A DNA stretch of 63,568 bases, the filler included, from Vannella sp. (taxonomy: Eukaryota), in NCBI GenBank assembly GCA_023345925.1. It is 6 parts of 6 records of this genome, joined end to end, with 100 filler letters (N's around TTAATTAATTAA, not from the genome) between each part and the next. Parts side by side here need not be neighbours in the genome. Positions count along the whole stretch, not along the records: positions 7,501 to 27,611 come from JAJQQN010000603.1; 5 more parts are not named here. One strand, given 5' to 3'. The notes beneath the pieces are model-generated. The model saw nothing but the letters and a program-made list of their open reading frames with translations, was not told where the DNA came from and did not search any database. This document shows positions 1 to 63,568 of the stretch, in pieces. A program made the position numbers and the translations under genes. Position 1 is the first letter of the stretch. Each line of letters begins with the position of its first letter.

Positions 1-256
1 CAAGAGGAATCAGCTGAACATGCAAATGCTGCCCACCACGGGAGAGGACATGGCCCTCTTCCAAGTGGACAATCTCACAAAGAGACAATGTGTGTTGGAA
101 AGCAAGCGCTCCGCTCTCCTCGACCAAATGGCGCATCTCCAAGTCTCCCTCGAAGAGTTCAATTCAGAACTGGAAGATCTGAACAATCAGATCGCCACTC
201 TCACTCCCATCGCCCTTCGCATCGGACCCCCCAAACTGGAACCCCTGCAAACATGA
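1..256 (+). CDS. 3' end of a coiled-coil protein (partial, runs off window start)
   Basis: Open frame with heptad-like LLDQMAHLQVSLEEFNSELEDLNNQIATL; the TGA stop overlaps AATAAA. Confidence 0.45.
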   Translation, partial: KRNQLNMQMLPTTGEDMALFQVDNLTKRQCVLESKRSALLDQMAHLQVSLEEFNSELEDLNNQIATLTPIALRIGPPKLEPLQT

Positions 257-308
257 ATAAACCAGGATTGAATTGCAAACTGTTTCCATTTATTTGCATC
301 AAAGGGGG

Positions 309-350
309 AATGGGCGGGAAATTTTCCCGCCCATTTGGAAGAGCGGGAAA
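309..350. promoter_or_regulatory. Palindromic pair plus third copy of E2F-like sites (TTTCCCGC/GCGGGAAA) upstream of XMAP215
   Basis: AATGGGCGGGAAA-T-TTTCCCGCCCATT is a perfect inverted repeat at 309-335; another GCGGGAAA lies at 343-350; ATG at 403. Confidence 0.5.
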
Positions 351-402
351 GGGCACGAAGGAAGCCTCACTTTTTTCGTGTCTTTGGGTTGGACCCGGGC
401 TC

Positions 403-3400
403 ATGGCAGACGAAGATGACTTTGCGGGTCTGCCATTGAATCAGCGTCTTGATCATGCTAAGTGGAACGCAAGAGCCCACGCATACGAGGAGCTTTTCCG
501 AAAGTTCTCGGAGGCGGAGGAGGACACGGCGGCTGTATTCCGAGACTACGGTAAGCAACGCCTCATCAGCTCTTAGGAGAAGCTTCTGACACTGGTTGAA
601 GCAAGAGCTATCAAGCTCATTATGGAGGACAAGAACGTCATCGCTCAGGAGAAGGGAATGCCCGCTTTAGTCATGTGGCTCGACCGTGCTCCCGGCGCAC
701 CGCGTAACGCCCCCGCTATTGGCAAGAAGCTTGTCGAAAAGTGTCTTGGCGCGCGTCCTAAAACCAAGGAGAAGGCTCAGGAGGCTTTACTGCTCCTTGT
801 AGAGCGCGATCAACCAGACGCGGTCCTGGTACGAACTTGTCCTCGCTCCCAAGGCAAGGATATGCACTTACACTGATAGTAGAAGTGTCTGATAGATGGT
901 TCGAAGAACAAGACGCCCAAAATCAGCAGCGCCTGCATCGAACTCATCCGAACAGCCCTCGAGTGAGTCCTCCTTTCCCCCTTTCTCCCTCCCCACTGAA
1001 ACAGCGCGCTCAGAGAGTTCGGAGCAAAAGTAATGTCACCTAAGGCTCTTCTGGCTCTACTCCCAGCGCTCTTCGAGCTCAGTGACAAGAAAGCGCGCGA
1101 AGAAACGATGAGTTTGGCCAAGTTACTGAGCCGCTTCGTGGGTGCTGCCCCGCTCAAGGCCTGTTTGTCAGACCTCCGTTCAGCCCAGCTCAAAGAGCTT
1201 GAAGACTACTTTGCAGCCAACAGCGAACCCGCCAAACCCAAACGATTCACTCGCTCCGTCCAAGAAGCTCACAGAAGTGCCGGGGGTGTCGTAGAAGAAG
1301 AGGAAGAGGCTGAAATGGATGCGTTCAACCTTGTAGCACCCGTTGACATCATGTCAAAGCTCACAGACGAGTGGTTTGAGCTTGTAGAGAGCAAAAAGTG
1401 GAAAGACAGACAAGACCAGTTGACGATTCTCGCCAACCTCGCCAACGCTCCCCGTCTGACACCTCACCCAGATCTTGCAAAGGTCTATCGCGTGCTGAAG
1501 CATGCGATTGCAAAGGATGTGAACATCATGGTCGCCACAACGGCAATGGAATGCACCGGGTTCTTGTCCATCGGTTTACGTGGGGAGTTTGCCAATCCTG
1601 CTAAGTTCTTGGTCCCTGCTATTCTCATCCGATACAAGGAGAAGCGACCTGCTGCTCTCAAAGCCACAAACGATGCGTTAGACGCCATCTATCATGTAAG
1701 GGGTTCTTCTTTCGCAGGCAATGCCCTCGTTCTACTCACCCTCTCACGGTTAGAACTCTCTTCTGTTAGCTGACATGCTGGAAGAGTTGAGCAAAGACAT
1801 CACAGAGCACAAGCTGCCCCAAGTTCGGGCGGAGGAGCTCAAATTCCTGCTGCGTTGCCTCAAAGAGCCTTCTCGGCTCCTCAAGGGTCGCGGACCACCA
1901 GTTGGTAAGAACGATGTCAAGGTGATTGCTCGTACGTGCGTGGCTGGCATGGACGACAGCTCGGGGGAAGTTCGAGATCTGGCAGCGGAGACGCTCGGCA
2001 CACTAACTGGGATTGTCGGAGAGCGTGTCACGCAGCCGTTCTTGGCTAAGTTAGATGGTGTGCGCTTAAAAAAGGTGAAAAGCTACATCCCTGAGGCTTC
2101 TGCACCAGTGGCTTTGCCTGAGACTGTCACTATCTCCCACAAGGACCTGGCTGCCATCAAGAAGACTGCAACACGAGCTTCGCCATCACCTTCTAAACCA
2201 AAGCCTGCCGCCAGTCGCCCAGCCGCATCTTCTACAAAGCCGCCTGCTCGAGCTCCAGCAGCCACCAAGCCAGCAGGTCGACCTGCTCCTGCCTCCAAGC
2301 CAGCTGCCGCAGCTCCTAAAGCAATAGAGAAGCCCCAGGACCCGTTTACTGCCGCTGCTGCATCGATGAACACATCTGACTTCCCGCCTCTCCTCTCCAT
2401 TGAAGAGGCACAACAAGACATTGCCGAGCTCTTAACAGGAACAGTATTGGACCAAGTCAGTGACGCACAATGGCAAACTCGTCAAAGTGGCGTTCAAATC
2501 ATCTGCAAGATGATTCAGCGCTTATTAGAAGACAATCAACTCTCTCAGTATTCTGACTTGCTCGTTCGCCAGCTCCTGACGAAGCCAGGCTTCAAGGAGT
2601 CCAACTTTAATGTTATGAATACGACATTAGAGGCTCTTGACACCATTGCAGATGCCAATAAGAGCATCTCCAAGGGTGCAGCGGCAGAAATCATCGAAGG
2701 AGTCACTCACAAGCTTGCGGATGTCAAGAGTAAGGTCTTGGCTTCACGCTGTCTCAGTTCTCTTGCAGATTGTATTAGTCTGAGGCCACGCTTTGTTATT
2801 GACCACGTCATGAAGCACTCCATGAGCCACCGCAATCCGAAAGTCGTCACCGAAGCTCTCCAATGGATTCTTACCACTGTAGAGGCCTACGGCATTACGA
2901 ACTTGGATATTAGAGGGATTGTAACCTATTGTAAAGACGGTTATGGCAACACCAGCCCTCACGTCCGAACGGCAGCAACAACATTATTGACTTGCTTGCG
3001 CCGATTCGCTGGTCCGGCCGTTCGCGATCTTATTGGGGATGTGAAGCCGGCCATACTCGTGTCTATCGAGAAGGAGTTTGAGAAAGCTGCCAATCTGCCA
3101 GCCCCAGTCCCTACCAAAGCGCCAGGAGGTCAAACGGCCAAGTCAGCAAACGTTTCAGTGACAGCAGCTGCGAGTGCAGCACCTTCTTCCGCCTCTCCTG
3201 CCAACTTTAGTAAGAGTATTTCACCTGCTCTCCTGGCCCAGCTCCGTGATGAAGACTGGCGAGAGCGGAAAGAAGCTCTTTTATTCCTCCAGGCCCTTTT
3301 GCACCGCTTCAAGAGCGCCCCTTTCTCTGCTTCTTTAACGAATGCCCTGGCAGAATGCCTTACTGAGAACAACAGTAGCTTGCTAATGTCAGCACTGGAG

Positions 3401-6400
3401 CTCGCACAGCAATGGATAAGCGCAGTTGGCTCTCCCATTGAAAAGGGACTTTCCTCTTTCCTTCCTCCGCTTCTTCGGTGTCTTGGAGACTCCAAAAAGA
3501 CTGTCCAAGCAGCAGCTATGCAAGCATTGGAGGTGCTTAGCAAGCAAGTAGCAATGTCAGCCATAATCGAATACTGTCAGCCTGACTTGTCCGGACCGGC
3601 CAATCGACTTGTACTCGAATTCCTGGCCCAGAAACTGCCCGGATGTGACTCCCATGTCGACCAAATCCTCCCCTCGTTGGTTGTTCCCTCACTAATCTGC
3701 CTGCAAGACCGAAATCCCGATGTGAGGAAGGCAGCCGTCTCTTTCTTTATGCAAGTTTTGCCCCGATTAGGACAAGAGAGCGTTATGGAGGCCACCCGAA
3801 AGCTGACGCCTGCTATGCAGAAGAACGTGATTCCTACTTTGGAGAAGTTAGCGCCTTCTCGAGCTAAGCCAGCCCAGACGCCCACCAAATCGCCTTACCG
3901 GCAACGCCCGCGCTCAGGAGCGTCAGAAGAGGAGCTTTTGGTCGACACTAGACAGAAGGCAAAACGACAAGAAGGTGTGGTCGATGAGTTTGTGCCGGAA
4001 GTCTCGGAGAGCCGTATAACGCACCTGAAGGGTGCAATGCGAGGGAACATTGCCACTTCGCTGCTGTCTATCATGTTCATTCCTTCCAAATGCATGGCCG
4101 CCACACAACAACTAAAGGAAGCCGCCAACACTCACACGAATGAGACAATTGCCTGTTTAGACCTTTTACTAAGGTGGGCGACGATTCAGATTGCCACTGG
4201 CCCTGCGGATCTTATTGTGGGCGTCTGCAGCTACCTTTCAGAGCTATTCACTATCCTTGATAAGGTGACTTATACTCTGACTAACTTTGAGTCCCAAATC
4301 CTCTTCCCAGCACTGGTTTTCTTCCAAGGCCCTTCTCGGCGCGCTATTCCTCCTGACCAGTACCAAAGCTACTCTAGTGTCTTCACTACAGCGACTAAGA
4401 TATGCCCTATCTCACTGATAAGCGAGTATCTGGCCCAGGGCACCAAACAAGAAGATCCTGATGAAGACACTGTCACTCTAAGTCTGACCGAGTTACTGGC
4501 TCTGTGTCAACGAACCGGAGCTAAAGCTCTTCTGGGGCATCTAACAGATGCAGGAGACTTCCTGAGATACTTGCTATCTCACTTGGAGAACGGAAAAGAG
4601 CGTCTTGAAGATGCTGCTGCGCAATTGCTGTCCGCTTTCCTCCGTGATGCCAGCGAGCAACTATGGACCTTGTTAGAACAAGCAGGACGCTCATTTTCAT
4701 CTTCAGAGCGAGAAGAATTGGAGTCCCGCCTTCAGTCTACCAAGCAAACACCCAAAAAGCCCGTCACTCCTCGCAAGCCCGCCCCGCTCTCATCTTCAGA
4801 GGACTTGATAAGCCCAGAAACCTTTGCAGAATGGTGTGCCATCCTCAAGAGTGGCAAAGTATCGCGCTGCATCCAAGTCTTGAAGCTTCTTTGTCTCAAC
4901 TTGGAGCAAGACCACATTCCTGTGGGAGAGGCTGACCGCCTTGTCCAGCACCTCAGCATCGTAACTGCAAGCATCTTCCTCGAGGCTCCTATGAACGTGC
5001 GATTCTGCAAATACGTTCTCCGCACGTGGCAAGTCACCTTCTCGAAGAAACTGTTCATCAATGCTGTTTCTGTGAAACAGCTTAAACAAGTCGTCCGCCA
5101 GATCCTTCTTGAGCTTCAGAATGACCAACTTACTACCATGAAAGAGGACGGGAAACAAATCACTCAGGCACTGTACAACGCTATTCTTCTGATTCTGAAC
5201 AACTACGACCGCTCTGATGTTTTTGTGGTGTTCTTGGAACTCCTCGGCTCTTCTATGACAGAGGTGCCTTTGGCACCCAAGTATGTGGACTGTTTGGTCA
5301 AGTGTCTGGTCAAACTGGCCAAGACCCTGGGTGCCACTATTCAAACCCTGGACTTGGTCAAGATTCTTGTGGGACTGAATGACTTCTTTGTCAATACGCC
5401 AAAGGACTTGAGCGGCCAGCTCCCTTGCGAACCTCATCGGATGATCAAAACCATTCTCAATGAGATTGTCCGTTTACAAGGGGACCAGTTGCACTCCTTC
5501 TTAGAGAAGGCTTTCCCTGGGGCTGACGTCAATGAGACTCCGGTATGTGCCTATTCTCAGCAGTTCTTGGCGGCTCAGAATAAGCAAAACGGAGGAGAAG
5601 CTCCCGTTGCTACTCCAGTGAACACGCAAACCTCACCTGTTGTCTCGTTGGACACCGAAGAGAAGCAGAAGCTCCTCGAGATCTTCAAGAAGGTTCGTAG
5701 TTCAGACCCGGAAAGCAGCAAAGTAGCATTACTGGAACTGTACCACTTCCAGAAAGTGCACCCCTCCGCAGACTTTGCACCCTTCTTGGAGAAGACGTCC
5801 CAAACCTTCCGGGATCACATCGAGCAATCTCTTGCCTCTATTGCCAAGGAAGAAGAGATCCGGGCAACAAAAGCAACCCCAGAAGAGCCCAGACAATCCC
5901 CAACACTCCAAAATCCGGCGAGCTCCACCGTTATCCAAGCTGCACCTTCTGTCACTGAGCAAACGCCTATTTCCCTCCCTGAACCAGTCCAACAGGAAGT
6001 GGTTCAGCGGGTACCTCTCTCTAACCTAATCTCTGATCCAACCCCGGGAACATCTTCAAGTGACTTGGCGGAATCGTACATGGAAAAGCTCACGCGCCTT
6101 CGCAGCAAGTACAACTCGCGAGGGTAAGTCGCTCTGTTCTTTTGAGACTCACTGACTCACTCTCTTTCTTAGTGCTGCACCGGTAAATGTCACTTCTCGG
6201 CCTCCCGTTGCAGTCAAACCATTTGGTGGACTGGACATGCCCAAGCCAACGTTAACAGACATGAAAAAGCAGCTTCAAGATGTCAAAGCGATGTCTCCTC
6301 AGAAACCTGGGCGGCCTCTCGCTTCCAAACAGCTTTGTGCTCCCGTCCCCGACTCTCCAACTCACTCTTCCACGGCTCTGGCTGACTTGAAGAACCAACT

Positions 6401-6425
6401 GAACCAGCTGAAACTCCATAAATAA
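403..6425 (+). CDS. CKAP5: XMAP215/Dis1/ch-TOG microtubule polymerase (multi-exon)
   Basis: TOG HEAT-A Trp loops (KWNAR, KWKDR, QWQTR, DWRER), KPGFKESNFNV, and the C-terminal XMAP215 helical domain. Introns include 551-601, 829-882, 1696-1753 and one starting at 6124. Confidence 0.93.
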
Positions 6426-6608
6426 TCTTTCCTTTCCCTCTTGGCTCTGCAGAAACGATCTTCTTGATCAGTGACATCCTCAAACCCCACTTGGACCAAC
6501 AAAGTGACTTGGAAGCCACGAAAGAGGGACCAATGGATCATCAGAATACCAGGAAAGAGCGCCATTCTGTTATCGGAAGACTTTCGTACATTTCTGCCCT
6601 TTGAGAGG

Positions 6609-7374
6609 TCACTGAGGAGCGCCTTCTGGCTTGGATTGGGACTTGAAAGTGATTTGCATCTGAAAAGAAGGGTTAAGAAGGAGTAAGTGGATCACATAGA
6701 GGACTTACAGTGAACTTGTTGGTGTTGCGGTCCCAGTTAGTGTACAGAAGATTGTGCTTTTGGTGATCGCGCTCAATGTCCCACGAAGGGATCTTGAAGG
6801 CGATGGTTTCGTAAGGTTCTGCCGCAAAGAGGAGGTAACGGAAGCTGGGATCAGCAGGTTCTTTTCGCTGTTCGTAGCACGACATCACACGGTGCCGTGG
6901 CTGCATCCCCTCTTCAATGCGAGGGTAATCCACATCAAAGAGAAGGGAGTACTGGTCCGTCTCAGGGTTCCTCTGCTTGACAACCTTGTATCCTGGAAGC
7001 CCAATCTTAAGCGTTCGTCTTGGTTCTGCCTTGGGCTTCATCGGGACAAGCAAGCTCCCTTCTGGTTGATCTTTCGCCTCGCGTGCCACTAACACCCCAT
7101 GTAAGCCTCCTCAGCGCCATGAAACGAGACCTAAAGTACCTCTTCTTGCAACGTTCGTCTTGTGCTTCTTTCCCTGAGTATGGGCCAAGTAGTTGCCCTC
7201 GTTGCTGTGCAAAGTCAAGCACAACTTGCACTCGTAGCTGCCAATGTGGTTCTTCATAAAGTAAGGGTCCTTACTAAGATCTACCACATCCGTAGTCAAC
7301 GCTGCAACACGCGCCCGTCGATCCACGTTCGACTGAGAAGCACTCATCAGTCCTCCGCTGCCCGGCTTGCTCAT
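6609..7374 (-). CDS. SF3A2: Splicing factor 3A subunit 2 (SF3a66/Prp11)
   Basis: DLSKDPYFMKNHIGSYECKLCLTLHSNEGNYLAHTQGKKH zinc finger; KIGLPGYKV, FAAEPYETIAFKIP; two introns. Confidence 0.95.
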
Positions 7375-7400
7375 CCCAGCCCAGATAATTATGATTAAAA

Positions 7401-7500
7401 NNNNNNNNNNNNNNNNNNNNNNNNNNNNNNNNNNNNNNNNNNNNTTAATTAATTAANNNNNNNNNNNNNNNNNNNNNNNNNNNNNNNNNNNNNNNNNNNN
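7401..7500. other. Artificial contig spacer (N44-TTAATTAATTAA-N44)
   Basis: Identical 100-nt spacer with stops in all six frames, recurring five times in the window. Confidence 0.98.
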
Positions 7501-7634
7501 TATATAAAACACGTTAATTTCTGGTATTGAGCAGTTTACCACAAATTGGAGCGGGAGGTCCCTTGCACTCCCTCAGTCCCAAGTAACTCTCGTATTGTTC
7601 TGTCAAGATGCGGGCAGAGGAATGGGTGGGACAA

Positions 7635-10600
7635 CTAAAGTGTGACAAAGTCGGGAAGGGGAATGCTTCCCATTGCAGATTCGCAAGCGAGTTCAAGGAC
7701 GAGGGAATCTTGGTAGACTTCGGAGGCTTCCAAGTTGTAGGTCCGGGCATTATTGAACATTTGACGAATGTCCGATAAAAAGGAATCACAAGAAGAGTAG
7801 GAGTTCGTGTTCACTCGTTTCTGGATCTGGCGGAGGTCTATTGGGGACTTAATCAATTGATAGTAGTCAGGGTAGCTCTTTCGAGAGGGCAACACTAAGA
7901 ACAGATGAATGCGGGCCCTTTCCCCATCATAGCACTGTTTCATCGCTTCTATGGCCACTTGCAAAGATGCGTTGAGAGCAGATTGCTGGTCAGGCGGTAA
8001 CTTGGCCACGTTTTGGCGCTTGGGATTGGGCTCCGTTGTTGATAGAGAGGATCGCTGGCGTTGCCGTTTGCGAGGCTTGGAAGGGAGTAGAGCTGAGTCA
8101 TCTGGAAGTTCTGCCTCCTCTAGAATGGCTATTTCATTCACGTCGTCGTCTAGGTCTTGCTGTTGATCCCCAAATGGGTCCAACTCGTCAGTCCATTCGG
8201 GTTTGGTAGAGCGAATGCCAACAACAGTGGGGTCAACACCATTTTCAACCAGTTTGGTGAAGCGGGAATCGCTCATGGTATCATCATAACAGACATCATC
8301 TCGAGAACGCATTCCCCGGCCATACTCAATAGCAACATCATCCACTGGATGCAAAGAAGGCTGAAGCCAAGCTGGGATTTCGTCCTGTGACATCAAAGGA
8401 GCTGGTGCAGGTCCTTCTCCCCCATTAGCCCTCCAACGGTCCTCCCGGTCCTTCACAAGCTGCAAATCAACTTGTGCAAAAAGCTCAGCCTCGTTGTCAC
8501 CACGTGCGAGCATCAAATTGATCTCAGAGTCTGTGGGAATGCGCTCCCTATCTTGTTCTTCATTTGTTCGTTTCAAAAGCTCCATCTTTGTCCAAAGATT
8601 AGTACAGACAAGCGCCTCCTTCGTTGGTATTTCCTTACCAGATAGTCTCTTCGTTGTCCTGCAGAGGAGCGGTCATTGAACATGCCCGCCTGGATAATCT
8701 TTCGGTCCACATCGAGCTTGTGATTAGCTCGAGAAAGAATATCCTCTTCAACAGAGTCAGCTGTGATGAAACGAAGCACGCGGACTTCATTCTTTTGGCC
8801 AATTCGATGGGCTCGGTCCTGCGCTTGTAAGTCGATCTGAGGATTCCAATCGCTGTCAAAGAGAATGACGGTATCAGCTGTCTGAAGGTTCATTCCCAAG
8901 CCACCAGCGCGAGTGGATAGCATAAAGAGAAAGTATTCAGAGTCGGGCATGTTAAAGAGGCGCGTGTACTCTGCTCGCTCTCCTGCTTTTGTGGATCCAT
9001 CTAGTCGAAGGAAACGATAGCCGCGGTAGTCAAAGTAATAGCCCAAGATTGTCATAAGAGAAGTCATTTGCGAGAAGATTAACACTCTGTGGCCCGAGGC
9101 TTTGAGTTTCGGCAAGATCTGGTCAAGAAGAACCAGTTTGCCAGAAGAACGGATCATATCTTCGTTGATTGTATACTCTCCGTTGGGAGAGAATAGGTAA
9201 GGATGGTTGCACACCTTTCTTAGCTGCATTAGTGTGTTCATGAGGGCACCTCTGGCTTGCTGTTTCTCCTCGCCGTTAGGGACAATGCCTTGGTCTTTCA
9301 TGATTTGATACAGTTTTCGCTGCATTCCCGAGTATTGGCAACGAACAACACGCTCCACCTTGGCAGGAAGTTCACTTTCTACCTCCACCTTCAGTCTCCT
9401 GAGCAGGAAAGGTCGCAGGACCTTGTGGAGGCGATGAATAATCAGAAGACTTTCCTCTTCATCCATTTCCACACTCTCACCTGCAGCGGCAAAAGGAGCG
9501 CTGAACCAGTTCTCAAAGTTCTCCACGGAGTTAAAAATGGTCGGCAGAAGGAAGTTCAGAAGCGACCAGAGCTCCGGGATGGAGTTTTGCAACGGAGTTC
9601 CTGTCAAGAGAAGTCGATGGCGAGAGCGATACAGATTAAGGATGGTCGCCAGCTTGGATTTGGCATTCTTCATGCGATGACCTTCATCAACAATGATGTA
9701 GCTCCAATCTACCTTGGAAAGGTAGCGTTTGTCTCGTATGATATACTCAAAAGTAGTCAGAACCACGTTGAATTTGGTGCTGACCATTGTGCTGTTGTAA
9801 AGTTCTTTACGCTCTTTTGGTGTACCTAAGTAGACCACATTGATTATGGAAGGGGCCCATTGCTTCAGCTCTTTCTCCCAATTGGGCATCACACCCAAAG
9901 GTACTGCCAGAAGGAACGGGCCGCCACACCCTTTCTTCTCCATGAGGTAAGCCAGTAACGAGATCGTTTGGATGGTCTTCCCAAGGCCCATTTCATCGGC
10001 AAGGACACCGTTGAGCCCATTGTTGTACAGAGACACCATCCATTGAAGGCCTTTGATCTGATAAGGCTTCAAAGTGCCTCCAACCAAACAGTCAGGCTGC
10101 TTTTGAATATCCTCCTTAATCGTATGTGCAGTGGTGTAGTAAGCTTTGGTAGACTCCAACTGGTTCGCTTGTGCCTCTTCTTCGAGGACTAAACGACGTT
10201 TCTCCTCTGCAGTCAGGCTATTCAAGTCGATGGGGCCATTCCCTGTCGCCTTGTCCTTTCCATCCTTCGTCTTAGCCTCTCTAACAAGAGCGCCGATTTG
10301 GTTGAGATATTCGTCAGTCTGACGCAAAAGCTGTGAAAGACGGTCATTCTTCGTCTTTTCGAGGAGTTTGAGATAGGCCACTTCGTCATTCTCTTTGAGA
10401 GCGCGGAGTCGCTCCTTCTCTTCCTTCTCCTTCTGCTGTGTTTCTTTGCGGGAGCGGGAGGCGTGAAAGGTGAGCAAAGAGCGGGTTATACGACGTGTTT
10501 TTTGGGTGACGCTGGTGTGGAACTCTCGGAAAGCCTTGCAGTGAACCGACATTGCCTCCAAAAACTCTCGACGACTCTTTTTCTGGTGTTTGTTCCCATC

Positions 10601-11350
10601 TTGGTTGGGCCCCAACCCATCTACCGTGTTGAAACCGCCAGTTGCAGCATGTGCGCCTTGTGTTCGGCGGTAGCAAGACGGATGGACCGTATTTGACAGA
10701 GCCAGCGCACATTTCAGTTCGTGTGCAACATCCGCACGGACTTGCCGTTGCTTGTGAAGTAGGCGCATGCGTGTAAGCTCCAAGTCCGCAGCCTGCCGCA
10801 TTGAATGAGGCAAATCTGTGGGAAGGGCTGCATACAGTGAGCCAAAGCTTTCTATCAACATGATGGTGGGCTAAGGAGGGCCTACCTTGAAGTTCCCGCA
10901 ATCGCGCTTCCTGCTTAGCTTGAATGAGGAGATCCAGCGAGTACTTGCTCCCTGGGAGGCTGTGATGCCCTACAGAAGCTGGCATGACGTGAGTGAGGTG
11001 TAATTGGTGATGTTTTCCTTACAAGAGGGCCGCAGAGTAGAGAGAACAGCAGGAGAGACGGGAACGTTTCGCGAGAGTTTCCGATACGAAGCGATCTGAA
11101 GCTGCAGCTGGAGGAGACTCTTTGGCTCCAATGTACAGTTGATGTTCGTTGACACTGCAGCTGGTACAGCTCCCTCTAGCAGCTTTCCCCTTCCCCTGCT
11201 CTCCAAAAAGACTTTCGACAAGTCCTGAGCTGCCAAGAGGGCCAACAGCATGTGGTAGCGCTTATCATCCATCAATCCCTTGTCCTTCATAGCATCAAGC
11301 GCGTCCAGACAGCCCCAGATCTGCTCCTCGTTGAGGACCACGTCTTCCAT
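7635..11350 (-). CDS. SNF2: SWI/SNF catalytic ATPase (SNF2/BRM/BRG1) with QLQ, HSA, SNF2 helicase, SnAC and bromodomain
   Basis: QLQLQIASYRKLSRN (QLQ), ERLRALKENDEVAY (HSA), LADEMGLGKTIQ, DEGH, QAQDRAHRIGQ, YPDYYQLIKSPIDL...NARTYN (bromodomain). Confidence 0.95.
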
Positions 11351-11429
11351 GGCGCGGAGGGAAAGAATGGCCTCTCAGGGGCTCTCAGGGGCTCTTTGTA
11401 GCTCGCAATAGGAAGGTTTATAGTCTCCT

Positions 11430-13309
11430 CTAACGGAGGAACTCGCTACTGTCACTGATGTAACCGATAGAGGACTCCCGGTACTCCCTTGTGAGGCCAC
11501 TGGGAAGGTTTGTGGAGAACGTGCCGGGAGGGATGAGCGGGTCCTCGTCCTCTACGTAGTGGCGGTTGGGAGGGAACTGCTTGAAGGATGTGAAGGCCAT
11601 GTACACGATGGGGATGAAGAAAAGGAACTGGATGAGGTGAGGGACGGGCGATTGGAAGTTAAGGCAGCGAGGAAGGACATACTTCGAGGATACTAAGACC
11701 AACCATGAGCTCACCCCAGCTGTAGCCGTATTTAGCTACTAAAGAGGGGAAGATGAAGAGGATAATGGACCCCTGAAGGGACGTTGAGTGACTGTCCCTC
11801 TCTGCGCCAGCGAGGGTCTTACCATGACGAACTGGACAGCAAGGAGGCCTGCGTTGACAGCACTGGACTGACCAGGCACCTCCTCCAAGCAGAACATGAG
11901 CATGGGAGGCGTTGTTGCGTTACGGAGGAAGCCAATGAGAGCTGTGAAGAAGATAGCCAGCCAGATGTTATACTGGAGGGTGTATCCCCACCCAATGAAG
12001 GCGGGAAGGCACAAGAAGTTCCACACAACGGAGGAAACAAGGGTTCCACTCACTCCTATCCGCTTCTTGAGGATGTTTGTCGTGATCCCGCCACTGACAG
12101 CCCCCAAGGCCGATCCCACTGCAAAGGGAACAAGAGAAAGTCCAATGACAATCTCACTCGCGCCGTAGTAGTCAGGGAACGTCAGAGGGATGGCTGACAC
12201 AGTCATGTACATCGCTGCAAAGCCTGGCGAGAGCTGTGATAAGTAAGGGTCTTAGAAGAGACTGTACACGTACCAAGTCCTTGCACAATAGCATTGGGGA
12301 GGACGCGAGGACGAAGCATGATCGTGATTGGTGCCCAAGGTTTGAGTTTGAGGCCTTCATAGGACTCGAGTGAGTGATTGATGGGGTTCTAAGAGAAGCT
12401 TACGCTTTGCTCTTTCTTTGTAGAGGGTCTCAGGGAGCATGAAGAGGATGATGATCATGCTAAACACTCCCAAGAAGGCTTGCAGCAAGGAGGTGCTTCT
12501 CCAACCGAAGAAGAACACTAAGATCCCTCCAATTGGAGGTGCTACACTCTTTCACGTCAGTGGACAGCCAGGGGGAGTGGATGATCCCCTTACCAAGGAG
12601 GACGGACATGAATCCAGGCAGATTGCGCACTCCCTTGAGCCCGAGAGCATGTCAGAGGCGTCTGTCTCGTCTGTAGCTGACACGTACCAACCAAAAGGCG
12701 CGTTCCTTCTCCCGGAAGATGTCGGAGAGGATGCCAGTCACAACAACAAAGAAAGCAGCGAGCGGGATGGCAATCAGAGAGCGAAGGATGATGATTCCCC
12801 AGATCGTTTGGTTCCATGAGTTGACGTAGTTCAGAATGGCATACAAGAGAAGGTTCTATCAGCCCCCCTTCGTGAGCAGAGAACGTCTGAAAGGACCAGA
12901 CAGAGCCACGTACCACGACAAGCAGCCATTTCCGCGAGTACTTGTCAGAGATAGGTCCCCATAGGATAGGAACGATGCCTGATAGGAAAGAGTAGATAGA
13001 GAGGGTCAAAGTAGCTTGTAAGGGGGTGGGATTGTACTCGCTGTCGATCGCAGGCAACGCAGGGAGGAAGAGAGAGCCACAGAGGAACTGAAGGAGCCCT
13101 GGAAGGGCACAGAGCCAGAAGATCTTCGTCCGCGTGGGTCCAGCCCTTCCATTGTCCAAAGGATCCCACCGACAGAACCACTCCTCCCCTGGCTCACGTT
13201 CTAAGCTTACAGATGGTACTCCCCCTTGAATGTCATCCGAAGTGTGCATATCCTCGCCCCCGTAGCTGTCATCCCAGCCCTCTTCTGGAGGGTTCTTTTG
13301 GATGGTCAT
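11430..13309 (-). CDS. Major facilitator superfamily transporter (DHA1-like), multi-exon
   Basis: FLPALPAI, WGPISDKYSRK motif A, GILSDIF..KER, PPIGG, many hydrophobic helices. Confidence 0.85.
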
Positions 13310-13386
13310 CCAGCAAATGAACGTCTAAAATCAGATTTGAGGAGGATTTTTGGTGATGATAATTAATTTGGGCCATTTCTTGGTCG

Positions 13387-15924
13387 ATGAGGGGTTTGGG
13401 GGTTGGTTGGAGGGGTTTGGAACCTTTCAGAGGAGCTGGGAGCGGGAAGAGTGGAAGAAGAATGGTGTTTGGTGCAGCTAGGGAGGAGGAGGATGTTGTG
13501 GGGCTGTTTCAGACTCTCCGGAATGATCTCCAGCTGTCTGGTGATGGGCCCGAGGAGTGGAGGAGTGTGAAGAGGGCAGCTGTGGCGCAATATCCTTCTG
13601 GAAGGCACCTCTTACAACTCTATAATGGATCTTTACTTCTTGCACTCTCCAGTGCTGCTCCACATCACTTCTGGTACGGAACAATCCGTGCAGAGAGGGG
13701 GCATTGGGACCAGTTGGACCACCAAAGGCAGTTCATGGAGGTACAGATATCTTCTCCCATCTTCTAGCTCTATACTGATCTCTCTGAGTAGTCATTCGCA
13801 CGCCATCAAGGCATTCTAACCGAGAACGACTGGACGAAAGTTCAATACCGTGATATATGCGCTTGTGGCGGCAAGAAACTGCTCCAACGCCACAACAGTT
13901 TGATAGAGGCTCTTCAAGTGATCTATCCAGACAAGAAATGGGACTCTCTTGAGTCTCATTTCCGCCCCAAAGGATATTGGGAAGATCTCAATCACCAAAA
14001 GAGGGCTCTGGAGGTCATTGGGAGGGCTTTAGGAGTGACAAATATTACAGATTGGAAGCTTATAACGGCCAATCAAGTGAGGAGCCAGCCGATGGGGAGC
14101 TATCTGCTTCATTTGAACGGAGGAATCTTCTCAATGCTCCAGAATCTTTTCCCTGAGGTCTCTTGGGATGTACACCAGGACCGTAAACGAGTCCCACGAA
14201 ACTATTGGAAGGACACCAGGCATCATCGATTGTTCATGGAGTCTTTGAGGAAGAAACTGGGTCTCGTCTCAATAGAGGAGTGGCATAATGTCAATTGGGC
14301 GACTCTGAAGAGACACAAAGCTCAACAGCTTCTATCTTGCTACCCTACTTATCTCAGCCTTTTGCAAACTGTCTATCCTGAGCAAGTATGGGACGTTCAT
14401 CGGCTTCCGCAGGTCCCAAAAAGCTTTTGGAAGAGCCCCGAGAATCATCGGTCCTTCCTGGATGCTGTCGGCCCCCGTTTGGGAGTAGAGACTTTAGATG
14501 ATTGGAATCAAGTCACTCATCGAGAGTTGGCAGCAGAAGGAGGCACTTCCGCCCTTAACTTTTACGGTAGTATGATGAACATGCTTCAGACAGTTTATCC
14601 TGAACACCCTTGGTGTATTCATGATCGAAAGAACCTCCCTCGTGGGTATTGGCACGACAAAGCGAATCACAGGACCTTCTTAGACCAACTTCGAATCAAA
14701 TTGGGCATCGAAGACCCTTCGATGTGGCGCCAAGTCAGTGTAGCAGACGTCTATAGGAATGGGGGCTCCTCTTTACTTGCCCTTTACCCGTCATTCTTCG
14801 ATGCGTTAGCTGAGAACTATCCAGAAGATGACTGGTCTGTGCTTCAAGTCCGGCGTTGCGTGCCACACAAACACTTCAAATCACTTGCGAACTGCACGCG
14901 GTTCCTTACAGATCTTCAGCGCCAGGAAGGGCTGACCAGCATCGAAGATTTGATTCGTTTTCCTCTCTGGCGTGTCAGGCAAAGCGGGGGAAGCGCTTTG
15001 TTGAGTCAGTATGGCCATGATTGGTTGGAAGTTCTTCGCGATTCCTTCCCAGAGATAGTCTGGAATGAAAAGGATCTTCATTCAACTGGGCAGCCAGAAT
15101 GGGATGACTTGGCGTTCCAAAAACAGTTCCTGGATGACACTGGCGAGCAGCTTGGAGTACGAAAATGGACCGATTGGTCTCTCATACGGTACAATCAAAT
15201 TGTCCAGCTGGGGGGACAAGGGCTGCTCTCTCGCTATCCCTCCTTCTTGGCTGCTTTGGAGACAATTTATCCCGAACATCCGTGGGGGATCTCTTCTCGC
15301 CCATTCGCACCAAGAAACTACTGGTCTATGCACGAAAACGTGATGGCATTCGTAGAAGAAGCCAAAGCACGTTTCAAGATTCAAGAAAAGGCGGACTGGT
15401 ATCGAGTCTCACTGAAACAGCTTTCAGAGATTCGCGGGGGAGCTGCTCTTGTTCGAAAGTATCGCACTCTCTATCAACTCATTTGTTTTATCTACCCAGA
15501 TGAAGAATGGGACGCTCACGAGTTCTCGAAAAGAGACAAACGGGCAGCGCAGCGTTGGTTATTCCTGCAACTGAAAGAGCTTTATCCAGGCGAAGAGATC
15601 ATTGAAGACTTCTTTCACGGTGTACTCAGCTCCCAAGCAAGCTTTCCTATTCAATTGGACATCTATCTACCCTCCCGGCCACTCGCTTTCGAGTACAATG
15701 GAGCACATCATTACAAAGACCTTCCTGCGTTTGGCCATCTTGATATGCAGCAGACCCGAGATCGAGAGAAGCTTGCTCTATGTCAAGAACATCAATTACC
15801 CCTTGTAGTCATCCCACATTGGTGGGATGGCCAACTTTCGAGTCTCACAGAAGCCATTCTCGCACAAACAGGCACAGAACCTCCTCAGCCAGCCCACCAA
15901 GCAATCCAAAATGAAAAGGAATGA
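13387..15924 (+). CDS. Tandem ~74-aa repeat protein (9 units) with C-terminal PD-(D/E)XK Vsr/DUF559/RAP-like nuclease domain; ~828 aa, intron 13741-13791
   Basis: Exon 1 (13387-13740) splices in frame via GTACAG..TAG to 13792-15924. Repeat consensus F(L/M)D.L...LG.....DW..V....+...GG..LL..Y.S....L...YPE..W.......P+.YW....NHR.F; C-terminal QLDIYLPSRPLAFEYNGAHHY...RDREK..C......LVVIPHWWD. Confidence 0.85.
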
Positions 15925-15946
15925 ACCTGCGTTGCTGTAGAGCGTT

Positions 15947-17236
15947 CTATTCGTCTCCTTTGGACTTTTTCAATTCTGGCTGATCTCGCGGCTCTTCCGG
16001 CTCCACTTCGGACCGTCGTCGCTTGCGGGACCCAGAAGTACCTGACCCGAACACACCCATGTCTCTCACAGGTATGTTCGCTAAGGCTTCGGCCGCCAAG
16101 ATAGGTTCAGGTTGAGTATTGAACAGTTCAGCAAGAGCTGCTTTCACTTCGACTGCCTCCGCCAGATCAGCGCCGCTCAACTGCTGCTGTATCTCAACGG
16201 CCTTAACGTCCAGATCGTTTAAAGTGGCTTTGAGCTGCGCCTGTAAGCCAGCTGAGACTTGGTCGCCGGCCAGAATCTTTGTGATGATCAAGCGGGCCCT
16301 TTCCAGTTGTGCCAGAGCTTCGTTGGGCTTCCCGTTAAGGTGGTACGCTACTCCCAGGTAGAAGTTAGTCTCGGCAAGGGCGCGGTCGGTCGAAGGAAGG
16401 AGATCTTCTCGAATCGCCAAGCACCCTTCCAAGTCGACGACAGCGGAAGGGACGTTATCTGTCTCCAATCCTAATTGTCCCAGCGTGCAGAGGGTTTCGG
16501 CGTAGAGGAAAGCTACATTCGGGCGCAACGCGTCTTCGCGTTCCATGCTTTCCAATGTTTTGGAAAAGATAACGCGCGCTACATCCAACCATTCCCATGC
16601 CAACTCGAAGGTCTCTGATGAGTCCATTTCAGGCTGATTGCCTTCGCCATCAGCATCATCGCCGTCCTCTTGTTTCTCTTCTTCCTCCTCTTTGCCTTCG
16701 TCTCCTTCCATGGCTTTCTCGTTGCCCTCATCCTCGTCATTGCCTTCTCCCTCGATTGGTTCCTCGGCATCTCCTCCTTCCTCGCTGGCCTTCTCGTTGC
16801 CTTTTTCTTCAACAGTGGCGTGGTCGTTGGGTGCGTTTTCGATTGTTTCGTTCACTTCGTCTTTGCCCTGATCCACTACAGAAGTGACCTTGGTCTCAAT
16901 AGACTGGAAAGGTGTCGTCAGGATGGAAGAAACGGTCTGGGAGAACGAAGGGGGATTCGCTTGGTCTCCCTCTGGATCTTCGGATTGTCCGTCTCTGATG
17001 GAGAAGAGGAGCTGATCAGCTTCATCACGTGCTGTTTCCATGAGAGCCTTTCCATACCAGAGATAGGCCTCTCCACAGGCAAAGCCAAGGTCTCCAAACT
17101 GAGACACTCTGAGTTGCACAGCCTCTTCGAAGGCATTCGTCGCTTCCTGGATCTCCCCTTGAGCAAACAGCTCTCTCCCTTTGGCCAACAGATCAGCACC
17201 GATCAAGTCAGGCACTTGCGCACTGACGGGGTCCAT
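15947..17236 (-). CDS. NASP: NASP/Sim3/Hif1-type histone chaperone (SHNi-TPR)
   Basis: GEAYLWYGKALME, a long acidic insertion, FELAWEWLDVARVIF, DRALAETNFYLGVA, basic C-terminal NLS. Confidence 0.85.
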   Translation of the reverse strand: MDPVSAQVPDLIGADLLAKGRELFAQGEIQEATNAFEEAVQLRVSQFGDLGFACGEAYLWYGKALMETARDEADQLLFSIRDGQSEDPEGDQANPPSFSQTVSSILTTPFQSIETKVTSVVDQGKDEVNETIENAPNDHATVEEKGNEKASEEGGDAEEPIEGEGNDEDEGNEKAMEGDEGKEEEEEKQEDGDDADGEGNQPEMDSSETFELAWEWLDVARVIFSKTLESMEREDALRPNVAFLYAETLCTLGQLGLETDNVPSAVVDLEGCLAIREDLLPSTDRALAETNFYLGVAYHLNGKPNEALAQLERARLIITKILAGDQVSAGLQAQLKATLNDLDVKAVEIQQQLSGADLAEAVEVKAALAELFNTQPEPILAAEALANIPVRDMGVFGSGTSGSRKRRRSEVEPEEPRDQPELKKSKGDE

Positions 17237-17737
17237 GAATCAACCGAAATGACTTGCAACGGCAAAGGATCTCTGTTTGTCCCCGTTTCCCGCCAAAAAT
17301 CATCAAACTGGTTTGACCTATCAATCGACTGTAACTGAGTAACACTGCATTCTAGAGAAAGAGTAGATGCGGCTCAAGACTGAAAGCTGAAAGGTGGTCT
17401 GAAGGGAAGAAGGAGATATCTGGGAGTCACTTGAGCTGCTACTAAAGCTCCTCTCTTGGTGACAACGAGACGACTGAAGCCTGAGAGAGTGACCTGGAAG
17501 GTCTGCAGCCGATCCAGGTGGACTGGGATGAAACACTCCCTCGTTCTGGATGAGGACATCCTCATTCATTGGACCTCAGTAAACAGAAGAGTGCGCAGCT
17601 TCCTTTGATGCACTCCCGTATTATCTTCAGAGCCCCTTATCTACTCTTGTAAAGGGGATTAGCTACTCTACTGGAGAAAGGAAGGAAGGACGCTCCCAAA
17701 CAAACGAGGGAAAGCGCCGTTTTCATTGCACCCTTAT

Positions 17738-19012
17738 TTAGTCTCCTCGCCTCTCTTGAAGGTGCTTATGATAAGGAGGGTTAATGGGAGGTTGGACAGG
17801 TGCCAGAGCCTGATAGTCAGGAACATCCCCACCCAGCTGTCTTTGTCAGGAATTGACATTTTGGCGTTCCCAATGTGACTTACGTTGAGAGGATAGTTTT
17901 GGTCTGCATCATAACCACTCAGATCACCACATGCTACAAAAGGAACAATGAACTTGTTGGGTTCAAGCTTGCAGTTGGGGTCCCCTAATCCCACCTGTAA
18001 ACGGCATTCTGGCAAAGAACTAGACCTTCTCACCGTATTGGAGATCGAGGATTGGCGTCATCATACAGGGGATAAACGAATTTGGAGGGCAGAAGTCGCG
18101 GCAGACGACAAATGACTCTGACCACAGCTATGAGAAGGGAGCACAAGATTCCCAATTGGATTGTCGGTCCCTACCAATGCTCGAATTGCGGCTGCTCTTT
18201 GGCTTGGCCACTGTTACATCTGTAAAGAAGACCTTCAGCTGCTCGTAGAGCAGGGTCACGTCCTTTCCACGGAAGATCTTCGCGCAGAATGTGCCCCCTC
18301 TTCGGAGAACGTTCGTGGCCACATTCAGAGCCTATCCCAATCAGCAAAGAGAGAAGATACAAATGTGAGCTCACAGCAAGGATGAGCTGTGCTTGAACGT
18401 ATTCGTCCACGTCGTGGAGGCCAGTTACTGTTCAAGAATGTGAGTTTGGCGGTTCATTTGCAAGCGATCGGGTGATCTACCATCAGGAGCACCATCGGAG
18501 AGGACGATGTCAGCCAGTTGACCATCAAAGTGAGAGATAATGGCCTCCACTGTCGATCTTTTGGTGATGTCTCCCTTCAGCTGAACAACTCCAGGCAAAG
18601 GGGCCATATCTTGGAGGTCTACAGCTACGATCTTCACTTGTTCTTCGATGGAAGAAGTTCTAGAACCATCAGCACGCTGCAAACGGTTACAAGGACCGAG
18701 AGGGGCTCACGCACTCCGCGTTTTCGTAAAGCTCTCGGCTTAGTACCTGACTCCAGCTCCCAGGCGCAGCACAGAGATCAACCGCTCGCTTAACACCTTC
18801 AAACAGCAAGGTGAGCCCGCGAAACAAGCCACTTGTCCCGTACCATCAAGAATCCCGTACTGCTCATGTATTTGAAGGAGTTTGAAGGCTGATCTAGCCC
18901 TCCACCCTTCTTCCTTAGCCTTACGATAGTAGATATCCTATCCCCCGAGTCAATCCACCTCCTTGAGCATCCAAACACTGCATACGCGCTTATCCTTCGA
19001 AGCACGCCCCAT
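17738..19012 (-). CDS. TRM7: tRNA (C32/G34) 2'-O-methyltransferase Trm7/FTSJ1, multi-exon
   Basis: [73 protein letters not shown]. Confidence 0.93.
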
Positions 19013-19082
19013 CAGAAGAAGGGCGGGAAAACTGGGTCATTATCGCGCATTTATCTCCTCATTACGTTTTGACGGTTTGGGA

Positions 19083-20087
19083 ATGGAAGACGAAAGCGAG
19101 CTGGTGTTGGAGCAAGTGGGAGAGAAGCGCAGTCTCCCTCTTGATATGGGGGAAGAGCCAAGTCGCAAGAGGAAGAAGGGAGAGATCTCGTTCTCGTTCT
19201 TTCCTGCGTTTGACCCGGAGACGAGTTATGTTGCTGGTATTGATGAAGCTGGGCGTGGACCTGTGTTGGGGCATATGGTGTACGCCATAGCCTTCTATCC
19301 TCTTGATGATCAAGACCGAAAGCTTCGTGCTATTGGCTTCAACGACTCCAAGCAGCTGACTGAAGTACAGCGAGACACTCTCTTCGAGAAGATCCACCAG
19401 AAGGAAGTTGGCTTCGTCGCTGACCCGCTCTCTGCTGAAGGACTCTCTTCGGACATGCTTCGCATCAACCGTAGAAACCTCAATCAGATCTCATTTGACA
19501 GTGCCATGGGACTGGTGAGTCAAGTGCTGAGAGCTGGAGTGAAGATTCGCTCGCTCTTCGTGGACACGGTCGGGAAACCCGAAAAGTATGAAGAGATGCT
19601 TCGCCGGGAGTTCCCGGGGATCCCTAGTATCAAAGTATCGAAGAAAGCGGACAGCATCTATCCCATTGTAGGGGCAGCGAGCATCTGTGCGAAGGTCATC
19701 CGCGACAGACTCCTCAAAGAATGTCACTTTGCAGCGGGTTCTGACATCTCTCGGGTGTTTGGAAGTGGCTATCCTGGAGACCAAGTCACAAAGGATTGGA
19801 TGGCTAAGAACAAGCAGCACGTATTCGGGTATCCTTCCCTTGTCCGATACTCTTGGTCGACCACCGTCAACTCTCTTGCAGATTGTGCCCCCGTTCACTG
19901 GTCTTACGAAGACCTCCAAGCCTATGAAGAAAGCAACAACCGAACTCGAACTCCTATCGATCAACAAAGTGCCTTACAAGCATCAAACAACCGAGCCAAA
20001 GCCTTCAAACTCCAAACCACTCTCCTCCAGAAACGCACTCGCTTTTTCTCTTCCTGTGGAGCTCAGCGCGTCACGAGTGGCTTATAA
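19083..20087 (+). CDS. RNASEH2A: Ribonuclease H2 catalytic subunit A
   Basis: GIDEAGRGPVLG, DSKQL, FVDTVG, KADS..PIVGAASICAKV.RD, GSGYPGD, VRYSW. Confidence 0.95.
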   Translation: MEDESELVLEQVGEKRSLPLDMGEEPSRKRKKGEISFSFFPAFDPETSYVAGIDEAGRGPVLGHMVYAIAFYPLDDQDRKLRAIGFNDSKQLTEVQRDTLFEKIHQKEVGFVADPLSAEGLSSDMLRINRRNLNQISFDSAMGLVSQVLRAGVKIRSLFVDTVGKPEKYEEMLRREFPGIPSIKVSKKADSIYPIVGAASICAKVIRDRLLKECHFAAGSDISRVFGSGYPGDQVTKDWMAKNKQHVFGYPSLVRYSWSTTVNSLADCAPVHWSYEDLQAYEESNNRTRTPIDQQSALQASNNRAKAFKLQTTLLQKRTRFFSSCGAQRVTSGL

Positions 20088-20136
20088 TATAAATTAAATT
20101 CATATTTTAGACGGGCCATTTGCTGGGGGTCGGTTG

Positions 20137-20925
20137 ATGGAGTTGGTGAAGCATAAGATCCTTGTTTTGTCAGGGAAGGGTGGCGTAGGGAAGAGTACAG
20201 TGTCAGCACAACTGGCTCGTGAGTTTGTACGTCAAGGGAAGCGGGTGGGCCTGCTGGATATTGATCTGTGCGGTCCATCTATCCCTCGGATCCTTGGGGT
20301 GGAGAACGAGAAGATCCACCAGAGCTCAGAAGGGTGGATACCTATCTTTGTAGACCCTGAACAACGCCTTTGTGTCATGTCCATTGGATTCCTCCTCCAG
20401 GACAAGAGCACAGCAGTCGTCTGGAGAGGACCAAAGAAAACAGCCACAATCAAACAGTTCCTCGAAGATGTGCACTGGAGCAACTTGGATTACCTCATCA
20501 TTGACACCCCTCCGGGTACATCTGATGAACACATCTCCATCTGCGAGTACTTGATGCACTTTGCCCCCGATGGAGCCGTCATAGTGACCACTCCGCAGGG
20601 AGTCTCCCTCTCTGACGTACGAAAGGAGATCTCCTTCTGTCAGAAGCTCAAGATACCTCTCTTAGGACTCGTAGAGAACATGAGTGGCTTCATCTGCCCT
20701 CATTGTACAGAATGCACCAACATCTTCTCCACAGGCGGTGGGGAAGCCCTGGCCACCCACACCGGCATCCCCTTCATTGGTCGCATCCCCATTGACCCTA
20801 CCATCGGGCAACGAATGGAGGATGGCCAAACCTTCACCACAACAACCCCTTCACCTGCCCTCGCTCCTCTTGGCGTGTTTGTCGCTGGTCACGTGACCAA
20901 AAACGACCAGAAAGTACCAACCTAA
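20137..20925 (+). CDS. NUBP2: Cytosolic Fe-S assembly P-loop NTPase Cfd1/NUBP2
   Basis: [48 protein letters not shown]; no N-terminal Cys cluster, so Cfd1-type. Confidence 0.92.
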
Positions 20926-21007
20926 AGGCTATTCATTGCTTGCATACAAATCCAGATCAAAAGTTAATCTCCATGCAAAAATCATTTCCGGCTTGGCGGT
21001 GAAGCGG

Positions 21008-22472
21008 ATGCCACGCGGGGTTGTTGGGAAGAAGCGTGCTCGAGTGGAAGCTTTGAGTTCTGATGAGGAAGAGTTTGGTCCACCGACTAAGAGAGCCAAG
21101 GCTACTCGGGAAGTAGCAAAGAGTCCCCGAAGGCCGCGTAAGGCTTCTGCAGAGGCAATGAAGCGGGTCACTACACCAAAGAAACCGACCACTAAGACCG
21201 CTGCGAAGAAGGCTACACCCAAGAAGTCTCCCGCTCGAGTCTCTACCCGAAAGGGTACGCCTAAAACTCCTCGAAAGGCCTCGCGATCAAGATCTCCTGA
21301 ACCCACACCGGTTAAGCCTCAACGGCGCCTACCTCCAGTCCTCGACAATGATGAGGTGTTTTGGAAGGAATGGAAGAAGATCTTCCTGATTGGTACAGAA
21401 TGGGAGAACTATGACGCTGTCTACGACATCGAATGGGACTTTGACCACTTGAATGAACACTTGGAGGAGGGATTCCTCGCTGAATCACCCAACATCAAGT
21501 ACATCTTTGGTACGACAGAGTGTAAGTAGTACCCCTCCTCGATGACTAGGGCGAGTCTGATACACTTTAGCATTCGAGATGGCACCTGATCCATCAAACC
21601 CTGACGAGAAGGAGGTTTATCTCTTCCCAGTCATCACCGTTGTGGATGCACTCGTTCCACCTCCTACCAAGTTGGGTATCACGTCCGTTCAACGTGGAGA
21701 GGAGCTGAAGGACATGTCTGATCTCAAGATGGAGTGGACCCCTTACTACCGACGAGGGACTGGGATCACCAAAAAGCCCAAAGCATTCTTCCTGACCTGC
21801 ACCCAACGTCGTCAGCAGGTTTACAGACTCCCTGAGGACCAAAGGAAGGAGTATGAGTACGCCATCCCTTACATCTGGTTCCCCAAGAACGATCTGAAGA
21901 AGGAGTTCGACACAGACGTTCACATCATCACTGAATTGAATGGACGTGGCCTCAACTTCTCCTTTGATTGGTCCTTCGACGAGCTCGACGAAATGGTGGA
22001 CGAAGTCCTCGAGGACGACGAGAAGGAGGCTTTCTCTGAAGAGCTGAAGAAGATCATCAAAGAGAAGGTTGTCGAACAGAAAGCCAAGATCGCTGCAGAG
22101 AAGCAGTCGATTAAGGATCGTGTGGCTGCCCTCAGTGAGAAGGAGAGGGAGTCTCTGGACAACTTGAAGTGCTTCAAGTACTATCCACAGAACGAACACT
22201 TCCCCATTGAGCGAACGACCTTCATCAACCGTTACTACGGACGTGCCGTCGAGGTGTTCCCTCCTCTCCAGGCTGCAGTGGACTACTCCACCCTCAAGCA
22301 AATCATCCCTGACGAGCTCATCCAAGGAGATGCGGTCCAGTCCGCTCCTGAGCCAGCCAAAGAGGATACCGCCTTGCCTGCAGAGGAGGAACCGTCAAAA
22401 GTGGAGACAGTCCACGAAGAAGGCGAAGACCATACTGTGACAGACAGTGCCACTGAGAAGATGGATGAGTAA
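21008..22472 (+). CDS. HEAT INTOLERANT 4 (HIT4)-like protein with H1-like basic N-tail; intron 21522-21570
   Basis: Matches recalled HIT4 motifs: GTEW..YD...WDF..L...LEEG, YIFGTTE, KLGITSVQR, CTQRR, FDWSFDELDE, KYYPQ, FINRYYG.A.EV. Confidence 0.8.
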
Positions 22473-22523
22473 TGCCTTCACAATAGACTTCCTTCCCCCA
22501 GCCGAGCCTATTTTTAGGGACCC

Positions 22524-23561
22524 ATGGACCTTGCAGAGGCACTGGCACATGAAGGCAGTGAGGAGGAAGTGGAGGAAGAGGAGGAAGAGGAGGAAGAGGA
22601 GCCTAGCATTAACAGCATGGACGATCTTATTAGACTTATGGTGCGGTACGCTCCTCCTCTGCCGACAGTAGATGAAGAGCTCTTTGATTGTAACTTCACC
22701 CGGCAAGAGCTGGTGAATCGGTATGGCCCCTTCTTCTTCTGTGAGAGGGAACTCGTGTACCTCTACAGGGGCTATCCTCTCCTTAAATCTCTCCGTGCAC
22801 TGGAGGACCCCAAGTTACTTGCTATTCAGCGCCAGATTGCGCTGCAGGGCGGCGAGCAGTTCTGTTCTACGTACGAGATCAACGCCAGTGTGATTGACAA
22901 AGTGTGTCAAAGTGGATGCTTCCCCTTGGGCCATGTCTCAGTAGGAGTGGAGAACCTTCTCATTAAGCTTCACCAGGAGCGATGCGTGATGAACCCCATC
23001 TCTGAGCGCCTCCATATCTCTCGATCTGTTCGAAAGATGGCCAAACGGTACATGCTCACGGTGAACTCAGCGTATGAAGAGTGCGTTCAGCAGATAGTGG
23101 AGTACCACAAGCACTCTTGGTTGCACCCACAGATCCGAGCCTCTTTTGCCGCTCTCCAGGAGGAGGGAAGCTCGTTCCGGACTAAGGTTCACTCGTTTGA
23201 GCTCTGGAACATCCAAAACCTTGATCCGGTACCAGATAGCGTAGAGGACCTCAAGAGTAGAGCTAAGATGGTTGCAGGAGAGATAGGCTACGCCTTAGGA
23301 GCTACCTATTCAAGCCTCTCTGGGTTCCACACGGAGAACCACTCCGGATCCGTCCAACTTGTCGCCACCGGCAAGCTCCTCCAACACATGGGCTTCACCG
23401 TCTGGGACTTTGGCATGAGCATGGAATACAAACTCCAGCTCGGAGCCACTCTCGTTCCCCGAGACGAATGGCTTCTCCTCTTCCACCAAACCAAGGATCT
23501 CTCCACTCATGGCCCCTTCCCTTCACAGCCCTTCCAAGTGCAACACCTTCTAAATCCTTAA
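22524..23561 (+). CDS. Leucyl/phenylalanyl-tRNA-protein transferase (Aat)-like aminoacyl transferase
   Basis: GCFP, LHISRSVRK, TVNSAYEECV..I...H..SWL, HSFELW, VAGEIGY.LG..YSSLSGF, SGSVQL, WDFG...YK..LGA..VPR. Confidence 0.85.
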   Translation: MDLAEALAHEGSEEEVEEEEEEEEEEPSINSMDDLIRLMVRYAPPLPTVDEELFDCNFTRQELVNRYGPFFFCERELVYLYRGYPLLKSLRALEDPKLLAIQRQIALQGGEQFCSTYEINASVIDKVCQSGCFPLGHVSVGVENLLIKLHQERCVMNPISERLHISRSVRKMAKRYMLTVNSAYEECVQQIVEYHKHSWLHPQIRASFAALQEEGSSFRTKVHSFELWNIQNLDPVPDSVEDLKSRAKMVAGEIGYALGATYSSLSGFHTENHSGSVQLVATGKLLQHMGFTVWDFGMSMEYKLQLGATLVPRDEWLLLFHQTKDLSTHGPFPSQPFQVQHLLNP

Positions 23562-23609
23562 TCTCCTCGTGGTTCCATCCCAGTGGGGCGGTTGGTCCTC
23601 CATTCCGTT

Positions 23610-25194
23610 ATGGCGGTGTGGGGGAAGCTGGTGCAGCGCATCGCAGTGAATGAGGCGGGGCTTACAACAGTGGACCTATCGTTCCAGCTGTTTGGATTGC
23701 CAGGAGGGATCATGTTAGCTAAGGCACTAGCTAACAACACGACCCTCACAGAGTTGAACGTATGTCGGCAAGGAGGGTTCACTTCCAGATGCTCATTGCG
23801 TGTTATAGCTGGCTGGAAATGAGCTGGGAGATGAAGGAGCAGTGGCAGTATGCAACTCTATTGCATCGAATGCCTTACTGGAGCTGAAACATCTGGATTT
23901 GAGCAGCAACGACATTACAGAAGCTTCCGGCTTTGCCATCGAGCCCCTTATACGAAGGCAGATCACTGTTATCACTCAAAACAACCCGATTGAAGAAGAA
24001 AAGAAGCGTAGGACTCGCCGAACGAAGAGGAGCAAGGATAAGGAGGGAGATAAAGGGAAGGACCCTTTGGGAGAGAAGCTGGCTCGCAAGAAGAGCAAGC
24101 GCAAGCTCTCCAAGTCTGAACAGATACCTGAGCTATCCATGATAACGAACCCAAAGATCCGTATCCTGGAAGGCAGAATCAAGGCTTTAGAGACAAAGGA
24201 GATCGAGTATCTTCAACATGTGGAGGAGCTGGAGGAGCGCATGAAAGAGCTGAGCAAGGGAACCATCTCTCGTTCTATTGGTATGCTCTCAGGACGGAAG
24301 AGCAAGACAGCAATGACGGTGTCCACCAGGTCGATTATCGTAACGCAGAAGATCTTCACAGGGGGAAATAGCAGCGCACAGATCTACTCCTGCATTGTGG
24401 ATGGGTGGCTTGTAGTGATGAAACAGCTCTCTACCTTAGGACTCAGTCCAGAGGTCATCGAAGCCTTCTCCAGGGAGATCCGCCTCCTGGAGTTGCTCCC
24501 CCCACACGAAAACATCGCTCGCTACCTCTTCCACGACGCCAAAGACCACAACTTACGGCTCTTCATGACCCACTACGATGGCAACCTTGGAGGTTACATC
24601 AAAGACGTTGCAGCATCGGGAGAACTCATCCCTTCCAAAGTGATTTACAAGATCCTGCTCGACATCATCAAGGGCATCGAGTTTCTGCACCAGAACAACA
24701 TCATGCACAGAGATCTGAAGAGCGAGAACATCTTCGTCCACTATGGAGAGCGCAAAGAGATCAAAATGTGCGCGATTGGTGACTTTGACACGGCCAAACA
24801 GGAGTCCAACACTAAGACGGTCCTGGGGACCCCCTCGTGGATGGCCCCTGAGGTCATGTCTGCTGCTAACTCTGACGGTTACAGTTTCCCTTGCGATAGT
24901 ACGTACTCCTTTGACACTACATGCTACTGAGTACTCACCTCTCGAGCAGTTTACGGGTTCGGGATGATCATGTACGAGCTGATCACCCTTCAGGTCCCAT
25001 TCCACTCATACAATCCCATGCGCATCTCTATGATGGTCATGCAAGGGAGCCAACCTGACCTTCCCACAGGCATGGACGAGTCTTACACCAAGTTGGCTGC
25101 TCTTCACACTCAATGCATCGCCTTCAAGCCTGAAGACCGCCCTCTCCCTTCCAAGATCAAGTCTGTTGTAGCCCTTGCTGCTGCTAACTTGTAG
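23610..25194 (+). CDS. LRR + coiled-coil + Ser/Thr kinase (DFD-type activation motif), multi-exon
   Basis: LTELN|LAGNELGDEGA and LDLSSNDIT LRRs; HRDLKSENIF, IGDFDTAK, GTPSWMAPE. Confidence 0.85.
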
Positions 25195-25218
25195 GGATCA
25201 CTAAATGGCCATTTCTTG

Positions 25219-26627
25219 ATGGACCCGCCCAAGGGCCCTGCCTTTGTCAATGACGGCTCCTTCATGGCTCAGTTCATGCGCAAGTACGAAGGGCCTACGG
25301 ATGAGGAGCTGGCTGCTCTAGCGGAAGAGAAGGCACTGGAACAGGAGAAGCAGTTGCGTAAGGAGATGGAACGAGAGAGGGAGGAAGATCGCGCGCGTGA
25401 GAGGGAGGAGAAGCAACGCGATCTGGAGAGGAGAAGGCGGGAGTATGAAGAGGCTATGCAGCGGCAAAGGGAAGAGATGGAGGTGGAGAGGCAGAAGCGC
25501 GAGGAGATGATTTCGGCACTTCTCGCGGAACAGAAGCGCCAGCAGGATGAGGCGCTTGAACGAGTCCAATCTTCAGTCCCCAAAGCACGAAAACAGCCAT
25601 TTGTCTCAAAGACAGCCCCTTCTACTGCACTGAAACGAGCTGCTCCTCGTGATCGCCCTGCCATGCCTGTCGTAAAGCGTCAAAGAGTAGCCCCTCCCCC
25701 TTCCCAGCAGCGCTCCAGTGCAACCGAGCCTCCCAAACCACCTTTGGGTACTTTAAGGAGACTAGTTGACGAGCTTGCGGTCAAGGTGGTGGAGCAAGGT
25801 CCCGCTCAAGAACAAGAGGTGGAAGGGCATCCTCATTACTCGTCAGTAGGGGTCTACTCACCACACAAAACACTCACATCATAGAAAGGTTCCTCGAAGA
25901 TCGCTCAGGAGATGTCTACAAGTACTACGAGTGGAAGAAGGAGCAAGTGTGCGAGCAAAGAGGCATTGTCTTGAAGCGAGAGGTAGAGAACAGCGAGACT
26001 GTGATCGCCATGAACGAAGCTTCCAAAGCCCTTTCAGAGCAGTACAAAAGTAGGCCATGCCACATCCCCTCTCTGCGAGCATTGCTGCTCGCATGAGGAC
26101 CATCGACCCGCTCAGTAGCTGACCTGTGCTTCCCCTTGTGCCTTTGCCGGCTTCTCTTTGACTCTTGTGAAGGTATTGAAGAGAAGCTGGAAAGGGAGGA
26201 ATTAGAGTCACTCCAATCCCGCCATTCCCAAGAACCAGAGCCAGAAGACTATTTCAAGCCCGTCCCCCGCGGAGAGAAGGCTTTCTTGCAGCATCTATCC
26301 TCTCACTATGCAGGGAAGCCCCGGGATAGCAGTACCACCAGTGAGCCAGAGTACAACCCTCTCCTCTCGAGTGACAACAAAGGCCATCGCCTGATGAAGA
26401 GCATGGGATGGACAGAAGGTAAGAATCAGTGTCTCGTTCACTGTTAACCATAGAAAGGAATGGGGCTGGGTGCCTCTGGATCAGGAAGGGTTGAACCGGT
26501 ACAAGCAGATACTGTGAAACTCAACACAGTGGGACTGGGAGTGGACAGTGAAGAGAAGAAGGACGACATTTACTCAGCTTATCAACAACAACTTCAAAGC
26601 CGATACAAGCAGCGCCAAACCCGTTAA
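25219..26627 (+). CDS. SURP/G-patch splicing factor (SUGP1-like), multi-exon
   Basis: N-terminal NDGSFMAQF; LVDELAVKVVEQGP (SURP-like); SDNKGHRLMKSMGWTEG|MGLGASGSGRVEPV G-patch; DDIYSAY tail. Confidence 0.75.
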
Positions 26628-26678
26628 GCAACTCACGGCGGGGGAACCAGTGAAGGAGGAATCCTCAAGTCACCTTTG

Positions 26679-27442
26679 TCAGGCCGTGAATAACAGTCGC
26701 GTTACATCTTTGGCAAGCTCCATCGGCGATACTGCAGGGTCAAACCTCTGGATAGGCACTCCATGCTTGTTGAAGAGGTACTGGGGGCGAATGAGTCCGG
26801 ATTGGGTGGGAGGAGGGATGGTTCGTACCTTTTCAAAGTTCCATTGGACGTCTTCGGGGAAGACCCTGTGAATGAGATGGTAGATTGGATGGGCATTAGG
26901 GCCATTCACGTCCACTTTACTGGCCAGGCGGAAGGTGGCACCGATGGAATCAGCAAACTCGCCAATCTCTTTGTCAGTGCCGGGTTCCTGCTCCGCAAAC
27001 TGGTTGCTGGGGAACCCAATGATGACTAAGCCTGTACCCTGAGGTTAGTCTTCAATGACCGATCTGCTAGAAGCGTACCCTGCTTGGAGAAGCGCTCATG
27101 AAGTGTTTGGAGGCCGCGGTATTGAGTGTCCGTTAGACCACAGTGGGAGGCCACATTCACAACTAAGATGACTTGTTGGCGGAACTGGCTCATATCCACT
27201 CTGTTCCCTTGAAGGTCCGTGTACTCCAGCTGGAAGATACTCGCCGAGTTCCCATCAGACATGAAGAACATCTCCACTACCAGCACCGTAAGCCCCACAC
27301 TGGCCAGCAAGATGCACACAAACGCTTTGGCATAGAACCCTTTAGACCGTGGACGGACCAACGGGTCTGAAGGGGCGTTCAACTCATCCCAACCCCTCCT
27401 GAAGCTCCCTGCCCGGCGTGACAGCCCCGGAGAGTCCAGCAT
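26679..27442 (-). CDS. Cys-type glutathione peroxidase with N-terminal transmembrane anchor, 3 exons
   Basis: VNVASHCGLT, GFPSNQFAEQEPG, KVDVNG, WNFEK|YL; hydrophobic AFVCILLASVGLTVLVVEMFF segment. Confidence 0.9.
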
Positions 27443-27611
27443 AGAGTGTACAAACCAGAACCCAGAAAAATCCTGCACACTACTCAACAAACCATAACAC
27501 GGCTCAAACTTACTTGTCTGGTAAAAAACACTTAAAGTCGGGGTTCCTCTTGGAAAATTCGTCGGAATTTTCCAGTTCTAAATCCCCAATTGAGATCATC
27601 CTGTCGCGGAC

Positions 27612-27711
27612 NNNNNNNNNNNNNNNNNNNNNNNNNNNNNNNNNNNNNNNNNNNNTTAATTAATTAANNNNNNNNNNNNNNNNNNNNNNNNNNNNNNNNN
27701 NNNNNNNNNNN
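27612..27711. other. Artificial contig spacer
   Basis: N44-TTAATTAATTAA-N44. Confidence 0.98.
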
Positions 27712-28053
27712 CGCACATGAAGTCACAGCTCATCGATTGACGGTCGTTTTCATTGACGTGAACTGGGAGGGTGTCGAAGGGACCCAAACGCCCCCATGGT
27801 AAGACTGGAATCTAAAAATCTGAGAACCACGCCCCTGACCCGGTCAACCCGAATTTTTATAATATTTTAAGAGATCAATAATTCCTGGAGAACGGGCGAA
27901 GTAGTCACGTGACCAAACTCTGGTCCGTTTGATGAACCCGCGTTCCGTGAGGGACTCCTGGTGCTTCTATTTCTTGTCATGTGAGAGATTAGTCCTCTTT
28001 GGGGGTAATGGGGAGGGGTTTATGGCAGTTTGTTGGGGCGCCTTTGGGATCTC

Positions 28054-30818
28054 ATGGCGGGGAGGAGTTCCAAGATTGCTGGGCTGATGGCGCGGTTCCA
28101 GTCCATGGAGGAGACAACACCGGTGGTGCCAGTGAAGCGGATGGGGATGGGAGCGCAAAAGGGACTCTCTCAGACTCCTCGTGTTGGGTCTGGGAAGCTT
28201 GCTGCTTTGGCGTCACGTTTTGCAACCTCTACGGAGGAGTCTGAGCGGCTCTCTCGTATTGCTGAGGAGAAACTCCTTCGTGAACAGTCGGAACGGTCCC
28301 AAGCGAGCTTCCCCGAACCAATCCTTCTCGAAGAGCCGCGCATTCCGCTCCTTGCTACTTCCACCGAAGAGTCTGCTCCTCAGGAGATCAACGTCACTCT
28401 GGAGGTTCATCATACTTCTCTCTCTCAGGAAAGTCTTCTCCAGGAGCCACCTGCAAAGGACGAGGAACTCAAAGTTACCCAGGTCGAGGCGTATGTCACC
28501 TCTGGAGCAACTGAGGTGTCAGTAAGCCTTCTTGACAAGGAGAATCAAATTTCCCAAGAGTCTGAAGGAGTTAGTCCACTCTCTCGGCCTCTTTCTCCCA
28601 TTCCCTCGCCTCGTTCCACTTGCGATACCGAAAGCGAACCTCCGTTAGCCATTGTAGAGTCAATGTCAGACAGTTCTGCTCCTGGTGGTGGTGAACTCGA
28701 AAGCCACTGTTTGAGTGAACCGCCCAAATCAGAATCCCAAAAGATTCAATCCCGCTCCTCGCCTTCCCCTCCGGCTCTGTCAAGATAGCCAAGATACGCT
28801 GAACGAACAGCCTCAGTCTCGTCACACTCAGGAGATAACTGTACCGACTGTGGTTTCAGAGGAGTGTATCAAAGTGGATCCTGTTTGTGAGAGTGAACCA
28901 GAGTCTGATTCTCTTCCTCCCAAGGTCAATCCAGCACCCGAAGAGCAATCAATGTTGGATGTCATAGTGGCGCCAATCATAGCTAGCGAGAAATCTCCCG
29001 AAATGGACTCTGCTTGTGAGAGAGGGACTCTGGATTCTCTCTTGGCCAAGCAAGAGCCCGAAGAGAGTTTATCTCTTGATGGCAAAGTAGTGTCTCAAGA
29101 ACTGCAGCCCCAAACGGGTGCTGTTACCGAACCATCAGAGTTACTGAAAAACAAGGCGGAGAGGAAAGCGAAAAAGAAAGAAGGGAAGGAAAGCGCTTTG
29201 AAGAAATCTCGGAGGGAGAAGAGGGCTGAATCAGGGAGCAAACCCTCTCGCTCAAAGGAGGGAGGCGAAGCCAATATCACTTCAAAAGCAAGTTCAGTCA
29301 GGAGTCAATCAAAGGCCGAGATAGAGCCGTCCCCTAAGAAGCAGCGAAAAGAGAAGAAACCTTCATCTTCATGTCCAGAAGAGCACGAACCCCTTTCGGA
29401 TAGGTCTCCCACGACGGTGATCCCACAAAATGAAGCTCCCACCAAGAAGAAGTCCAAGAGGAGAGTAGAGGCTTCCTCTAGCCCTGTAGAAGAAGAAATC
29501 CCGAAACCAAAAGAGCAAGAGATCGAATCTCAAGCCCAAAGTGCTCCAGAAGTGGCTGAACAAGTTCACAGAGGTCTTCAGCCAATCGCTCCATCTCCTG
29601 ATGGCGAGCCTAAGAAGAAGGAACGCAGAGGGTTCTTTGGTTTCGGGAAAAAGAAGAAAGAGTCCGTTGTGGGAGGCATTATTGCAGGATCTGTGAAGCA
29701 CGAGGGTCATGCCGGCTTTGATTCTGGTGGACTAAGCACCAAAGGACTCCCCCCTGCTCTGGCAGAGTTTTTCGAGAAGCTTGACAAACTCTTCAAGGGT
29801 TTAGGATACGAAGGAGTGACCCAACAGGAAGTCACATTCGTTCTCCAAAAGTACGGGGATATCTTGCTACCCGCAACAAAACCTCCCTCTCCAACGGAAG
29901 TAGCGGAACGGAGACCGGAAGATCTCACTCAGGAAGAGCTTTTGGAGTTATTTATGCACCAATCGAGTTCCCTGGAAGGGCTCAAAGTGACTCATACGAC
30001 CATCCAAACCGCCAAGGCAGAGCTTAAGTATCAAGTAGATGAACTCAACATCCAGTTATTGGAGGAACGCTCCCGTGTTCGCACTCAAACGGAGAGAAAC
30101 ACAACATTGGAAGTAGACTTGGCACGATTGCAGGCGGGAGAAGGAGCAGGAGTTGGAAGCGCTGCTTTTGAAGAATTGCAAGCCCTCTTTGACCGTCAAT
30201 TAGAGGATACGAATGCAAGAATACATGCGGAACAGGAGAAGACTCGAAGTCTCCAGGAAAAGTTGGAAGAATATGCAAAAGAGCAAATCCACCTCCTCTC
30301 GCAGCTGGAAGAGTCCCAAGATGTCCTTAATCGAAGCCGCCCAGTAAGTCTTGGTACTTGAAGTCACTTGCTGTTTCTGATAGAATGCAGAGTGAGGTAG
30401 ATAGCATCAGCACTGAATTGGATAGTATTCCACTTCCTCCGACTCCGTTTATCCCGCCGCCGCCACTTCTTGATATGGGAAGCTCTCAAGTACCTTCAGC
30501 TGGGGGAGCCTTGAATCTCTCTTCTGCCAAACTGAAGAAAACGGATCATTCCCCTGCACCTGTATCCCCTCAAGTGGATCTTTTAGCTCAAATACGCGGA
30601 GGCAACACTCTCAAGAAAGTGGTAGGACACCCCGTTTATGTCCTTTGGGAGGTATTCATTCAGAAAAGGACCCCACAGAGTCTCCTTCAAAGGTTATTCA
30701 AGATGACAACAACGTCCTTAACCTCATTTTCAATGCCTTGGTGGAGCGGCGCGGTGCCGTTGCTGGAAGCGATGAAGGCGAGGGCAGTGGGGACTGGGAT
30801 GAAAGCGATAATGAATAA
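28054..30818 (+). CDS. WASP-family-like actin nucleation-promoting factor (GBD/CRIB-like, coiled coil, Pro-rich, WH2-C-A); frame break near 28770-28788
   Basis: VKHEGHAGFD..LPP...FF (GBD-like); PPPPL; DLLAQIRGGNTLKKV (WH2). After intron 30622-30668: LIFNALVERRGAVAGSDEGEGSGDWDESDNE* (central helix plus acidic Trp). Another intron at 30344-30390. Confidence 0.75.
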
Positions 30819-30870
30819 CAGCCTCCAACTTCTATTGAATCAAGAACAAAAGGCAGCAAACAGAAGGTTT

Positions 30871-32031
30871 TCAGTTTGGGACATCCAGAGGAAGTGAAGA
30901 ATACGCTGATTTGGGTCGTATCTTCTCCCTATTTGGAGTTCTGCACTGGATGCCTGGAAGAAGGGTGGGTATGAAACGATCTTCAACGCCTTCCAAACCG
31001 AGTTGTCCGGAAGAATTCTTCCCAAAAACGAGGATTCCTTCTTTGCTCTGGACCATGGAATGTTGATTACCGGCTGCGATAGCAAGATTACCTCCTCCAA
31101 TCTCATTGATGGTCAGGAAGCGGTCGGGTGGACCCTCTCGTCCGAGTTGTCCCGAATCATTTGCTCCGGAAGACCAAACATATCCTGCTTCGTCCAATAG
31201 CAGTAGATGAACGTCTCCTGCAGTAGCAGTTTGAATGGGAGGGAGTTCTTCATGCTGCAAAGGTGTGGAGGGGAAAGGGGCAGCTGCTCTTTGGTGGGGA
31301 GGGTGAATGTCACCAAAGGTCCAGAGAGCGCCGTTGCTATCTGCTACAGCAAAGAACGCTCTACCAACAGCAAGAGATCGTAATGGGAAAGCAATTGCTC
31401 CTGTTGGGAGCCTCTGATGCTTCGTCCATGCAGGACCATCGGACGATAAAAAGCCACTCCCCCACAAGCTTCCTTCAGCCGCCTCCAGCAAGCTTGTACG
31501 AGCTCCACAAGCTATCTTTGTAACACATGGAAGGTCAGGAATGCATTGAATGGACGGAGAAGCTCTGCCAGCTCCGATTCCAAGGGCGGGTTCATTCCGA
31601 TTCCGAATGTTGGTCATTGCTGCCCAAACAGAACCTCTCGAGTCTATTGCCAACCAAAAGTACTGACCTACAGCAACATAAGAGAAGCGAGGGAGCTCTT
31701 GGGAAGGGAGACCAAAGCGCATGGGAGTAAAGTGAGTTGCGTTGATTTCGGAAGAGTACCGACCACAGCCCCACAAGCCCCCTTCTGTGTCAAGAAGCAG
31801 TGAGAAGTTGTCTCCAGAACAAGTGATCATAGCCGGTTCAGGCCATTGTCTTTGGAGTAAGGTTGGCCTCGTGACCTCAAAAGCAGCTCCTCCAAACACC
31901 ACTGAAAGAGCATTGCGAAGCAATCCACATCGAACCCCAATCAACCCATCCGTGCAATTCAACCCAAAAGCCACCACCTCTCCTTCCGGAGAGACAACAA
32001 AAGACGAAAAGGACAAGCCGCCAGCGAACAT
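30871..32031 (-). CDS. RCC1/BLIP-II repeat beta-propeller protein
   Basis: Repeats such as AGDVHLLLLDEAGYVWSSGANDSGQLG and AAGNQHSMV...FGKNSSGQLG. Confidence 0.85.
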   Translation of the reverse strand: MFAGGLSFSSFVVSPEGEVVAFGLNCTDGLIGVRCGLLRNALSVVFGGAAFEVTRPTLLQRQWPEPAMITCSGDNFSLLLDTEGGLWGCGRYSSEINATHFTPMRFGLPSQELPRFSYVAVGQYFWLAIDSRGSVWAAMTNIRNRNEPALGIGAGRASPSIQCIPDLPCVTKIACGARTSLLEAAEGSLWGSGFLSSDGPAWTKHQRLPTGAIAFPLRSLAVGRAFFAVADSNGALWTFGDIHPPHQRAAAPFPSTPLQHEELPPIQTATAGDVHLLLLDEAGYVWSSGANDSGQLGREGPPDRFLTINEIGGGNLAIAAGNQHSMVQSKEGILVFGKNSSGQLGLEGVEDRFIPTLLPGIQCRTPNREKIRPKSAYSSLPLDVPN

Positions 32032-32200
32032 GGGAAAAGGTGAAATGCCACAATTCTCCTCTCAGACACTCCAAACCTAAAACGCACCAAGTCACTATTT
32101 CCCCTTTTTCCTGGAAACGCCAAAAAGAGAAGATTTAGCTGAAAGAGAGTTTCTGACTTGGTTCTGGCTCTTTCAGAGCCATTTTCAATCCGCTTTGGAG

Positions 32201-32668
32201 ATGTCACGTCGCAGTACGAAGATAGCGGGGTTGATGCAGAAGTTCCAGTCCCAAGAAGAGACTTTGGTCCCGTTCCCGTTGAAGAGGGGAGACACTTCTC
32301 CGTCTGTGCGCTCTCCTGGGCAAGTGGGAGTGCCCAAGTTGGCTCGAGTGGGATCAGGAAGGCTTGCGAGTCTAGCTGCTGCATTTGCGACGAGTCCAGA
32401 GGAAACGGAACGCTTATCTCGGATTGCTGAGGGCGCCTTTCCTCAACCTGGGATTGCCACGAGTGTTGGTGGCTTGGCTGACCATCCTGATGCAAGTGTC
32501 ATCTCTCCCTCAAAGAGTTCAATAGAGAACTCTCCATCAGCAACGCCAGAGCCTTCTCTTGAGTCATGCAGTCTACCAAAAGCAACGCAGGAGACACTTC
32601 CAGGGCCAAGTAGTATGCTGCAAGGTTCCAACACTATTATCGATCCAAAGAATGCTCCAGGGGCGTGA
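32201..32668 (+). pseudogene. Truncated paralogue of the 28054 gene N-terminus, ending at the transposon left end
   Basis: MSRRSTKIAGLMQKFQSQEET...RVGSGRLASLAAAFATSPEETERLSRIAE versus MAGRSSKIAGLMARFQSMEET...RVGSGKLAALASRFATSTEESERLSRIAE; stop lies 13 nt before the left inverted repeat. Confidence 0.6.
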
Positions 32669-32680
32669 GGGAAAAGATCG

Positions 32681-32714
32681 AATCGGGGTAAATTACTCGA
32701 AAAGATACAATAAA
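32681..32714 (+). repeat. Left (sub)terminal inverted repeat of transposon
   Basis: AATCGGGGTAAATTACTCGAAAAGATACAATAAA matches the reverse complement of 34667-34700 (ATTCGGGTAAAATTACTCGAAACAAGCCAATAAA) at 27/34 positions. Confidence 0.75.
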
Positions 32715-32751
32715 TGAGAAACATTATGGCTTTATTGCGCCTTCGAGGTGA

Positions 32752-33596
32752 TTAGAAGGCGAACTCTTTCTCTTCGATGGAGGTGATCTTGGGGATTTGT
32801 ATGTAGATCCAACAGTCGTGGATCTCTTTTCTCCACTTGCCTTGATCTTGTTGGATCTGTCCTTGGGTGTAGATCCTGAAGGATCCTTCCTTGGCGCTCA
32901 ATTCGCGGTAATAAACGGACTGGGGCAAGTGAGAGAGTGAAAAGACTTGATTTGAGGGAACAGGGATCGTCCAGTTCACGGTGACGCAGTAGTCGGAGGA
33001 GGTTACCAGGTTAGTCGAAGTAGGCAATCTGAGGTACCAGATGGCTACCATCAGGTCGCCCTCATAGACCCAGTAAGGTAGGAACTCGTCGACAGAGAAG
33101 ATCCTTTTGATGGGGTTCTTCCTCACTGGGGTTTCGACAGCCTCTCGGGGCGGAGCAGTGAGTTCCACGACTTCAACTCTCGGTGGTGGCGTCACCTCCA
33201 CGGCGGCAAGCATTGCTGAAGCGAGCTGAGCTGCATTTTCCGTTCTCAACTCAGCTTGCAACTGCGATGCAGTGGGAGCTATCAAAAGGTGAGTAAACGC
33301 AGGAAATCAACTGAGGATTGGCTGATACTTACGAGAGGGGCGAGTGATTGTCCCTTCTTTCACCAAATTCGCGATCTTAGCACTGATCTTCTTGGCGGAG
33401 AGATCCCAACCAAGCTTCTTGCGAATGCTGATAGGATGAGTCGTCCCTTCCTTGTACACTTTGACCAGGTCATCGACCCAGTCTTGATTCTCACTCCAAA
33501 CCACTCTACCGTTGATCTCATGGGGAGCCTAATGGAGATTGGTTAATAGGGACGCAGTTGGTTTCATCGTCTTACACTTGCTCTTGCAGTGGCCAT
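32752..33596 (-). CDS. Transposon ORF2: Myb/SANT(GARP)-like N-domain plus putative alpha-crystallin/HSP20-like C-domain, 247 aa
   Basis: Exons 33596-33576, 33528-33333 and 33278-32752 join in frame through GTAAGA..TAG and GTAAGT..TAG introns. RVVWSENQDWVDDLVKVYKEG...LSAKKISAKIANL; C-terminus KEGSFRIY...EIHDCWIYIQIPK. Confidence 0.7.
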
Positions 33597-33721
33597 CACA
33601 GTGTGGTTGTGGTGATCACAACGAAGGCACCACGTTGTGATTATATTACTGGAACAAAATCGTATCCGATAGCCCTCCGCCAATCAAATCTCTTTATTCC
33701 TGCCCTACGGGTTTTGATCAT

Positions 33722-33763
33722 AAGGTTATGATTGGTCATCGCAAGGTTATGATCGGTCATCAC
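33722..33763 (+). repeat. 21-bp tandem repeat in the transposon's divergent promoter
   Basis: AAGGTTATGATTGGTCATCGC / AAGGTTATGATCGGTCATCAC. Confidence 0.8.
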
Positions 33764-33793
33764 AAGTTGCCGAAGAGCTCCCTCAGGTTCTGA

Positions 33794-34649
33794 ATGGAGA
33801 CTTCTGATGTCTATCAAGCTGCTGTACCACGGCTTCTGCCGAGGTTCTCCGATCGCCGTTGGAGAGCCTCCTTCGGCCTCAGCTTTCATGGGACCGACAG
33901 CCTTTGGCGTGATCCTCAGGTGTCCTGCTCGGCATTGCATCTTCTCTGGTTCCTATACTTCCTTAAAGTGTACCCAACACAGAGCGTAGCAGCTTGCTGG
34001 GCAGGTTGTGACGAGAAGACGTGGAGGAAACAGCTGAAGCTTGTTGCTTGCATCCTCAATCGAGCCCTGCCCCCTGTATGTTGCCGTAATCCCTCTCCCA
34101 CATCTAATAAAGTCATAGCTGCGCTTTGGTAGTCGCTTTATCGATTGGGACTGTCTCTCTCCTTCGTGCATCGTGGATGGTTTCGATGTAGCGATCAAGG
34201 AGCCAACGGACCTCTGTCCGCAGCAGCGAGCAAGGTTCTGTGCCCCTAAGAAGAGGCACGCCGCGATTAAGTACCTTGTGTTTATTCACATGCGATCTGA
34301 TATGATTCTTCATTGTACTGAGCCGTACCCTGGTGGTTCCTGCGAAGCAGCTATTGTCATCGCCGAACTCGATGACCAGCTCCTTGAGGGGGAGCGCTTG
34401 TTAGGAGACTGTGGTTATGCTTTGTGGCCTGCACGTTTTGTGGTTCCCAAGTACGTTCCACAAGCAACCCGTACCCTCAACTCTACCCGAGCTCGAGTTG
34501 AGCACACAGTTGGGCGCTTGAAAGCCTTTGGTGCCATTTCAACCTCGTCGTTCAGATCAAACGACTATGAATGGCACGGAGACATTACTCAGTTGGTTTG
34601 CAGGCTTGTGAACTTGAAGTTCGATCTCGTCCCAGAGGATCCGCAATAA
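33794..34649 (+). CDS. Harbinger/IS5-family DDE transposase, 270 aa; intron 34076-34118
   Basis: HTH-like HLLWFLYFLKVYPT..AGCDEKTWRK; catalytic VDGFD, LGDCGY and RARVEH..GRLK.F motifs all intact. Confidence 0.88.
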
Positions 34650-34666
34650 ACACGTCATTCATTTGT

Positions 34667-34700
34667 TTTATTGGCTTGTTTCGAGTAATTTTACCCGAAT
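34667..34700 (-). repeat. Right (sub)terminal inverted repeat of transposon
   Basis: Reverse complement of the left repeat (27/34 identity); contig ends 4 nt later. Confidence 0.75.
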
Positions 34701-34704
34701 AAGC

Positions 34705-34804
34705 NNNNNNNNNNNNNNNNNNNNNNNNNNNNNNNNNNNNNNNNNNNNTTAATTAATTAANNNNNNNNNNNNNNNNNNNNNNNNNNNNNNNNNNNNNNNN
34801 NNNN
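34705..34804. other. Artificial contig spacer
   Basis: N44-TTAATTAATTAA-N44. Confidence 0.98.
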
Positions 34805-35235
34805 AAGACCTCTGCTCCTGGTACGTGAGGATCTCCCCACCCCATGAGAAGGGGTTGGGCTGACTTGGATCGCAGAGCGAGGCAGTTTCCCTCTTGATCA
34901 TGAGGCAGAGTGCCGAGAGCCTGTCAAAGCGTACATGATGTGCCTCCAAGAGCACTCCTACGTATCCCATGTCTGCGAGGACTTGAAGAAGCAGTACCTG
35001 ACTTGCCGGATGAAAGTGTACGTCCCTTTCGCATACTTTGGTCCACTCCAGCTACTTACAGTAGTGTAGAGGCTTGATGGCGCCAGAAGACATGAGCCAA
35101 CTCGGTATGCGAGACTATTCAAACCTAACAATCGCCAAGCGCAGCCGAGAAAAGGAGGAGAAAGGCTTTGTGGCTGGAGTCGCCCACGCAGAGGCTGTTT
35201 CCGAAGCCAAGAAGAGGCAAAAGGAGTCGAAGTAG
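34805..35235 (+). CDS. COX19: Cytochrome c oxidase assembly protein COX19 (5' partial; missed by ORF track)
   Basis: Spliced P|ERGSFPLDHEAECREPVKAYMMCL......VCEDLKKQYLTCRMK|GLM; twin CX9C motif. Confidence 0.88.
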
Positions 35236-35393
35236 CTCCCTATGCGTTAAAAACACTACTATACCAAGAAGAGTACCTTCTGTTGCCCTCGAAGGTTTCA
35301 CACAGGGAGAACAGACACAGGGAGTCTGTCCCCTTCCTCCGAGATCACGATGGTGATTGTTCTGGGTCAAAGTCTTTATCCCAGTTGATGGAA

Positions 35394-35737
35394 CTAGGCT
35401 TTCTTCCTTTGCTTGCTGATGTACAACACTGGGGACAGTCAGAGGGAAAAGGGAGGAGGGGAACGCGCTTACCGTTACTTCCGCGGATGAAAGTGTCTGC
35501 GTACTTGTTACAAAGCTTCCCGTTTTCGTACTCTTCTGTTTGCTCCATGGCAATGTTCATGTACCCATCCAGACCCGCCAAAACACCTGTCCCAATCATC
35601 CTGATCAGTACTCAAACCCAACAGACCATCCCTGGACCACCCTCACCCTGATAAGTGACCCCTGAGTTCAGCTTCACAACCACCGGCCGACCCAACAGCT
35701 GTCGAATGAACTCTGAAGAAGCATTGCTCGCCGCCAT
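35394..35737 (-). CDS. LSM6: U6 snRNA-associated Sm-like protein LSm6, 3 exons
   Basis: FIRQLLGRPVVVKLNSGVTYQG|VLAGLDGYMNIAMEQTEEY.NG...KYADTFIRGSN|VLYIS. Confidence 0.92.
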
Positions 35738-35914
35738 CCCCCAAGTTCCCAAGAATGACAAAATCAGATGGCTGATCGATTAATGTCAATAAAACTCACT
35801 TCAAGTTTGAAGCCACAAAACTGGGGGTGATTATGATGCGGTTATTAAGGCTCAAGTTTCGACCAATGAGAGCTCGATACTGCTGCTTCTTCGTTCAGTC
35901 TTCTTCTGCTGGCT

Positions 35915-37534
35915 ATGTTCGGCGTGTCCTTCCTGGTGCTGTTCGTAGTGCTGGGCATTAGCTTTATTCTGACAAAGAAGAAGAGCCCGTCTTCATCACC
36001 AAGGGGGCATCTGTTGGAGGAGAACTTGGTCAAGGAGGAAGACTCTGCTGATGTTGTCATCATTGGGGCAGGGATAGTCGGTGCAGCTTTGGCGCACTCT
36101 CTTGGAAACCAAGGGAAGAGAGTGGTTCTCATTGAAAGGGATATGACTGAGCCCAACCGCATTGTTGGGGAGCTGATGCAACCCGGCGGCGTCGCTCACA
36201 TCAAATCTCTTGGTCTTGAGGGTAAAGAACACCGCTCCAAGGACCAAACCAGGTACTAATAGGCAGCAGAATGCTTCGAGGGCATCGACTCCCCTCATGT
36301 GTACGGTTATGCGGTATTCAATGGAACAGACAAGACCAACGTCGAACTTACCTATCCCAACAACAAGGATGGCAGTGCTCCCTTCGGGAGGTCATTCCAC
36401 CATGGTCGGTTTGTTATGAGGCTTCGAGAAGCCGCAACCAAAGCTCCCAACGTGACGATCGTCACTGGAACTGTCAACCATCTTATCGAGGAGGACAAGT
36501 GCATCCGCGGGGTCTCCTACAAAGTCAACGGATGCGAGAAAAAGATGAAGGCTCCTCTTGTGGTGGTATCAGACGGAGTGTTCTCCAAGTTTAGGAAAGA
36601 TATTGTGACAAACAAGCCGGTCGTCAACAGCTCCTTCGTTGGGTTTGTCGTATCTGTCCAAGTGAGTGCCCTCTCATGAACGTACGGGAATGAGCCCAGT
36701 CTAATCATTGGGAAGCTCCCCTACGAGAACAAGGGACATGTATTCCTGGCTGATGGCCTCACAACTCTCTGCTATCCCATCTCCTCCACAGAAGCACGCT
36801 TCCTTGTAGATGTGCCCAACCCCCTTCCTTCTTCTGCAAATGGAGAACTTGCTCGCTTCCTGGAAGCTGAGGTGGCACCAGGGCTTCCCTCTCCGATCAA
36901 GGAGGCCGTGATCAAGTGAGTAGAGCCAGAGGCTTCCCTCTTCATTCTCACCAAGGCCTTTAGGGAGTTACAAACAGGCCAGATCAGATCAATGCCATGC
37001 AGTCGGATGCATCCTGAGTATTACAACAAGCCTGGTGCTCTCCTCTTGGGCGACGCCTGGAACATCCGCCACCCAATCACCGGTGGAGGCATGACAGTAG
37101 CACTCTCTGATGTCGTTCTCCTGACTGAACTCCTCAAACCTCTTGACTTCAAGTCCCAGGAAGAGATCCACAACGTCATCCGCAACCAGTTCTTCCAACA
37201 GCGGATAGCGCGAGTGGCAGCAACTAACATGCTTGCTGAAGCCATCTATCGCGTGTTTGCTGGTCAAGGATGCATGAAAGCCATGCAGCAAGCTATTTAC
37301 TCGTACTTTAAGCGAGGCCCTTCCGCCACAACAACGCCTGTAGCCTTATTAGGCTGTCTGGAGACGAGTCCGTGGCTTCTGATGTACCATTTCTTCTTCG
37401 TGGCGGTCTATGGATCATTCCAAATCATCAAACAGTCCCCTCTCGCCTTCATCACAGCTGCCAAGGTGATCGGCACAGCGGCCTCCTTTTTCCTTCCCAT
37501 GCTCTGGTACGAGCACGTGCTCCCCTTGGCCTAA
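35915..37534 (+). CDS. SQLE: Squalene monooxygenase (epoxidase), multi-exon
   Basis: N-terminal TM helix; DVVIIGAGIVG, ERDMTEPNRIVGELMQPGG, GRSFHHGRFV, LGDAWNIRHPITGGGMTVA, HFFFVAVY. Confidence 0.93.
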
Positions 37535-37607
37535 TCCTCCTCCTCCTCCTTTTTCCTTCCCATGCTATGGTACGAGCACGTGCTCCCCATGGCCTAATCC
37601 TCCTCCT
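37482..37607 (+). repeat. 63-bp tandem duplication spanning the SQLE stop codon
   Basis: Units 37482-37544 and 37545-37607 differ at two positions. Confidence 0.9.
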
Positions 37608-37706
37608 TGTAACAAATAAGATCCCAAACTTCCCCTTTCTGTGACGTCACCAGTCCTACAGAGAGCAGTCTCCGGGCTATCCGAAAGGGTTTATGGAAGA
37701 TTCCTC

Positions 37707-39715
37707 TCAAATGTCCAAAAGATCTTCGTCGTCGTCATCTTCGTTGCCTTCTCCGTCGTTGTCAGCCACAAAATCAGCGTTAAAGTCAAAGGCTTCTGAG
37801 ACAAAGCCCTTCTTCTTCTCCTTCTTCTTCTGCTTCTTCAGGTCCTTTGCACGCAATCGGTTGACTTGAAGGTTCAGATCATCATCTGCCCGAATGGGGT
37901 TCTTCACGTGTGGTACGGAGTCCCCAGCATCTTCAAACTCAGCCTCGTCAGAAACCTCTGCGTCCATCTCATCGAAGTCCTCGTCATCCTCTTCGTCGTC
38001 GTCCTCGTCTTCCTCATCCCCATCGTCCATGGCTTCGTACTCGCCTTCATCATCTCCCAAAGAGAGGGAGTTCAGGAACATGCTATCGAGTGTCTCTTCG
38101 TCCTCGTTGATGATCTCCACCAGGTCGTTGGCAGGAACCGAGTCAATCGAGGGGAGAACCATGACAGAACTGTTATCTGCCTCAGCCAGCAATGCGTCGA
38201 TGTCAAACTCCTTGCCAAACGTGCTGACCACAGCAGCGGTGACGTAAGGGTTGTACCCCTTTGCCTCTGCGGGTGGTACGGTGTAGTAAGAGATTCCACC
38301 GTTGTTCCAGTCCTGAAGAACGATACGAGCAGCGTCTTGGTAATCTGGGATTCCTCCCTTAAGGAGCTTTCCTCGTCGACGCGCAACGTGGCTAAGGAAC
38401 TCCTGCGCAGAAGTGAACTCGGCGATCCGATACCGGATCATCAGCTTCTCTGGGTTGCACTTGCGAAGAATAGCCTCCACTGCGCCACGGGCTATTAGTC
38501 ATGCAATCGAGAGAGGTGGAGACTGTGAACAGACCTGGTGGGATGGGATCGAGAATCTTCTCAACCTTGACGCAGTTGCGAAGGATGATGTCTCCTGCAT
38601 TCTTGTCGCCTCCAGAGGCAAAGACGATACCAGGGCAATCCAGAAGGCGCACCTTCTTGTCAAGGTGGACTTCTTGCATCACCTTGGTGAAGCCAGGTGT
38701 TGATCCAACGCCCACCACCTTTGATCGGTTCAGACTGTTGATCAGACTGCTCTTTCCCACATTGGGGTAGCCGATGATGCCCACAGTGATGCTGGTCTTG
38801 ATATCCTGACTCCTAGAGTAGTTCTTCAACAACTGGAGAAGAGTGGAAGCTCCTAGACACTCTGTCGTGTTCAGAAGCGAGTTGGAGGCCTTTCCTGTTG
38901 ATACAGAAGACTGAGCCAAGTGGTGGCGTTGATTCTGTGTAGAGCATTTGAATGCAATGGTAGGGAACTCCTGGCGGAAGTACTTCAACCACGCTTGGAC
39001 CACTTCCCGAGGAACGAGATCTGCAAGAAGAGTGTCAGAGAGTGATCACCCTCGCTCAGTGGCTCCTTACCGATCTTATTGAGGACGAGAATGATCTTCT
39101 TATCACCTTGTGCTGTGATCATTGACTCCACTGCACGAGCACGGCATCCCATGGGATCACGGGCATCGAGGACCTCAAGGATCACATCAGACGCTTCCAC
39201 GACCTTACGGAACTCTTTGTAGTATTGTCTCTTCGATTGCTCAGGTAGATCTTGGAAGTTGACGTCTCGAGCATCCTCCAAAGCGATCACCTTCACATCA
39301 AACTCCTTTTGCCTCTGTCGCGCGCTGCTTGCCAGCTACCCTTGTTTGTTAGGGTAAATAATCAAGGGGAGGGTGAGGAGGACGTACCTCAGCAAGAGAG
39401 GAAGCCTTCTCCTGGTTCTTCTTCCGGACCTCCTTCATCTCTTGATGCTTCTCTTCCGCACGCTCTTTCTGCGCTTGAATCTTGGCGAGCATTTGTTCTT
39501 TGAAGGGCCATAAGTTGGGGATACCAGGATCCTTCTTCTTCCCCTTTTGAGGGTTCAATCGAGCATCCTTTTGGACTTGCCGTTTGTGTTCCCGAACTTT
39601 GCGTTCCACTTTGTACTTCTTATGCAGAGACTGTCGCTTGCTCTTCTTCTCTATGATCACCACTGTAAGCACATAGCTCCTGATCAAACAAGCAACGCGC
39701 ACTTTGAACCTTCAT
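37707..39715 (-). CDS. GNL3: Nucleostemin/Grn1/Nug1 circularly permuted GTPase, multi-exon
   Basis: [44 protein letters not shown], acidic C-tail. Confidence 0.92.
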
Positions 39716-40162
39716 GCCCTCCCTCAAGGATCAGAGGGAAAAGAATCAACAATATCATGCATTTCCCGTCAATGGCCTAAATTTATTTTTTCAACCAATA
39801 GTATTACAATCGGCAATGCAGATCTCTCAACTCAAAGATGTGGTCTTTCATGTCTGATGTCCGAGCACCTCGACGTGGAGTCACCCAAGATATAGATTTA
39901 TACTCAAGATCTCTTGAACGATCAGACCTGAACTGTGGTGGTCGTTCCACTCAAATTTGCGGTGCGAATCGGCGAGCGGCCGGCTGAAGACTTTTATAAC
40001 CTTGATGTTGAAATGTGTTGAAAAATAAATTTGTACCATCAGTGTTACTCTCCCTCAGTGAAGGAGTCATAAAATAGAGCAGTTAGCTGAAGAGCGCCGA
40101 AATTTTGGTACAAAAGCCAAAGTTTCCGTTGGTCCTCATTCCACATCTCCTTGAACAGCTCG

Positions 40163-40732
40163 ATGACCGAGTACAAGCTTGTTATTGTTGGTGGTGGAGG
40201 CGTTGGAAAGTCTGCGCTCACCATTCAACTCATCCAAAACCACTTCATTGACGAGTACGATCCCACCATCGAGGACTCCTACCGCAAGCAGGTCACCATC
40301 GACGATGAGACCTGCCTGCTCGATATTCTGGATACTGCTGGTCAGGAGGAGTACTCTGCTATGCGAGACCAATACATGAGAACCGGCCAAGGCTTCCTCT
40401 GCACCTACGCCATCACCTCCCGCAGCTCTTTCGACGAAATCACCTCCTTCCGTGAGCAGATCCTCCGAGTCAAGGACGAGGACAAGGTTCCTATGGTTCT
40501 TGTTGGAAACAAGTGCGATTTGGAGGAGGAGCGACAGGTTACTGCTGTTGAAGGTCAAGACCTCGCCAAATCTTTCGGTTGCCCCATCTACGAGACTTCC
40601 GCCAAGGCCCGTATCAATGTCGAGGAGGCTTTCTACGAGTTGGTTCGCGAGATTCGCAAGGACAACCAATCCAAGAACGGCGGACCCGTTGGCGGAAAGA
40701 AGAAGAAGAAGGGAGGCTGCGCCTTGTTGTAA
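40163..40732 (+). CDS. ras: Ras GTPase (amoebozoan RasG-like), intronless
   Basis: [43 protein letters not shown], polybasic stretch plus CALL CaaX box. Confidence 0.97.
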
Positions 40733-40865
40733 GCTTCAGCGCCACTTCCTCTGTACCCTAAGCATTGCTACTGCAAACCTAAAATTCGTATCTTTATTCT
40801 CACAATTGACCAAACTGTCTCCCTATGAGCAACCGTCTCCTGTTGAGGGAAAGGAAAGGATCTAT

Positions 40866-43800
40866 TTACTGACAGAATGTGGGGCAGATGACCATGCCAT
40901 GGGAGCCATTGCGTGCGGAGGTTACGAGAAGGAACATGAGGGTCTCATCTGGAGAGAGCGCGACGCATGAGATCTGCCCTCCCATGTCGACATGCTCGGT
41001 GCAAAGGAGGTCATGACAGCGCCACATCGCTAACCGACTACCAGCTGTGAGGAAGCTCTTACCATCCGCAGTCACAAAGATGGTCAAAATGGTCCCAATC
41101 GAAGCAGTGTTGGCCGAGGAGAGGAATCGTCCGTTCACATCCAACACGACGAGCATGGAGTTCGCTCTTGAGTAGGCCAGAACTCGTGCAGTAACGTGAC
41201 ATATGGCAATGATATCAGCTCCATTGGCAAAGGCCCTGGCACACTCCTCTGGTAACTCAACTTGCCTCTCATATTCGCCCTTTTTGAGGGAATGGAAGAT
41301 GATCCGGTCCTGAGAGGAGCTCACAACAAGATCAAGGTTCTCACTAGCATCAAGAGAAACGATCTCTGTCTCGTGACCGCGAAGAACTCGAGTGGGTTGC
41401 CTCTTCTTGGCCTCTCCTGAGTAGGAGTTGCCGACTTGGAGATCCCACACAATGACGAGGTTGTCAGCAGAGCCACTAACTAAGTAGTTGCCCCCTTTAG
41501 ACAGCGTGGCACAGGTGACTCGCTTCCGGTGTCCCGTGAAGACGGACACACAGGCAAACGGTGAGCGGATTTGAGTGCAGCGCATCGTGTTGTTCCAGTA
41601 ACCAAAGGAATACAACAGCTTACTGTCATGGTCAGCCACAAAGGACGACTTGACAGTGCTTCGAGGAGCATTGAGGATACAGATGGAGCTGGTGGAGCTG
41701 AAACGCGCATCCGGTGACCATTTGAAGGGTTTCCCGTTCGCTGGGGGAGTGTAACGGTATGTGATACACTGTCCTTGCCGTGAAAGTAAGAGGATCTTCT
41801 GGTCACTGCATGAGACGTGCACAGGTTCCATGCGAATGTCGGGGATGGTGTCGATTGGGTTGAGAAGTCCTGGTGATTGGAAGATACTCCGAGGAGGGTA
41901 AGTGACTGGGTCATTACGGGGAGGGTGTGGCCTCTTAAAGATCTGCTTTGGCGTCTGTCCAAACGAGATAATCTGCTCGATTGTTGCATTGCGAAGGACA
42001 GGGTCCTCAATGGCATCGATATTAACGGCTCCTTCGTACGTCAGATGATAGAAGACGTTGTTGGCATTGTGTGCTTCAATGCCACGTTGCTTATATCCAA
42101 AGATGAGGTCAATCCAGCAATGGAGTCCCGCAGAAACGACATCAGACTCCAACGCATCCCGGTGGATTCGCACAAAGTCCTCCGCAGTCTTGGCCCAAGG
42201 AGGGAGTTTGACGTCACTAATAGGTTCCTTGGCGCCCTGTCGCTTTCCCAGGTCAAGTTGGTTCTCATTGCGGAGGAAATTAGGATTGTAGAAGAACTCA
42301 GGAGTCAGTTCCTTGACGTCCTGAGAGAGACAATAGGAGTTGTTCCACGCTGTGGCAATGGAATCGAACATCCGGTCTGCGTGGTCAAAGCGTCCTTGTA
42401 GTTGCAGGTATTGCTTCGTGAATGGCTCCATTCGGAGCAGGTAGGAGAGTACTACAAGGGCTGTCGAGTAGTGAGACCCGTACAGGAAGGGGGGCATGAA
42501 AGGGTCATCCTCTGGCATGTCATTATATCGTTCCAAGTACTCATCAAGTCTCTTCGGGTTCAGTGCGCCAACGGGTTTGCTTAAGTTACGGTAAATAGCG
42601 GGATTCTTCAGATCAAGAGTGGGCGAGGTGTAGTCCACCAAGATCCAAGGGAAGACGGGATATTGTGACAAGTCATTGTAAGTTCGCCCCGCCTCCGCAT
42701 TGAGTTCCATAAGATACTCAAAATTGGAGATTTTGCGTTGTTGCCAAAGGGTGGTCGAGTCCACCTTACCCGCAATCATATCTGTGATGACTTGGACTCC
42801 CCTTGCTGGCAATTTCTTGCTCAACTTGGCCAGTTTGTTGAGGAGAGAATGTACCTTTTCTCGGTCTTTCCCTTTCAAGTCAAATAGGAAGCTGAGATTG
42901 TCTTTTGTAAAGATCTCTAACGCTGTGTTGCGGAGGAGATAACGGCGCTTCTTGACTGAAGTGATGGAGCGAATGGCCCAGCGAGCGCTTTTAACCTCGT
43001 CTGTGTCGGACTGGGAGTCTATAGTGTCCGAAGTGAAGTGTAATTCATGTTTGGTGATGTCTAGAGAGCCTGAGCGGGCTTCTTGGGACGAGATGAGGTC
43101 GCAGGGAATGGTCAAAAGGATCTCTTGGGTCTGGAAGTTCTTGGTATCGACCATGCACCATTCATCCCCTTCCCCTTCCGGCTCTATCTCTGCCACATTA
43201 GCTTCTGGGTCTTCAATAGGAGCTTCATCCTCAAAGGATTGGTCTGCAGGGTTCGATACTGCATGCAGTAGGTTAGCGCTGAGCGTACGAGGAGGTGCGT
43301 TATCGTTCTCTTCTGCTCTCTCGCGTTCCTCTTGGTCTCGAATGAAACTTAAAGAGTATTCTCTATAGTGGGAGCCATTGTAATTACGAATCATCTTCCA
43401 TCGTCGTCGTAAGGGGTCTTCTGTTGGGTTTAACTTCCAGAATTTGTGTGCGACAGTACTTCCCATGTTCCCAGGGAAGAATGGATACTGCTCATGATGG
43501 AAAAGGATCTGCTCCGCTTTGGAACAGTCTGAGACAACCGCAATCTGGCGCTCAGCTTCATGGTAAAGCCAGGAAGCATGGCGAAGATCAATCTTCGAGA
43601 GGTTGTGAAGGAAGGATTGAATCGTTCCTCCCACTTTGCGTTCGTCATCTCCTGGGCAGAAGGTTGAATCAGCTTGCATGCGGGTGGCAAGAATCTCTCG
43701 CCGTAAGCGGCGACTCTCAATCCAAGCGATGAATTCGTTATACTTCTCTTGGCACTCTTCCATTACCTGCTTGGACCTCATCTCTAACTGATAGGATTGC

Positions 43801-46800
43801 TTCATTCCTTGGAAGTAAGACAGGAAGGCAGCCGGTGGGCATTGTGCCACGAGCCCTTGAAGGTTATATTCTGGGAATGGACATCCCAGAAGCTCGACCA
43901 TATTATCCTCAAACAGTGAAATGAGTTGCTGGAATAAGCGGATGAGGCTGGGAGGCAAAGTACCACCAGATGCTGCCTGCGAGACAGCTTCCTTTAGGTG
44001 TCCCAGAACCCAAATTACCCAGGAGATGTTCATTTCATCGGCCATAAGGAGGCAGATAACCTCTTTGATTCGAGCGGTGATGACTTCCATGAAAGCATCG
44101 TGTCCAATAGATTCGGGAAGAACACTGGGCGCAGGAACAAATTCAAAGTCTCCATCCTCTTCATCACTGTCCATGTCAAACCGTAAAAGGTCGCCCTTAG
44201 CCTTAGGTACAGCTGGCCTTGAAGGAGAGTCAGGAACAGTGATAGCGACACTACTAAAACTCTCAAGTGGGACAAAGTGGAAGTTATTCAGGCATTGGAT
44301 CATAAGATGGAGAAGAATAAGCCGCACATCACGTTCCAATTGGTATTTGACCTCTATCAGCACATTCTCAGAGGGGAGACAGCTCAAGAACGCATCTGAG
44401 ATATCCAAGAGACGTTGGGCATATCCTAAATCGAGCCAATTATTATCTGAATCAAGGCGAAGAGTTACAACAGGTCGCCTGTCCGCTGCACTCTCAAAGT
44501 CCTTGCCAGTTGGAGGGAAGAAGAGGAACTCCTCAAAAAGAATAAAAAGATAGCCCAGATTAGTGAGAACATTGAGTTGGGCTTGAGGTTGCTCGTTCTT
44601 GACTTCTGCGGCAACAGCTTCGCAAGAAACGAGAAGTTGTTGGTGGAAGAATGAGGAGAAGCTTGGTTCTGTGGAGATGAGCGCGAAAGAAGCGGTCTTT
44701 TCCACGAGCTTCCAACCATCCTTGTGATAAAGAGAATACTGGAATAGGCGGTCATACATCAGAAGGGAGATCCCTTGAAGAGACGGCGAGTTCTCGAAGA
44801 TTCCCGTGACTGCTAAGGTTTCTAGCCAACCCGCAAAGCCGGCATTGCGGGCCAAGGCGTACACATTACCATCTAATTGCATGAACGGCAGAACTAGCTG
44901 TCGTAGTACAAGATCTCGTACACTTACTGGGCACACCTGGACAAGTGCGAAGAGAGTAGCAAGGAAACGACGCTCGGCGCACTTCCTTTTGGCGATCCCT
45001 GTACAGTTTTCCAATGATTTTGAGTTGTAGAGAGAGTCAGTGATATTTCCTGTGATCACCTCAAAGAGAGATAAGAAGGTAGGAGGCCCACAGGTGCTCG
45101 GGTCGTGCAAAAGAAGCTGCCCCAAGATGTAATCAAAGATTCCATCATCAGTAGGGAGGTTAAGGTTCTTCCACAAGCGCCGATTCCCCGTTGAAATGAG
45201 AACACCAAGCACCCGAAGAGCAAGAGACCGTATTTGCTCATTATCTTTGGTCAGTAAATGGAGGAAAGCATACGCACATCCCTCCTTCTCAAAGTAAGAG
45301 AGAATGACGGGAGAGTACTTTGAATACACGAGAAGCTGTAAAATCATATGTAAGACATCTTCTTGATACAAATCGCGTGGGAACAGCAAAAGAGACATGA
45401 CAGCGGCAATATCCTCTTCCTGGACATCATGAATCACCATGGTTTTGATCATATTGAGAATATTTCGGCGAAGGTCGAGCACCTCCGTAGCAGCAAACCT
45501 CCTAAACGGAAGACTCCCACGTTGGGGCAGTAGTTGCTGAACTTTTGGGGCTATTTCATCGAGAAGTCCAGCGTTGGATTGGTTCAAAACCCAAAAGTAA
45601 GCTTTGAAGATATCCAGTAAGTGAGATACTCCAATGACTTCCCGGTAAAGGCTCGTGTGTTTCGTGACTTCTTGATGCAAACTGACTAAATAATGGACCG
45701 TAAACTGATACGAACCGGTGCACCAAAGGGAAAAGTCAAATAGGAAGTCTTTGGCGAGATCTTTGAGGATGGGAGTCTTAAAGCAGACCTTAAGTAGCTC
45801 CAGGGATCCATAGACTACAGGATTGGAGAGGTTGAAGGGCGCACTTCGCTTCATGAGCGCGTGGATCTTCGAAAAGCCGGTTGTTTGGTTCATTTCGCGT
45901 TGTAAGAGACCATTTCCTTGTAGCAGCTCCGCCACGAAAGTGAGCAAGGCTCCTGTATGATGCCCAAGGTGAGCTTGAACCTCTACATCAGTCTCCAACG
46001 AAGCCAGAAGCTGCGGATTGCTGTGGACGAAGGGAATCTCAAAGAGTGTGAGGATTAGATCGATGCCACCTGCTGTGAAGAAGCTCTCTCGTAAAGGACG
46101 TCCACCAATGGCCAATGTGCCTTCGCACAGAGACCCATTCAAGAAGACAGCCCCTCCCTGTGGACGTGCCAAGCTCTCCACGTTGATGTCGTAGGCATAG
46201 CGACCATCACAAGCTAGGGGGGAATACGCAAAGACAAGGGGCTTCTGCACGTCCTTGGGAAAGACGGCAACGGCAGGATCAGCCCGGAAGAGGATCTCCA
46301 CTTCCTCTGCCTTCAAGGAATCGCGGAAGAGCTGCACGTTGCCCATCTGACCACAGAAGGAAGCTGCAGTAGGGTTAGGAGAGTGCAAGTTGCTACCCAG
46401 GTAACAGTAGTCGAAGGGCTGCGCCCCAAACTTAGGGAACTTGACGCCAGACTTCTGGCAAACGAGCACTCCGTTGACGTAGAGGAGAAGGCAGCTATCT
46501 CCAATGAGTCGGGGAACTACATGACACACGCAGATATGGTACCAGCGCTGCGGTAGCAGCTGGTAGTTGAGAACTGTGTTGGTGGAGGAGGAGGACCACG
46601 GCGTCCAGCCGGTCTTGCCAGCCACATCTACGACTAGAACTGCTCCATCCTGTGCCCGGGGTCCAGATGCAAGAAAGTAGCCCTCCAGATGCTCCTTCTG
46701 ATCGGAGGAGAACGAGAAAAGGCGGGGTCGGTATCCACTCGGGTTGGCAGGATCGAGGAAAGTCTCCGCACGGAACCAGCAGGCGAATGAGAAGGAGTGA

Positions 46801-47460
46801 AAGTTCATGGCTATCTTAGTAACAGTGATGGCAGACTTCTTGTGGAGGCCATCAAAGTCGAAGAAGGCTGCAGGGCGGATGAGACGCTTTCCCTGCTCTC
46901 CTCCTGCCCCCTCTGTCGCTTGTTGCAGCGCCTGAACCATAGAGAAGTACCTCGAAGTAGGCAGCATAGCGTCCCCATCCATAGAAGCAATGTGCGCCAT
47001 CACACGAAAGTAACACTTGAGCTGGCGCCCGTCAAGATGGTAAGACGCAAGCATTCGCACCAAACTAAGGAGCGCATTGAATAGTGGCAAGCTGTTTGTA
47101 CCTCTTAGCAAACCGAGGAGGGCACGAACCAAGTTGACGTCCCTCTCGCTGCTCAGGAACTTCCCGTTGTACGGAGAGCGGGACACGACTGTTTGCAGGT
47201 TCTGAAGAAGAAGGACCTTATCAGGCTCTGAGAGTGTGGGCCATAGCACTTGGAAGATCTCAGGAATGAGGTTCATATCAACAATGCGGACAACTTCCAA
47301 CGGCGAGCTTGGATCAAAGGCGCTGTCCACCAACTGCGCCTCCTGTCAGCCCGAGCTTGGCCCGAACACCCCATCCACTCACCATATCCAACGATTGCCT
47401 TATCGCATCTCGAGGTGCGACACCGCGACCAAGCAGCAGTTGCAGCCGCGACGAGGCCAT
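40866..47460 (-). CDS. BEACH-domain protein (neurobeachin/NBEAL/Lvs type): ConA-like, PH, BEACH, WD40; intron 47343-47382
   Basis: RRYLLRNTALEIF, ISNFEYLMELN..AGRTYNDLSQYPVFPW, YGSHYS, DVKELTPEFFY, WIDLIFGYKQRG, FGQTPKQIF, GH..WD repeats. Confidence 0.95.
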
Positions 47461-47560
47461 CAGAAAACTGCTTCCCAGAAACGACCAATCACAATCCAGT
47501 ATTTGGCATTTAAGCGGTTCCAATTGGTCAATTCTAATCATTTTTTCTTGGGCGGCTGCC

Positions 47561-49434
47561 ATGAGCCAACCCAAAGTCGGCTTCAATAAAATCAAAGGAA
47601 AGGAACAGGATGAACAGCTCCTGATGCAGTGTCGGGTGTCCCACAAGCAAAAAGACGGCTACCTTCATATTACCAACTATCGGTTGCTCTTCACCTTACC
47701 TGGTGTGAAGGATCCGACACTTTCACTTCCTTGGATCAAGATCCACGAGAGTACGCCCCCTTTGCCTTCTCCCATGCGTCACTGACACTGTTGAACAAAG
47801 GAGTTACTCGCGAGCTCCGTGGCTCAGGAAAGGAGCCAGCTTTGGTGCTACGAGCACAGAATGAGAAGAAGGAGAGGGAGCCAGGGGAGCCCCAAAAACT
47901 CGTTTTTAACGATCCCCTGACCAAGTGGGCTGACCTGGAGGGTGCTTTCAAGCTCATCAGAAAGGGCATCCGACCTTACATTCAAAAGAACAAGAAGCTC
48001 GAGCTGGAAAGGAAGGACGTCGAGACAATCAAGCAGAGAGCCGACCTTCTCGCTCGAGATGACGACTTGAGGCTTGTCTATGATAGATTGGTCTTGAAAT
48101 CTGCTTCTATCACTGAAAAGGAGTTCTGGGAATCCCATGCGGGAGTCATTGAACGTGAAAAGATCACTCAATCTCAACGCCTTGGAATGAGCACTGCAAT
48201 GCTCACTGACATCCGATCTAGCACCTCTCGAAGCGAGTGTAACATCTACCGAATCACTCCCCAGGTATGCTGCCTTGTTCATGGAGCTAAGATCCAACTC
48301 TCATCACGAATGGACTAGGTGATCCACCAGATCTTCTTGGAATACCCGGCTGTGCGCGAGGTATACGAACGGAATGTGCCTCACCTCTTGAGCGAGAAGA
48401 AGTTTTGGGAGATTTACCTGCAATCCAAGTTTTTCCATCGAACAAGGGAGCAGAACACGCCCAGCAAGTCTGGCGGTACCAAACAGACGCACCAGGAAGA
48501 CATATTCTCTCCTTATGAGAGCTCAATTCAAGAGGACAGGATTGCTCCTGAAGTGAGATTAGATCTTCTGGAACGCGCTCTGGATCTTTCAAAGGAAGAG
48601 GAAGGGACGGAAGGCTTTAGCATGTCTTTGGATGAGAATATGGCGAGTAGGCACTTGGAAAAAGCGATAACCCTCATTCGACGATACAACAGGCACGCTG
48701 TTCTCGTTCTGGAGAACCCAGAAGTCCATGACTATGAAGGAATGTCGCGGAGAAGCACCAATAGGCCACCCCTTACTGTTGGAGTCAAGCGTCCTTATCT
48801 CTCTTCGGAGGATGAGGTCAACAGAAAGCGGTTGTGCCAGTCACTTCGCGATCAAACCACGCTGGCAGACTTGGAGGAAGAGCAACACCTTGCAATCATT
48901 CCTCTCAAGATCGAAGACCAACGCCGTTACTTCCAAGGAGCTTCTAATGGAACAGACATCTCAGAGGAGGAACAAACAGAGCTAATTCAAGGGTTTAACT
49001 CAACTCTTGGTCAATGGGACTGTAATTTATCTCAAGCAGTCAGTGGCTTATCGCTGGGTCAAACATGCTCCCAAATTCTGTTCAGCGTGACCTTGCCAAA
49101 GTCCAGAGGCGATGGAGACACACAGAAAGCGGTTAGTCTTGATGCAGAGTTTGAAAAGAGACTCCGAAGCGACTTTCTGGAAACCAATGAACTTCTCCGA
49201 CACTTCTGGGGAGCTTTTCCACTTACCAGTAGCACCAAGAGGGCCAAAGCCCAGCGATTGGAAAAGGTCCTCAGTACTCGCTACGACGAACTCTTCCAAA
49301 AGCGCAATGACTTGATTCGAAGCGAGAATCCGCAGGAAAAAGAGTATGGCAACCTTCTGCTCCCGCTTGTCAATTCAGTACTCAAGGCTGTGGCTTTCTT
49401 TGAAGAAAAGGTGACTCCTCACCTTGCCAACTGA
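47561..49434 (+). CDS. GTF2H1: TFIIH subunit p62/Tfb1 (PH + two BSD domains), multi-exon
   Basis: LVYDRLVL....ITEKEFW; IFLEYPAV..VYERNVPH.LSEKKFW..Y.QSKFFH; IRRYNRHA..VL; ELLRHFW. Confidence 0.85.
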
Positions 49435-49531
49435 CTTTGCTATCATCGATTGCGCCTTCTCCAGGGCCAAGCCACCCGTACCTCCACTGATGCACATCAG
49501 ATAATGTATTAGAATGGTCAGTCCAAACATC

Positions 49532-50236
49532 TCATTCCATGGGAGGGACTGTTTTGTCTTGATGGCTGGCCTCAGGGCCTTGAGGGCGGGCATTGAATCG
49601 TCGGAAGGTACTGCTGGTAACGTCGTAGACTACAAACTCGGAGATATCGCTCATGCTGTAGGTGGTGGAGGAGAAGTACGGGTCGTTGACTTTGAACACG
49701 TTTGGATCGCTTGTTGTCCCGGTGACAAGGACCCAGTGTGTACCAGCACGTACATTCACGATCACTGGATCACACTTCGTGACCAAAGATGTCACAGTGG
49801 AGGCAGAGAGGCTGAGAACCTCCTCATTGAACTTCACTTTACCAAGAGCATCCACAGCTGGCATCAGTTAGCACACGGGCACTCGAAGAAGCCAAGGGCT
49901 ACAGTACCAGACCAAACAATCAGGTCCCCACTGGCGTAGCCGTGGTGATGCGTCAACCATTGGTTGAGATTTCCAGGGTTAACGAGGGTTCCATTAATCT
50001 TCTCCCCGTAAGAGGCGAGGGACATCGCCACTGAGCTCATGGCACACCCTGCAGTACACACAGTCTGTGAAGATGAGGTTCCCAGTTGATTGCTACGGCT
50101 TCCTCAGTCGAAAGAACTGCTTTAACGAATCGCCTTACCTGCCCCACGCGCTATCGCATTGCTTGTACATCTTCCACTCTGGACAAGCTACAGCAAACGC
50201 CAGAAGACCCAAAAGAGCCAGAACCAACCGCATCAT
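49532..50236 (-). CDS. Secreted peptidase C39-like (papain-fold) protein, 3 exons
   Basis: Signal peptide MRLVLALLGLLAFAVAC; YKQCDSAWG|SNQLG...VCTAGCAMSSVAM; HWVLVTG; VNDP. Confidence 0.8.
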
Positions 50237-50279
50237 CCAAAGCTCCAAAAGAATGGAGATTCCCTCCCCGCTAAACTCA

Positions 50280-50338
50280 CCAATCAGATCCCGCCAATCT
50301 CACCCAATCAGATCCCACCAGATCCCACCAATCAGATC
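50280..50338 (+). promoter_or_regulatory. Cluster of four CCAAT boxes (CCAATCAGATC repeats) in a bidirectional promoter
   Basis: CCAAT at 50280, 50294, 50304 and 50328, between divergent ATGs at 50236 and 50412. Confidence 0.55.
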
Positions 50339-50411
50339 AAAGCGGCTTTTTTCTGGTTCAATTGAAGTGAACATATTATTTTTTAGTAACTGCTCACTTT
50401 TTGTTGTGCTC

Positions 50412-52506
50412 ATGAATCGGGGTTGGTTCGTGGTGGTGCTCTGCTGTTTGGCAGTGCAAGGATCCAGGGTCTTGAGTGGTTGGGAGGATGAAGTAATGGC
50501 GGAGAGAAAAGGATGGAAGATCGTTGGTCCTGCAAGAGGATCGGATCCAGTCGAGCTGCTCGTTGGTCTGAAGCTTCGGAACGTGGACGGTTTGGAAAGC
50601 CTGTTGCTCGAAGTATCCGATCCCACTTCTCCTCGTTATGGTACGTAAACATAGAGGGATCTTCATATGACCACTCAAGAGCGAACAGGACAGTATCTGT
50701 CGCAAAAGGAGGTCTACCAACTGACCAGCCCACCTACTGCTGCTGTGGAGCGAACTGTGCGGTGGCTGAAGAGTGTTCAACCCAAGTCTGTCACTGTGAG
50801 GAACAACGGTGGCTTCGTAGCAGCTTCTATGACTGTTGATCAAGCCTCTCTTCTGCTCTCCGAAGGAGAAAACTTCAACTTTTTCCGCTTCCAGCATGCC
50901 AAAGACTCTCAGCGCTTCGTTATTCGTAGTAACAGTCCTATCACGCTCCCAGAAGAGATCCATCGCCTGGTTCAACTCGTAGACGGAGTGAACCGGTTCC
51001 CTTGTGCGTCTTCTCTTACCTTACTCCTTGTAACTCACCCCCTTCTCAGATCTACGAATCCGAAGCCCCGTGGAAGCATCTGCAAGTGCTAGTGGAGCGA
51101 GTTACAGTGTTTTTGAGGGCGACAGCAACGCAAACGTCCAGGTGAACGTGGACGGGTCTACTTACAGCTCTGTCCGAGTGACTCTGACGCAAGGGCTCGC
51201 CCAGCAGCAGGTGGTTCTTCCCGTTCCTTCTGGGAAGCAAAGCATCGCTGCACCCTTCTCTTCTCTGGCGAACTACGTCAACATTGAAGTGTTAGTGGAG
51301 GTGTCCTCCTCTAGTGCTGGGCCCTGGGTGACAGTGCCAGCACCAAATGATTACCCAATCTTCCCATCTCCCTGGGTGACTCCTGCAGTGGCCAATTCGC
51401 TGTATTTCATTCCTCCTGGAACTCGTTCGACGAATCCTTTGAACTCCCAGGCTGTTGCAGAGTTCGATAGACAGTTCTATTCTCCTCAAGACTTGAATAC
51501 CTTCAGTTCTCTTATGGGACTTCCTTCCCCAAATGTCACAGTAACTGGCAAGAACAATCCCCGTTTCCCCCGAGGAGAATCTACTCTCGATATTGAGTGG
51601 ATTACAGCCATTGGAGTGGATGTACCTACTGTATTCTTCTATGTGGAGAAGGGATTCCTTCTAGAGTGGGCCGTTATGGTCTCTGAAGAGGAGAACCCTC
51701 CTTTGGTCCACTCTATTAGCTATGGAGAGCCCGAGGACATGGTTCCAGTTGAAGAAGTTTCACGAGTCAATCAAGAGTTCCAATTGTTAGGAATTCGCGG
51801 TCTTACTATCATCAGCACAAGCGGAGATTTGGGTTCGAGCGATGGCACTGACGTCTGCGACCAAGATGTCCCTGATTTCCCGTCTTCCAGCCCCTGGACC
51901 ACCTCTCTGGGTGCTACTTTTGTCTCTCGTGCTGTTAACATTCCCATCTGCCAGCAGCAAAGCGTTGGCGGAGTTGCTATCCTTTGCGATGCCACTGTTG
52001 AGTTACCATGTGCTGTAGATGCTGGTTCTGGGTTTACCACTGGTGGAGCGTTTAGCAATCTGTTTGCTCGTCCTTCCTATCAGAATTCTGCTGTTCAAGC
52101 CTACTTGAACACGGCAACTCTTCCAACTGACTTCTTTAATCAAACTGGCCGGGGATACAACGACGTGGCAGCGTTGGGCTATCATATTCTTACCTACCAA
52201 GGGGGAAGGCTTAGTGTTACTGGAGGAACGAGCGCATCTGGGCCAATCTTTGCAGGACTCGTCGCTTTGTTGAACGACGTTCAGTTGAACAATGGAAAGC
52301 CGCCGTTGGGTTTCATCAATCCTTGGATGTACAACGTTGCGCAAAGTGGCAAGCAAGCCTTCAATCAGATCCTCTCTGGAGACAACAGGTGCCGTGAAAG
52401 TAATGGTGCTTGTTGTGATGAAGGATTTGTCGCACAATCCGGCTGGAATCCTCTCACTGGACTGGGCACTCCTGTCTTCCCCACTCTCAGAGATTCACTT
52501 CCTTAA
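50412..52506 (+). CDS. Tripeptidyl-peptidase I/physarolisin-like sedolisin (S53), multi-exon
   Basis: Signal peptide; prodomain VSDPTSPRYG|QYLS; ESTLDIEW, SISYG, SSGD, GGTSAS, GFINP, GWNPLTGLGTP. Confidence 0.93.
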
Positions 52507-52874
52507 CCTACCAAACAGAGAAAAATAAACAGCTCAGAGTGGGCTCTCTCCTTGCACCTGGAAAGCAGCCACTTTAACTCGAACCAACACTTCCGTGCCT
52601 CTACCGACTCATTCTCCAACAAAACCGAAACTAGCGACGAAGAGTCTTGGTCTTACATCCTCTTCTCTTGAAGAATCCTCGGACGGTACATTAGGTGAAT
52701 GGGAAAGGGAGAATTCCCAAATAAAGCAAGTTCTCCTTTTTCGGCGGTCAGTGTTCGCCAAAAGGTTTGGCGAATGGCTCTACTGTTGAGTATCAATTGA
52801 AACAACTGTTGTAGTGTTTGCGTGAATGTTTGGCTGGAAGATGCGGGCGTTTTGAGGTCTCATTTGCTGGAGGG

Positions 52875-54614
52875 ATGCGGCTGGCGGCGGGAGGAGTTCG
52901 AACCAGGTCTGAAAGTCCATCGTTTGGAGGAGTGTATCCTCCGCCGAAGGAGCAGACGGAGAAGTTAGAGGAAGCACCTGATGATGAACAGAAGAGTTGT
53001 AGCTCATCACCAGCTCTTCTCATGGTGCCGCTTCGCCAGCGGAAGGGTCTCCAATCACAAGCCTTTGATTCCCCGCTTCGCCAGCGGAAGAGTCTCCAAA
53101 CGCAAGCCTTTGATTCCCCAAAAGAGAGAGTCAAGACATCAAACTGTGGATTTGTCTTCTCTGAAAAGGTCAGAACGATCAAAGTTGTCGTACATGACGA
53201 CCTTCTGTTCCATGTGTGGTTGTCTATCGGAAAAGGATCGTTGGAAACGGTTTCTTCTGTCCAAAAAGCCCTCCGCAAGCGCCTTCAGTAAGACTATCTC
53301 CGACTTAAGAACGCTTCCTTAACAGCTTACAAGGAAATCCCCGGACTGGACGACTGATTTCAACCAATTTGTCCTCCACTTGGACAACGAGGTACTCCTG
53401 CCCGACCAGATCCTGGAAGCTAAATGCAAGAAAGGGAAGGAGCTCTCTTTTAAGTTTGTAGCCTCTCCAAGGAGGGGCTCTGGTCAATACGGGTTCCTCC
53501 GACGTTTGAGCCGCATTTCGGCTGATATGACAAGCGCTGTTTCTCCTCGAATGCCATTCAAAGAGATGCAGCTTGATACCCTTCGAAGAGAGATTGAAGG
53601 ATTGAAGGAAAAGCTTGCAAAGGCTGAAAGTGACTTGAAGGTACTTTTTCTCTTCTTGTTTTCAAAAAAGGCTATTTACAGGGGCAATAGGAACTGGATA
53701 GATCACCTTTTAGATCAGAAAATGTGGAGATCATTCAAAAGTTGGGCTCTGGAGCCCAAGGAACCGTTTACAGCTGCTACTTGGACGGATGGATCTGCGC
53801 AATGAAGGAAGTTAACATCTCAGGAGTGGAGCCCACGAATGAGATTGCCATCCTCAGTAGCCTTCCTCCTCACCCGAATGTCATACGCTACTTGAGCCAC
53901 CGCTCTAACGCTGACCATACTCAGCTCTTTCTTCAACAATACTCATGCACGCTATCAGACACCATCAGGGAGCGAAAAGAAACCAACCTACCGTTTACCC
54001 CACAAGAGATTCTCGGCGCTTTAGTGGATATTGCTGCAGGAATGAAATTCTTGCACTCTCAACATGTCATTCACAGAGGTATGCTGCTTGAATGACATAT
54101 TCCTTTCCAACAGTTAATATCCTCCAGATTTGAAGTCAGAGAACATCTTTGTCTTGCGGCGGGCAAAAGAAGCACCAGTTTTCGTCATCGGAGATCTGGA
54201 CTCTGCTAAAATGACAGATTCAGACAAGGCGCAGACAACTATCGGAACGCCATGCTTCATCGCTCCAGAAGTTCTAAACTCTGGGGATTTAACAAGTTAC
54301 ACAAACAAAGCTGACGGTACGGATTCGAGCAGGTCCAAAGTCAATGATTAATAGTGGATTGCTTAGTTTATTCCTTTGGAATGGTCTTATTCCAGCTTCT
54401 CACGCTCGATATTCCTTATCAAGAAGTGGAAAAATCCTGGAAGATTTCTGAATGTGTGTTGAAGGGTATTCCACCCCAATTTCCGCCTCTAGGAGCAGAA
54501 TACCAATCGCTGATTGCCATATTTCAAAAGTGCACCCATTTCTCTCCATTGGAAAGAATCAAAGCATCGGATCTGTGCAAGCAACTTTCTGTTCTCCAGC
54601 TTCAGTTAAGCTGA
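52875..54614 (+). CDS. Ser/Thr kinase (DLD motif) with N-terminal regulatory domain and coiled coil, paralogue 1
   Basis: LGSGAQGTVY, AMKE, IHR|DLKSENIF, IGDLDSAK, GTPCFIAPE; start codon uncertain. Confidence 0.85.
53028..53117 (+). repeat. 45-bp in-frame tandem repeat (PLRQRK.LQ.QAFDS x2)
   Basis: Direct repeat read in both DNA and protein; absent from paralogue 2. Confidence 0.85.
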
Positions 54615-54905
54615 TTGGCGGTTCCTAGCCAAGGCCGCCCTTTGCACTAAAGACCACAACGTATCAAAAGGGTTCTGGATTGTTGAGTGTCCCAACTACC
54701 AGAATAGCCTAAATCGCGGAAAATGACCTTCATTCTTCGAATGTTTTTGCGATCTCCACAAGAATAGGGTTCAGTTCTCGAAAGCATCACATCTCAGCCA
54801 ACACAAGCGCCGCGCAAACCCTAATCGGGCGAGTTCCTGGAATGGCCGCAACTGTCAAAAGATCATTTTCTTCCCTCTGGTGGAGGCTCAGGGTCTCTGC
54901 ATTAC

Positions 54906-56578
54906 ATGAAGCCTAGTTTGAGAAGAAAGTCTGATGGCCTTGCGGGTCGGTCTGCTGATTCCCAAAACTGCACCGAAAGGTCGCAAGATGCGAACGGGCC
55001 TTTCGTTTCTGTCCCGCTTCGAGAGCGTTCCAGACGCAAAAGGGTAAAGCACGGGTCCAGCTGTCTACTAGAAGACCAAATCACGAGCTCCAACTGTGGC
55101 TTCGTCTTCGGAGAGAAGGTTAAGACGCTCAAAGTCCTCGTGTTCCACAACGGTCCTCCCCTTCACATGTGCTCTCTCTCGACAAAGGATCCTCAGAAAC
55201 AGTCTCCTTCGTACAGAGAGCTCTCTGTGCTCGTCTCAAGTAAGTTCTCGTTCTTATTGCCCCTGCTGAAGGGTTCAATAGCGGGAATACCCACACTTCA
55301 ACGGACTTCAGCCAACATGCCTTCCAGTGGGGCGGCGAGCCTCTTCCCCCTAACGATACACTTATAGAGAGATGTAAGAAAGTGAAAGAGCTGATCTTTC
55401 AAGCTGTTCTACCAGCCAAGGAGGCCGCTCAAGGCTCATTCCTACGGCGGTTTAGTCGTCAGTCGGTCGACCTTACTGGAGTACGCTCTCTTCGAATCTC
55501 CTTTAAGGAGCTGCAAGTAGAAGCTCTCAAAAAAGAGAACAAAAAGCTCAAAGAGCAGCTAGAGAAGACCGAAAAAGACTTGCTGGTGAGTCCGAACAAC
55601 ACCAGGTGCCTGCGTTGTAACGCTTTTGAGAAGGCTTTGCAGGACAAATCGCCATTTCGTCCAGAGAACGTTCAGATCATCGGAAAGCTGGGATCTGGAG
55701 CTCAAGGCACTGTTTACAGCTGCTATTTGGAAGGATGGATCTGTGCCATGAAGGAAGTTCAGCACTTTGGAAGAGGAAGTAACAACAGCAGTGAGATTGA
55801 CATCCTGAGCAGTCTTCCGCCCCATCCGAACGTCATTCGGTACTTTTGTCATCGGCAAAGTCCTGATTGCACTCAGTTGTTCCTTCAACAGTACTCCTGC
55901 ACCCTCTCGGACGTGATTCGTAGAAGAAAAACAGCCAATGCACCCTTCTCTCCTCGGGAGATCTTGTTGGCCCTCGTCGACATTGCTGCAGGAATGAAGT
56001 TCCTCCACTCCAACGAGATCATTCACAGAGGTGAGTTGTCACAAATGGCGCTCAAAGAGATGGGCTAATGCATCTCCCAGATTTGAAGGCGGAGAACATT
56101 TTCATTTTGCAACTGGCAAGTGAGAAACCGGTTTACGTCATCGGAGACCTGGACTCGGCCAAGATGACGTTGTCAGAAAAGGCACAAACCACAATTGGCA
56201 CGCCATGCTTCATGGCTCCAGAGGTTCTGGGCTCGGGTCACAAGGAGAGCTACACGGCAAAGGCAGATGGTAGGACGCATTCCTCTCTGAAACAGGTCAT
56301 GACTCATTAGCGTTTACGAACTAGTATACTCGTTCGGCATGATACTGTTCCAGCTCCTCACCCTGGAGATTCCGTATCAGGAAATTGATAAGTCTTGGAA
56401 GATCTCTGAAAGTGTTTTGAACGGGAGACCGCCTCAGTTTCCTCCGCTTGGTGAAGAGTTTCTTTCTCTTCGTCAGCTCTTCCACAAGTGCACTCAATTC
56501 TCACCCATGGAGAGGATCAGAACCTCACTTCTTTGCAAAGAGCTTTCAAATCTGATCCTCCAGGCCAACCCAAGCTAA
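54906..56578 (+). CDS. Ser/Thr kinase (DLD motif), tandem paralogue 2
   Basis: Same exon structure and motifs as 52875-54614 (SNCGFVF.EKV.T.KV, LGSGAQGTVYSCYL.GWICAMKE, IGDLDSAK). Confidence 0.87.
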
Positions 56579-57265
56579 TCAGTGTTCTATTGTGCGGCGA
56601 CATTCATTCAAATAGTTCCTTCGTTTCAGCAAACGTTTCTAAAGCTCGTTTTCGGTTTTCTTTCCCTTTTATGGATAAGCCAACTACAAGAGGAGCTGAG
56701 GAACCCTTGCCCTTCCTCCTGATCACCGTTTTGGACGGCAACTTCATACCCGATTCAACTCGCCGCCGACTTTTGATTCCTAACAACACCTGGGAGCTGG
56801 GCGAAGTTTCTGGCATCTATATCTAGAAGAATGTGACCACAAGGCGTGCTGGCTTGTTGTAACTCAATCAAGAAAGGCAAGATTGCCAGACTCTCACAGC
56901 TCTTAAGATGCGAAAAGACAAGATTCGGTGGTACTTGTCCTCACGATTCAGCATCAGACTAAACAGGAAAATTCTTGTAACGGTCGCAACTTGAAGGAAA
57001 ATTGCTAAATTGAGCGCGCCACCCAAACCCCAAAACCGGAGTGACTCGAGCTGGGGTGGTTGGGTAACATGGTTTGCACTGTACCTACTCTCCATTGAGT
57101 TTCTTAAAGCTCCCATTTCGATTGCTGGAGGAGGAATGGTTCATTTTTCTTCCTTCCGAGGCTCTGTGAATGAGATCAAGTCAGAGGAGGAAGTCTGATT
57201 GCCCGACTGGTAGGTCTGGTGATTCCCAACATTGGAACGAAAGGCGGCAAGATGTAGCCGGACCC

Positions 57266-57365
57266 NNNNNNNNNNNNNNNNNNNNNNNNNNNNNNNNNNN
57301 NNNNNNNNNTTAATTAATTAANNNNNNNNNNNNNNNNNNNNNNNNNNNNNNNNNNNNNNNNNNNN
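57266..57365. other. Artificial contig spacer
   Basis: N44-TTAATTAATTAA-N44. Confidence 0.98.
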
Positions 57366-57918
57366 CGCCCGAACTGAGCTTCCTCAAAAAATCTGAAACT
57401 TTGGTAAATCACGAAAGTCGTCGGTTTTTGAAACATTTCGTTTCGTATCTGAGGTGAGTGTTGCACGGAAGGCTTGGCCCGATGATGACACCGAGCTATT
57501 CGGATCACCATGAGGAGAACAGCTTTCTTGTTAACCATCTTTCGGGTCTGAGGCTCCAAGCCTTCCAATCTTTCTCTCTTCTCCCACTCACCATTCACCT
57601 CAGGACTCATGATGAAGTAACTCCTTTACACGTAAACCTTTATCTGCAGAGTAAGTGATGAAAGCAGCCCAGTGATGACTATAATTTGCGTATGAGACCC
57701 TCTGCTGCTTGTACATAGTAACGGTCAACACTATGATGCTCATTTTTTGTCTCTGAGGGCTGCTCTCTTCATCAACTTTCTTTCGACTCACCTTCACCTT
57801 CTTGCAGACTTTGAGACGTCTCTTCTCGTCTAATGCTTCTGCGAAACCAACTGGTGCGGCTCCAACGCAGGCTGAATAAAGCCTCCCTGTCATTTGCTAT
57901 CCACCTGTTTTCTCACCC

Positions 57919-59094
57919 ATGGAGAATGAGTTGATCGCCAAGTTCATCTCTCTTTTGGAGACAATCCATAGCGAGCACGTTTGCCAATGGGAGAAGCCTG
58001 AGTTCCACCGAGCCTTTGATCTGGCAGAACAAGTCCAAGTACTCCTAGCAAAAGACCCCCTCAGTGAGACGTGCCTGGTCGACGCATTCCGCAGGAGATA
58101 TCCCACTTCCATCCTGGATAGCGACTCTGTGAAGGATAGCTACTTGCTCCTTCTTGAGCGGGTCGTGTCCAGCGCCTTCCTCTCCCCCAGGACTCTCCAA
58201 CTCGTCCTTTCTGAGTGTGTAGGGAGGGGTCTTATCTCCAAAGCTTTAGTTCATGGTCGATCTCCTCTTGTTAGGCTCATGGAGACGCGAGCAGATTGGA
58301 GCGGCTTCTCTGCCCTTCTTGCAGAGGCTTTCCTGACCTCGCAACCAGCACTGGCTTCGGGCGAACCTCCCAGTGTTGAGATGTCTCGCATCAAGAGGAT
58401 GAGTAATGCTTCATTGATCAGAAACCGATGGCTCGAGGCAGACAATGCGGATCGGCAACTTATTCAAGGGAAGATCAAGGGCCACGTTCTGGGGGAGCCT
58501 TCCATCCTGGTAAGCTTTCCTCAACACTATGTACAGGAAGTCTCATTGTGCTCTCTAGGAAACAATCGTGTGGCTGCTCCACCCTACCCCTGAAGACAAA
58601 TTGTCTCAAAGGGAATGGGTGGAGGTTGCTCCTGCACTTAGCCAGATGGTAGTCTCTGTTTGGAAAGAAGTTGCAGAGCTTCCTGAGACCACTCACCCTG
58701 TTTCTTGGTTGCAGAGGCAGTGGTGGTTCATAGTTGAGCTTGGTTTGGTTCTCAAGACTCTGTCGAGCAACTGCATTGTGTTAAAGCACTTCACCGAAAT
58801 GCTCCAAAGCATAGCAGTGCCTTGTATACGGTACTATGAGCAGGGAGATCGAGGTATCGCAGAAGACTGGGTTGGGCTCTAACTGACAATTTCTCAGGTT
58901 ACCTCCAGAGGCTGCATCCCGAGATGATGCAGCAAATGATCTCTCGCGTTATTCACCTCGTTGAGGGATTACCAAGCCTCTCGATGCGGAAGGAATGCAC
59001 CTCTTGCCTCCAACCTCTTCTCAGCACCACAACAAAACATGCGGAGTTGATTAGCTTGCAGAAAATGTGTATTTGTATTCAATTACAACAATGA
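57919..59094 (+). CDS. Helical protein, possibly Fanconi anaemia group F (FANCF)-like, 3 exons
   Basis: N-terminal KFISLLETIHSEHVCQWEKPEFHRAFDLA resembles the FANCF pattern F..LL..S....V..W.....RA...A; GT-AG introns start at 58510 and ~58854. Confidence 0.45.
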
Positions 59095-59148
59095 TCATCA
59101 TTGCGACCTTCATTGAGCAAACTGAGTTCATTCTTTCTTGTCCTCGCG

Positions 59149-59812
59149 ATGGTGAGGTGCTGATGGGTTAGGCTGAGCGCGACTGACCATGACGACGATG
59201 CAATAGGCCGACCAACTGTCCCAGGCTCAGCAAACGGAATACAAAGACGTGTTTGCTCACTTTGATAAGGCCAAGACCGGAAAGTTAGGCAAAAAGGAGC
59301 TTCAAATGCTACTCCTCTCTATGGGAGGTTAGTTAACGTCCTTCTGTGGAAACGATGGCAGTACCTTTGGTGCGTGTGCAATTCTGACGCAAATGCTAGA
59401 GGACACCGACCCCAGTCAGCTGCTAAGCGGAGATGGTATCGACTTTAACACCTTCCTGCAGATCCGCCAAGACAAGTGGGCTAAGGAGCAGTCAGGGTAA
59501 GTATCTCTTCCTCCGAATACTGAAGAGACTCATGAGAGAGAAGAGAGGAGGTGAAAGCCGCTTTCCAGGTTTTCGATGCCAATGGAACGGGGCAGATCTC
59601 TGCAGACGATTTGAAGCGCATTATGACCACCATGGGAGAGAAGCTCACCCCTCAAGAGGTGAGAGAAGCTCACCCCTCAAGAGGCTCTGCTCTTCAGCCT
59701 TCCTGCAAACGTTTGACCCCTTTTCCAGGCTGACCAAATGGTGCGCGATGCTGGGGGCGGTGGCATGATCGATTTCAACGCCTTCGTTGACAAGATGAAG
59801 AGGAAGACCTAA
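59149..59812 (+). CDS. Calmodulin-like / myosin light-chain EF-hand protein, multi-exon
   Basis: ATG-only first exon, then [52 protein letters not shown]. Confidence 0.85.
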
Positions 59813-60002
59813 ACAGCAAGAATCTTTGGTTGCGCAGCGGCACAAACCTTCTTCTACTCGAAATGAAGCTTCTTCTCTTCCGTTGATAGAATTTGGCAGC
59901 CATTCTGACAGAATGTCTAACATAATGATTTACTCGTATCATAATCCCGCGATTACGATGGTCAACGGCTGAGCCATTTCCCGCTACTCTCCGGCCCTGC
60001 TC

Positions 60003-61234
60003 ATGGGGTACGACGAGAACAAATATGAAAGTATACCTGTACTCTCCCCATACATGGCAAACGAGACCAAAGGTAGGAGCGCGTGCCAGAGGCAAAGCTG
60101 AGCTGATCCTCATTTTGCCATGCAGAGGGAGTGGAAGTGAGTAAGGTGTTGGCCAAGTGGGACTTCAACGGATTGAACGAGACACAACTGAGCTTCAAGA
60201 CGGGAGACATCCTGGAGGTTGTCCTGCAGGACATCAATGCGCCGGGTTGGTGGTTAGGGCGGCATGGAGGGAACGAGGGCGTCTTTCCCAACAACTATGT
60301 GTCTGTGATTGAGGAGCTCCGAAAGAAGAAGAAGACTTATCGCATCAGCCAGAAGCGTGTTTCGAGCAAAATCAAGAACATCAGGGAGAAGCTCGCTATG
60401 ACTTCAGTCTCCTTTGCTGGACTCCTTTCGCAGGAAATAACCAACGATCGGAAAGAATCTAGTCCTGCAGCAGCCCCTGAGCCCTCCAAGGAACGTTTGG
60501 TGGCAACGGTAGCTCGTCGCAAGATTGCTCAAGGAAACAGCCGCGCCAATGTCACCTCCCTCTTTGAAGGCTCCATGGAGGAGGTCGAGCAAGAGATCAA
60601 GAAGAATCTCGCCAGTTCGCCTGCAATGACTCAACCCACTTCACTCAACAATCAGCCTTCCTCTGAGGATGCGCAACTTTCCGGTCAGATGGCTGAGGCA
60701 GAGCCATTTGTATTTGACCTCGATGCCCTTTCGGAAGCTGAGGCTGAACTCCGAGCTACCTCGCCTCCGTCTCCCTTGATCACAAAGAGTGAAATGGATG
60801 CTTCGCCTCCGTCTCCCTTGATCACAAGGAGTGAAATGGATGCTTTGCCTCCGTCTCCCTTGGTCACAAAGAGTGAACCGGTACGAACTCTCCCAATCCC
60901 TATGCTTGAAGAGATCGAAGTGGGAGTCTTAGGAAGTTCCCCTTCTCCGAATGTCGCCTCTCCTTTGTCACAGGCGCTGCAGTCGCCTTCCCTTTCTCTT
61001 CCACGGAATGTCAGCTCCCTTGGACCGGACGATTTGAAGGAAATAGGCGGAAAAGAAACCTCTCCTGTTCGTACAGACATCGCAAGTTCTGCTCTTATTC
61101 CTTCTGTTACGGAGCAAGGAACACCCCCTGCACCATCGGAGCTTGAATTGGAGGAGTTAGAGGACCCAGGCCAGATTGGATGTGGTGGAACATCCATTAT
61201 GTGGCGCTGCTTCGAGAGGTGCACAATGCTGTGA
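60003..61234 (+). CDS. SH3-domain protein with long Ser/Pro-rich tail; intron 60073-60125
   Basis: AKWDFNGLNETQLSFKTGDIL...GWWLG..GG.EGVFPNNYV. Confidence 0.85.
60761..60877 (+). repeat. 42-bp in-frame tandem repeat (~2.8 copies, SPPSPLITKSEMDA)
   Basis: Direct repeat read in both DNA and protein. Confidence 0.9.
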
Positions 61235-61445
61235 TTGTGGAATGAGTCTGTCTAAAGAATATCTATTTACCAAACTGCCTTGGATCTGGAGGTGTTAGAA
61301 GAACATAATCAATCCTGGAGGGGCGTTCGCTGGCAGGACGTCTCCTGTGATTGGCGGACTGGTCGGCCATTTGAGGTTATTTCAAGGAAGAGGAGGCGAC
61401 CTCCGCTTAGTCGGGCTTCATGGCTTTTTTCTGGCATTCCTTCGC

Positions 61446-61545
61446 NNNNNNNNNNNNNNNNNNNNNNNNNNNNNNNNNNNNNNNNNNNNTTAATTAATTA
61501 ANNNNNNNNNNNNNNNNNNNNNNNNNNNNNNNNNNNNNNNNNNNN
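61446..61545. other. Artificial contig spacer
   Basis: N44-TTAATTAATTAA-N44. Confidence 0.98.
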
Positions 61546-62113
61546 TGGGAACGGGGTCATCAGCCTCCACCAAGTGGAAGAGCTCTCCGCTCAAGCCGAG
61601 TTGGTGAGACCTCGACCGGACTGAATCATCCGCTAGAAGAGGGCACCCAGCAGTAATGCAGCGGACCTTACCAATGCAGCCACGAAACTCGCTCAGTAAG
61701 TTCAAGGTGACGATAGACGCCAGGGCCCCTCCAACGCCGTGTCCCACAATCCTGACTTGATAGCCTTGTCTGACAAATTCCAATATCGGTCCGAATGGTA
61801 TCAACTTGGCCCTCTCGAAGAACCCGTTGTGGAATCGGCCCATGTGGGTGGAGTTGCTGGCCAGCCAGGCGTTTGGACTGGATTCCCAGAGAGCGTGTAG
61901 AGCCAGGTAGACCTGTTTGCCTTCACGGTCTTCGCAAATCGCGAACTGAACAGGGCTTTGCTCAGACGAAAGCATGAAATGGGTGAACTTGTGCGTGCTC
62001 GACGAGTTGTTCAGAAGCCCTGCAACCGCTTCTTCGCTCACTGTGGACGCAACCTCCATGGCAACAAGGGCATTCCGAAGCTCTTGGAATGATGGAGGTG
62101 CAACCTCGGCCAT
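61546..62113 (-). CDS. Class 3 lipase-like domain protein (3' partial), nucleophile Ser replaced by Gly
   Basis: FHNGFFERA, IVGHGVGGALA, CITAGCPL, DDPVP. Confidence 0.75.
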
Positions 62114-62285
62114 TGAACCAGCAAAAAATGAATGAATCATCTCGTCAATCGCCGATCGATTTCCTAAAACAGACTTGTACCCAAAAAAGAATTCCACATA
62201 TGGTATTTTTGGAAACTTGTCTATATATGTGACAGTTATGAGAAGTTTCTTAAAATGGGCTTGAAGAGAAAAGCACAAAGAAGAG

Positions 62286-62744
62286 ATGATGGAATCACCT
62301 CTGCAGGACTTCCGACCAATGTACAGAAGCACCACATCAAACACCAACACCGGTAAGCGTTGCCAATCGCTCAAGACACGCGTTGATTGTCTGAACTATC
62401 ATTTAGACGAAATCCCGAACATCGGCCGCGTTTGCTCAAGTCAAGCTTCAGCTGGATGCATGCTGCTCGGGATCATGACGTTTGGATGTGGAGCCTTCTG
62501 TGCCCTCCCCATAATCACCCCCATTCTCTTCCTGTTCTACACCTCACGGAGATACGACCCAGAGGCCGTTCCTTTCAACAATGACACGCAACTGGCGGAT
62601 TCCTGCTCCTATCCCTCCATGCCATATGGAGGTATCCGCATCGAGGCGCGCTTCACCCCACGAACGCGCTCTGTTGCCGTTTACATCTTTATGGACGAGT
62701 TCGAAAACCCTTCTGTAGTTCAGACTTTGGCCTCACCTTCTTGA
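62286..62744 (+). CDS. Small membrane protein of unknown function (probable in-frame intron 62353-62406)
   Basis: Hydrophobic CMLLGIMTFGCGAFCALPIITPILFLFY segment; GTAAGC..TTAG intron candidate. Confidence 0.45.
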   Translation: MMESPLQDFRPMYRSTTSNTNTGKRCQSLKTRVDCLNYHLDEIPNIGRVCSSQASAGCMLLGIMTFGCGAFCALPIITPILFLFYTSRRYDPEAVPFNNDTQLADSCSYPSMPYGGIRIEARFTPRTRSVAVYIFMDEFENPSVVQTLASPS

Positions 62745-63265
62745 TGTCCTTCAGAAGGTCAAAGAACGGTACAATGAGTGGTCAATCGGTCGGGACGCTC
62801 CTTCATGATAGTGCGACCCACTCGCTTTTTGATGTCTGGTGATCTTTGAAGAAGCAACTCCACCACCCTTCGGACACACGACCGTTCGAAATGAGCGGGT
62901 TCGGGGACGTCGAGAGCGGACCAACCTCTTCAGCATCGAAGATCAAGCTCCTTCGCCCTCGACTCCTTCCTTACGTAGAGATTGCTGCTTACTCTCCTTC
63001 ACACGCAGACTTCACTTGGCTGCTGTGATTTTGACACTGGGAGAAGAACTCTGTTGTGTGAAGCATGCTACCACATCCTTCAGGTAGCGCTCATCAGCTC
63101 ACGAGCTTGCTAGCATTTGGTAGTGATATCATCATGGACCGCCTTTCCAGCGGTCTTCCTTCGCTTGATCTCCAGCAGTTTCTCTGCTTTCTTAGTGCGT
63201 TCACGCGAAGGATTATCTAATTCTAACCAGTGATCGATGTGGAGCATTGCAGTGCCATGCCGATA

Positions 63266-63551
63266 GGTTACCACACGATCCTTTTCTCCCCTTCCCTTTG
63301 GGGGCAACTCCTGTGGTCAACTCGGCCTCGGTCACCGTAAGCAACGTATAACACCCGTCCAGGTACCCTGGAAGGGCCCACAGCCGGTCGAGGTGGAGTG
63401 TGGATTCTTACACTCCCTCGTCCTTGATGCGGAGGGCGGTGTGTGGCAGGCTGGTAACACGGACTATCACAAAGGATCTCTAACCTTCGAGAGGGTTCCG
63501 GAAAATCGTGGAAAACGCCACCTTTTCTTTTGGCAACACGGTTTGGAGTAG
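63266..63551 (+). pseudogene. RCC1-repeat fragment, apparently disrupted
   Basis: FGGNSCGQLGLGH..RITPVQVP...VECGFLHSLVLDAEGGVWQAG; the preceding GYHTIL lies in another frame and an early stop follows. Confidence 0.5.
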
Positions 63552-63568
63552 GATTGCCAAATTCGTCT

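Follow-up and report, generated by a model that had tools for sequence, protein, structure and literature searches.

TALE/TALEN and PPR-SMR proteins consist of tandem helical units, variable in number, followed by a nuclease, and their units are 34-35 residues long. To our knowledge, few repeat scaffolds aim enzymes at nucleic acid: TALE, PPR, OPR/HPR, PUF and zinc fingers.

A Vsr-type domain behind repeats occurs in two described groups. In the EDxHD enzyme I-Bth0305I, two N-terminal NUMOD2 motifs precede a C-terminal Vsr-like domain. The footprint of this enzyme is about 60 bp, with specificity mainly in the central 14 bp; specificity is concentrated where the enzyme cuts, with little contribution from positions farther away (PMC3239194). 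The RAP proteins (FASTK/FASTKD1-5, OPR-RAP and HPR-RAP) combine variable helical repeats with a C-terminal restriction-endonuclease-like domain (PMC8190603), and a Vsr-like fold behind helical repeats serves in organellar RNA metabolism (PMC8190603, PMC11879112 and PMC12242768). The FASTKD4 cavity is reported to resemble those of Vsr and I-Bth0305I, yet FASTKD4 is not a nuclease and has Asn in place of the Vsr His (PMC11879112). The essential residue of FASTKD5 is D429 (PMC12242768). Vsr and DUF559/NGO0050 are stand-alone domains without a repeat array.

We analyzed a gene of Vannella sp. within a window of 63,568 nucleotides, comprising six joined parts of the assembly with filler. The layout of its product, repeats plus a Vsr-type domain, is already known from the EDxHD and RAP proteins. 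The protein lacks some defining features of each of these groups, and its unit comes from an uncharacterised group. Consistent with the sequence-only reading, which had suggested a possibly uncharacterised family, no description of the family was found in the literature covered, with supplementary tables and most subscription journals lying outside that coverage.

Gene model and genomic setting

The gene lies on the plus strand and encodes 828 residues after the inferred splicing of a 51-nt GT-AG intron. Its features are as follows.

13387..15924, +: gene, 828 codons after splicing
13387..13740, +: exon 1 (aa 1-118), with the leader, degenerate unit 1 and the start of unit 2
13387..13476, +: candidate mitochondrial presequence (aa 1-30; 5 Arg, 1 Lys, 1 acidic residue), inferred from composition
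13741..13791, +: predicted spliceosomal intron (51 nt), GT..ACTGAT..AG, holding in-frame stops and bridged by DNA
13792..15924, +: exon 2 (aa 119-828 plus stop), with units 2-9 and the nuclease domain
13498..13719, +: unit 1 (aa 38-111), degenerate, 21 bits
13720..13989, +: unit 2 (aa 112-184), interrupted by the intron
13993..15333, +: block of units 3-8 (aa 186-632), each with five short helices in the model; the six units are listed below
13993-14214, +: unit 3
14218-14439, +: unit 4
14440-14661, +: unit 5
14662-14883, +: unit 6
14890-15111, +: unit 7
15112-15333, +: unit 8
15337..15528, +: unit 9 (aa 634-697), adjoining the nuclease domain
15529..15861, +: Vsr/EDxHD/RAP-like PD-(D/E)XK domain (aa 698-808), from model and sequence
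15550, +: codon of Q705, roughly at the position of the first Glu of EDxHD enzymes
15658, 15691, 15709, 15760 and 15769, +: first positions of the putative catalytic codons D741, E752, H758, D775 and K778, respectively

Reading from the ATG at 13387 runs into an in-frame stop unless the intron is removed; the spliced frame terminates at 15924. Intron 13741-13791 is the shortest among the enumerated GT-AG pairs that restore the frame, and its branch-point-like ACTGAT resembles the ACTAAT in the intron of the neighbouring SNF2 gene. The inferred splicing yields the 51-nt intron and the product of about 828 residues put forward by the sequence-only reading. No indels appear in the DNA contigs (four runs, three studies) that cover most of the gene, and one contig spans the predicted intron (13565-13993) with no differences; the two best runs belong to one study, which is possibly the source of the window sequence. 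These contigs ruled out an assembly artefact.

The window is compact eukaryotic DNA in which Pfam matches were returned for 11 of 12 scanned neighbouring ORFs, including SNF2, TOG, BEACH, kinase and RNase HII. The gene is flanked by an MFS transporter gene upstream and an SHNi-TPR (NASP-like) gene downstream, an ordinary eukaryotic nuclear context. Its GC3 is 0.50, versus 0.54-0.57 for five neighbours. No terminal or flanking repeats were found around the gene, and no second copy within the window; nor does the locus lie within or next to any mobile intron or intein, or among phage genes. A recent tandem duplication at the DNA level was rejected.

The repeat unit and its relatives

The array comprises nine tandem units with anchor spacings of 73, 75, 75, 74, 74, 76, 74 and 75 residues. 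In leave-one-out HMM scoring, each unit reached 21-76 bits, whereas 200 shuffled versions of each unit stayed at or below 9. The lowest score is that of the degenerate unit 1 (21 bits), and units 7 and 9 are weaker as well (29 and 31 bits). Pairwise identity between units ranges from 11 to 39%, with a mean of 26%. Across 1,239 units of the family, the scaffold is conserved: the three Trp residues at 89, 82 and 65%, GG at 80 and 85%, LL at 69 and 71%, and YP at 74 and 92%. Both the nine units of about 74 residues on a conserved scaffold and a unit length unlike that of TALE, PPR, OPR or PUF had been claimed from sequence alone, and both held. Specifically, the unit measures 74 residues versus 34-35 in TALE/TALEN and PPR-SMR, and the units of the query are only 26% alike. 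RAP repeats differ as well, being hairpins of 34-40 residues rather than 74-75 residues with five short helices.

In the AlphaFold model of exon 2 (pLDDT 92.4, pTM 0.60), a unit consists of one long helix, four short helices and a Trp-anchored linker; the relative arrangement of the units is uncertain because the pTM is low. The array of the query is almost neutral, at +0.33 charges per unit versus a family median of +3.1. Pfam searches of both exons at E ≤0.5 returned no family, and no NUMOD motif was detected at this threshold in the N-terminal region, which is wholly occupied by the 74-residue array. Exon 2 had no match in NCBIfam or PADLOC, and neither the query nor the unit had a meaningful hit in sequence searches of the PDB. 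The unit is a confidently modelled scaffold that differs from those known and has no match among solved sequences. The match lists from Foldseek and VIA-align were filled by the nuclease domain and do not cover the fold of the unit.

A link to bacterial DUF4046 had been suspected from the sequence, and profile comparisons bore it out. A tblastn search with one relative, P0148, returned 144 plasmid records, 136 of them from Bacillus and many annotated as DUF4046. The family HMM scored 34 and 32 bits on two Bacillus DUF4046 proteins (shuffled maximum, 9.5), and hhalign aligned the unit profile with DUF4046 (PF13255) over 43 columns with a probability of 97.8 and an E value of 7e-13. The language-model atlas gives the same lead. 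Judged by these profiles, the unit is a distant relative of DUF4046, the relationship being confined to its second half. The Bacillus plasmid proteins share this half and a period of 75 residues. By contrast, the first helix of the unit does not align, the two Bacillus examples contain near-identical repeats only and no nuclease, and the DUF4046 Pfam model did not match the query and matched 2 of 66 relatives below the cut-off. DUF4046 is itself uncharacterised and gains a first functional context here. A second atlas lead, HNH_repeat (PF18780), had a value of 0.84; one truncated member of that family scored nothing against the unit profiles.

The order of the units is inherited: between the query and its closest relative, P0013, matched units are 41% identical versus 27% for unmatched ones. 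The median inter-unit identity in the family is 35%, versus 26% in the query. A recognition code was sought as conservation of variable columns between matched units in 11 independent related pairs. Of the 75 columns of the unit, 43 are variable, and excess conservation is distributed across them, with a mean of 0.24 (sd 0.12). The excess was highest at columns 49 (hydrophobic), 64, 69, 46, 33, 31 and 27, the polar candidates clustering loosely at 27-33 and 64-69. No dominant polar two-position pair of the TALE/PPR type was detected among the 43 columns, the power of 11 pairs being low.

The sequence-only reading had each repeat reading a few nucleotides, a proposal that these data do not support so far. 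A modular code is possible but unsupported: no two-position signature was detected, and the closest characterised relative, I-Bth0305I, is specific mainly at the centre of its footprint, around the cut site. It is rather unlikely that the DUF4046-related unit of 75 residues is a modular reader of nucleic acid, in which residues of helix 3 and the linker would provide recognition and 3-25 units would aim the Vsr-type nuclease. If this were so, thousands of variants from protists, prokaryotes and giant viruses would constitute a natural TALEN-like library, and could include specificity factors for unexplained mitochondrial RNA processing or editing in protists such as Heterolobosea sp. BB2. Modular recognition would also make the unit a new scaffold for engineering.

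The nuclease domain

The C-terminal domain begins with a helix and a strand at about residue 698, some 40 residues upstream of QLDIYLP. The nuclease motif noted from the sequence is present, but it does not directly follow the array because the domain starts before it. The AlphaFold model of the last unit and the domain has a pLDDT of 94.8 and a pTM of 0.83. Using VIA-align against 48,161 solved chains, the best matches were I-Bth0305I (3r3p; Z 10.4, rmsd 2.8, 93 residues aligned), a Toxoplasma mitoribosome chain (Z 10.3, rmsd 2.8, 95 aligned) and Vsr (1cw0; Z 10.1, rmsd 3.0, 101 aligned). These three are tied, and the result was repeated with a longer model. NGO0050 (3hrl) reached Z 9.3 and human FASTKD4 Z 9.0 (rmsd 3.8, 98 aligned); chains of the mitoribosome and ATP synthase also have this fold. 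Foldseek against the PDB gave probabilities of 0.96-0.97 and no match at E ≤0.001; against viral models, it returned DUF559, homing-endonuclease and Vsr-like proteins. The PHROG sequence matches are phage homing or intron-encoded nucleases (E values of 1.6e-9, 1.8e-6 and 1.1e-4). In line with the initial assignment, the domain models as a member of the Vsr/DUF559/EDxHD/RAP branch of PD-(D/E)XK, with predicted nuclease activity.

The motif residues D741, E752, N754, G755, H758, D775 and K778 are all present. Their spacing fits D51, H69 and D97 of Vsr, with the extra acidic residue described for I-Bth0305I at the position of Vsr F62 (PMC3239194), a correspondence drawn from motif spacing and aligned ranges rather than residue-level superposition. 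Across 155 domain rows, D741, E752, H758, D775 and K778 are each 96-97% conserved (D741, H758 and D775, 97% each). All five are intact in 164 of the 173 unit-bearing rows; the nine exceptions comprise five truncated or intron-broken rows, two with conservative changes and two apparently dead. The metagenome loci were picked by a pattern covering E752, G755 and H758, so conservation at these positions is circular for those loci and the 155-row count is the cleaner one. At the helix-1 position, Glu in EDxHD enzymes, the residue is apparently Gln in 166 of 173 rows, Q705 being mapped to E170 of I-Bth0305I from aligned ranges alone. The conserved E723 (136 of 173 rows) could substitute for this Glu.

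The protein resembles the EDxHD enzymes in placing repeated modules before a Vsr-like domain and in having equivalents of the D, H and D residues plus an extra acidic residue (PMC3239194). It differs in having nine DUF4046-related units instead of two NUMOD2 motifs, in the apparent Gln for the first Glu, in lying outside any intron or intein, and in its origin from a eukaryotic nuclear gene that has a spliceosomal intron and encodes a presequence-like leader. With the RAP proteins it shares a leader, a variable helical array, a C-terminal Vsr-like domain (Z 9.0-10.3 to FASTKD4 and mitoribosomal chains) and lineage-specific expansion. Unlike them, its family keeps the Vsr His, and prokaryotic members share the full architecture. 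The Pfam RAP model (PF08373) did not match the query and matched 1 of 66 relatives weakly (E 0.03, different nuclease subtype).

The RAP precedent also raises the question of a non-cutting adaptor, whose array would bind RNA or protein and whose nuclease-like domain would only bind, as in FASTKD4 and the mitoribosomal RAP proteins. The inactive Vsr-like cavity of FASTKD4 (PMC11879112), the mitoribosome and ATP-synthase chains of the same fold, the near-neutral array of the query and the nuclease-less DUF4046 proteins are in keeping with such a role. Nevertheless, the five putative catalytic residues are retained in nearly all rows, including the His that is Asn in FASTKD4, and only P0049 and P0055 are plainly dead full-length rows. 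An adaptor is very unlikely.

Distribution, location and substrate

The family contains 6,830 clusters at 50% identity (E ≤0.001), or 1,172 at 1e-30. The 159 fetched proteins vary in repeat number, with 3-25 units, and 151 of them combine array and nuclease, a proportion biased upward because the proteins were ranked by similarity to a nuclease-containing query. With the same bias, these thousands of clusters nearly always end in an intact-looking nuclease. The family is expanded in some protists and sporadic in prokaryotes. Organism names were obtained for 7 of 30 proteins looked up, all transcriptome-derived: the amoebozoan Cavostelium apophysatum accounts for six, all paralogues, and Heterolobosea sp. 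BB2 for the seventh. BB2 has unexplained mitochondrial insertional editing (PMC5421314); no link between this editing and the family was found beyond co-occurrence.

On metagenome contigs, intronless members with array and nuclease have UvrC, a Schlafen helicase plus HNH, or a resolvase as neighbours; one such member is in a bacterial MAG. From intron absence and tree position, L015, L017, L020 and L024 are inferred to be prokaryotic. The tree has 113 columns and mostly open forks, and no direction of transfer was drawn from it. Within one phylum, the family was found in 1 of 208 genomes, this being the seed genome, and atlas clusters mix eukaryotes and Nucleocytoviricota. Units are lacking in 55 of 228 nuclease-domain rows, some of which are fragments. 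The nuclease is joined to treble-clef zinc fingers, CapR, DUF723 or TerB_N in 8 of 30 proteins scanned, and DUF4379 or CapR occurs in 6 of 30 scanned contig proteins. Searches of viral contigs and phages matched only the nuclease of one divergent member, or nothing, and PADLOC matched none of eight proteins.

The sporadic occurrence in prokaryotes, the gene neighbours, the mixed clusters and the fusions to other modules would suit a selfish or defence nuclease acting outside mitochondria: a free-standing homing- or restriction-type gene, acquired from prokaryotes or giant viruses and amplified, that acts on nuclear or invading DNA. We consider this unlikely given the enrichment of presequence-like leaders, the spliceosomal intron, the GC3 relative to the neighbours, the absence of terminal repeats, the lack of PADLOC matches, and the old, degenerate units, which P0013 has in matching order.

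Basic, acid-poor leaders were found in 63 of 99 relatives, versus 12.7% of 3,160 internal windows; this test used composition only, on proteins with a leader of 25 residues or more. None of six prokaryote-type members has such a leader. The leader of the query passes the composition test but is Gly-rich and atypical. An R-x-F-S cleavage motif occurs in 21 of 99 leaders versus 3.5% in the control; it is given little weight because it also matched in two of six prokaryote-type proteins. Based on leader composition across the family, the query protein is likely imported into mitochondria. Such import, like the prokaryotic members and the subfamily fused to a DNA ligase, had not figured in the sequence-only reading.

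Our leading, though tentative, reading is that a homing-type nuclease of prokaryotic or viral origin was domesticated as a target-specific mitochondrial endonuclease, probably acting on RNA and convergent with FASTK/OPR-RAP proteins. The ancestral nuclease would already have had the array-plus-nuclease layout; in protists, a presequence would have been gained and paralogues expanded lineage by lineage. The array may grip one particular long stretch of nucleic acid, more probably a transcript than DNA, and so fix the position of the nuclease. Recognition would be distributed over numerous residues in helix 3 and the inter-unit linker instead of following a two-residue code. Cleavage would be metal- and His-dependent, as in Vsr, and different paralogues would bind different long mitochondrial targets, each cut at a set position. 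RNA is favoured by analogy: other helical repeats are joined to this fold in proteins of organellar RNA metabolism, and the expansion of paralogues with variable repeat number mirrors the PPR, OPR and HPR families. An RNA substrate would arise by convergence with the FASTK/OPR/HPR-RAP proteins, the same fold being joined to a different helical repeat. These proteins suggest that a Vsr-type nuclease was recruited to the mitochondria of protists a second time, independently of RAP/FASTK and in parallel with it. In amoebae, they are candidates for roles in genome maintenance or in the processing of mitochondrial transcripts.

Several observations run counter to this domestication reading. The array-plus-nuclease architecture occurs in prokaryotic contexts too, and the query has an atypical leader, a near-neutral array and an apparent Gln for the helix-1 Glu. 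As a precedent, the RAP group includes FASTKD4, which is not a nuclease, and FASTKD5, whose essential residue is D429. For RNA in particular, the query lacks a Pfam RAP match and its nearest sequence families are phage homing and intron-encoded endonucleases.

Evidence on the substrate from within the family (the ligase fusion, homing-endonuclease kinship and prokaryotic members) favours DNA. A mitochondrion-targeted DNA endonuclease or nickase would wrap its array around a long duplex, like the NUMOD repeats of EDxHD enzymes, and nick or cut with the Vsr-type domain, perhaps as a dimer. Its roles would lie in the repair or recombination of mtDNA or in eliminating foreign DNA, with ligase-fused members cutting and resealing, or clamping nicks. 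The top structural match is a DNA homing endonuclease tied with Vsr, the PHROG matches are homing or intron-encoded nucleases, and prokaryote-type members have the same layout. We regard this as a close rival, somewhat less likely than the RNA reading. The tied Z scores do not tell relatives that act on DNA from those that act on RNA, a mitochondrion with many active DNA cutters (Cavostelium has at least six paralogues) would presumably bear a cost, and the query has no ligase.

The ligase fusions themselves consist of a full ATP-dependent DNA-ligase-like domain behind the nuclease in 5 of the 159 proteins, and a truncated one in three more. The domain matches Pfam at E 1.1e-8 and minimal bacterial DNA ligases at E 2e-23. 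The adenylation lysine motif is kept in one of the five full domains (P0081), which argues against the DNA reading. Seven ligase-fusion rows form one side of a branch among protist rows (support 63), and several ligase-fused members have presequence-like leaders.

Exchange and rearrangement of modules

In two relatives of the repeat gene's product, P0010 and P0133, the repeat array was as in the rest of the family, but the nuclease belonged to a different Vsr-like subtype. This joining of the array to another subtype shows nuclease swapping behind the array. The nuclease domain of these two proteins has matches in phage and viral contigs. The family's own nuclease subtype also occurred without the 74-aa units at seven loci (L036, L045, L055, L060, L063, L064, and L071), where it follows treble-clef zinc-finger repeats (DUF4379), CapR, DUF723, or TerB_N instead. 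Further relatives contained two nuclease domains each (P0098 and P0128), additional units C-terminal to the nuclease (P0018 and P0160), or an array of 25 units (P0012; 2,124 aa). In the related pair P0049 and P0055, the catalytic Asp, Glu, and His were all substituted; the two are predicted to be natural dead-nuclease members.

Ligase-fused subfamily

One subfamily combines the repeat array and the Vsr-type nuclease with a minimal ATP-dependent DNA-ligase-like domain, located as follows:
P0081, aa 694-960
P0147, aa 596-862
P0006, aa 599-860
P0054, aa 602-866
P0035, aa 798-1050
P0151, P0036, and P0064, stub only
As judged from sequence, this subfamily is a natural nuclease-ligase fusion. Presequence-like leaders precede several of these proteins, and the adenylation lysine motif was retained in P0081 only.

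Prokaryote-type and plasmid relatives

Intronless, leaderless members were found in prokaryotic or prokaryote-like contexts (loci L015, L016, L017, L020, L021, L024, L025, L080, and L086), and are the simplest candidates for biochemistry. Their neighbours include UvrC, a Schlafen group 3 helicase with HNH, a resolvase, and a methyltransferase-AlbA. The L016 member has an additional N-terminal region that appears HTH-like by eye and had no match in Pfam.

L004:5941-7833, DUF4046 protein without nuclease (630 aa), Bacillus thuringiensis plasmid pMC95
This protein contains several near-identical 75-aa units, a similarity indicative of recent tandem amplification. Crystal-protein genes and transposases surround the gene.

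Other genes in the window

15947-17239, minus strand, NASP-like SHNi-TPR histone-chaperone gene
22518-23561, plus strand, match to Pfam PF03588 at E 2e-19 (leucyl/phenylalanyl-tRNA-protein transferase domain)
The NASP-like gene is convergent with the repeat gene and ends 22 nt from its stop codon; the genome is very compact. The transferase domain sits in a eukaryotic window.
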